56,491 nucleotides of DNA, taken from contig JALMLS010000003.1 in the NCBI GenBank assembly GCA_038496445.1, positions 1 to 56,491 on the forward strand, in the 5' to 3' direction. The DNA is from Trichosphaerium sp. ATCC 40318. Lineage: Eukaryota; Protista; Tubulinea. Under the pieces are notes generated by a model. It was not told the origin of the DNA and made no database searches. It saw only the letters and a program-made list of their open reading frames with translations. The translations under genes and the position numbers were made by a program. Positions 1-56,491 of this stretch are shown one piece after another; within the stretch, counting starts at the first letter, position 1; every line of letters starts with the position of its first letter.

Positions 1-1117
1 ATAAGCGACATTTATCACGAATTGCTTATCTGTTCAAAAATGGCTAGACAAGAGATAAAGCACATACCAAGCCTCGCGCCAACGGGTTCAACACGTCAAA
101 CGTGGAATGATGCATGGGACAAAAAGACATGGTGTCTTGGCACAGGTACACAATATCGCGTTATAAACGCAGTTCTAATGCAAAATAGGGTTTATTATCG
201 AGGGAACAGTAGTTAACAAGCGCAGCCACAGTATAATCGTTAAATCTGCTACAGATTTACCAACAAAGTTCATTGCGTTAAGAGTACGTGCTACACTGCC
301 TAGATAGCAAAAAAGAAGGCGAAAAAAAATCTCAACCGAATTTAATTAAAGTAGGTCCGTTTAACGCGACAAACCTTGAAACGCCATTTCGATGCAACAG
401 GTAAAACAGAAATCGAACCACAATACGAGCAAGAACGTAAAAAAATGACAGGCTATTTATCGTTTCGTACGTTATCTGTTGCTATTTTAAAGTATCGCAA
501 CCGCTCACACACGATAGAAACTACAAAAGCAAAGGCTTTAGGAGCCGTTAGCGCAAAAGATCTTTGTGATATGCTTGGGAGAGGCACTGGGTTGCCAGCA
601 CCTAAAGGCTTCCTAAAACAAGACTCTTTGAACAACTTACACCCGAAAAAAAGTACTACAAAGCGTTTTGTAGTAGTTTCTCAAATTGACTTTTATTTTG
701 CACCTTAGTGTCAGTCTTTGAATTTTGGCTTGACGTCCATGACTTCCAGAGCAAAGATATTCATGTCAATGATAGTAAGTATTATTTACTTTGTTCACAA
801 ATAATAATATCACGTGATAGATGTTCGTCTTAAGACACGTGGAGACTCTATTATTGTTGAATCAATTGCAAAGTTAGTTGAAGATAATAAGCTCTTAAAG
901 AATAATAACTTCTTTGCTGGTGGTAAGTCTTGCGTCTTAAAGACGCTATGTGTCATAGTCTTCTTTCTTTCGTATGTACCTTAACATTTTGAAAGGTACT
1001 GGAGTCAGCGAAGGATGGACTGATAAGATCATGAAGAATAAGTTCGATAGCGATGATGAAGAAGAAGAAGCACCAAAAGAAGAAGGAGACTGTGCTGAAG
1101 ATGATGAATGGGATTAA
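1..1117 (+). CDS. 5'-incomplete multi-exon hypothetical protein with acidic C-terminus (...SDDEEEEAPKEEGDCAEDDEWD*)
   Basis: GTAAGT...AG introns at ~775-820 and ~923-996 join DFQSKDIHVND/NVRLKTRGDSIIVESIAKL...FFAG/GTGVSEGW to TAA at 1115-1117. Upstream exons uncertain. Confidence 0.55.
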
Positions 1118-1415
1118 AACTTTTTGTTAGAAATCTAATGATTGAGAAATAAATCTTACTTAGTAAGTTCACCCTCAAACAATTATTTCATTTGTACATT
1201 TGTGTACTTTTGACAGTGTGTTTTAGTGAGTTATGGCTTGCAACAGAAAATTAAACGGCCAACCTCTAGTAGTAGCCGATAATTTTTTCAAAAAAATGAA
1301 AAAATCGCTACGAGAAAAAGCGGGTTTTAGTTCTCTTAACATTCCAAAAGTGTCTTAAAAAGCCCAAAATTGTACATTGACCTTTTCGCAGTTTTAAGTA
1401 ACCATACGAGCAACA

Positions 1416-4232
1416 ATGCAAGTCGTTCTTTTCGTTTCTTTGGTTCTTATTGGAACTGCGCTATCTAGTACAGTATTAAACTCAGGTGGTTATATTGGTG
1501 ATACTACAGTAAGCTTACATTGTTTGTGAACTGGTTTATTTGTTTGTAACGTACTTGCTTTAGTTTTACAAGGATTCAAGTCCATACGTAGTCCAGGGAA
1601 CTTATACTATCGTTGGAAACCTATTCATCGAGGCTGGAACTCAAATACGCGTAATACTAAACTATTGCTTTTTTTGTGCAACGTGAATACATGTTTAACT
1701 TGCCTTTAGTACAAATACAGTAGCAGTACACTTTATGTGCGACGCGGGGATTTGTATGTCAATGGCACTGATGCAGAACCTGTTCGTTTTGTTTCAAGTA
1801 GTAACAGAACTGGACAAGCAGTTCAGGTAGACAAAGGAACTAGCTACATAAACTTTGCTATTTTCAAAGGATTTTTCCACGCTTTGTACGTCGTTTGTTT
1901 TTTTTTCTTGGAAACACAAGAAAACTAGTTCCTTCTTTGGTTCTGACGAGCTTACTTTTTTTTAACTTTAGGAACGGGTATGCGGTCGTTAGTAATTCTG
2001 TATTCCTTGACAACTACCGTCCTTTGTCACGTGATACCGTACAGAGAGTAACAGACAGTGCTTTTATTAACAACACGAACATCAACTTTACTACCCGTCT
2101 CAAGTTGAAGGTTCATATTTTACTGGATCTGATATGTTGGACCTTGGAAACGAAGTCAAGAACTCGTATTTCTACAGAAATAAGGAAATTGAAGGGCGGT
2201 TTGACACATGTGTATTTGAAGAGAACGAGGTATCATGGTCTTTTTTTTTTTGAAACATTTTTATTTTTGACCTCAAACTGTTGTAACTAATAATACAATT
2301 AACAGGTTGGTTTCCAAGGCAAAGCAAGTCACTCTTTGGTAATTAACAATAAGGTTGGATATGTTCAACCTCGCTACAGGGAAGATGTGGTTAACTTTGA
2401 AGGAACAAACTTTATCAACAATGAGCTTGAGGTCAAGCTAATTTCAAGCAATGATGTAACACTAAACGGTGCTTATTTTGAATCTTTCGGATATGAAGAA
2501 GAAGGTCAGGAGTATGTAAATCATTGAGATATCCTTGAAACTAATTCCTTGTTTTTAAGATATATTTGGGATGTACATGACGACTTCGGGCTTGGATGGG
2601 CTGAAATAAATCCATCTCTTGTTCCATTCGATGTGCCAACAAGTGAAACATTGTGCTTGAAAGTACTTAAGCGCTTGGAAAATGGCTGGCCATACGTTCC
2701 TGTTGGAGAGATTACATTTAGTATTCCATGCTACCGTAAACCATTAGCATCTGGTAATGATTCAGCTAATACCACCGCACCTACTTCTTGGTGGTCACCT
2801 CCATCTGGTAATGGTACAGCTAACACTACCGCACCTACTTCTTGGTGGTCCCCTCCATCCGGTAATGGTACATCTAATACTACCGCACCTACTTCTTGGT
2901 GGTCTCCTCCATCCGGTAATGGTACAGCCAATACTACTGCACCTACTTCTTGGTGGTCACCTCCATCTGGTAATGGCACAGCTAACACTACCGCACCTAC
3001 TTCTTGGTGGTCCCCTCCATCCGGTAATGGCACATCTAATACTACCGCTCCTACTTCTTGGTGGTCACCACCATCCGGTAATGACACAGCTGCACCTACT
3101 TCTTGGTGGTCACCACCATCCGGTAATGGTACATCTAATACTACCGCTCCTACTTCTTGGTGGTCCCCTCCATCCGGTAATGGTACATCTAATACTACCG
3201 CTCCTACTTCTTGGTGGTCACCACCATCCGGTAATGGTACATCTAATACTACCGCTCCTACTTCTTGGTGGTCACCACCATCCGGTAATGACACAGCTGC
3301 ACCTACTTCTTGGTGGTCACCACCATCCGGTAATGGTACATCTAATACTACTGCACCTACTTCTTGGTGGTCCCCTCCATCCGGTAATGACACAGCTGCA
3401 CCTACTTCTTGGTGGTCCCCTCCATCCGGTAATGGTACATCTAATACTACCGCTCCTACTTCTTGGTGGTTCCCTCCATCCGGTAATGGCACAGCTAATA
3501 CCACTACACCTACTTTTTGGTGGTCCCCTCCATCTGGTAATGGCACAGCGAATAATACTAACGGACCAACACCCGGTAATCAGTGGCCTACAAATTGCAG
3601 CAATGTCAAAGTGGTATGAGTTTTTTTACAAAAGTAATTTATCACTTAGTTCTCTTAGGCTGTATTCTCTGTTGCTACTCTAGACTGTGAAGACCCTAGA
3701 CTTGTCTTGGAAAAATATAAATGTACGTACAAAAACAGCCTCTTGTGTAAGTGCACGTGCTAAAATTGATTTTCTAGATATTATGGAAGAAGCATCAGAT
3801 ATTACTATTGTTTCATCAACCTGTAACACTGCACCGAAGGGCACAATGGCAGGCCATATCACATTCGCTTTTGCCTATACAAAAGATACCTACAAATCAA
3901 TACAAAGTAAGTTTTGATAGTAGCAACAAAACTGCAGCCTTGAGTTGTAACACTTTTTTTTTTTTCGAAGAATAATGCAAAGGTTCTTTGCTAATACTGT
4001 ATTGTTAGGCTATAGCTCAAGTGTTGGTTACATTGTGAGCTCACAAGGTAGAGCACTTGAAGAGGTTACTGAGAATCGTCCTCAGAAATTCTCTGCTGGT
4101 TCACTTGCCATAGCGATCGTTTATCTTTTTTTGCTGGACTTGGCATTGCAGCTGTTGTTCTTGTTATTATCTTCAGAAAAAAGTCTGGCTCTACAAACAC
4201 TAGTAATAGTTATGTACGGTATGCTTGAATAA
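1416..4232 (+). CDS. Type I membrane/surface glycoprotein: signal peptide, parallel beta-helix-like region, tandem-repeat stalk, C-terminal TM helix
   Basis: MQVVLFVSLVLIGTALS signal. SPYVVQG...GDLYVNGTDAEPVRFVS and repeated (N/D/G)SxF..N motifs are beta-helix-like. TM FIFFAGLGIAAVVLVIIFRKK. ~7 introns. Two apparent small indels at T-runs (~2088, ~4120) are needed to keep frame. Confidence 0.7.
2749..3555 (+). repeat. Coding tandem repeat, 15 units of 54 nt (three 45-nt variants) encoding TTAPTSWWSPPSGNGT(A/S)N
   Basis: Directly visible. 15 WW-containing units counted in ORF 2549..3619, with mostly synonymous variation between units. Confidence 0.95.
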
Positions 4233-4636
4233 AGTAAAAACTGGCTATTAGCCCCTTTCAGCATTGTTTTCTTGTACACGAGAGTGGTGACTCTAGTATT
4301 ATAAACTTTGCAGCACGTTTCATGCAACGAAACTTAGATTTGATCAAGAGATGTTAATATCTTATGTCTGAGAGCTTAAAAAAGCTACCACAAGCTTGAA
4401 TTAGAATAGTGATTGTCACCTGTAATAGGCCTACACGTGATTTGCTAAAAACTGAACATGCGTGGAGTTTGTATAGGAATTGAGCCGTTTATTTACAATC
4501 ACCAGTACGACGAATTTCAGAAGGCAAAATCCCAACTGTAGGCTGCCATCGTACCCACTAAAGTTATGCCAATGTACTCATAGAATCACAGGGGGAAACG
4601 AAAGTACTGTACAGTTTAGATTTTGTTGTATTTTAA

Positions 4637-6398
4637 TTACTGGGCAGTATTTTCTGGTTGTACAACACGTGCTGGTGGCTGAGGTATTGGATCTGGAACC
4701 ACATGTACACCGTTCTTCATAAAAATAGAAAGTTGTAAATTTCCATCTTCATACCACATTTTACATTCTCCTTCTTCCTTACCGTCAATCATATAACAAT
4801 GCATCTTTAATTGTCCATTAGCATACCATCTCTTATACTCACCATGTTCTTTACCATCTTTCATTGTACACAACCACTGTAACTGACCATTAGGATGCCA
4901 AGTCTTATAATCTCCAAACTCTTTACCACTTTCCATAAAATAAAGTTTTTGTAACTGTCCATTAGGATACCACCTCTTTACTGTACCTTCTCTTTTACCA
5001 TCACTCATAATAAATTTAGACATAATTTGTCCTTGTCTATACCAAGCAAGACACTCACCTTCCTCCTTACCATCCTTCATTGTACACTGTCTATGAAGTT
5101 GTCCGTTGTCATACCATTCTTTATACTCACCTTCTGGTTTTCCTTTAGAGTTCGTAGAACGCAATAACAACTTTCCATTAGCATGCCATTCTTGACATAC
5201 ACCCTCTGATAACCCGTCTTTCATAATATAGTGTGACCGTAATTGTCCATTCTCATACCATTCTTTAAACTGTCCTTCTTTTTTTCCATCAACGATAAAC
5301 GATTGAAACTGTAATTGTCCATTTTGAAACCAAATCTCGCTTAAACCTTCAATAACACCTGCTTTCATTTTACCTTGAGTATGTATTTGACCATTAGAAT
5401 GCCATATCTTAATATCACCTTCCTCTTTACCATCCTTCATAATACATTGTTTATGTAATTGACCGTTTTCATGCCACTTTTTAAACTCACCTTCCTTAAC
5501 ACCATTTTTCATTTCAAATAATAACATGAGTTGATTATTATTATACCACTGTCTAACCTCTCCATCCTCTTTACCATTCCTCATAAAATATTGAGCTTGT
5601 AATGCACCATTAGGATACCATATCTTATACTCGCCTTCTTCTTTATCATTCTCAACAAAAAACTCAAGATAGAGTTGTCCGTTATCATGCCACTTACGAC
5701 ATCTTCCTACTTCTATTCCGTTTTTCATCACACATTGTTTATTAAGTAACCCATTGACATGCCATTCTTTATACTCACCATCTACTTTACCGTCCTTCAT
5801 TGTAGTTTGTGCATATAACTGACCATTACTATGCCATCTCTTTAACTCACCTTGTTCAACTCCTTTTTTCATAAAACATTTTTTCTGAAGTTGTCCATCT
5901 TCAAACCATGCCTTAAACTCTCCTTCTTCCTTACCAGAACACATATTAAACTGTAGTTGAAGGTTACCATTCCTATGGTATTGTCTACACTCTCCTTCTT
6001 CCTTACCATGACGTGTTGTACATTCAGTAAAGAGCTGACCATTATCATACCAACGCTTAAATTTTCCTTCAGATTCGTTGTTAAGTTTATCGATTTGAAG
6101 CTTTAAAACTCCGTTTTTATGCCATATTTTTGTTTCTCCATGCGCTCTACCATGCTTCCAGTGTACTGACGCCCATAACACTCCATCAGCATACCTACAG
6201 TAACGTCAAAATTACGTCAAAGAAAACGCTTTTAAATCAATCTTACCAACCGAGCCATTTGCCGTGTTTCTTCAATTCGCTGTCGTAATGAGTCATTTGC
6301 GCCGCTTTCCGTGATAACAGATGCCATTTCGTAAAAATATCCGGTGCGTATGTACACATCTCTTTCTGGAGCTCCGCTGGTAATTGTAGTAATGTCAT
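4637..6398 (-). CDS. F-box-like N-terminus + ~21 MORN-variant (YwqK-like) 24-aa repeats
   Basis: ATG 6398 gives MTLLQLPAELQKEMCTYAPDIFTKWHLLSRK...KHGKWLG. Intron 6246-6195 (GTAAGA...TAG) joins W-YADGVLW. Repeats WxxNGQL...MKDGKEEGExKxW. Confidence 0.85.
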
Positions 6399-6857
6399 CT
6401 TGTTTGTTGAGGCGGTGGAATGCGCTAGAACGAATTAGGCAACACTGATTGATAGAAAGTCGTCGGTACATTTTTTGGTTTGAGGTTCTTTTAACATTTT
6501 GGTTTGGATTTGTTCTGTGGCTATGCAAAGGTAAGACGACGTAAAAAATGAATAGGGTAGTATTATTAGTGGCATTACGCGTTATTTTGGAATTAGCATC
6601 AACATGAACGCCATAACTCCCGAAACGGCATTTATGTGCCGTATGACCGCGAATTACGTACTTGTAATTAATAACAGGGTGATACGTTATCAAGCAGCGT
6701 TAAAATACGCTTCAGCTAACCCAAAATGGTTATATGCTTCCTAGTACCAAGTCTTTCGCGTTGAAAAGTGCAAACGGTAAGCCAGCAGCGAGACTTAATT
6801 TAGTCCCAAAAAACTGAAAATAACCAATTTTAGTCTTGCACTCGAGTGTCACATCTA

Positions 6858-7653
6858 ATGTTTCTTATTACTGGTTTTTACGCTTCTCTACTTGCTATAT
6901 ACTGTATCCGGCTCATCGCTCGCGTTGTTGGAAACAGGGTAGGCAATAAAATATCGATTGGTACGTAAGAAACCATATTTCTCCTACTTACGCCAATAGG
7001 TGATGGCACACTAAATATTGTTGGCGAAATGATCAAAAAAGATTCAAGAGACGGTAAAGTGCCAAAGGAAGCTCTTAAACAATATAGTGGACTTCAGAAA
7101 TCTATCAGAAGTCACGGTAACTTCGTTGAGTGCGTTCAAACACGCTGACAAAACCTAACTCTTTGTATAGAACTGTGCCACTCTTTCTCATCCTTTTGGC
7201 GTTATTTGAAGCCAGCAGAGAAGGTTCTGTATTCCCAAAGTTAGCTGTACACATTTGGTACGTTTTTTAATTTCAAAGCTTATATCTTAGCTCTAACTCT
7301 TTATAAGCGGTGGTTTGTTCGTAGTGGCTAGAGTTTTGCATGCTGACTTTGGTATGATGGGCGCACGAGGACAAGGATTTGGTATGTCCGGAAAGCGGGC
7401 AAATGATTGCCCAAAAATTTTTTCCTTTTTTTTTTAACTGAGTTTGTATCCATTTTTTAAGCTTTTCAAGCACACCAGTACGCATAACTATGCGTGCTAT
7501 GTTTGTTTTATTGGTTTTAACGTTTGTGTCGCTAACTCTGTTTTTCTAGGGCGTGTTATTGGTATGCTAACAACTTTGCTTTGTATTTTATTCCTCGCTG
7601 GTGCTAATATATACTTGGCTGTACAAGCTGGTATTTTTGAAGAATTATTGTAA
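6858..7653 (+). CDS. MAPEG family membrane protein
   Basis: Spliced sequence MFLITGFYASLL...RVVGNR...ISIGDG...IRSHGNFVETVPLFLILLALFE...ARVLHA...GRVIGMLTT matches MAPEG motifs. 4 introns. Confidence 0.85.
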
Positions 7654-9382
7654 ACTAATAAATTTTTCGCACACGTCATTGTTAAAAAAATATGATTGTC
7701 GGTAATCTGTTGTCGATAATCCGCCTTAATTCCTACAGCTACTTTCTAACCGCTATTTTATCGCTTGGATATTATCATTTCCAACGTTTTAAGAAGGGTT
7801 TAAACGTATTATTAGGTAACGTACGTTAATAAAAAACGTCTGGTCCGATTTGAATATTTGTTTTTGTTTCTATTAAATCCAACACCCTGACACGCTGCGT
7901 CATGCATATACTTACATGTACAATGGCCTAGTCGAACCATTCTACAACTTATTATCGACAACAAGATTTCTTTACATTAGTAGTATAAAACATGAAACGA
8001 CGCTCATAAACCTGAAAAAGGAAAGAAAAACCAGTTCGTTTCACAATTTCGTATCGTCGTTTTCTACTTTTTGGTCCAGATCACCCTGTTCTTTGTGACC
8101 AAGTTCAGGAAAGTATAAAACGTTCTTAATAGTAGTGTAAAGCAGTGGCAACTAAAATTGAATTTAATACAAAAAAGGAAGCGGGAAATGCAAGTACTCA
8201 TTTAGAAGCACATGTAGCGATCCAAAACATCGCCAAAACGGTTCTCACGCCCTAACATAACAACCACAAGGGTTTGTAAATGCGCATTATCCATAATAGA
8301 GTAATTAAAATGGATATTTCAGTGAAGTGTATCCCACAATTTATTTCGATTGCTTTTTTAAGGGTTTATAAACAAATTTGGCAACATTTGTAGACACAAT
8401 AAAAAACGTATTATGTATGTTTGGTATAGTTCCAGTACTCTCCTTAGAGCAATCTTTCAATCTCTTCCTCTTCAGTGTACAACTGATATTAAGTCTTCTC
8501 TACCGCTTACTCCAGGCAGTTGATCAGGGTTTAATGTCATTTGATGACTTAATGAAGAGAGCGTCAGGTGTGCTTCTAAGCCAGCTGATAGTCTTCTTAG
8601 AATCCTTGGAGACTGCAGCGCCCGCGACTCACAAGAAAAATCCCAATATATACGCAAAAAGGAAGGCTCTTAGAAAGAGACTACGCTTGGAAGGCAAGCT
8701 AGCTCCGTCAAAGAAACCGTCCTTGTACCAAGTCAGACGTCGTAGCAAGCACCACACGCTGCGCCGTCAGATCTGGTATCGTTCATTGTGGATGATTTGA
8801 GTGATCATTCGATTAGTGTAGCGTACTAGTCTGAGTGGAAGAAACGGTAAAACCGCGTCTTTTTTGCCTTTTTTACCAATATTTAAATTATACCACCATA
8901 TTTTTTTACAAGCTTTTTCACTAAGGCCTCACTCAAACAAGGTTTCCAAGAGCCTATGGCCCGCAATACGTTCCCAAGAGTCACTGCAGTAGAAGAGCAA
9001 GTTTGGAATAACACAATGTGGTCAGAGAGCTTTTGTAGTCTTCCACACAGCTAACCGTTCAATTATGGTAACTCTGAGACAGTAAGACCATATTTTGCAC
9101 TCTACGCTAAACAAATTACAGCTGCATTGTTTTGTTTGTGTTAAATTTTTTTAGGGTCATGCTTTAGAGAAGTGAGCGTCTGTAGCACGTAATTATTGTA
9201 TACTCCAAGCTTTTGTACGATGGTTTCTCAATTTTTTCTTAAAAACAAGAACGTAAGCAAACGAAAACGCGAATTAATGCCTTGTTTGGTAGAATACGGC
9301 TGAAGTAAGAATTTACAGGAGCAACTAAGAACTGTATACATTTTTTTATTCCTACAAAGAGCAAGAAGTTGTTGTATTTTTA

Positions 9383-10831
9383 TTAATCATTAAAGTGCTG
9401 ATACAAGGAATCAAAACTTGCTTCGTGAATGTCGTATTCTTTAAAAAGAGATTGTAATTTACCATCTTTAAACTTCGCTTCAAGATCAGGTGTATGTACA
9501 CGCACACTAAAAATCAAAGACTTTAAGTACAAAAGAAAAACAAAAGAAGGAAAAATATAGTCAACGCACGCATATAAGAATAAGATTGCAGCTGTGGTCC
9601 AAGTTTGTTTATCAAGTGTTGGTATACCTTCTTCTATAGACATTGTATCAATTAAACGATCAATAATACCATTATATACAGAAGGAGACAAGTCCAAGTG
9701 TTTCAATACAACCAATAATTGTGGTAATAAAAAGTTCATTAGAGCGTTTTTTCTCTTTAATCCAATATCATATCCATCAATCATAGGAAACGCATACTCA
9801 CTCTCCTCGTTTACTTGAGTCTTTGGATCATTTGGAAGAAGTTCCATTCTTGTAAAAGCTCTTGTATTATCAGTAACCCAAAGAGACAAGCAATGATAAA
9901 ATTGACCAAAAGGAGAAAGTTGTGGCATAGGAACAGAATCAGCAGGCTCATAAAATGTTTCTATAGATGCCATGGTATGTGTTGGTTTTTTAGATGGCAT
10001 CTCAGGTTGTGTAGGTGGAGTATCAATTGCTTGTCGCGATTCCTTTATTTCTACTATTTCAGTTTTTTGTATTAGTTCTTGAAGCTCCTTGTCGGCTTCT
10101 AGCTGCTTGAACAAACTGTTGTTTGTATCATTCTCTATTTTGGGAGCCTTGGGGGCTCTTGCTGGCTTTTCTTCGTTCTTTGTTGGCTCAATCTTGGTAA
10201 TTCTAATTACGTTAGTTTCAAAGGGTAGACGGCATTCATTCTGTTGCGTTTACGCCGAAAAGTTGTTACCTTTTCTTTGTTCGTTTTGTTTTTGTTGTAG
10301 GCTTTTTAGAGTCAAATAACTGAGGTAATTTTACGTCGTTAGTGCGTCTGAGGTACACTGGCCCTGTTTCTAGTTGTTCTCTGTAGAACTTTGAAGACAT
10401 GTGACAGGTTGCGCAACAGTACCTTCTTTTTGTTAATTCAAACGTATTTAGATCGTTTTGTATAGTTTTTGTGTTAAAGCGTACATTTTTCTCTCTGACG
10501 CGTCGTATATGCATTTATCCTTTGCGGAGATGATGTACGTGCCTTTTGGCTGGTGCTAAAGTTAATTGATTTACAGAGCGCTCTTATACCTTTGGAGGCA
10601 ACGGTTTCGCACAAAGAGGGTAACCGCACTTGTTTAAAAGGCTTCTCTCTTCAACAACAGCATCAAATGTTGAAGGTGCCAAATAACGTGCCTATAGCAA
10701 TTAAACCGCTTGCTCAATGGCAACTACGAACGTACAGCGTGAAGAAAGAATAGCTTAGCTACTTCATTACCAATTAGGCGCTCTTGCACCTCAAATACAG
10801 TTTTCTCAACCTTGAGTCGTCTGGCAGCCAT
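9383..10831 (-). CDS. RPAP2: RNA polymerase II CTD phosphatase RPAP2/Rtr1 homologue
   Basis: FDAVVEERSLLNKCGYPLC...RYCCATCHMSSKFYREQL Zn-finger signature. Multi-exon. Confidence 0.8.
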
Positions 10832-12049
10832 TGTTTGTGTAAACTAAGTATTCGTTTTCTGTTAACAGCATTTTAAAGGTTGTTTTGTGTTGACTTTTTG
10901 TCAGCTTTTTTTTCTTATTTTTTTCAGGAAATAGTGCTGTTGTAAAATTCATATCACCACGACCTCACGATACTAACTTTTTAAGCATAGTTTGCTGGAT
11001 TTGTTGGATATGATGGTAGGCAACTTGTCTACCTTCTCCAAATCAGAACGGTTCGTATTCTCTTGGTCTAGCAGTATTCTTTGCAAACGACAACTATGAC
11101 CTTAAAACAAAGCATCGCAAAGGTTGATAAAGAAGTCCGTCACAAAGAATAATATCCCATTATCCAAGTAAGTGGCAATCATCATACAGTTGTATTGTTG
11201 AATCCTGTAAAGGGTGCTTACTATCTACATCGAAACGTAGTCTTATAATTGGTAATGGATATCTCAGCAGGATACACATATGCTTATGGAAGAAAGATGA
11301 ATATACCTTCCCATGCACTTACCATGTACTTGTATATTGTTATCATTAGGATGTTTTTATCTGTCAAATGTAATTGAGAACGATGTAGGTGGTGAATATT
11401 GAGAACTCAAAATGCCTTAAGTAAACTATTAACCAAGAAAACGAGGAAGATGTGATCAACGAACTATAAGCCAGATGCTACTGAGCTTATTAAATGGGTA
11501 GAATAGAATAAAGCGAAGCTCTAGATATAAGTTAGTACATTAACAAAGTTCCTTATGCCATGCTTTTAGGTGTTGTATGTGCACTGCCTGTACGTTTTGA
11601 GCAATTTTTTTTGAGAAAAGCGTTATCATTTACTTGCTTAGGTGCATACCTTATAGAGAAGTAACTGAAGCTTTTAGCAACTATAGCCCAAGAGATTTGT
11701 ATGCGCCAAGCTTTTCACTGTTGGATACAAACAAGTCGACACCATACCAGCAAACACGAACACTCAGAGAAGCTGTAACAAAACCAATTGGATGTAGAGT
11801 AATTTGCGTACACTTGTCAGTGTTTACGCTAATTTAGTAACTTAAGGCTCGACACGTGGTTCTATTTTAAGTTCTACCTTCATTTGTATTCCCGATTCAG
11901 TTATAAGTCTTATTTCTTGTACTGCTTGGTTGCGGATATGCCGTTGAAAAGCGTTGCTTATCCAAATGCAATTTCAGTTGCTTGAGCTCTTCAGGTATAA
12001 GACCAAAAGGTCATAGTAAATGACAAATAGTTGACCAGCTACTGATTCC

Positions 12050-12380
12050 TATAATTCCGGAGCTCTACAAGCCAACAATGTATCTCTGTACATTTTTATG
12101 CCAGCTCTTTATTCACATTGAAGGCTTCCGTTTTCTTTGTACCTACGAACCATGTGCTCTTCACATTCATACTCATCTAAAGCGTATAGTAAACCTTGGG
12201 TTATCCGACGTCTTATTGTTCCCCACAACCTACATTCCCCTTTTTGAATCCTGTTTCTAGCATTATACAATTGGTCGAGTGTTGATGTTTCTGTGGCTTA
12301 TAACAGCTTATATACATAGTTCTTGTTAATAAGTATGGTACATATACTAAAAGAAGGTTGTTGCTGAGATTCATTTAGAA
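12050..12380 (-). pseudogene. Possible heavily decayed MORN-repeat gene remnant
   Basis: Fragments IQKGECRLW and RYKENGSLQCE resemble the MORN repeats elsewhere in the window. Many stops and frameshifts. Confidence 0.25.
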
Positions 12381-12468
12381 GATGCAAAAGGTTGTAGTGC
12401 TTGTACAGCTTTCCTTAGTTTACAGCCACTGTTTTTGTTGAGCACTTTGCAACGCTATATTCCTCTTC

Positions 12469-12691
12469 ACCAGGGCCACTTGAACCCAAATCAAGTATTT
12501 TACCACTTAACTACAAGGCCCCGAACTTGTTTTCTTAGGGAATGCCAAACAACTTTGTTACAGAAAATCTATCACCAAAATCGAATTGTCAGATGCCTAC
12601 GTACTTGAAATCGCCTGTATCCGCTGTAATTAACTATACCATAATATATTTCAACGTAATTATCACGAAATATAGGAGTTACGGTTCATAC
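12469..12691 (-). repeat. Left arm of 223-bp inverted duplication, including a truncated tRNA-Pro copy (12469-12520)
   Basis: Reverse complement of 15336-15558 with ~4 mismatches seen by eye. Confidence 0.93.
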
Positions 12692-13689
12692 TATAAGGCT
12701 GTAACCAATAAACAGCAAGACAAGCAGCTGAGAGACGGAGGTTGGACATCCACAATGTGTTGAACAAATCAAGCTTTAAATCTTGTTCATAATGTCCCTA
12801 CAAATACCGTACATCAAGGATATGATTGTGTTTTTAAATTACAAGAACATACTGTCGTCGGAATCAACAAACTATGTTTTCTTAAATTTTGACACTCTTA
12901 CATAAAAGAACTTTGTAAAGTTTGCATTGAAGGCATTGTATCTTCCTTTTCAAAGATTTAGATGGCTTTTAAAAAGTGGATCTTTGTCAGATACTTTCTA
13001 AATAGGCATTCCATCTATCGCTAACACAGTGACGTTGGTGCAGCAATACTTATAGTTACATCATTTGTTTTGACATTGGCTTTAATATCAGGGTCTATAT
13101 TTTGTTTTGCTGTTGACTAGTGATTGTAAATAAACGGCTCTATTAAACAACTTAGTTGTAATACTTGCAACTGTGTACTTTCGGCACTAAAGTGATGCAA
13201 AAGCAAGAGCGTGCAAGTTAACACCTACGTGCAGTGTATTTTACCTTCACAAGTCGAGATGTTGCCGAAAGAGTCAAGCCGAGCTGAGCCAAAAATTTCA
13301 TAACACTACTTTACCATTCAAGGCCCAATAATACAGTACATAATAAACCACCCTCATAGTAAGTAGTATCAAATAAGGAGCTTACATATTTGATAGGACA
13401 AGTAGAAACAGGATTGTGAGGCGCGACATGCTACTTTCAACCTGGAATCTTTGAATACTAGTGTTGCAACACCTCATAACACAGAGTTTAAAGAACACAA
13501 CATTTTTTGTGGATATGCCAGCAAGTGAGAATGAACTCGTACATAGTCGACTGTTGTTTATGGTCTACAGTTGCATGACTGTTCATGGATTGTATACATC
13601 GAGACTGTTTTTACATCACCTTGCCAAAGCCAGTTGTCCTCTGGCAGACAAGAAGGAACACATGCTCTTTACAACAGTCACACTAAGTA

Positions 13690-14335
13690 AGTTCCAATTA
13701 ATGAATGGTATAACTGTTGTACTGATACAACGTGGAACTGTTGTTGCAACATATATCAGTGGTATCTACGGCTTTGATGAAACAGATGGTCTATTACCCG
13801 ACTTGATGTACACCATCTGTGCTCAAGTTCCAGCAAATACAGACCCAACAGCCACTGGAGCTGGTACGGACGACACCATTGACTCTGATGGTGACGAACG
13901 TATGGTCGATATTGGAGGTGGCATGGCTGAACGTGTATCTGCGTTGACTTGTACGTTTCTGCTTTGCACCATCTTTTCTCTGTTAACACATGCTTCCTGT
14001 TCTTTAGACCTCACCTTCAATCAACATGATGAATATTTACTATGATTTCAGATTTGTACGTTTAACTGTCAATATCAGAGACTTTGTTTTCTTTGACTTG
14101 GACAGTGATAACACTCAAAGCATGCCTTCAACTTTTACTTTGTTATTTGAGTAAGTACTTACCATTGTATTTTAAGGTGCTGGAGATATGCCTGTTGTAA
14201 GCAGAGATGTGTCGATCACAGACACAGGCAACGGCATGGTTATCGATAGAGAAACCACAGACAACATGAGCATGTACTTTTTCGATACAGCTGATGGTGT
14301 TATGCCTTCAACTCAGTACACGATCTGTGTTGTCG
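13690..14335 (+). pseudogene. Fragmentary SdrD-B/CnaB-like repeat protein (two repeat units)
   Basis: GITVVLIQRGTVVAT..GIYGFDETDGLLPDLMYTICAQVP..TDPTATGAGTDDTIDSDGD and a second unit DVSITDTGNGMVIDRETTDNMSMYFFDTADGVMPSTQYTICV. No intact gene model found. Confidence 0.5.
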
Positions 14336-15335
14336 TTTTTTAAAATGTTATGTATAATTCAGTTTGATGGAGGTTTGGCTACATTAAAATAGTTGTTTCC
14401 AGATCAAACAGTTTCTCTGGCAAAGACGATAGCGTTGTGGAAGTCTCACCAATGCCGAAGAGCCATCATTGGCCTTGAAGATGTACCAAATGTGTGACAC
14501 CATTAACACGTGGTTCTAGGTTCGGATTGATCAAAAAATTGAATCCGCAATCTTATCTTTTAAAGACAGGTTACCCAACCGACTATTGAGTAATGGTTAC
14601 GAGAATGGAATGAATTTGAGAGTGGAACAAAATCAAGATAGCACGTGCTACTAAAACTTCTTTATTTTGGCTAATTGTCGAAGCCAAAGCTTCTATAAGG
14701 AAGTCTAGCTTACAGCTACGCCAAAAGGCAGTCAAGACCACTTCCTTACACTTCAACTGACTCAAAAACGAACTCCTTTTTGTTTATTATCGTTCGCGAC
14801 TGTACATAGTGCATTCAAAGAAAACCAGTGGCTTTTATCTCTCATTTTCTTGAGCGTACTGGACGCTGATTGGATGAACGTAACAGCTCCCAAATTTATT
14901 CAGTTGGAATACTTGTCTAAACTGCAATCGTGGTTGATTGCAGCGTTACAGCAGGTGGTAGTGTCGTTAGTTCCATACAAAAAAATGCAAATCTCACCAA
15001 GAAATTGCACAACTTACTGGAAGCGTTTGAAAATCTTCATTTTAGCATCGCAACGCGTAGGTATTGCTGTATGTACAATGTTTCAATTTTTTTTCAACAA
15101 AACAAGCATTTACACTTTCAAACTCTGCTACGTCTTTTAAATGTACATATTTAAGCCTAGAGCTTGTGTGGAATCAACGTGTGGCGCTTGTGGTAGATTA
15201 GCCTTGACTTTTTTTTGGTTCACAATTAAATAGCTTTTTAATTCAATATAGCGTGTGGGGTGTCTTCATTTATTATAAAAGTACGTTATTAATAATATTT
15301 AACGCAAATTAGCGTTTTTGTAGGAAAAAAAAGTT

Positions 15336-15558
15336 GTATGAACCGTAACTCCTATATTTCGTGATAATTACGTTGAAATATATTATGGTATAGTTAATTA
15401 CAGCGGATACAGGCGATTTCAAGTACGTAGGCATCTGACAATTCGATTTTGGTGATAGATTTTTTGTAACAAAGTTGTGTGGCATAACCTAAGAAAACAA
15501 GTTCGGGGCCTTGTAGTTAAGTGGTAAAATACTTGATTTGGGTTCAAGTGGCCCTGGT
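15336..15558 (+). repeat. Right arm of 223-bp inverted duplication (tRNA upstream flank + 5' part of tRNA)
   Basis: Matches 12469-12691 in reverse complement. Confidence 0.93.
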
Positions 15559-15577
15559 TCGATTCCAGGCAAGGCCC
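15507..15577 (+). tRNA. tRNA-Pro (TGG)
   Basis: Acceptor GGCCTTG/CAAGGCC + C73, anticodon arm CTTGA-TT TGG GT-TCAAG, T arm CCTGG-TTCGATT-CCAGG, followed by a TTTTT Pol III terminator at ~15584. Confidence 0.92.
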
Positions 15578-17630
15578 AATACCTTTTTGGCGACGTTTTA
15601 TGCATGGTAGGGATCTGGAGAATGCTAGAAATCGAAAAACTGGCGACTTTATTATGTTTTTTTAGCGTGCAACTGTACAAAAATTTCGCTTTGACACCAA
15701 TAACAACTTTTTCGCCAATGTTAGCCCCTTGCAGCGGTAGACTAGGGTGGTACTTATCGTGCTGTACGATGACATTAACGCAGGTGGCTGTTTGTTTGAG
15801 AAAATCCTTAATAAAAAGTTTATGCAAAAAAATATGTATGAGTGAATTCTTGGTTTTTTCGTTTTATTTCGTTTCATCAACCACAGCCTCTTATTTGTGT
15901 TGTATGCAGTAGAGCACTAACTGGATGTGCTAATCAATATACACGTTTTTGAGTGTAGGAATTGTCCCCGATTATCGACAAAAAAGAATATCGATAGTCA
16001 CGTTATTCAGTTTGTTACTCATAACCTGAATAGTTTCCATGCCTAATATTTGAAAAAATGGATGCTACCAGGTGTTACAATGTATTTGTTGCTTATTACA
16101 ATGTACTGAATGCTCATAGTGATGAGCAAGAATCAGCAAAAGAATGAGATTATCCAGGTCAATTATGTAATAAAAGCAAACAACATCGATTAGCGAGCTA
16201 AGTTCTCGTAATGGTCATTTCTACATGTACAAATAGTCACGTTCAGTTTGGTGAGTATTTGTGTTGCAGAAACAATGTTAACTACAATTTTGTTTAAGGA
16301 CAATTACAAACCTCAGAAGTGTATCAAATGACACCGCTTATTACATACAATGCGTTTTTGATAGTTGCGATAGCTTCCGGTTTAATAATCACGTGGAATT
16401 GGTAAATACGCTCTGATGGCATATGCCCAGTTTTTTACAGGCCTTTTTGGGTCTTACAGCACAGAAACTTCATACCTGATAATATTGCGCTTCCAATGCG
16501 ACGGAGAAGTACAACGTGGTTGTCTAGTTCACTTGTGTGATGTTCTCCGGGTTGTGTTACTATACAAGGAGCTTGTTTCGAGGTGATTCGGAGAAGTGAA
16601 TTGTGTACTGTGGCAATTTGTCGAAAAAGGGTCGCACCTTGTCCCAAGCTTGGTTTATCCCGCATCTTTTGGAAGATCAATGTCAGCGTTGGAAATAATG
16701 GAACAGTTCATAGATGTTGAGGCCTGTATAAAGCCATTATTGATAAGTGTGATTAGTACCTGTAGCATACCCGTCACAACCTTTTATGGCTCAGTGGGGC
16801 GGAGTCCTACATTGCCAAAAAAACGTTTTTTACACTGATTTTTTGTTACCACATTAAACCGTATGACCTTAACAGCTACGCGATTTCACAGACACGTGCT
16901 TTTTCCACATAGCTTCCAAATTAAGCAGTAACCATTTTTTCATTACTTGTGTGAAAAATTATTCATGTTCCTTTCATCACGGCACATGGCACCTATCTAT
17001 GAATTTTATAAGCTGTCCAGTTTTTGGGGAAAAAAAGTAACTTGTAAGTGTTATTTTTGGGTTTTTTTTTGCTAACAAGTTTTTTTTTTGTGTTTACCGT
17101 AAACATTATTGTTAGATGTTTTTTCCTAAATTCTGTTGTGCAATAACTTTTTAAACCACACAATATCATTACATACATGCTTAGTTAGGGAGGCCCATAT
17201 TGGATAAATCTCCACCTTAACATGTTGTTTACGAATTTTACTCAAAAAATACGAGTTATTCGCAGGTTTATTGCTTAAGGGTCTTCACTACAAACTCAAC
17301 GAAGAGATATACATGGTATCTTTCTTTAATGTAGTTTTGTTTGCGCGAAATTTCAACAAGCTTTATGCAGGAAAATTAAGTAGCACTTTAATGCATTATA
17401 TTACCATCTGCATCAATATGATAGTAGTATATACTACCCCTTCCCCTTTGTGGGGAATGCAAATCGTTGTTGTGGTTTCTTGTTGGGATTTGATTAGATT
17501 ACTGGTTAGCGGAAAACCATACTTTGCATTCAATATGTTGTGTACCATCATGTGTTGGTCACGTCACTTTATATCTTTAGACTATGTTAACAATTCTCGA
17601 CTGGAGTGAAATATCTGCGTTTATTAATGT

Positions 17631-20600
17631 TTACAATGCTCCAATTATGCTAGGTTTGCGAGAATCATCCTCGATCATCATAACAGATGCACGACCAGCA
17701 TGGTCTTTAGTACTGAAAAACTTTTCAGTATCAGGTTGTAAGACCTTACGCTTCCATAAACTATCCAAAAGAACCCAATAGTCGTTCTAATTATAATTAG
17801 TTTCAATCTGTTTTGTAGCTTCTCGTACATTTTCTTCAGCAACATGAGCGGCTGCGAAAGCATGAGCTTTTCCTGATTCAATATGGTTAAAGTATACTTG
17901 TTTAGTAGCAACTTTCTTAGCTACGAAAACATTAATTGCCTGAAGCACAATACAATAGAAAAAACGTACCTATGTCAACGAACATCTTTCTTGATGTTTC
18001 TTGATCTTGTCCTCGAGCATAACGATGGTAGAAACGATGAGGTACGTAATGTAATTCAGTAGATCCGGTATCCTTGTTCACGTGATATTGAAACTCTAGA
18101 AGAAACATGACTTGCTGTGGGCTTAATTCTTTGAATTTTTTCGTCAAGCTGCCTAAACAACATATGTTAGTGATTTCATCGTGTATAGTGCTTTAGTTGT
18201 ACTTGAGAATTCCTTTGGATCCGTGATATTATATATGTCATAGTAGCCCTTCAAATCAGTATTCTTAGAAGGCACAGAAACCTCCGAAGTATCTTTTTCC
18301 AAAGGAACATCGATATCTCCGTAAAAAGCACTTTTTGAGTTGGCTTTAATTATCTCAGTGATCTCTTTAGCATACTTGCTAACAAGCTTGTCGTATGTTA
18401 TTACGTTTTCTTTGGTGACATATTCACGTTGAAAGTACATGTTTGTAGCATGAATGAAGCAAGTATCAGATTTAGCCTTTGCAATCAGATTAATATGGTG
18501 TTCTTGCTCTCCAACAAAATAAAAATTGACGTACTTGAGGTTCATAGTAGAAGTCTGGAACACATCGTGAATTAATTATGGTTTCTACCATCTTGAGCTC
18601 TTCATCAAGTGTTTCATCTTCAATTTCATCAGACTCTGCTTCGAAATGTTCAATAAACTTCTTGAAAACAGCCTTCATTTTTGGAGATATCTGAAAAAAC
18701 ACAATTAGATTAACAGCAATCTCAAATCACGTGTACTTTAGTAATGCATTTTTTTTCCTTCACATCTTCTGGAAGTTTTACTGAAGAGAAGATACCAGTC
18801 TTCATATCCATACCGCTGTCAAAATTATTCATTTCGTCAACACACCATTGCTTCAACATAGTAACCATTCTTGTCAAAAGAACACCCTACAGCACTGCGC
18901 TTAGTCACAAAGAACTACTTCGAATAGTACCTTTCTAATTCCAGTGTTTTGATAGAATGTTCCTGGCTTTATAAATGATTCTGGCACGGAAGCAGTGTAC
19001 TTGTTAGCGCTTTTTTTGCCAGTCCTGTCTTCATAAGAAATCGAAAAGTTTAGAGGTGCATTTAAGTCGTTTGTTTTCATCTTAAGTAGCACTAAAATTG
19101 TTTAGAAGAGAGCCAATACTAATCCACTTTTGTTGTAATAACTATGTGCTATCGTACCTATACCACCTTTTGTTTGACCTTCGTCATCTGTAGGAGATGG
19201 AAATAGAGTACCGACGCTAATCAGACTTCCTACACAAAACAATAAGAAAAAAAAAGGAAACACAGACCTATCATACCAGTTGTTGAATTAGCTTCAGGAG
19301 AACCGTAAATCTCTTCTATTGTCCAAGGGCCTTTACAAAAGTACTTTTTAGTAAACTTATTGACGTGTTTGGACATACCTTTCTCTAAGTTGAGTTTCAA
19401 GTCAAAAACCAAAGGCGTAACCAAGTACTCAAACTCTTCGTCCAAAGTTTTATGGAAACTCTTCTCCGACTTAACAGACATGTAGTTTGCACCTCTATAA
19501 ACGGATTAACAACGAATATGATTCAAGACGGCAGGTAAAAAAATAGGGAAAAGCTTACTTGGACTTAGTAATAGCTACACCTAAAGTTGAACCACAATCA
19601 TATCCAACATGAATTAGAGAAGTATAAATATTCTTTTCTGATGCCGTCTTAATAAGCCCCAAAAGAGACTACATTATGTCCATTAGAAAACCAGACAACA
19701 CAAAACTAGAGATGTAAAAGCACATACTTGTGGGCTTGTATCACCAGCATTTGGCATGTCATCTGTAATAAAAATAACACGATTTTCATATAAAGCAGGA
19801 TCGCAGAGTTTGCAATTGTTCTCAAGCGTTTGGAAACCAGCTTTAAATCCTATTATGACGAAAGGTTAATCAGAGGTTTGAAGAACTCATTATACCTTTT
19901 GACATGTCTGTGGAGCCTCTTGTGTTAATTCTAAGAATTCCTTCATGAAGTTTGTTTAATTCGTTGCCTTCTGGAAGAGGTCCAAAAGGATGGAATAATT
20001 GCGTTTCATGATCAAACAAGATCAAACAAAAGTTATCTTCGCCATGCTTTAAGTGTCTTGTGAGACTGACAACACTAAAGAAATTAGGGTTGATTGAAAC
20101 AAAAAAGCTGAAGCTTTTCTTCTTACGCTTTATTGGCAATAGCCATCTTTGTCACATTTCCTCCCTGGAAGCTACTGTTCATAGAACCGCTAAAAAGGTT
20201 ATAAGTTTGGTGGTAGTACAATAAACAGAACAAACCTAATGTCTAAAACAACTACCAAGTTGAGCATTTTTCTTTTAAACTCAGCTTGGCTCTCGTTACT
20301 GTTTAAACCTACAGTCATGTAATGACAAGGTTCTCCGTTCAAAGGATCTATAGATTAATTAGATTATTGATTTAATACGACAAAGAAGTAAAGTAGAACA
20401 ACGTACCAGGTGATTGTGCAAACGCGAAAGTAGGAAAAAACAGCTCATCAGGTTTATCTTCTTCATCGTTTGCAGTATCAAAGAAGTACTTTTGGAATAC
20501 GCCCTATCACGTGCTTAGATCTATAAATATGTCTTCCGCACTATACGAAAAACAACCAATGCGTATCAAATACGTACCTCGTATGAGATGCTAGAGTGTT

Positions 20601-21049
20601 TAGGCAAAGTGTTATTTTTAATGCATTGAACAAAAGTTCCAAAGTCTCTTGCACCACCAACAGAAAATCCAATCGAAGGTGAAGGACCTCCCCTTAATCT
20701 AAGGACCATATGTAGAGTACTTTCCTAACATGAAGGGTCAGAGTTCTCAACTATTGCAGCGGTCTTTCTTTTTCGCTTTCAACAAAAAAGTCGTTACCTT
20801 TTGTATGTTGTAGTCTTGTGCTGAACGCCCATCCTCAAGCATTTTACCAGCAAATATCAACCGCTGCTGATCTGGTGGTATTCCTTGTTTGTTTTATTAG
20901 CACGGAGCTATTTTTAACAATCAAGCAGCTTAAACGCTGTACGAACCTTCTTTATCCTGTATTTTTTGTTTTATCTCATCTATTGAGTCGTTTGGGTCTA
21001 TTTCTACTGTAACCGTTTTACCAGTGAGTGTTTTAATGAATATCTGCAT
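17631..21049 (-). CDS. Ubiquitin - vWA (MIDAS) - Josephin-like deubiquitinase fusion protein
   Basis: Spliced in frame across many GT-AG introns: [11 protein letters not shown]...[13 protein letters not shown]...[14 protein letters not shown]; [35 protein letters not shown]; then [25 protein letters not shown]...HAFA...YWVLLDSL. Stop at 17631-17633. Confidence 0.8.
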
Positions 21050-21681
21050 TGTTTCGTTTGTCACTATTGTTTTATGTTGTCTTAGTCGTTTAAATGTGAG
21101 TATTCTATTCTCCAAAGCACGTAAAGACTGTAACTTAAGCCAGCACTCCTTAACCGACTTCAGAAAAGGGAATACAGCACACGAAATGTCAGCTTGCACT
21201 GTCAGTAAGGAAAACGCGTATCTCAAATAGGTAGTGCAAAATTCGGTAGCACCAAACGTACCAAAACACAAACCGAAACTTCTGCTCATCGAATTACTTT
21301 CGTCGAATATTGGCCAACCCACATGGCTGACAATACGGCACTATTGGGCCACACGGCAATGTTCGATGTACAAAGCTTGAAGCTACCAATAGGAGTGTCA
21401 ATAAGATATAGTAAAGCTTTTTGGAGTATTTGAAACACATAGTTGATTTTAAAACTTTCATTCCTTCGATCTAAACTTTCGGTATAAGTTGAGCTCAAGC
21501 GTTGCCCACAAGTGATCTATTATGCTTACAGTTTGTAGATTGACTTATTTGTCAACTCTTTGTTTGAGATCTCTTGTTGTAGTACAATTGTTAAAAGAAA
21601 CTAATACACAAGTTTTAAAGTGGTATAAAAAATTGAATTAATACAAGGTTGGGTTTTTTCGTTCAGTACAGAGCTTCTTCG

Positions 21682-23837
21682 CTAGTTTGGATTTATCCAA
21701 CGGGCACTGGCTTCCCACAACTGAGATACAGCTGTATCATCGTCAAGTTTAGTGCTATACTTCGAAACACTATGACACAACGTCAACAAACAAAAACCAA
21801 AAATCAACAAGTGTCAATTAAAAACTAATTGTTTAGTGGCAGGAGTACACGTACCGCATTTCTTCAAAATAGCGCCCAGAGTAAACTGTAACATCTCTAG
21901 AAAGAGCACAAAATAGTATGGTCTTCGTACATTCTTCTGGAGTCTTTAACATCTTCTGTAGTCCCCAATTAATCCAATTCGGTAATTTTCTGTAACCAAG
22001 AAAAAATTGTGAGTTTTGTGTCAGTTTATAAATTAGTGTCTAACCTTAATAAACCTGAAGATGCCACACCAGGATTCACGCAAAATGCGGATAAAGCATT
22101 ATCACGATTACGTTTAGCAAGTTCTTTCGTGAACATTGCATTTGCAAGCTTTGAGGTTCTGAAGGCCTTGTAGAGATTAATCATGCCAGTAGCTTCTTCT
22201 CTAACAGTCTCCAAAGCGACAAGGTCAGCACCCATATGTACTATACGTTGTTATTAAAGATTTGAAAACAATAACTAAAACACGTACTACCACATCCTAT
22301 ATTAATTACGCGAGACGGTGAACCAGCCTGGGAATAAATAAGTATAATTGTGAATAGTTATCAAATACAGCAACAAAAAAGACGCATACGCGGAACCTAA
22401 AAAGGCTCTTTGTATCTATCTTTGTGCAAATGCTTCATGATTATGGTGGTTTAGTAGCGTACCAGTAGATTCTCCAACAAGAGACTTGTGAGCAAGAAAT
22501 GGCCGATATAGTTTGTTCCAAGAGTTAATTGAAATCCGTCTTTTGTTAAGCCAGCTTTAAGCAAAACATTAGTATTTTTTGTTATAACGAGTTTGCTGAT
22601 ATACATACGTTCCATTGCAATAGCAGCATTATTTATAAGAACGTCTAAATTGATGCCTTTCTGCAAAAAGTCTGAAAAAAATGACTGTTAGTGATCTTGA
22701 TAGAACGTGCGGTTCATGGCTTTGCCATCACGTGATCTTTTTGGTAAAATTATTTTCGAACATTTAAAACGTACTTGTCGCGAAATTTCGGATACTGGCC
22801 ATATCTGCTAAGTCCAGCTCCATAAATTCAATTTTATCGTTATCTACAGCCCAGTTAGTAACATAGTAATTTAAAAAAAAGGTGATAATTTTATTTCGTA
22901 CCGCATTTCATGCGTAAGTCATCTAGAAGTGGTTGAACCTTTTCTTTTGATCTACAAGCGAATATAGTATGTCCACCTAAATCTGCAATAACTTGCGCAG
23001 TTGCCTAAAAGAGTATCAATAACAAAGGTCGAGCCGAGGATCAAAAAGAAGGGAAAGGCAAAAAAAATCTTCCAAAAAATTAGACGCACCAGACCGATTC
23101 CATGCGAAGCCCCGGTGATGACAAACACCTAAATTATATTAAGTACACAGTAGACACATAGTCCAATATAATTGTTGCTTCAACGAAAAAATTCTTGATT
23201 TTTCGCGAAGTAGGAGAAATTACTTTGACACATTATGACACGCGAAAACATTTTTTAAAAACCACTCTGTAGCTTACCTTGCCTGTAATATCCATTAAAC
23301 GCAAGAATAATTGAACGTGGATAGACTCCCACTGTGTAGGAAGATTTTGTATTGATCTTATGTACTTTAAGAGCTCTTGTTGCCGTCCTTTAACGAGAGA
23401 AGGAGAATTTTTATCATCTAGCAATTTCCTCGTCTACAAATTATGTAAGCCCGGTTCACGCGATATTGAACGCCAAAAACAATGTGTACCTTCTTAGGAG
23501 GGTCAGGTAAACGGACGTGCGCGTATTTCTGTCGTAATGCGCTGTGAAGTTCTATAAACTCCTTGAAACGCCTTTTGACCGATTTTATGATATGTCCTGA
23601 TGCTTTATCTTTAATTTGAATAACGTATTGCGTATGTTTGTCTTTTGAATCTTCTTCGCTCAATGTAGCCGATGGAATAGTAACCTCTACCCAAAGGCAT
23701 TAGAACCAAGGTATTTAGGCTGGTTTTTTTACTCAAGGTGTACCAACTGTACGGGCAGGTACTGGAGACCAAAGTACGCTGCTGTCACGGCCGTTACTAG
23801 AATTTAGAATAATCTCCTCGTCAGCTGACTTTTCCAT
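21682..23837 (-). CDS. PX domain - SDR (retinol dehydrogenase/WWOX-like) fusion
   Basis: PX motifs TQYVIQI..VKRRFKEFIELHSAL...LPDPPKK...RQQELLKYI. Intron joins DITGK/VFVITGASHGIG. Also LDVLINNAA, NYIGHFLLTSLL, SKLAN, VNPGV. Confidence 0.85.
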
Positions 23838-24059
23838 CTGTCACTCAGTTTTTTAACCTCTTCCAAAATCTTCGGAATAGTATTGGGTTTAGCTTAACCA
23901 CTTGAGTTATTAAGTCGGTCCTTTTCGAAGGCCTTTGATTCTTGGTTATCGTACAACCCAGAATTGTTTCTTTAGTACTATCAAGATAAAATTGTAGCGA
24001 CTGAACGAATTTTTGTTGTACAAATTGCTTTTTTATTTAAATATGAGTACTGTACAAAA

Positions 24060-25510
24060 TCTGGCGGTAGCACTCCTGCAACGAGTTGCTTGCCAGAAAA
24101 CTGCGTTCATTCAGCACTTATCTTACCAATGTACATTTGGTTTTATTTCTCCAGAACTGCAGTGATTTGAAAGAAGCCAAACACGCGATATATTCAATGG
24201 CTTCTTTGTTTTCTATTTCACTTTTTTCTGAGAGTAAAATGAAAAAGTGAGAAGGCCAGCCGTGATTACCATAATACTAGCAATATTATACCACGCCTAA
24301 AGGAACAATAAGTAACTTTACATACAGTACATCGACACTAAAACTTACATTACTTTCCAACACTTGTGTTCCCATGAGGTTAGAACTAGACATAATCAAA
24401 TAGCTAATCGGATGTGATAAAGCCAATAACATGAAGCTAATAGTTTAGTTAATAGCCTTGATAACTTTAAATGATAATCACGTACTATACACATGCACTT
24501 GAGCCTTTCAATATAAATAAAGATAGGAGTTGGTAAGCACAATTGAAAAATGCGACTGCCTAAGAATATTTTAGGATTTGAGCTTCATAGTTTTGTTTAC
24601 TGTATTTTTTCCTAACATACCAATACAATAGGCCATACACCTTGACATCGTAGAGGATCTCCATGTAAACACAGACAGCCAGCATTTATCTCCTTTACGG
24701 TAAGAGTTAGATTAGGAATCAAAGTGTAAAGTTAAAGAACAAAAGCGTACTCCTAGCCAATCAGGTGTTTTAGATTTTACCAAAGCTAATGCAAATCCCA
24801 GAAAGAATTGTGAGGGTATTGAGAAAGCTAATTCCGCAAAACCAAGAGTTAACTAGAGACAAGTTAAAAATCAGCATTAACGTTCAAAGAATTCTATTGG
24901 AAACGCACACAAGTCAATGTTGTAGTTTTTAAAACATTCTGCTTTAGCAAACTATTGAATACCCAAGGAATTGAAGCAAACGCAATCAAGATAGGGCCTA
25001 TGATACTAGTGTGGTCAACATGAATTTCATCTACTAGGTGTTAGAATTTAATTCTTTGTCCTCTTCACCGTACGTTTGTTAATGTAAGATACCATTATAG
25101 GCAGCAATGATAGTAACGCTCCACCGAACACAACTGCCCCAGATATGTACTGATATATATTGAACCGTGTTGATACAACCCATAACGAGAGAACAAAAGA
25201 TAGAGGAATAGTTAGTCGCAAGAGAAGAGACTGACAAAGAGTAAGTCAACAAGTAAAACACAAAGTGTTTAAAAAACCAATACCTCCCAGATATCGTTTG
25301 GGTATGTTATGTGATTATGATCAGTTTTTAACAGCTGATAACCAGCGTTACGCATAGCAATCATAGCACACAGCAATCCCGCCAATACCATATAGAAAAT
25401 AGCCCAGTAAGAGATTGGTTTTGCTGTTGCTTGCATCTGTACAACTGAACCGCTAGAGCAATGTCATAAATCAACGCTTTAAGATCTATATTATACTTAC
25501 TCGCTTCCAT
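24060..25510 (-). CDS. Multi-pass membrane protein, family unknown (frame problems; may be decayed)
   Basis: Series of hydrophobic exons bounded by GT/AG and branch-point motifs. Exact model not resolved. Confidence 0.4.
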
Positions 25511-25578
25511 ATACTGTTTTAATACTATTAGGAGATCTAAGAGACGTGTTCATCGATAAATGCGCTTCAGGCACCTCG

Positions 25579-26560
25579 TTAAGGCCAAGTCGCTTTTCTA
25601 TCTTTCCCAAAAATTTGAGCCAAATTTCGGTAGACAGTCTTTGTTGTACGTACCCGATCAAGTAAAGGATCCGCTTGCATATTGTCGTCAGGTGCTTGAA
25701 TAGATCCTATTAAAGGATTTCGTGATATATCAGCTGTAATTATTAGCAATCTAACGTTGAACAAATCTTCAAAAAAAAGAAGTTAAAAAAACGCACTTGA
25801 AATGATTGAAGTGTCATCTTTATGTTGCCAGCGTGCTTTATACCACGCATGTATTTTTTGTAATACAATACGTAAACATATTAACGCCTATAGTATGTTT
25901 TTAGTACAATAAAATATCACATGTGACTCATTGTTAACTAAAAAACGAAGACATTTTCGAAATTAATTAATAGTCAAATGTCAAAATACTGATAACGTAC
26001 AGCAAAACAAACGCATGCAAGAATATCATTGGCTTGGTGTACGAATATTTCCAGGTTTGCAAGTTTATTGACCTCTTTAGTAATGAGTACTGTTCTAGTT
26101 ACGACAACTGCTTCGAAAATCTAGTAGAAAATTATTCTCATATTCTGTGTAAACGTGCTTTAAACTGCGTGGTACAATAAGTTGTATTTTGTTTAGCGTG
26201 AGCTGCAACCATTTCGAGTTATTAAGAAAAAAGGTAAAAGCATTTTCTGGTAGTTACAAATAAAGTTATCGTTTAGAAGTGTTGTTTAGTACTATAGTGT
26301 GCGAGTGATAGTATAAACTCGCGTTATAAACTTGTATTTTAGTCCGATAGGACATTTCGAATGAATAATAAGCGTACGCAAATAAGTATAAGGAAGTAGG
26401 CATTGCGCTTAGATGAAACAGGGCTGCCTAAGAAGGAATACCTAAATAAAGTGTTAACTTTGATGCCTGATACACTAGAACGGATTTTTCGCATGTAGAT
26501 ATACCATTCGTGAGCTAATCGAGTTTCGTTTGGTTCTGCTGTGCTGCGCAATTGCATTTT
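25579..26560 (-). CDS. Hypothetical multi-exon protein
   Basis: Exons NLEIFVHQANDILACVCFA / ALICLRIVLQKIHAWYKARW / DISRNPLIGS...KATWP* joined by plausible introns. 5' end uncertain. Confidence 0.35.
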
Positions 26561-26706
26561 GTCGCTTTCTTATTCCTTTGGTGTCATATAGAATGTGTAA
26601 CGATGAGATATCTGTGTTCAAGCAAATTGAGGTTTTTTGCAGTCAAAACCTGGCCACATAACCTTAACAGTTACCACAACCCTTACAACGTACACCAACT
26701 ACAAGC

Positions 26707-28623
26707 ATGCTAAGTAGAGCTATTATCCCTGTATTGGTACGTTCCCATGTTTGCTCCTGTTGATGCTAACGTCTCTTTTAGAGTAAAGCGCCTAGACAGC
26801 GTATCTCACAGCTCAAAAACACAACTAGGGCTCAGGTAACGAGTTTTACGCCTTGTAAGCAAAATAGTACTGACCCACTACAAGAGTACGTCCGCTGTAG
26901 ACCAAACACAGTTTAAACGCTGGGTACGCTATAAGTTAGCCTTCTACACTACTATATCTAATAATGATTCCAGATTGGTCCCAAAGCTGGTTTCGTTGGA
27001 GCTCTAGCCAATACGCCGCTCATTCACCTCAAAAACCTGTCTAAAGAAACAGGATGCAATATTGTGGCAAAAGCAGAGTTTATGCAGCCTGGTACGCTTA
27101 TTTAACACTTAAACGAGCATCTGGCACCTGCGGAGAAGTTATTCCGCCATATACCAAGTTTCTGAGCCACCGAAAATCGCGCCAGTGTGACATTCCAGAC
27201 CTCGTGCTTACATCACTTTCCTAATTTGATCAAAGGTGGTTCAGTGAAGGACAGAGCTGCACTTGCAATTATTTCTGATGCTGAGAGGCAAGGACTTATA
27301 AAAGAAGGTGGAACAGTTGTAGAAGGTACGTTACTCTTAACTACCAGATGTGTTGTATCATTTTTGCTGACTGAATATCGTTTAGGCACAGCCGGAAATA
27401 CTGGTATTGGTACGCTCACGCTACATCCTGACATTGACCAGTTGGTAATTTTAATATGTGACCCTAGGTATGGCGCACGTGTGCAAAGCTAAAGGATACA
27501 ACTTGGTTATTTACGTATCCACCATTTGCTTTGTTTCCAATTTTAGTAAATCGCAGTTAATTTTCTTGACTTGATACAGATGCCAAATACTCAATCGCAA
27601 GAAAAAATTGATTTACTACGTGCTCTTGGAGCAGAGGTCCATCCAGTACCTGCAGGTATAAATGAAGTGTATTGTTTTAGTATCTTATTGTTTTACGCAC
27701 TAGTGCCGCTTGCTGACCCACAGAATTATAATCATCAAGTGCGTTTGCTTATTATTGTACCTTGTTTAGCTAACATATTAAAAGGCAAAACGACATGCTG
27801 AGAAGTTAGATAATGCTGTTTGGGGTAATCAATTTGATAACGTTGCCAACAGAGACTTTCATATTGTCACTACTGGACCTGAAGTACTTATACATCTTCT
27901 ACAAGCACTTCGAGAATGAAAGTTAATGTATTACCTTGTAGATATACGAACAAATGGAAGGCAAGGTAGATGCCTGGACTGTTGGAACTGGTACAGGAGG
28001 TAAGTTTTACTATACTCTAAACTCTTTTTTGATTCACTTGTGAATAACATTATTCAGGTACATTTGCTGGAGTTGCAAAGTACTTAAAAAGCAAGAACGA
28101 AAAAATTAAATGTGTTTTGGCTGATCCTCCTGGTTCTGTACTTTATAGCTACTACAAGACTGGAAAGCTTGAGAGAACAGGAGATGGATCCATAACAGAA
28201 GGAATTGGTCAAGGTATTATCTATTAAGTTTAGAACGAGAGGTTCAAAGCGTTTTTAGGGCGTGTAACCGAAAATATGAAGGAAGCATTCGTCGATGATG
28301 CTGTACACATCACAGATGATCGTTCTGTCGAAATGGTGTTCAGACTGCTAATGGAGGAAGGATTATTCGTAGGCGCTTCTTCAGCATTGAATATTGTTGC
28401 TGCGTACGATGTCGCTAAGAGTATGGGGCCAGGGTAAGTATTTAAATAGAACATGCTGTTTTTGGAATAAATATTCTGACTTTCTTGTAGACATAATGTG
28501 GCCACTGTTCTTTGTGATGGTGCTTACAGGTACCAATCAAGATTATTCAGTAAGAAGTGGCTGCAAAGCAAGAACTTGTTCGATACGTTGCCTGAAAAAT
28601 ACCACTCATTATTGGCTGAATAA
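26707..28623 (+). CDS. Cysteine synthase (O-acetylserine sulfhydrylase, PLP fold II) with probable N-terminal transit peptide
   Basis: [23 protein letters not shown] (PLP Lys), [39 protein letters not shown]. ~13 introns. Confidence 0.93.
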
Positions 28624-28819
28624 GCAAAGATTTTTTGAATAAAAAAATGTACTATCAGTTAGAGAAACTAGTGTCGTTATTGTTGAGTCATTTAAATATT
28701 TCCAATCATACTGATTTTTATCGCACGTTTTTTTACACGTGACTGTTCTTGAAATTTACAGTAAAGCCAGTTTACTACTCGTTAGTACCTAATGAAAGCA
28801 AAAGCCAAGTAAGATTAAC

Positions 28820-30043
28820 ATGCGATTGAAAATGCAAAATCCCATTAGTCTATTAAACCTTTGGAGCTGCAGCTCGATATTTTAGATTTAGACTTCATTG
28901 TTTATTCGAAGTGGCCGCTATTGTCAAAGCACACCGCAACAACAACGAGATTTGATGCTGACTTTAAAAAAAATGGTAAATGGTTGAAAAAAACCTATGA
29001 AGAAAATGATCCAAGCAATTCAAAATTATTATGTCGAGAGTATTGGATACAAGGTGAACTTGAAGGAGAGTGCACTCACTGGCTAAAAAACGGACAATTT
29101 AGTAAACAATATCATTACGTCAATAATAAGCGTGAGGGAGAGTACAAGGAGTGGCACAACAATGGACAATTGCTGGAGCATGGTACTTATGTCAATGATA
29201 ACCGACACGGAGAGTACAGATTTTGGTATTCCAATGGTCAATTGCGTAGACAAATCTACTATATTAATGGCAAAAAAGAAGGAGAATACAAAGAGTGGCA
29301 CGACAATGGACAATTAGAAAAAAAGTACTTTTACAAAAAAGGTAAAAGAGAAGGAGAGTACAAGCAGTGGTTTCGTTCAGGGACACAATTACGTGAACAC
29401 AGCTACTATGTCAATGATAAATTACAAGGAGAAAAAAAGTGTTGGGGCGCAAATGGTAAATTAGATAGTCAATGTAGTTACATTAATGGCAGGCGAGAGG
29501 GAGCACACAAAACATGGTATACAAATGGTCAATTGCAGTTTCAGGGGTATTTTGTTAAGGGTGTATGTGAGGGAGAACACAAACGTTGGTATGATAGTGG
29601 TCAGCTATATTTTCAAAAAGCATATGTCCATGGATTTGAAGAGGGTGCATGCATGCATTGGAGTAGAGTTGGAATCATGACAAAGCAATACTATTATAAA
29701 CACGGCAAGCTTGAAGGAGAAGCCAAGGCTTGGTATGGCAATGGTACTTTGTGGGCAGCAGATCATTTTGTGAAAGGTAAAAAAGAGGGAGAGAGCAAGG
29801 TGTGGTATTCTAACGGACAGTTACAGTATCTTAATAATTATGTTAATGGTAAGGTAGGTGTACAAAAGAATTGGTATAAAAGTGGGGAATTAAAAAGGGA
29901 ATGGTATTGTTTTAATGATAAATTTGAAGGAGAGTCCACTGGTACAAAAATGGTAAATTAAAGGGTTTATGTCGCTAAAAAATATGTCAGAGAGCAAGGC
30001 ATGGTATGAAGATGGCACAGTAAATGAGAAATTGTACAATTAA
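28820..30043 (+). CDS. Intronless F-box-like + MORN-variant repeat gene, frameshifted at both ends (possible pseudogene)
   Basis: PLELQLDILDLDFIVYSKWPLLSK...KKNGKWL is homologous to the N-terminus of the 4637-6398 gene. ~13 intact repeats. The ATG is out of frame (~28856). Broken repeats HWYKNGKL and ESKAWYEDG continue past 29935. Confidence 0.8.
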
Positions 30044-30173
30044 CTAATACCAATAAACTCTTTGTGAAACATGGTGACAATAGGAATTTATTGAGATAAA
30101 CAGCATCATGTATTACAAAAGCTTTCAAATGAATATGACTGCCCAAAATGTAAACCATCTGTAGTCATTACCA

Positions 30174-32542
30174 TCATTCGAGGCCTTCCCAAGAATCTGG
30201 CCATTCTCTTCCCCAACCTGTTCAACCAACATTTAATAACAAAAAGTGAAATACAAACTCAACATTTTCACAAAGTGTTGTTAGTCGGCGTGTTATATTT
30301 TAATAGGGTTTTAACCACCAAAGTAATGATATTTAAAGATGTAAAGGGAACAAATTGGAAAAAGAAAAGAAGAAAATAATAAAGAGAAAAGAGTTACTGG
30401 TTTCACTTGCCATGGTTTGCTACAGGTATGTTTGTAAAATGATCCATAACAGAATACCTCTCAGGATACTTGTAGGATGTCCAATACACTTTTTTATCGT
30501 TTTCAATATGCTTCATGTAGCCTCGTAATCTTGTGATATATCCACTATAAGTTGACAGCCTTATTAAGAGTTAAACGAAAGTGAATAACTCTTGCATGCG
30601 AGTATAATCAATAATAAATGCACTTACAGAGTACCCACAAACGCCCTTCCTTGGGTGCATACTATCATCTCTGCTGGAGGAACCCATATTTTCTTTACGC
30701 CATTTGGGTGCAAGTGTGAGAATTGACTCCAATACACAATATTATAACGTGCAGAAAACACAGGGAGAAACTCAGCTTCAAACGTATGAGGGTCTTCATC
30801 AGTAGACACATAAATTGTTTCCCCTTCCTAAAGGACCTTAGTTTGCTGGATTGTCAACGAAAGAACATATAAATGTTAAACCTTTTTCTGTTGCAAACGA
30901 AGTGCGGAATAAAATAAGAAATAAGAATGACAACTTACTCCAAACAATTCTAAAGTATTTTCGAATATCACTTTAGGCTTTAAATTTCTTTGGTCCTTGT
31001 ATTCTTAAGAGTAGTGGTAAGGCAACGTGATGGGCAAAGATAGCAAATAAAGAAAATTACTACTTTACATACGCAAATCGCCTACGATAGTGTAGCGTTG
31101 AGAATGATGGAGGTAAGCAGGCTAAAATTCTTGAAGCAATTTCATATATCTCTCTACGAAAATGAACGTGATCCTGGGTACCATTACGCCAAACATCGTA
31201 CTCGTCTTGAAAAAAAAGTGCACAAATTTTCAATCAAAATTCAATGTTTGGTTGACCACGTGCCTTGACAAGTTGACGAATTTGTGTATAGAGGGGATTC
31301 GTTTGTTCAAAATAGAACCAGGAGTAAAAGTGATTGAAAAGTGTAGAAGGAGGGAAGTACAGAACATACGATGTGTTGAATCCTAAACGAAAAAAATGGT
31401 TAACCAAAGTAAAGGCATGTTCATTGTTTTTGGACGTACCTGGTACACTAAAAGAGTCGTAGGTGATTTCTGCTCTTATATGTATTAGTTTACGCATTTG
31501 CTTATATTCAAGTGTATCCTTTACAGGGCTCTTTGGCCAAACAAACTGTGTGACTTGATGTGGAACATTCTTCCATTCACAAATAGTAACATCCTTGTTT
31601 TTCTTTTCCCACCAATTTGCAGAACCATGGCCCTTAGATATCTCAACAAAATATTCATGTGATATAACAGGAACGCCTTTCTTCATGTCCTTATAATCGT
31701 AGACCTTCAAATAAAGTCAATACAAAAAAGAAAAAAACTGTAAGTGGCGTACATCTTCGTATCCTTGTTTGTCACGGATAGGATATTGGATGTACTTTTT
31801 AGGTACTACTAAAGTACGTTTAGTAATAAAGCTCATTACATAGACCATTTCAAGAGATATACGACGATTATTAAGCCCAGCTTGCCTAGGTTCCGGTGTT
31901 GTTAGTCAGCTGACAGAAAAACTACTACTCACCATGGAATAAATGCAAGAATTCTCGATTGATCTAACGGTTTGAGATTTTTATTTGGGTTCCAATATTT
32001 CATGTACTCAAACCATTTGTCTGTGAAAAAAAATTCGTTACTCAACCAAAAAAAAAAAACAAACTTACTGTGGACTAGTTCAATATCAGGAAGCTTGCAC
32101 TGGCTTGGTTCTTGTCCGTTTACTCCGTAGCTTGGAGGGCGATTGGGGTCATTTTGTAAGTTAATTATCGGTTTTGTAGAAGCAACGTTCTGATTCTAGT
32201 CAAGTGTTACAATAACATTAACAAAAGGTGCAAAGGCAAAATGTCTGATCAGACTTAATTTTATGTGAAATACGCAGCAGGTCATCTGATTTGAAGCTGC
32301 TGCGTAGTAACAAACAAGTAAACACGTGCTAATAAGCACGTTGAGGAAACAACGATGGTATTACTCGACCATGAAATATGTTTTGGTTCTAAATATTTTT
32401 TGTTTGTTGTTACGTTAGTATTATCTATAGCCAGGTATTTTTTGATGTGATGGGTACTTCTTGAATGAAAAAAGATGATATACAGCATAAAAGTTAGCAC
32501 CGCCATGCCGCCAATGAATCCTTTAATATATTTCCCTCTCAT
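30174..32542 (-). CDS. Type II membrane O-fucosyltransferase-like glycosyltransferase (GT-B, POFUT-like)
   Basis: N-terminal signal anchor; AGLNNRRISLE, FVSTDE, EMIVCTQGRAFVGT..STYSGYITRLRGY motifs. Multi-exon. Confidence 0.75.
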
Positions 32543-32800
32543 GTGTCACGTGGTTTCAAATCAAAAAACACGTGCCAATAAAAAGGCAGGCTAACAACTT
32601 TTTAGTCAAACGCAGCTCTATCTATTTGCAAACCTCCTAATTAAGCAACGTTACCTTAGCACCGCTGCATACTCTAATGTTTTGTACAAAGAGTATGGGT
32701 AATAAATCAAATAGCATACTAGAGTACGTTTCCTTTAACAATACACAACGAAATTACGTATTTCGACATCTTTTTTGTCTAATCCTTTTTTGAAGGGCCA

Positions 32801-34082
32801 CTGGAATTGCTTTCCTTACCTACAGAAATTATATTTTGTATACTAGCGCTATTGGGTAAGAAATGCCGTATATCTGCAACGTTTGTTTGTAAACTGTTTT
32901 CTACAATCATTAGAATGCATTTGGGGTATTTAAACGTGACTGCAAGCTCAAGAAGGGACTTACTAAAACTACGAGAAAGTCCTCTTTTACAAAATACAAA
33001 AGTAGTTGTTCATTTTCAAGGTTTAGAACTGACTGATGATGACTTTAAGTATCTCTGGTGTCCGCCACCTTGAAATAAAGGGTCAAATATCATTTACAAA
33101 TGCTATGTTAGAACATATTTCAGGTGTACGTCATTTGAAAATAGAGACACGTGTATGTGAATGCAGTTTTAAATCAATTTGTGGTGTTCGTAAATTAAGC
33201 ATACGAGGGTATTTAAACGATGAATGGCTTGAACAACTTGGCAATATTCACACAGTTGATATATTAGGGACAAATGTAACAGATAAAGGACTTGCTGCAC
33301 TCTCTGGAGTGCACACTATTAACTTACAATATTGCCGCAAAATCACTGATAAAGGTGTTATAGCCATTTCAGGTAGCGTATACAAGATTCAGTGTGATGG
33401 ATGTTATATTACAGACAAAAGTGTAAAAGCACTGATAAATGCAAGTATGATATCGTTTAAATACTGTACAAGCATTACAGATGAAGGACTACAGTATTTG
33501 CTAAAACGAAATCAAACAACAAACAAGATTAAACAAATAGCACTTGATGTTGTAATCAAATATCAAGCTCTGTATTGAAACTGCTGGCTGGTATACCCTA
33601 TGTAGAGTTTTACTCTTGTACTACATATTTAACAGATGATGTTTTGTATTGTTTAGCAGGTATACACCATATTGCCTTGAATCAATGTACATCTGTAACA
33701 ACTGATGGGATAAAACAATTGGCAGGTGTAAAATTGATAGATATCTCAGATATTGATTGTGTTGACGACAGTACCTTGGAGGCTCTTGCTGGAGTACATA
33801 CAATTTTTCTTGATGAGACATCCGTGACAGATGAAGGTATAAGACACATAGCTGGAGCTAATGTCATAAGTCTTCGAGAATGTAAGCACATAACTGACAA
33901 AGGACAGTCTTATTGGTGTTAACAAGCTTGATCTTCTTAACTGCAAACAAATCACAGATGATGGAATTGTTAACTTACCAAGCCTCAATTACATTAATTG
34001 TATTGGTACTCAAATAAGACAGAAAATTATTGATCGTCTAGGATGCAAAACAGACGTGGGGAACTTTTGGCCTGAATTTTAA
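32801..34082 (+). pseudogene. Intronless F-box + LRR (FBXL-like) gene with three frameshifts and no clear ATG
   Basis: LLSLPTEIIFCILALL...VCKLF F-box and LRRs of type INLQYCRKITDKGV. Frame jumps at ~33055, ~33547 and ~33905. Ends WPEF* at 34082. Confidence 0.8.
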
Positions 34083-34479
34083 GTTGGTAGTGCTTCTATC
34101 ATTAAGCCCAGTTTAAATGACATCACAGTTCAAAATCTTGATTCGAGTAGAGCTCAACAATAAATATCTAGTTCGTGTGCACGATCTTAGTTCCTTACTT
34201 TGGCTTGTTCATGCAAGCAAGTTTAAAGTTGAGATGCTTAATATTGTTGTGTTGGTACATGAATGATTTTAAAAGAGCATGCTGCTCAAGGTTTAAGGTA
34301 TGAGCATAGCAGGTAATAACACTTTGACTGGTTGACGATTTAACCACGCTTTTCTATATACCTTGCATTGACATGTTCAATTACAGCGGTTTTGGTTTGA
34401 AACTTCGACAGCGACGCAATCTATCATTATTATTTAATTATACTCTAATATCTAGCAGTTTTACATGTACGCCATAAAT

Positions 34480-36968
34480 TCAAACTACCGAATCGCGCCA
34501 AGTAGTTTGGTCAAACGCTAAGTTGGGGGTTTTTTTGTTCTTTTTTATTGTTAAATATTCTATAGTTACACTTTTGTAATCTTGCGGTAGTAAAAGAAGA
34601 ATACTAGCACAAGTATTATTGTATATAGTAAATCTGCTACAAGTAGAACAGTGCCCTAAACAAAGAAAAAAATGAGAAAACGATGGAAATGTCATTCTAG
34701 AAAAAACTTTGAAAACTAAAACATACTGCCCACACAGGAAGAAAAATCGTTGTTACTACTCCAAGAAGAATAACCCAGAATACCCACAATATAAAGTACA
34801 CTAAGAGGAAATAGATATGTCAGATAAGAACCGTTTAATAAAAACGCAGAAAAAAAAAAAAGTGTTCAAAATACCTATTCCAAGAATGAGCATAATAAGG
34901 CCTTTGTGCATTGCCAAAGATCCAAGCTTTATCGGTGTAATAAATTGAACAACACAAAAAATCACAATAGCAAGAGCCCAAATACTACCAGGCACTAATA
35001 ACACATATATCCAACCTTTAAAAAACAAAGCAAGTTAGCAAACTATTGAAAAAAAAAAAGAAGATAGGGTCGGTACCTGGAAATCCTTCAAGACTGCACC
35101 CAGCATCGTTTCCTGGACTTCCCCTAATAGTAATATTAGATATGTTTACATATTATGGTAGTAAACAAACGTACTGTTTTACAAAAGAACCACATTTAGA
35201 CCAAGATAAAATTGGGTTCATGTTTGAGCCACGGTATCCTTGCATTGAAACACAAACGTCTCCGTTTGTTTGATGTGTAATTTCGAGAACACCATACTGG
35301 TTTGTATAGTGAAAATCATATGCTTTACAACCTAAGAGCCAAAATGTTAACAACAAAATATGCAGACCGAAAGCACATTTGTTTAACATTGCTTTATTTA
35401 TTTGGACCTTACCTTCTGAGAATGGTCCTCCTTTCGATGAACCTACTCTATCGTATGGAGCAGCTTGGAAAATAGGAAACCCAGCGCCACCACCATCAGC
35501 GTAATCCGAGTTTGCACCTAGAAAACAAACAGTTAGCAATTATTTCTTATACAAATTACAAACAAAAAACAGACTCACCATTATCAATAGCAAGCATATG
35601 TGCGTCTCCTGAAATTGAAATGAGGTTTGTTACACCGTGAGTTTTTATCATATTAGCCACTCTACGTCTGTCAGCCTCGAAACCCATCCAATTATCGTCG
35701 CCCTGAAAAAAAAAAGATTAGTTACACAAGAACAATGATAACAAAAGGACGTACAGCTTTTGGTTTGCCAATCCATGGTTGTGGATTAGCCCATACCATG
35801 AGAGAGTAGTTGTTCCATTGAGATAACTCGTTATCAAGCCAAGTGAATTGACCTTCACTCATAATGTTACCACCTTCTACAGCCTTAAAAATCCTGTAAG
35901 TGTCAACTCAAAATAACTATATCACATGCCTCAGAACGGACATCGCTTATAATAAATCTAACATTATTGATTGTAAAGGCTTGATTGATACGCGCAATAT
36001 CATCAGAAGCTAATGAGGAGAATCAATAAAGCAACAAAACGTCAAAATTGGAAGATTTCAAAAGCAGCAAGTGTCAGAACACGTACGATTCAACTCGAGT
36101 GGGTAGTGAGGAAAGTACCGTCTATACGCTTGGCTTGAAGCTCCTAAACTAGGGGATGCAGAGTCTGCATTGTTTGGTCCAAAATCGTGGTCATCCCATA
36201 TGTATGCCATTGGTAGTGAAGTGAAAAGTTTTCTTTGACGGTTTTGTCTGAAAGTCAGTTCATATGCTTGACGGAATAATGAAATGTCATTTTTGGCTAT
36301 ATCCTGGTAATGTAGATCACCCAAATGAAACCACATATCAGCATTATGCTTAGCAATAGCATCAAATACACCTGAATGACGTCAGATGCAGACCAGAGCC
36401 AAAACGATAAAATAAAGCGTTTGTTGATATTTGGTTGAAAGCAAGTAACTATCATTGACGCAGACAGCTTCTGAATACAAAGAGGGACCACAGATTAGTA
36501 AACGTACCATTGTTTGAACCACTTGTTGCACAAGATCCGACAATTAATTTCATGTCTTTTGTAGTGTTAGTGAACGTCTTGAATGTAGCAACATCGCTGC
36601 TGGACGCTCCATAGTAATAGCGTGTATCGGGTGTTAGATTGTTGTATGCCCTTTTAAAAGGGTCTGAAACAATAGAATCAGTCGTCAATGGCGAAGAGAG
36701 GTCCGGTTGGAGGCTTAGGAATAATTGTTGGTTCATCTTCGCTATTGTGTTCTTAGTACGCTTGACGCCGTTTATATAAAGCGCTGTAGCAATGCTACAC
36801 TGTAAAATAACAAAACTACCCAAAACAGTAGAAAGCGGTAAGGTGCCTTATATTTTACGTACAACTAATTGATATTGTGGCTTGGGTATCCGTTACGCCA
36901 CCTGCCCATAATATGTTTGCACAACAGACTCCAATGAGGACCAATATAAATACAGTTACGCGCAACAT
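34480..36968 (-). CDS. PhoD-family alkaline phosphatase/phosphodiesterase with signal peptide and C-terminal TM helices
   Basis: HLGDLHYQD, IWDDHDFG, ISGDAHM metal motifs, signal peptide MLRVTVFILVLIGVCCA, hydrophobic final exons. Confidence 0.88.
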
Positions 36969-37049
36969 AACGTACTGTTGTGGTATGATATGTGGTACTG
37001 TAGTAAATGAATTATAAAGACTAGCGCCCTTTTTCAGCTGAAACGAAAA

Positions 37050-37505
37050 ATGAAAACCATTAAATCAATGTTCAGCATAGGCGTAAGCGAGTCTCCGCCA
37101 GGCTACTATGTACCGGCTAAAAAGGATTCAATGACTACTTATGTAAAGGTATGTAGCGTTTTGTTAGCGATTTAATGCTCACTGGGTAGTTAGCTGGTTG
37201 ATGGTAGCAACAACGTAAACGTTGCGTTAGTGTGCTCCAAAAAAGGAGCGCAATACCATTATAACCCTGTACAGGCACAAAACAGCAGCTCTGGATGTTA
37301 TTCTGGCGGAGAGCCTATTCATGTTGACACAACGGAAGACAAAGTTTCACAGCTTGTCGAATTTGTAAAATCAGTAAACGCGCACCAAGGAGCAGGAAGA
37401 ATGATGGGAATGGGTATTTTATACGTAAACGGCGAAAAGAAAAAGCTATCAATGTCAACAACTAACTCGGTAACCGCTAAGATTAAAGAATTGTTTTGGA
37501 GCTAG
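37050..37505 (+). CDS. Small hypothetical protein (2 exons)
   Basis: ATG 37050, intron ~37149-37193 (GTATGT...TAG) keeps frame to TAG 37505. Confidence 0.6.
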
Positions 37506-37787
37506 TTTAGTTCTATTGTAAAATAAAGTTCGGGTGTTTTACCCATACTTTAGTGAAAGGCTATTCCTCGCGTTTTGAGATGCAAGAAGCAGCTTTGAGG
37601 CTGGTTTCGCAAAGCAGATTTTGTATTAGTCGTGATCAGTCGTTAGCCAGCATCTATTGCAAAACAACCCTTTGACCCACACCTGCCTTGTACGTACAAT
37701 AAGGTAGCAATTGGCTCCAACTATTAATAGTAGTTATTTTTGATTGCTGACAATGAACAGGATAACTCGTATAAGCGAAGCGCTACG

Positions 37788-40700
37788 ATGGAAGCAGGTT
37801 CAGCAGAGGAACGCATCGAAATTGGCTACCCTCGTGATGCAGGTCCACAGCCAGCGCTGTTGACTTTAATAAGCGGCCCAGACGTAAGCACAAAGAACAC
37901 TACACCAATATTTATTTATATTTACAACAATCGTCTAACGCCAGTAGAACTCGTATTTTCAGCATATAATATCCCAAACCAACGTAACAATAGAGTTAGT
38001 GGGCCGCGCAAGTTGTACGTCGTTTAAACGCGTCAAAAACAACCTTAACGTACTATAGTGACCTCAACAAACGACACAACGGAATCTTTATCAGTTATTG
38101 TCAAGGGCTCTACAAAACAAGCACTAGATTCCGCAACAAAAATGTGCCGTGATCTTTTAACGCACGTCACTCCTACACTCACTTCATACATGTACGCCTT
38201 TTAAATCTACAAAAGCTAAAAAAGCAACAAACCGGAGAATCAACATTTATTTTGTTTTCTGATAATTTTGTTATGATTATTAACGTTTTTCTTCTAGGGG
38301 CGAAAAACCCGCACCTCCAGCACCTTGGGCACATCTAAAACCTGCAGCTCCAGCAGTCGTAGAACCAAAGACGGATGCTACGCCAGTTGCAGTCGCACCT
38401 GTAGCAACTACGCCAGCAGTTACACCTACACCTACTGTTGTAGCTGCTCCTGGAGTTACAGCTACACCTAGCGCTGCAGCTACTACACCTGTCGTTGCAA
38501 CTACACCGGCTGCTCCTCTTGACGACGCTGCGCCTTCAGTGGTTGCTCAAGAGCAAGTGCCAGCTACATCGACTGCTGTTATTGCGCCATCTCAACAAAG
38601 CGTCCAGGTTGGGCCACAACCGACAGTAGTTGTGCAGTCTAATGCTCCTGCGCTTGCCTTATATACAAGCCCTGGGCGTAGTCCCAGAGTAAAGAGTGCA
38701 CCAAGACCAAAACGAGCCCCGCCTATGGCCCCTTCTACAGATTATGTACGTTTATTTTTAGTATTCCAAAACAACCACAGTCAAATTTTCAGAGAAAATT
38801 ATAATTATACGGCTTGTTCTAAACAATATTTTAGCAAGGGCTACCTACTAGTGCGTACAAAAACCCATTATCAAGTCCGAGGCCAAAGAGCGATCCTCGC
38901 CCAAGAAGAGTATGTTTTGAAAAAACAAAAATGGCCATTTTTCTTTGACTGTCGAAATCCTTTTTGTATTTACGGAATCCTTAGCAAGCTCCTGCTCTCC
39001 CAAGACGCCTAACTTTTGAAGAAAGAAAATTGGCACTCCATAATGTTCGATGCGTACGTGGTATTTGAGATGTCTAAAATCGTACTAAACTGCGAATAAT
39101 AGCGGAGGCTATCATTGACTACAGGTGGATACACTGAGATTCCTGTTCCGCCACCAAAGCCGCCACCAAAGGTCATTCGTGTTAGAACATCGTCAGCTCC
39201 ACCTGCACCTACGATAGATATTGTTCTTCTTGAGGGTGTCACTCAGTTCAACGCGAAGTTTAAAAATGGAATAAACTTTTTCATTGAAAAAGGTTACATT
39301 GCTGCTAGGGAGCCTAAAGGTGGGTTTCTCTAAAACTTTTAATCTAACATATTTATTTGCTAGATATTGCTGAGTTTCTGTTCAAGCACAATGAAGTGTT
39401 AGATAAAGAACAGATTGGAGAATTATTTGGTAGTCCAGATGATATATGGTGTCAAGCATTAGAATGCTTTGCTACGCTTTTATCATTTAAAGGAAAAGAG
39501 TTTGATGACGCTATTCGTGTATTTTTACAATCTTTTAAACTCCCTGGAGAAGCACAGAAAATAGGACGTATTATGGAGGTATGCACAATACGGTTTCTTT
39601 TTTTTTTGGTACTAACTCTTTTTTGTAGTGTTTTGCGCATCGCTATGTTGCTGAAAACGGTGTAGAAGTATTTCCTACACCTGAAGTATGCTTTGTATTG
39701 GCATACGCCGTTATTATGTTGAATACGGATCTACATAATCCAGCTATTCTTGAAAAGAACAAAATGACGTTAGATCAATTTATTAGTAACAGTCGTGGAA
39801 CATGGCTCAATGGTGCCGATCCACCAGAAGAGTTATTGACACAGTTTTACACTAAAGTTAAAGAAAATGAGGTATTGCGTTTATTAGCGATGAGCTGTTT
39901 GAAGATTGCTAATTGTTGTGTTAGATTAAAATGTTCCCCACTGGAGACGCTGCTCCAGAGTCGCCTAAGACTAAAAAGAAGACAAAGAGGCACTACAGAA
40001 AGAGTATGATGGGCTTACCAAAGACATTGATAAAGAGGAAGACTAGATCTTCAAGCAACCTCGTAGAGGAACCAGCAGCACCCGAAATGACTCAAAGTAG
40101 CGATACATACACTAGATTAGACGTCTTGACTAAACTGGAACCATTTTTTGATGCTTCTGGAGCCTATACCTATGTTGCTCCTGAACCCTCACAAACGGTT
40201 AGTATTTTATATCAGGTAGCGTTTATTTAAATTTGCAATTAGGAAGGCGAAGCTGCACCTGAAGCACCTGCAGAGGACGATCACGTGTTGGTATGAGATA
40301 ACATTAAATACTGTCGTTGTCTGAGACTAAAACTTTCTTGTTTAAGGTCCTTGCCACGTGGATGCATCAAACTGTAAAGAAAAAGAATACATTACTTCGT
40401 TGTATGAACCTCAAGAAGGATTTAAGAGATGGTGTTGTTGGTATAACACTTTTGGAGTTTCTAAGCGGAGGAAGGCTTGATAAAGGTGGTTGGAATCAAT
40501 TCCCTCAAATTCTTCCTGATTATTACGAAAATCTTGAGGTGTTGATAAAGTTTTGTCAAGAGATGGGTCTTGAAACCGAAGCGCAACCGGAAGGTACGAT
40601 TATTTTAAGCAAGGATTTTCGAATCGTGTTTTGGTCTTGCTTGTATTTAATCTATTTGTGTAGATTTGTATAACGGAGATATGAAAATGATTATGCCACT

Positions 40701-42619
40701 CTTCTATGGCATGATAAAGAAATATGATCCGCTACATGCCAAAAAGAAGAAGAAACTTAAGATTCGTGCAATAAACCGTGATCAGTATGAGGTTGTTTAT
40801 GCAGCTCAACAACAAGCAAAGAAGGTACGTAGTAATAACTCTCTTTTCATACTAATAATTGAAACCAGGCTGCAGCCGCAGAAGAAGCAACTTCCGTTGA
40901 AGAATCTTCCAAAACTTCAAATTCGTTGTACGTTTTCGTTTTTTAGTTTTCCGGTATAAAACACATCAAGAACTAACATCATTCTTTAGCTATAACGTTA
41001 ATGCTTTGTTGGGCGATGATTGGACTCCTAATGAGGAGGAAAGTAGTGAGGATTGCAGCGCGTCTAGTAACAGTGCTCTAAAGCGTCCAATGCCGCCACC
41101 GTTTATGTCACAGATATCAGACTCTTCAATATCCGGATCTGGTGACTTGGCAGCGCAAGCACCAAGCTTTACAGAACCTTCAAGAGCGCCACCTAGCCTA
41201 GAATCATCTATAGATGGAACTGATGCCTCTCAAGTTCCTGATACAGATGCACCTGTTGGTAGTTTATCTTATCCGATGGGTGCAAAACCTCCTTTTAATC
41301 CAAGCAAACCTGCACCAGCGTCAACAAACTTGTCGTATCCAATGGGAGTAAAACCACCTTTCAATCCAAGCAAACCTGGTAGATCGGGATCTATTGATAG
41401 CAACCCTTCTATGCAATCGGGTGTGTCATTCTCAAGTTCAATACCAATTGCTAGAGCTTCTTCTGATCCTTCACTGTCCATGCTAGAGCAGAAATCACCG
41501 TATGTGAAATCAAGGTCCAGCTCATTTGTTGCACCTTCAGTTGATGGCTTATCCTATCCTATGGGAGTCAAGCCTCCTTTCAATCCCAGTAAGCCTGCAC
41601 CAAATGTTGGCTCTCCATCAAACACTGCAATGGCACGACCATTTCCTCCGAAGTTGGGTACACCTTATCCGATGGGAACGAAGCCTCCTTTCAACCCAAG
41701 CAAACCTGCACCATCGTCAACAAACTTGTCGTATCCAATGGGAGTTAAACCACCATTCAACCCTAGCAGACCTGCTCCCGCTTCTGTTGATACACCAAAC
41801 GTTGGCTCTCCATCAAACACTGCAATGGCACGACCATTTCCTCCGAAGTTGGGTACACCTTATCCGATGGGTACGAAACCTCCTTTCAACCCAAGCAAAC
41901 CTGCACCAGCCACATCTGGAGCTCAGCCAACAACACAAACGAATCAGGGATCACCTGGGTTTGCAAGACCAAGTCCACCAAAGCTTGGTTCACCTTATCC
42001 CATGGGAACAAAGCCTCCGTTTAATCCAAGCAAGCCTGCAGCGTCTGTTGTAAATACACGACCTGTACCACCGGGAATGCATTCTATGGGAAGACCTAAA
42101 GGGCCTCAACACATGCCTGGAGTGCTTAAGCGCCCTGCACCACCATCTGGATTACCTCAACCGGACTCTGCCCCACCGAAACGAGCACCGCCTGTTGCTT
42201 TTGGACAAAAGAAGTCAGTAAGTATGCGTCACTTTCCAAAAGGAGGTCCGAAAAAAATATCTCATCGTAGCTCTTTCTCTACTTTAAACGGAGCAAACAA
42301 GCAGTTTGTTCCACAGAAGTTATCTCAAAACACAGATTCTGGTTACTCTAGACCTAGTGCTCCACCAAAGGGTCGTCCTAAGTACGGTCAAGCAAAGGCA
42401 TCTATGGGTGGCGGTCCTCGAAAAAACAATGCTTTCTTGGCAGCCATGGCTTCTATGGTTGCTAAAAAAGCATCAATGAGGTTAAACGGACAACGATCTG
42501 GTCTAAAGGGGAAAAGAAGTTTTGGTAAACGAGCTGGCTCTGTTAAGAAGTTTGGAGGTACAGCTAAGAAGAGACCACCAATGTTCCGTCCTCCAGTTCC
42601 TGGACACTACAAGCAGTAG
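37788..42619 (+). CDS. KH (KHDC4-like) - Sec7 ArfGEF - calponin homology - Pro-rich repeat protein
   Basis: KH: ISGPDNSYFQHIISQTNVTIELVGRAS...ALDSATKMCRDLLTHV. Sec7: FKLPGEAQKIGRIME, AYAVIMLNTDLHNP. CH: NLKKDLRDGVVGITLLEFLSG...DLYNGDMKMIMPLFYGMIKKY. Start may lie further upstream. Confidence 0.8.
41268..42040 (+). repeat. Seven dispersed coding repeats YPMG(A/V/T)KPPFNPS(K/R)P
   Basis: Counted in ORF 41006..42619. Includes a near-identical ~110-bp duplication (~41600-41712 vs ~41797-41908). Confidence 0.9.
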
Positions 42620-42858
42620 TAAAAAAAAAGTCAAAAAAAAGGAACAGAGAAAAACAAGCTCTTTTTGCACTAGAGAAATTGGGCTTTTGTACAGTATTTG
42701 TAATAATAATATACGCTTGTCAAGTGAAGCTACTGAACGTTGAGTTTCTTGTTTACAGTATTGTTTGTAAAATTTTGAATGATTTATCAGTAACTAAAAC
42801 GCGAATTGGTTTGACTTATTATGAAAGTGTTTTTGTTTTGGCATCAGTTGAGGCTACC

Positions 42859-43535
42859 ATGCGGCGAGCAGGTGTCAATACATACATCCCTACTAAAGAC
42901 CCGGGAAGGATGTTACATTATACTTCGGGAAAGAGTTCTACAAGTTATAGAGTGGTAAATCCCGTTGAACATTCTAATATCAACGCTGAGGGCCACTCTA
43001 AATGTCAAAAACACGAATATGTACCTCCAGAGGTTAATAACAAAAATTTGTCGAGCAAAAAATAACACTGTAATAGAAAATCCGTATATCATGTTATTTC
43101 GAGTCATTACTATGTACAAACGCGTTAAATATTGGAGAACTGCCTTTGGAAGTACCACAAAACGTATACCAAACACTTTTTAATTCAACGAACTTTTATT
43201 TTTAACTCAGTGACAATTTTTTTCAGTCTACAGTAGAAAATGTGCGACAAATTCTATGTGACAGGTATCCACAGTGTTCTGATGTAATGAAACAATGTAT
43301 GATTCAAGTCAATGGAAAACAAGTGGATGAGAATTGTCAGATAAAGAACAATGACAAGGTTGTATTACAATAACATTGGGTTTTCGTGCTAGTGTTTGTA
43401 CTTGATCACCTAGAACACTCTTCCTAATGGATTCTAAGATAAAGGTGTTTGATTTATGTTTTAGCAAAGAAATGGGCAGAACTCAAATACCGTCGCAGGA
43501 GTCTCTATACAAAAAACAGTGCATGTGATAGTAAA
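42859..43535 (+). CDS. Small protein with MoaD/ThiS-like beta-grasp domain, lacking C-terminal GG
   Basis: LEVPQN/STVENVRQILCDRYPQCSDVMKQCMIQVNGKQVDENCQIKNNDK resembles MoaD/MOCS2A. 3' exons not cleanly resolved. Confidence 0.45.
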
Positions 43536-43778
43536 GTATTTTCTAAACTTTTTTATTTGTAATTACACAGCCAAGATTACAATTAAGCACGTAGAGTTGT
43601 TGGCGTGCTTTGTAGTTGGTGGACTTGTAGTTGGGCACTTGTAGTAGGCGAGGGTGTTGTTGGAGGACTTGTGGTGGGGTTGTCGTTGGAGCAACAGTAG
43701 TTGGAGGCTCACAATCAAAAAAGCCCAAGTCGTCACTCATGACAAAAAGTGAAGAGTTGAAACACCTATTTTATTCTT

Positions 43779-46314
43779 TTACATTCCTTGAGGGTTACCA
43801 CGTTGAGGTTGGAACTCAATCTCTTTATCTGTCGGATGATCAATACTATAAGAAATCTTACAGCGTTTCTCTTTTCCAGGAGGTATAATGCAACGGAATT
43901 TAAGCAAACTGTATGCATCAATAGCAACATTTGGATCGGACTTAGAAGGCTCCTCGAGCTTGATTTTAATACCGCTTTGAGATGTAAATGGTAATTGGAA
44001 AAAGACCAATGCAGTAATCTACAAAAATGATTAATAAACACATCCTTGGTTTAAGCACAAAACTGTTACCTCCTCTGCTTTGCTGTTTTTTATAACTGCA
44101 GTACGTGTAGTAGTGACATGCTTGGTTTTAGTGAACATACCAGCCTTTCCTTTATTCTGGACAACAGGCTAAAAATAATACAGTGAGCAAATGGTCAGAA
44201 CGACGAAGAAAAAGGTCTCTATTTTCTCGTGTTCGAACTATAGTACTACAGTACTTACCTTGCAATCAACCTTGATACCGCTATCTACACCCAAGTAAAG
44301 CTTAAAGGTAGATCCTGGTTGAGTGTTCTAAGCAAAAAGGTTATCACAGGCAAGACATAAACTCAACACAAAATTGTGCAACGTACTAGTAATCTTGAGT
44401 TGGCAACAAAAAAGTTGTCAACAAACACGTTCATCTTGCCATCAAGTAATTGATAAGCACTAATATTAGTAGCTACAGCCTTATAATATGCATTATTTGT
44501 TACAGTAGGTACCTAGAATAAAGATAAGTAACCCGCAAGGATATGCTAAACTTCAAAAAACAAAAAAAAAAAAAAACTAACAACATCAGTACGTACAGCA
44601 ACATATTCAAACCTAGCATCAAGATCAACAAAAGCTACTGTAACTTTATGTGGTTTATCATCAGACTCAATTGTAGATTTTCTAGAAAAAGAAAATAGTA
44701 AGCAACCTCACAGTAACCGCAACAAAAAAGAAACAACAACATTTTTTTTTTTTACCTTCTGATTTGGTACGTAGCACTTGTTGCACCAGCTTCCACACCA
44801 GCAGTGAGAAGATTAGGTTTGTTTGCTTTACCGCCTTCACCACCTTGAAGAAGTTCTTCGCTAAAACTAGCCATATCATCTTCCGATATAGACTCTTCTT
44901 CTGAATATACTGAAGCTGCTCTAACGCTGCTTGTTCTTCCTCTTTGTCCATAGTCTGCTACTGTTTTCCAGTCTACCTTGAGGGGTACAAGTAGTGGTGG
45001 TTCCCCACCAACTGAAGGCACTGCAGTAGATAGGAATAGATCAACCTAAAGAAATAACATAAGAAATCAAGTCACGTGCAACAAAATTTAAGACGTACAT
45101 TTTCCCAGTTTTCGCCTGTTGTATTTTTAATCATAGCGTTATACACAAGTCCAACAGATTTTTGTTTACTATCAACACGAGCATCGTATACACTTTCCCA
45201 ACTAGCTCCAAGTATGACATACGATAAAAGCAAAGAAACCTAAAGAGTTTTTCTTAACAGCTTGTATTTTTTTTGAAAGCAACTTTAACTTACCTTTCCT
45301 GTCTTCTTTGCAGCAAGTGATATTGTCACTTGAGACTTATCACCAGCAGCAACTGGCCTTTTACGTCTAATCTCGTCATTCACATCTGATATCTGTTTGT
45401 CAAGGTCTATTAAAAAAAGTTAGAACTAAAACCATAATTGTTGGTTTTTTACCTGCATTTTTGGCTTGAAGAGCAAACTCCAAGCCATCTAGACGCTCTA
45501 GTTCAGTCTTGTAGAATGCCATGAATTCACGTGCTTGTTCAATAGATATAGGGGAATATGACACAACACCATTCCTTGATTGAGACGAAGGTTGCAAGAG
45601 GTTATTGGAGTAACTTTCAATCCATTTTTTTTCAGTCTACAAATACAATAAACAATGGACCCTTTTCATCTTGTAACGCGGTACCCTTATTCTTTTGCTC
45701 TCTGCTGATAGTTTCTTGCGTTGTACTAGGAACTCGTTTTTCTTTTCTTGAAGTGGAAGGCTTTCTTTTTTGACGTCTTCATCATCCTTTTGCACTTCCT
45801 TTCTTGAGGTACGCTCGTACGCTACCTGTTTTGAGTATATGTTAGTTTTAGCTGCTCGTTATTCCTGAAAGCCGTTTACCTCAAGAATGACGCGCGATTT
45901 ATCTCCTCCGCGCACGCTTATACTGTCTTTTCGTACAATCGCTGAATATTGATGAGAATTGTGGTTAAAGTGGTTTAAACGTACATTCAGTTAGCATATT
46001 ATGCACGACAATGTCTTGGATTCCTATAGACGAGCGTTAGGAGAGTTTTTAAAAATAGGCGAACCTTCTTGCTCAATATCAACATTAACAGTACGCGTTA
46101 TTTCAGCCCTATCAGCGTATACTGTAACTTTCGCTATCGGACATTCGTCTGTGTTTGTTTTATGCACAATACCTGTTGGCTCTTGGTCCCATACATTAAA
46201 CTCTTCGGATGATCGTTTGCTTTGCTTTTGTGTTTGTGGTTCTTCAGTGACGGTGTTTTTGCGTGAACTCTTTCTACGCCTAGCAGACTTCTTACCAGAC
46301 TTTAGAGATGACAT
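43779..46314 (-). CDS. DUF4140/DUF4139 (MuiA / F37C4.5-like) protein
   Basis: IAKVTVYADRAEITR, LSYVILGASWESVYDARV, NTTGENWEN..LFLSTAVPSVGG, LYLGVDSGIKV motifs. Multi-exon. Confidence 0.85.
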
Positions 46315-46645
46315 TATGTGCTGTTTACGTGTGGTAAGAGCTATGTTACTGTACTTAGTACACAGCCAGGTTAAGGTAGCTCATTTTCGTTTTCAACAAT
46401 TTTGTTTTCGCTAAAAACTTATTTTCGGTTTTTGTTGTTTGAAGTTCACATATTTTGATCGACTAAAAACTGCTGTTTTTTGAATTCTAAAATGTTGTAC
46501 AAAAGGCGTCCAAAAAGAACGCATTTCAAAGAAATAGAACATGACCTAATTTCGCGAAATGTAGTGCAAACCCAAGGATTGAGAAAACTTTTAATCAAAT
46601 ATGTGTAGTTAAAACGTGACTTTTCTTTTATTCGTTTCATAACTT

Positions 46646-48883
46646 TTAATTGACAATCTCGTATGGCTTCTTTTTCTTGCTACAGAAGCAAGATAAACTA
46701 AATACACCAATCATAATAACAACGAATACTGCTACTCCACCTCCAACACCAGCAAGTATCGAGTTCAAGGTCGCTAAACATCATAATAAGTTGTTAAAGT
46801 CAAAAAAACCTCTTATTTTGCTTTCGTACGTGTTGTACATTCCAAGTCTCCAATGTTATTTGTAAAGTACCAAGGGCATGCAGCGCATACTCCATCTTTT
46901 GGAAAGAAACCTTTAAAGCATGGAGCACATTTTGCGTTGTCGTCGGATATGTTTCTACTTGGACATATTTTACAAGTTGATTGACCTGATAAATCTTGGT
47001 ATGTATTATTTGCACATGCTGTACAAACATATGCGCCTCTTTTTAAAAACAACATTAGTAATAATTCTATGGAAAAAACACAAAACAAAAGAGTGATGAG
47101 TACGTTGTATTTCCGAAACTACCAGGTTCACAAGGTGTGCATTTTACACTTGCTAGTTGTTGACCAACGGTACCTTTCGAAAAGTGTTAGCCAAAAAAGA
47201 AATCAGTGTAAGCGCTTACCAACTGGGCATGCTGAGCAGTTTGATGCATCAGATGTATTAGCAAAAAACCCATACCAACAGGCCTTACAAGAAAACAATC
47301 GTTCGTGACTCGCTTGACCAAGACTGCAGTTACCTTAAATAGGATAAATAAAAGTACATAGTTTTTTATGTACTTTGACACGAGTCTGGAATTGTTTGAT
47401 TCAGAAGCGTAACAGTTGTGTAGTTCTGTTTGAAATCGCCACGTATAAGTGTAAATTCACTCTATAGATGGACATGTTAGGTTCAAGGCGTAAAATCTTT
47501 GAGCAAGAGGCACTTACTGAAGGGTTACATTCAAAAGTATTCTCCTTGAGTATCAAATTATATCTGTTATTGTTGTAAACGTCTAGTGACATCATCGTGT
47601 TCCTAATGTTCATGAGATATAAGCCGTTGCAAGGAGGTATAATACATTTTGTTGGATGCTGTGAAAGTATTATTTACAAGTACAACACCGAAGTCTTCAT
47701 CTTTGGATCCGAAAGATAGACAATCCTAACGACAATTTAGCATATTAAACACAGTTGCAAAGTACCCCTTCTGGCGATGTGCACTTCTGTACTGAGTTCC
47801 GTATCTCAACGTTAGCAATGTTACTATTTTCTCCGCCAATGGATAGTTTATCAAAGGTAGAATCTCGCATCACAAGGTTCTTCCCTGTTGTCAAAGATTA
47901 TAAGACACAAAATTATGATTTGGGGACAGTACCTCTGTAGTCGGCCGAGCACTTAATAGATGTACCAGAAATATATAGACTAGTACCGCTTGATTCAGTA
48001 ACACGCAAACAATAGTTGAATGATGACGTTAGGATTGAGTCAATGATATGAATCTCGGCTGGCAACACGTTGAAATACGAAAGAAAACTTAATGAACACT
48101 GGGACACTGTAATATTTACAGATTTGGCACTGGTTGCGTTCCAAGCTAGTGTTGTAGCTACTGTCAAACCTGATAAAATTGTAAGTAAGATCACAGTGAA
48201 GATAAACTACGAACGTTCGAGAGTAACAGAGACTTCGTTCGAAATATTGAAAGTCTGCATCAAATAAAAAGTAAGCTGAATGTTCAAGTTTTATACGCGT
48301 ACCAGATCAAGTAATACAGGGTTACCCATCTGAGTTGGGATCCAATTGAATCCTCTTAGTACAAGTGGGTTCTTAGCACCCCACAAAACAGTCGTTGCTG
48401 TGTCAATGGAAACATTACCTAAAAGCAGACACGTGAATTTCAACGAGCTTAAAAAGGAAAGTCAACCACGTGTTTTTTTGAAAACAAACTAGGTGGCTTT
48501 TGCTGTTTTTCTCAAATCGATTCGTCTAGTATTTGACAAGTGACTGTTTTAACGTACCACCTATACATATAACGCAATCTTTGCTTTCGAGACACGAAAC
48601 TTTCTCAATCGCCTGTTCAATGGAGTGATAAGGTGCCTCACGCGTGCCGTTTCCCTACATGTTGTTTAATCGCTAAAATCCTTCTTTTGATGATAGTGTA
48701 CAGTATTGGTGCCAAAACTTGCTACAAAGCTATCACAATCATCTAGAACGCGTCATAAGTTGTTGAATAATCGCTCACACTCAGTGTTGTTATTTTATTC
48801 TTACCAGCCGATGAGTACTTTGACCCGAGTGTAAGAGAAGTTATTGAGAGTAGCAACAGAACAAAGACGAAGTATTGCCACAT
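46646..48883 (-). CDS. Type I membrane protein with beta-helix-like ectodomain and Cys-rich (GCC2/GCC3, ephrin-receptor-like) repeats
   Basis: Signal peptide MWQYFVFVLLLLS; GTREAPYHSIEQAI; CTACANNTYQDLSGQSTCKICP; TM AGVGGGVAVFVVIMIGVFSLSCFC. Confidence 0.7.
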
Positions 48884-49194
48884 TGGATGTTTCGTAAAAT
48901 ACTACAGAAATTTCGTACTTTTGAAGAAGACACGTGTCAAGTTCACTGACCAAATTGAGGTGCAATTTTTTTACTTATGTAAAGTCATTTTATACTTTAG
49001 GTGAGATTAGGCATTACGCTGTTAATTGACATCTGCTTTTTCGTGGTACACATGAAACAACCTATCACAGTTAATACTACTGATGTCGTTACCCCACATT
49101 GCATTGGCCATTGTAGGTGTAGTCGAAAGAACAGGAGGACTTGTAAACGCCAGTAAATAACAGCAAATACAGTCTTGTTTTTAAAATTACTTTA

Positions 49195-52100
49195 CTAAGA
49201 GTTTAACAAAATATCAGGCATATCAGCATCTGATAAGAAATCATCATCATCCATGTTATGTAATGCTGTGTAATCAATTGCATTTGAACGTTTGTGACGT
49301 TTGCTAAAAAAAAATTAGTTCATCACACTTGAAGGATTAAAGTGGTCTTATCGAAGAGGTACTTACAATAAATATAGTATAATTATTATCAAGAAGATTA
49401 AAAATATGATTGTCACCAAGGGTATACCAACAACGAGCCTTAAAAGGGGGATTAGTTTCATCTATTTCAAAGAAAAAAAACTGATTTGTTGTGAGTAAAG
49501 ATTGAACAAGGTTCTACACGAAATATGAAAAACGTGTACCCAATATCCAGTTTATGAGGCTCACTATGACTAGCAGTTGGTCCTGTGACGTTTGAAGAAA
49601 CTGGTGGGTCTGATATTGGAGAAACATGCCCAGTGGTTGGAGGTTCAGTTGTTATAGTAGTTGGAGGTACTGTTGTTGGCTGTGTACTTGGTGTTAACGT
49701 AGTTGGCGGATCAGACGGAGAGATAGTAGGTGATATTGTAGTTGGTGTTGCAGTAGGAGATACAGTTGAAGGTTGTATTGTAGGTGAAAGTGTAGTTGGT
49801 GCTGAAGTCGGAACCGCAGGGTGTATTGTAGGTGAAAGTGTACTAGATGGTGTTGTGGGCGTCATTGTAGGTTCTGGTGGCACATCTGTAATATGCAATG
49901 TTGTTATTGCGTGAAGTAGGTCAATTCCATTAGCTAGTATTTGTGTTAGCATTCAGCTCGCTGAGAGGAACAATAAAAAGTACTTTTGATAGATTCTGTT
50001 GGTTCAGAAAATTGTAGTTCAAGAGCAGTCACTTCTGAGACGTTTGCATAAGGCCATATCATTTGATTCAGTGTTATATTTATAGGCAATGGCTTATTTG
50101 TTGGTTGATATAATCGTATGATATGTCCTTTTAGCCTATTCGCAGATTTGGCGGTTGTAACAATACAGTTTGGATTTGATGTCTGTAAAAAACAAGTTAC
50201 ACATTTACAGCTTTTTCTTGTTTTATGTACCGCTACTAGACTGAATTCAAGTGGTAGAGTTTTCGGGTTTGGTGTAATATTAGATGGCATCACACCAATT
50301 AACGGAGTGTTAAAAGCAAGAGACTCTTTCAATGCAGTAGTGAATCCTTGAGGTAGCAACCAGTTTAATGAAAAAATTGCTTCCAAAAACTGTTACCTTC
50401 TTCTTGTAGTCCGCTTGGAATGCGTAAAGCATATCTTAGCACATGAAATCTGTTATCCTCTCCTATAGCTCCCTAAAACTTATAAGACCAAATACTTTAT
50501 TCACTAAAACGCACATATTCTCCACAGCGACTTGAAGGGTTTCTCATTAAATTCCTATTTCTTCTTTAATACGAAAAAAAGAAGAAATTGTTACCCATAT
50601 AATTTTCCATCAGGAGGATTTATGCCCCATGAAGGTATACCATCATGGTAGACTGCTCCCAATATACTACCAACACTATCTTTGACAATAACAAAGTTAT
50701 GTGTGGCGTGCATCACAGCTCTAAATGCATGTGTTTGTTGCAGATTGTATTCCCAAGCTGTTTTTGTATCCCAGTGATATGGTGTTCCATGAACCTTTGA
50801 AATACTTTAGGGGAGGTTATGAATTAAACAATGTGTACCATTTCTGTTGATTTATTCGAAAAAGAAAAAGAAACAAATGTACTAGAACCTTGAGGACAAC
50901 CTCCTTCAACTTCGATTCTAACCATTTTTTCACCTATTGCGCAATCAAATTAAGGTTAACGTTGTTGATTACCTGCAACGAGAGAGTACGTTACTCTATA
51001 ATTAGACAACGGGCCTTGCTCTGGAATTTCTTGTACAACCTAAAGGGATAACTTTAGATATTTACTATTGTTTGTTTCTTTGTACGTCAGCTCGTAATAC
51101 AACTCTCAATGGACCGTTTTCAAGTAACTTAATGTCTCTTACTGTTGATGTATAAGTCTGGAGGTTAAATGGTCCTCCACATTCGTAACCATAGACATAA
51201 ATACCGCCCCCTAAGAAGGACAACACTTTAGTTCTGAAATTAAAAAAATCGTACCATCTTCAAACATTTCAAAGTTGTTACTTTGTGAATCTAATACTTC
51301 ACGTGATATTATTTTATCCATCAGTGATGTTATAGTAAACCCATTATCTCTATAAACGTTTCATCGGTTAATATATTTCAAACACATCAACTGTGCATAC
51401 GTGTCAATAGTAGCTCTCAGAAAGCTATTTTCTAGAAAATACAGTGATCCGTTTGTACTTATAACGGCTGCTTGTGGCGGCTGTTTATTTGGATCATGTA
51501 CCGTCCATCCAATACTTGGTACTTCTTCAACATAATATAACGTACCTCCAGTAGCTGAAGGTTGTGTAACATTCAATTGATCAGCTTGATAAATTTTAAC
51601 TCAGTGGAAAAACGTTTTCATCACGTACCTGAAACTTTAGCCGTAGGTATGTCCACTACACCTCCAACTTTGAAACCATTTTGGTTGAAAACCTAAATGT
51701 TGTTATCAGCTAACAGAATATATATAGAAACTAAAAATGACGTGTCTAATACGATTGACTTACTATGACATTCGAACTATTAATACTTTGGACTAAAACG
51801 TTAAGAGTAGCTTCAGTATGTAAGCTAGCATCCTCATAGTTTTTAGACGATACTTTTATTTGTTCACCGTCGTATACGTAATCATTGGCAGTTCCCGTAA
51901 TCCCTGAGAATGGAGAATAAATGTTCATGGCCAAAGTTTAAACTCAAAAGTTTTGTTGATTTGAAGATGAAATAAATGGTGGTCTCGTACAATCGTGGTG
52001 AGTACTGGGTACCAAATCATTCCACAGCATATTAGTAGTATTTGAAGAACATGAATCCAACAGTTGACAAGCAACTATACCAAACATTTCAGATGCAATC

Positions 52101-54112
52101 AACAATTTAGTTGTTTTATAATGATACTTCTTAAGTTCCATTCGGGAAGCGTAGAACCCCATCCTATACATATTAGTAAGTATTCTTTATAACAGATAAA
52201 TTTACCAATAAGGGGTAGCCTCAAACACTGAATCAGGGGTTTTACCATGCTGACTACGAGTTTTAATAGTGCCTCCTATTTGTTCACAAGTCAGAAATTA
52301 ACACTTTATTGGGGAGAGTCTTTACGGTTACCTGTGGCTTTTTCGTTGGCAAAAACGCTATCAACGTAATGATCAAAAGATCCAGAAGCCACAAACGATA
52401 GATTATTAGCTTTGTTCCAATCTGCAATTATCTAATATGGTAGTTTTATTGTCGGTATTTATTTAAGTTCGTACCTCAGTGAGAGTATCTTTTGGCAATA
52501 AAAAGTCGTTAGAAGTATGCACGTAGCTTACTTCGTTCGGTACTCCTGTGGGGACCATATCATAAGCTTCTTTTTAGTCAAAGAAATACATGTACCTGAA
52601 ACAGGCATATTTGTATTCAAGTAATTTGTAATTCTGTCATTGGTTGACGTGATGTAATCTGATTCTGTACACGTGGCCATTTCATTGACGTCTCTTGGAG
52701 CCCCTCCTACAATATCAATTAATATTTGCACAAATAAACTAAATATACCTGGTACAGCATTAATACTCCATCCTTGGCTGTAATGGTATTGTAAAAAATG
52801 AGTCAATGTTTTAGAACCTTCAGCCAAAAAAAAAGCGTCAGAAAACAATCTCTTTTGATCCCTAGTTGACGATTACCATCTGCAGATTCCCACCAAAAGG
52901 TTGTTCCTCCGGTTTCAGTATTTAATAATCTTGCATATGTACTTACACCATCGGATTGAACAGTCTTTTTACCTAAGAAAAAGAGGTTTTTACAGATTTA
53001 TATTAGTAATAATTACCTTGTAGACATGATCCTCCGGCCCTAGAGAATCCCATGCCTTTGATATCCTAAGTATTGTATTAAATAAACGTTGTTTCAATTG
53101 AATACCATTGCTCTCATAACAACAGGCAGCTGACTAGAAAGGCCAAAATCATCTGGTAACCAAATCTGTCAAAACAAAACAACTTTAGCACATACTACAC
53201 TGAAATTGTTTGTGTACATTCTTTTCCCATGGTATATTTTCCGAATACAAGTAGTTTTCACCAAGCAAGTAATTACGTATCAATGTTTCTCCATGAGGCA
53301 ACAGAGTATCTACCAAAAAAAAATATCAACACAACGACTTCTATCTATAAACAGGCTAGCGAACTTATGTACCTGGTGACACTATACCTCCACCAACAAT
53401 GTGAAGCCTTCCTGATTGTTTTAAAGACTCTAGTAATTCAGGAGATATCTCAGCCCAAGAGCGAAGGAATCCAATTTCAGCTATGTTATAATGATATCCT
53501 TCATGCTCTTTTATCAATGTTGCTGCTTTTCCAAAAATATCAACAACAGGTCTTGGGCTATTATACGGCTCAGGGTGATTGGCTAAAAAAAACCGTCATT
53601 TACTTCCAAAACGAAATCACGTGACAGTTTTTTTTCTCCTTTCGTGACATGTATTTTTTTTGAAAAAGAACGCTAGTACTGCAAGTATGACTGAAGGTAC
53701 TTACCAGTTTGGAAGTAATGGAAGGGAGGATCCGGATCATGTCCTGTGAGGAGCGTTTCAAAGTAAAGGAGCCAATTATAATCTAAATGAGCGGCCATAC
53801 CAAATATACCGACCTGAGGCGCATTTTAGCGTTTAGTGACGCTAAGTAGAACACATATTTAATACACGCACCTTTTGCGCTTCCTCTGGTACTTTAAGGT
53901 CATTTCTTACGTTCTGGGGGAGGTTTAAACCAGAGACAATTGAAATTAGAATAAAATATGTTAAAAGTAACTTTAACAGCATTTCTGAGCGTATGTACAG
54001 TCGCTTAGCTTGTCAATTGTTCATAAAAAAAAGTTCTACGACATTTTCACACAACTTTAACCTGACTTAACAGAACCAAGGTGAACAGACAAAAGAGAAG
54101 CATAAATAGCAT
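49195..54112 (-). CDS. GH38 alpha-mannosidase with Ser/Thr/Pro stalk and C-terminal TM + cytosolic tail
   Basis: AHLDYNWL, WLPDDFGLSSQLP (nucleophile region), MGFYASR, HHD/ITGTA. Signal peptide at 54112; TM near 49370-49440. Many introns. Confidence 0.85.
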
Positions 54113-54231
54113 ACAAGCATTGTTTGAAGCCTTTCTCAAAAATATCAGTTTTTTTTTTCTAACAAATGCGCTACAGACTAGTCATTAGATGCACCACACT
54201 ATGACATAGCACTTTGAACTACTGTGTATGA

Positions 54232-56491
54232 ATTGGGAAGCTTGATCGTTTCTTACAGACTTGGAATAGTTCGTACGAATTCGCCAGTACAAAAAGCCTT
54301 TACGCATTTAAAAAGATCAGAGATATAAAAAGATATGAATTAAACAAAGGAAAATCATCAGAATTCGTTCGTTATATTGAGGACAACCTCAATGGAATCA
54401 AAACTCTTTTCTTCAATCAAAATTCCATCCTAGAAGTTTTCGCTAAGAAGTGGGCTGCAATCTTTTCCAGTAAGTACCCTCACCCTAGTTGCAAGCCAAA
54501 TAAATATCAACAGAAGATACCAGTACAGCTTATTCCTAAATCGTTCAAGCTAAATAATAAGAAATTTGATAATGAGATATTTCATAAATCAATAACAAAA
54601 ACAGAAATGCTAAACGCAATCCATAAGCTCAAAGCCTTCAAAGCACCAGGGAATACCAACTTAGGAATGGAGATATACAAAAACCTACCGTCAGAAATAG
54701 AAGATATGCTTATTACAATGTTCAATGACTGCAGAATATACAAAACAATACCAGAAATATGGAAGTCGAGTAACTTAATATTTCTCAAGAAAAAAGGTAA
54801 CCAACACGATCCCACAAATTACCGTCCAATAGCTTTGCTAAATTCTATGTATAAAATTTATTCTCAAATTCTAAATAACAGGTTGGCAACGTTTGTAGAA
54901 AATAACAAGATAATGAGCGAGTCTCAATATGGGTTTTACCAAGGACGTAACATCAACATGGCACAAAGAACTTACAGAAATATCATTGAAAATGCTGAAG
55001 CTAACAACAAAGACATCTTTATTATCTACATTGATTTTTCAAAAGCCTATGATTCAGTAGAATACTGGGCACTTGATCACGCATTAAAACATCAAGGTTT
55101 TGACAACGAAATTAGACAAATAATCCTAAGTCTATTTAAAGAAATCAAAGCTGACATATTATTACCAATGGGAAAGAAACCAATCAACATCCAGAAAGGA
55201 GTCAAACAAGGAGATGGTCTTAGCCCTTTACTTTTCACACTGTTTGCAAATGTATTAATAAAAGAGATTGAGTCTATGAATTGCGGTTATCACATACCCA
55301 ATACTAACATAAAGATACCCATCATAGCATATGCAGATGATATAAAGTTAATAGCAAACTCATACAAAGACTTGATAAAGATGTTCAATAAACTCCAAGA
55401 ATGGTGTAGATTTTACGGTATGAAAATTAATGAGAAAAAATCTGCATTTTCCTATGTGTGTAGATCTGACCCGTCAGCTCTCTTTCCCCCTCCCAAAGCA
55501 AACAATAAACATATATCATTCCTAAAACCAGAGGAGTCATATAAAGACTTAGGGATTTTAATTAACCTAAGACTAGATAATACAGATCAAACAACAGAAA
55601 TTAAAAGAAGACATGCCAATGGTCTATCTTTGATCCGTTTCAAAGGTTTCAACGCAACTCAAAAAACTACAATAATCAACCGTGTTATTAACCCAGGTAT
55701 ATCATTCGTAACTAACGCAATGTTCATTAACCCATCAGTCCTAAAAAAATGTGATAATAACGCTGCAGACCTTCTAAGATCAGATGCAAAAATACCTTGG
55801 AAACTTAAACCAGAGAGAATCTTTTTGAAACATACCGGTCTCGGCCTGGAACCATTAGTTGACTTACAAAATGCAGGTTTTATCAGCAATTTGATCTCTA
55901 ACGGCATGAATAGTACAAACAACTTAGCTAAACAAATCACAAATGCAAGCATACGCTTAGCCCATCAAAAATTCCACCCAAATCATATGATATGCCAAGC
56001 CACACAAATTTGTAAACAGCTAGGAATAAAAATCATACATAAATCTGATCGTTCAATTCATAGAACAGAACACACTAACAGAATGGATAAGCAGACTTTT
56101 GAATCAAACTGTAACAAAGTACAATCAAAATATGTTTTGGCTACCGACGGTTCAGTAACATCTAAAGGTGCATATTTCTCAGTTGTACTTAACATGATGA
56201 TGAAATTTAATCGTACAGTTTTATTTGAACAAACATCTACAAATGCAGAACTGGAAGCAATAGAACTTGCACTCAAATTAGCTCCCTTAGAAGTAGACAT
56301 CATGATACTAGTAGACTCCACATCAGCAATTAATGGCATCGAAAACTGGAAAGACAAACCTATAAATATACAAAGGAAAGTTGATCATGCTCATACACTA
56401 AATCGTATTCACCATCAGCTAAGTATGAGAACTGGTTCAACTACATTTGATGGATCCCAAGCCACAAAAACAGATAAACAGAAACGTAACA
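54232..56491 (+). mobile_element. Non-LTR retrotransposon (LINE) ORF: reverse transcriptase + RNase H, incomplete
   Basis: Intronless A-rich frame apparently open from 54232 to the window end: KAPG, NYRPIALL, QYGF, IDFSKAYDSV, GVKQGDGLSPLLF, AYADD (55330), then RNase H LATDGS (56146), AELEAI, VDS, WIPSH (shifted at ~56449). Confidence 0.92.

What the first reader, a model, noticed from the sequence alone, without database searches (positions are those of the whole stretch)
17631..21049. Single gene encoding ubiquitin + vWA + Josephin-type deubiquitinase: a self-contained ubiquitin module
Seen: an intact spliced ORF with no frameshift needed. It starts with near-canonical ubiquitin (K6/11/27/29/33/48/63 and LRLRGG retained), continues through a vWA domain with full MIDAS (DISGS...T...D), and ends in a domain reading [25 protein letters not shown]...HAFA...YWVLLDSL. 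Established: ataxin-3 Josephin reads IFHEKQEGSLCAQHCLNNLLQGEYF...HWF...WFNLNSL, with oxyanion Gln and a Cys-His-Asn/Asp triad. Candidate Cys 18459-18461, His 17862-17864 and Asp 17763-17765 are all present. The motif is split by introns 18534-18477 and 17828-17787, so the ORF track hides it. Inference: the protein carries both a ubiquitin tag and the protease able to remove it. It could be an auto-processing or auto-inhibited switch gated by vWA ligand binding. I know of no described protein with this architecture.
Basis: partly seen in the sequence, partly recalled or inferred. Interest (0 to 1): 0.88.

Follow-up and report, generated by a model that had tools for sequence, protein, structure and literature searches.

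The report
Ubiquitin–vWA–Josephin fusion protein of amoebae
An expressed amoebal gene joins a ubiquitin-like head that probably cannot be cut off, a metal-binding vWA module of prokaryotic type, and a previously unannotated Josephin-type ubiquitin protease in one 810-residue protein; the same design occurs in other amoebae and has not been described.

Summary
On the minus strand, 21049-17631, there is a 19-exon, 810-aa gene. RNA contigs from four public runs support all 18 introns, and cDNA ends lie near 21106 and 17602-17614.

The protein has three parts:
- **Residues 1-76:** ubiquitin, 60/76 identical to canonical, ending LRLRGG and followed directly by Pro77.
- **Residues 77-565:** 39% identical end to end to prokaryotic signal/TM-anchored VWA proteins (E 1e-115 to 1e-118), with an intact MIDAS motif.
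- **Residues 566-810:** a papain-fold domain whose best sequence and structure matches are Josephins.

Full-length homologues exist in Balamuthia (named only 'Ubiquitin'), Soliformovum and Physarum. No family member has a Pfam call on the C-terminal domain.

The P1' residue is Pro, Physarum has no GG, and the head has diverged 18-68% from ubiquitin. Most likely this is a Josephin deubiquitinase with a permanent ubiquitin-like head and a vWA targeting module.

I rate it a new variant of a known kind, of moderate to high interest. The scan noted a ubiquitin-vWA fusion elsewhere in this genome.

The parts
17602..21106 (-). Transcript (approximate cDNA ends)
   Evidence: At 21106 a loose end in run X3 reads the reverse complement of a SMART template-switch oligo (oligo identity from my own knowledge), which marks a cDNA 5' end. 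Contigs end at 17602-17614, just past an AATAAA-like signal. Depth is zero outside this range on the 3' side. There is no ATG between 21106 and 21049.
17631..21049 (-). Coding sequence, 19 exons, 810 aa. Exons: 21049-20947, 20883-20798, 20724-20578, 20503-20407, 20347-20236, 20189-20127, 20074-19896, 19849-19728, 19668-19559, 19494-19379, 19330-19277, 19229-19158, 19091-18931, 18886-18737, 18690-18535, 18476-18203, 18152-17970, 17920-17829, 17786-17631
   Evidence: Built, with splice joints seen in RNA contigs. It aligns over its full length with Balamuthia P0017 (42% identity over 807 aa).
20686..21049 (-). Ubiquitin domain, residues 1-76 (exons 1, 2 and the first 13 codons of exon 3), ending LRLRGG
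   Evidence: phmmer against PDB hits ubiquitin with every exon. It is 60/76 identical to canonical ubiquitin.
20683..20688 (-). Gly76-Pro77 junction. Ubiquitin and the vWA module are joined inside exon 3 with only a PSPS linker
   Evidence: Codon coordinates. The prokaryotic homologues' conserved body starts at the aligned GFS(T/V)GGAKD motif 4-5 residues later.
18568..20685 (-). Prokaryote-type VWA module, residues 77-565: N-terminal subdomain, vWA, beta-sandwich, helical hairpin
   Evidence: 39% identity end to end with archaeal VWA proteins, E 1e-115 to 2e-118. For the Balamuthia homologue, 663 hits reach E<=0.001, the best 119 at 39-44% identity and 98-100% coverage, and those that carry a name are archaeal or bacterial. 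The fold matches 4fx5, ArnB, ITIH1 and Sec23/24.
19559..20258 (-). Core vWA domain (about residues 175-340) with MIDAS residues D180 (20243-20241), S182 (20237, 20236 + 20189, split by intron 5), S184 (20185-20183), T258 (19911-19909), D292 (19763-19761)
   Evidence: Pfam VWA/VWA_2 on homologues P0017 and P0026, E 1e-13 to 1e-15. Codon coordinates.
17634..18567 (-). Josephin-like cysteine protease domain, residues 566-810
18535..18537 (-). Gln576, candidate oxyanion-hole residue (last codon of exon 15)
   Evidence: Invariant in the 16 of 19 family sequences that cover it. Aligned to the Gln of ataxin-3's EKQ motif.
18459..18461 (-). Cys582, candidate catalytic nucleophile
   Evidence: Invariant in 17 of 17 covering sequences. 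Aligned to the ataxin-3 active-site Cys.
17862..17864 (-). His748, candidate catalytic base
   Evidence: Invariant in 18 of 18. Aligned to the His of ataxin-3's K-E-H-W-F motif.
17763..17765 (-). Asp767, candidate third triad residue (LLDSL motif)
   Evidence: Invariant in 18 of 18. Aligned to the Asn of ataxin-3's LNSL motif. Bacterial Josephins use Asp at this position.

Best explanation
This is a native, expressed amoebal gene for a three-part cytosolic enzyme. An active Josephin-type cysteine deubiquitinase forms the C-terminus. The body is a metal-dependent (MIDAS) vWA plus beta-sandwich ligand-binding module that most likely came from a prokaryotic secreted or membrane-anchored VWA protein. 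The N-terminus is a ubiquitin that replaces the prokaryotic signal/TM segment. That head is most likely never removed: it has a Pro at P1', a four-residue tether, and has drifted away from true ubiquitin. It would then act as a built-in ubiquitin-like domain. Such a domain could dock the enzyme on ubiquitin receptors such as the proteasome or p97 adaptors, as the UBL of USP14/Ubp6 does, or it could occupy the enzyme's own ubiquitin-binding site. The vWA module would select the partner or substrate, and the Josephin domain would trim ubiquitin from it. Shown here: the gene structure, its transcription and splicing, the three domain identities, conservation of the catalytic and MIDAS residues, and the family in other amoebae. 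Inferred: protease activity on ubiquitin, non-cleavage of the head, cytosolic location, and the roles of the head and the vWA module.
For: Gene and transcript.
Ubiquitin.
vWA module: end-to-end homology to prokaryotic VWA proteins whose N-termini are lipoprotein signals or TM helices, with ubiquitin sitting exactly where those end and the Josephin domain starting exactly where the prokaryotic proteins stop. None of the 119 prokaryotic relatives matches the Josephin-like profile.
Josephin: Pfam's only hit on four family members and on the window's 91-aa exon is Josephin, E 3e-4 to 0.05. The family profile hits only ataxin-3 in PDB, with both catalytic motifs in register. Foldseek, VIA and Atlas shape searches all put Josephins first. 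Gln/Cys/His/Asp are invariant.
Non-cleavage: Pro77 in the window and in Balamuthia, no GG in Physarum, and head identity to ubiquitin of 79/82/54/32%. Ub-Pro fusions are not deubiquitinated (PMC9703124).
Full-length model of the Balamuthia homologue: pLDDT 89.9 and pTM 0.82, with the ubiquitin tail (residues 73-75) the only segment below pLDDT 50. This suggests a flexibly tethered head on a compact vWA-Josephin body.
Native gene: GC content like its surroundings and 18 spliceosomal introns, many of them inside the prokaryote-type part.
Against: No biochemical evidence exists for any member.
Three of the four lineages keep a perfect LRLRGG, and the window copy keeps all seven lysines, which would be unnecessary for a purely structural UBL. 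Soliformovum has Glu, not Pro, after GG, so cleavage is possible there.
The model's low confidence at the ubiquitin tail means the junction could be accessible.
A single uninterrupted cDNA molecule was not seen, only overlapping spliced contigs.
The direction of transfer (prokaryote to amoeba) rests on distribution. The tree has no root, and the eukaryotic branches are long.
Confidence: 0.55

Rival explanations
1. Self-processing precursor. The Josephin domain, in cis or in trans, cuts the N-terminal ubiquitin off its own polypeptide. The cut would come either after Gly76 or, like the bacterial Josephin 'clippases', before Gly75, which would sidestep Pro77. This would release the vWA-Josephin body or switch it on.
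For: The LRLRGG tail is intact in the window, Balamuthia and Soliformovum. The tail is the only low-confidence, apparently flexible segment of the full-length model. Bacterial Josephins include enzymes that cut linear ubiquitin fusions between Arg74 and Gly75, and these are among the closest structural matches.
Against: Pro sits at P1' in two lineages. Physarum has no RGG at all but keeps the rest of the architecture. The head drifts to 32-54% identity in two lineages. Eukaryotic Josephins tested so far lack clippase activity.
Confidence: 0.17
2. Degron-and-eraser timer. The non-removable ubiquitin head is a natural ubiquitin-fusion-degradation (UFD) signal. Chains built on its lysines would send the protein to the proteasome, and the in-cis Josephin domain would strip those chains. 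The protein's lifetime would then report the state of its own protease or of vWA ligand binding.
For: Ub-Pro fusions are the classic UFD substrates, degraded through lysines of the ubiquitin moiety, and few natural substrates are known (PMC9703124). The window copy keeps K29, K48 and every other lysine.
Against: Balamuthia has K27M and K48R, Soliformovum lacks K48, and Physarum's head is barely ubiquitin-like. Any such role is therefore not conserved across the family. There are no turnover data.
Confidence: 0.15
3. The C-terminal domain is a papain-fold hydrolase or acyl-transferase that does not act on ubiquitin. It could be a C39-like or YopT-like peptidase working on the vWA ligand, with the N-terminal ubiquitin as only a solubility or targeting domain.
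Against: Every sequence-based hit is Josephin and nothing else. Josephins rank first in all five structure searches (second by service order but best TM in 71). Both motif blocks, E-x-Q-x5-C-x2-H-x2-N and H-x-F...W-x-L-(N/D)-S-L, match in register. The fusion with ubiquitin itself points to ubiquitin chemistry.
Confidence: 0.1
4. Assembly or annotation artefact, or bacterial contamination: the three parts are not really one gene.
For: No single RNA contig spans the whole gene. The MMETSP ORF P0001 covers only residues 529-810 and is labelled 'complete'.
Against: The ubiquitin-vWA junction lies inside one exon. Spliced contigs bridge the vWA-Josephin boundary in three runs (X1 record 1, X3 record 8, X4 record 13). 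Overlapping contigs tile the stretch from 21100 to 17602, and depth is even within each run. The same fusion occurs in three other species. There are 18 spliceosomal introns, and GC content equals that of the flanks. P0001 starts at the first Met after intron 14, as expected for a truncated or intron-retaining contig.
Confidence: 0.03

Closest known systems
Eukaryotic Josephin deubiquitinases (ataxin-3, ATXN3L, JOSD1, JOSD2; Pfam PF02099, MEROPS C86)
   Different: Identity is only 11-17%, and the match is below Pfam's gathering score. About 90 extra conserved residues (motifs FYG, DL-x-GY-x-E-I-Y, ELSP-x-Q-x-LFLLEFQ, [11 protein letters not shown]) lie between the Cys helix and the sheet. The third triad residue is Asp rather than the Asn of ataxin-3. 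There are no UIM or UBX partners; ubiquitin and vWA are fused instead.
Bacterial Josephin-like DUBs and ubiquitin C-terminal clippases (BpJOS 9f5t, PcJOS 9fpa/9fn4, PaJOS 9g7g; bioRxiv 10.1101/2024.07.24.604956)
   Different: They are secreted effectors without vWA or ubiquitin domains. No sequence-level hit links them to this family. Whether this family cuts before or after the Gly-Gly is unknown.
Prokaryotic VWA domain-containing proteins labelled 'Ca-activated chloride channel family/homolog' (JGI) in DPANN archaea, Methanothrix, Chloroflexota and CPR bacteria
   Same: The whole 490-residue module is collinear at 39-44% identity (E 1e-105 to 1e-119), including the GFSxGGAKD start motif, the MIDAS site, the beta-sandwich and the terminal helical hairpin.
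   Different: The prokaryotic proteins begin with a lipoprotein signal or TM helices and end after the hairpin. Here the N-terminus is ubiquitin and a protease follows. The eukaryotic copies are intron-rich and evolve much faster (branch lengths 1.7-7.5 against a median of 0.24).
UBL-bearing deubiquitinases such as USP14/Ubp6 (from established knowledge)
   Same: An N-terminal ubiquitin-like domain and a C-terminal cysteine DUB sit in one chain. This is the working analogy for how the head could dock the enzyme on ubiquitin receptors.
   Different: The catalytic family is different (USP rather than Josephin), there is no vWA module, and the USP14 UBL is not a near-canonical ubiquitin with an LRLRGG tail.
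Engineered Ub-Pro fusions, the founding substrates of the UFD pathway (PMC9703124)
   Same: Ubiquitin is joined through Gly76-Pro to a downstream protein, a junction that cellular DUBs do not cleave.
   Different: Those are artificial reporters. This would be a natural, conserved example that also carries its own DUB.

Membership tests
Josephin / MJD deubiquitinases (PF02099) | Papain-like fold with Josephin topology | tested here: met
Josephin / MJD deubiquitinases (PF02099) | Catalytic Cys on the first helix, preceded by an oxyanion Gln, then His and Asn/Asp on C-terminal strands, in that order | tested here: met
   Gln576, Cys582, His748 and Asp767 are invariant in every family sequence that covers them. 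They align in register with the corresponding ataxin-3 residues.
Josephin / MJD deubiquitinases (PF02099) | Sequence score above Pfam's gathering threshold (26 bits) | tested here: not met
   The window exon scores 15.2 bits (E 0.02). The best family member, P0018, scores 21.2 bits (E 2.8e-4), and P0001 gets no Josephin hit as a whole. The family profile against PDB hits ataxin-3 at E 0.05. This is therefore a distant subfamily, not a Pfam-defined member.
Josephin / MJD deubiquitinases (PF02099) | Triad geometry and isopeptidase activity on ubiquitin | not testable with these tools
   Model coordinates are not returned, and no biochemical data exist for any member.
Ubiquitin (PF00240) | Beta-grasp sequence of ubiquitin with an LRLRGG C-terminal tail | tested here: met
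   All three exons hit PDB ubiquitin. Identity is 60/76, and L8, I44, V70 and all seven Lys are present. The homologues hit Pfam ubiquitin at E 3.5e-27 and 6.7e-18.
Ubiquitin precursor (polyubiquitin, Ub-ribosomal fusions) | Junction after Gly76 that DUBs can cleave, and near-invariant ubiquitin sequence | tested here: not met
   Pro77 follows Gly76, and Ub-Pro fusions are not cleaved (PMC9703124). There are 16 substitutions against ubiquitin, and family heads range from 82% down to 32% identity, with no GG in Physarum.
vWA domain with MIDAS | Rossmann-like vWA domain with D-x-S-x-S, T and D metal-site residues | tested here: met
   Pfam VWA, VWA_2 and VWA_3 hit the homologues P0017 and P0026. 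The window is 40% identical to P0017 across the module. D180/S182/S184, T258 and D292 are present. The fold matches vWA structures at E 1e-17. The window's own short exons gave no Pfam hit.
Prokaryotic signal/TM-anchored VWA proteins (JGI 'Ca-activated chloride channel family') | Collinear ~490-residue body | tested here: met
   BLASTP of the window protein against P0041, P0037 and P0042 gives 39% identity, E 1e-115 to 2e-118, covering residues ~70-562.
Prokaryotic signal/TM-anchored VWA proteins (JGI 'Ca-activated chloride channel family') | N-terminal signal peptide, lipobox or TM helices | tested here: not met
   These are replaced by ubiquitin. The initiator Met is ubiquitin's Met1, and it is the first ATG of the transcript.

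The most novel reading that the evidence does not exclude
The protein is a self-referential ubiquitin switch: its Josephin domain works on its own N-terminal ubiquitin. It could erase degradative chains that the UFD pathway builds on a head no other DUB can remove, making a protease-activity or ligand-gated lifetime timer. Or it could clip the head at or before the Gly-Gly despite Pro77, as bacterial Josephin clippases do on linear fusions. MIDAS ligand binding by the vWA module would set which state prevails. Either version would give the first natural Ub-Pro fusion with a physiological role and a new mode of DUB autoregulation.
Probability: 0.2. Interest if true: 0.82.

Novelty: new variant of a known kind. 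Interest (0 to 1): 0.63.

Why it matters
**A new branch of the Josephin family.** Josephins are one of the few deubiquitinase classes, and their physiological logic is still poorly understood. This adds a divergent, Pfam-invisible branch, found in Amoebozoa and at least one foraminifer, with an architecture not seen before.

**A natural Ub-Pro fusion.** The protein supplies a natural, conserved Gly76-Pro junction. So far that junction is known mainly from engineered UFD reporters, for which few physiological substrates are known.

**A clear case of domain chimerism.** A complete prokaryotic extracytoplasmic vWA module has had its export signal swapped for ubiquitin and has gained a eukaryotic-type protease at its end.

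**Testable predictions.** The hypotheses can be checked directly: probe labelling of Cys582, the fate of the head in wild type against C582A, and ligand capture by the MIDAS site.

**Possible medical angle.** One homologue is in Balamuthia mandrillaris, an amoeba that causes fatal encephalitis. A lineage-restricted enzyme may be of interest there, but that is speculation.

Tried and rejected
- **Automatic splice models.** Models that minimised intron number or length gave wrong proteins. A donor/branch-aware model plus hand curation was then corrected at intron 11 by RNA.
- **Pfam on single exons.** This found nothing for the vWA part. The exons are too short, so I used full-length homologues instead.
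- **Single-sequence search of PDB.** phmmer with the C-terminal domain found nothing meaningful.
- **YfbK Pfam families.** I expected the Pfam families recalled for E. coli YfbK (an N-terminal vWF_A family and DUF3520) to hit. They did not at E<=0.1, so I do not claim them. The link to prokaryotic VWA proteins rests on direct alignment.
- **Apparent ubiquitin-like N-terminus in archaeal P0041.** The alignment started at residue 21 of the window protein. On reading, this is a spurious extension over a lipoprotein signal region.
- **P0006.** This 1958-aa Tudor/FH1 protein with 11 matched stretches is a low-complexity false hit.
- **Paralogue in the window.** There is none.
- **Tree of the vWA module.** It cannot place the eukaryotic sequences within any prokaryotic clade because of long branches. 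A single origin is not excluded, but it is not shown.
- **Profile-profile comparison with a Josephin alignment.** Not done, because no tool-derived Josephin sequences were available and I did not type any from memory.
- **Inter-domain geometry of the full-length model.** This could not be inspected, because no coordinates or PAE are returned.
- **Literature searches.** Searches for the architecture found nothing relevant.
Full report
**The gene.** Reading the minus strand between 21300 and 17400 shows short open stretches in alternating frames, separated by 42-74 nt segments that start GT and end AG. Most carry a CTAAT/CTAAC-like branch motif. A curated model has 19 exons and 18 introns, running from ATG 21049 to TAA 17633-17631.

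**RNA evidence.** Public RNA assemblies settle the structure. Contigs from four runs were laid on 17300-21400.
- Fifteen introns appear as listed joints with CT..AC ends on the plus strand.
- Introns 1 and 2 follow from one contig (X2 record 6). The 86 letters between its two laid pieces equal exon 2.
- Intron 5 follows from a loose end at 20236 that reads the start of exon 6.
- The RNA corrected one of my splice sites: intron 11 is 19276-19230. The protein is therefore 810 aa.
- A loose end at 21106 is the reverse complement of a template-switch oligo, which marks a cDNA 5' end. No ATG lies between it and 21049.
- Contigs stop at 17602-17614, just past an AATAAA-like signal.
- No single contig spans the gene. 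However, spliced contigs bridge the vWA-Josephin boundary in three runs, overlapping contigs tile the whole length, and the ubiquitin-vWA junction lies inside exon 3.
- GC content (0.375) equals that of the flanks.

This is a native eukaryotic gene. It is not contamination and not two genes.

**Part 1, ubiquitin (residues 1-76).** Each of the three exons hits PDB ubiquitin. Identity to canonical ubiquitin is 60/76. L8, I44, V70, all seven lysines and LRLRGG are present. The next residue is Pro77, followed by SPS and then the first conserved motif of the vWA module.

**Part 2, the vWA module (residues 77-565).** Pfam finds VWA, VWA_2 and VWA_3 in the full-length homologues. The MIDAS residues D180, S182, S184, T258 and D292 are present in the window protein.

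This is not just a vWA domain. A database search with the corresponding 494 residues of the Balamuthia homologue returned 663 proteins at E<=0.001. The best 119 are at 39-44% identity over 98-100% of the query. Those with a name are all prokaryotic VWA proteins, from DPANN archaea, Methanothrix, Chloroflexota and candidate-phyla bacteria. The window protein itself aligns with three of them at 39% identity, E 1e-115 to 2e-118.

Those proteins begin with a lipoprotein signal or TM helices and end right after a helical hairpin. In the amoebal protein, ubiquitin sits exactly where the signal/TM segment was, and the C-terminal domain starts exactly where the prokaryotic proteins stop. None of the 119 prokaryotic relatives matches the C-terminal domain profile.

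The fold of the module resembles vWA plus beta-sandwich proteins: 4fx5, archaeal ArnB, ITIH1 and Sec23/24. A quick tree puts the eukaryotic sequences on very long branches to one side of the prokaryotic ones. One origin is not excluded, but the tree cannot name a donor. Transfer from prokaryote to amoeba is inferred from the distribution and is not proven.

**Part 3, the C-terminal domain (residues 566-810).**

Family and annotation:
- An exhaustive phmmer search of 1.84 billion representatives with the 91-aa exon that carries the Cys found only 29 proteins.
- One of them, P0001, is an MMETSP transcript ORF identical to residues 529-810 apart from one residue.
- None has a precomputed Pfam domain on this region.

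Sequence evidence:
- An alignment of 19 members (A1) shows an invariant E-x-Q, Cys, His and Asn in the first block. It also shows an invariant His and an Asp-Ser-Leu in the last strands.
- Pfam's only hit on this domain, in the window exon and in three other members, is Josephin. It is always below threshold: 13.8-21.2 bits against 26.
- The family profile searched against all PDB sequences hits only ataxin-3 (E 0.05). Both motif blocks align in register with the ataxin-3 catalytic residues.

Structure evidence:
- AlphaFold2 with this alignment gives a confident model, pLDDT 91 and pTM 0.89.
- Foldseek against PDB ranks nine Josephin chains first: ATXN3L-ubiquitin 3o65, the bacterial BpJOS and PcJOS, and ataxin-3 1yzb (E 3e-4 to 4e-3, probability 1.0).
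- Swiss-Prot models give ataxin-3 and JOSD2 first.
- The Atlas shape search gives its best TM (0.51/0.63) to a plant Josephin cluster.

TM-scores by query stay near 0.4-0.5, because the domain carries about 90 extra conserved residues between the Cys helix and the sheet.

I conclude with high confidence that it is a papain-fold cysteine protease, and with good confidence (about 0.8) that Josephins are its nearest kin. It is a new, distant subfamily rather than a Pfam-defined member. The Cys-His-Asp triad matches bacterial Josephins.

**The family.**

| Species | Protein | Length | Note |
|---|---|---|---|
| Balamuthia mandrillaris | KAL6074867.1 (P0017), named only 'Ubiquitin' | 830 aa | 42% identical over the whole length |
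| Soliformovum irregulare | P0026 | 799 aa | full-length proteins with the same three parts |
| Physarum polycephalum | P0036 | 996 aa | full-length proteins with the same three parts |

Fragments come from Mastigella and from metagenomes. A variant occurs in the foraminifer Reticulomyxa filosa. I could not inspect that locus.

**How it probably works.** Four things argue against removal:
- The junction is Gly76-Pro in the window and in Balamuthia, and Ub-Pro is the classic uncleavable fusion (PMC9703124).
- Physarum keeps the architecture but has a UBL that is 32% identical to ubiquitin and has no RGG.
- Soliformovum's head is 54% identical.
- Even the two near-canonical heads differ from ubiquitin at 14-16 positions, and Balamuthia has lost K27 and K48.

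A source of free ubiquitin would not drift like this. The head is therefore best read as a permanent ubiquitin-like domain.

The full-length Balamuthia model is confident (pLDDT 89.9, pTM 0.82). Its only segment below pLDDT 50 is the ubiquitin tail, residues 73-75. That suggests a compact vWA-Josephin body with a flexibly tethered head.

My best explanation (0.55) is a Josephin deubiquitinase whose vWA/MIDAS module selects a partner. Its built-in ubiquitin would dock on ubiquitin receptors or on the enzyme's own ubiquitin-binding surface, by analogy with USP14/Ubp6.

The rivals are:
- self-processing, possibly clippase-like (0.17);
- a natural UFD degron edited by its own DUB (0.15);
- a papain-fold enzyme with a non-ubiquitin substrate (0.10);
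- an artefact (0.03).

Activity, location and the fate of the head are all inferences. No member has been studied.

**Novelty.** Three literature searches found no description of a ubiquitin-vWA-Josephin protein or of this Josephin-like subfamily. The bacterial Josephin paper does not mention vWA or amoebae. The sequences are public but unannotated beyond 'Ubiquitin' and VWA. I rate it a new variant of a known kind: a new Josephin branch in a new architecture, with a natural Ub-Pro junction and a clear case of prokaryote-eukaryote domain chimerism.

Noticed in passing
P0016, P0023, P0025 (metagenome proteins): Some members of the Josephin-like family start with a single N-terminal TM helix directly followed by the E-x-Q...C block. 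They have no ubiquitin or vWA part, so this is a second, membrane-anchored architecture. The sequences may be fragments.
   Followed up: no
P0019 and P0021 (P0021 = Reticulomyxa filosa RFI_03237): Two members carry a long insert with two predicted TM-like hydrophobic helices between the catalytic His strand and the Asp strand. This would split the active site across a membrane hairpin. P0021 also shows that the family extends outside Amoebozoa into Rhizaria.
   Followed up: partly
window 17691 and 17712: All four RNA data sets read G where the window has A. Both changes fall at third codon positions (Arg791 and Ser784) and are synonymous. Run X2 shows further differences (17670, 18249, 18568, 18626), as expected for another strain or a close species.
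   Followed up: partly
window 21238-21400: A separate RNA contig (X3 record 10) covers this stretch just upstream of the gene's cDNA 5' end at ~21106. Depth falls to near zero in between, so a neighbouring transcript probably ends or starts here.
   Followed up: no
P0001 (MMETSP Transcript_30211): The only database protein from this organism covers residues 529-810 and is labelled 'complete'. It starts at the first Met after intron 14, which suggests a truncated or intron-retaining contig. It differs from the window at one residue (Thr for Met in the SRKMFVDI stretch).
   Followed up: partly
P0006: A 1958-aa Tudor/FH1/BAH protein matched the query exon in 11 short stretches. This is a low-complexity artefact, not a relative.
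   Followed up: yes
Atlas clusters: Josephin-domain clusters dominated by Nucleocytoviricota (giant viruses, many of which infect amoebae) are among the nearer neighbours of this domain. They could be looked at as possible intermediates between canonical Josephins and this family.
   Followed up: no
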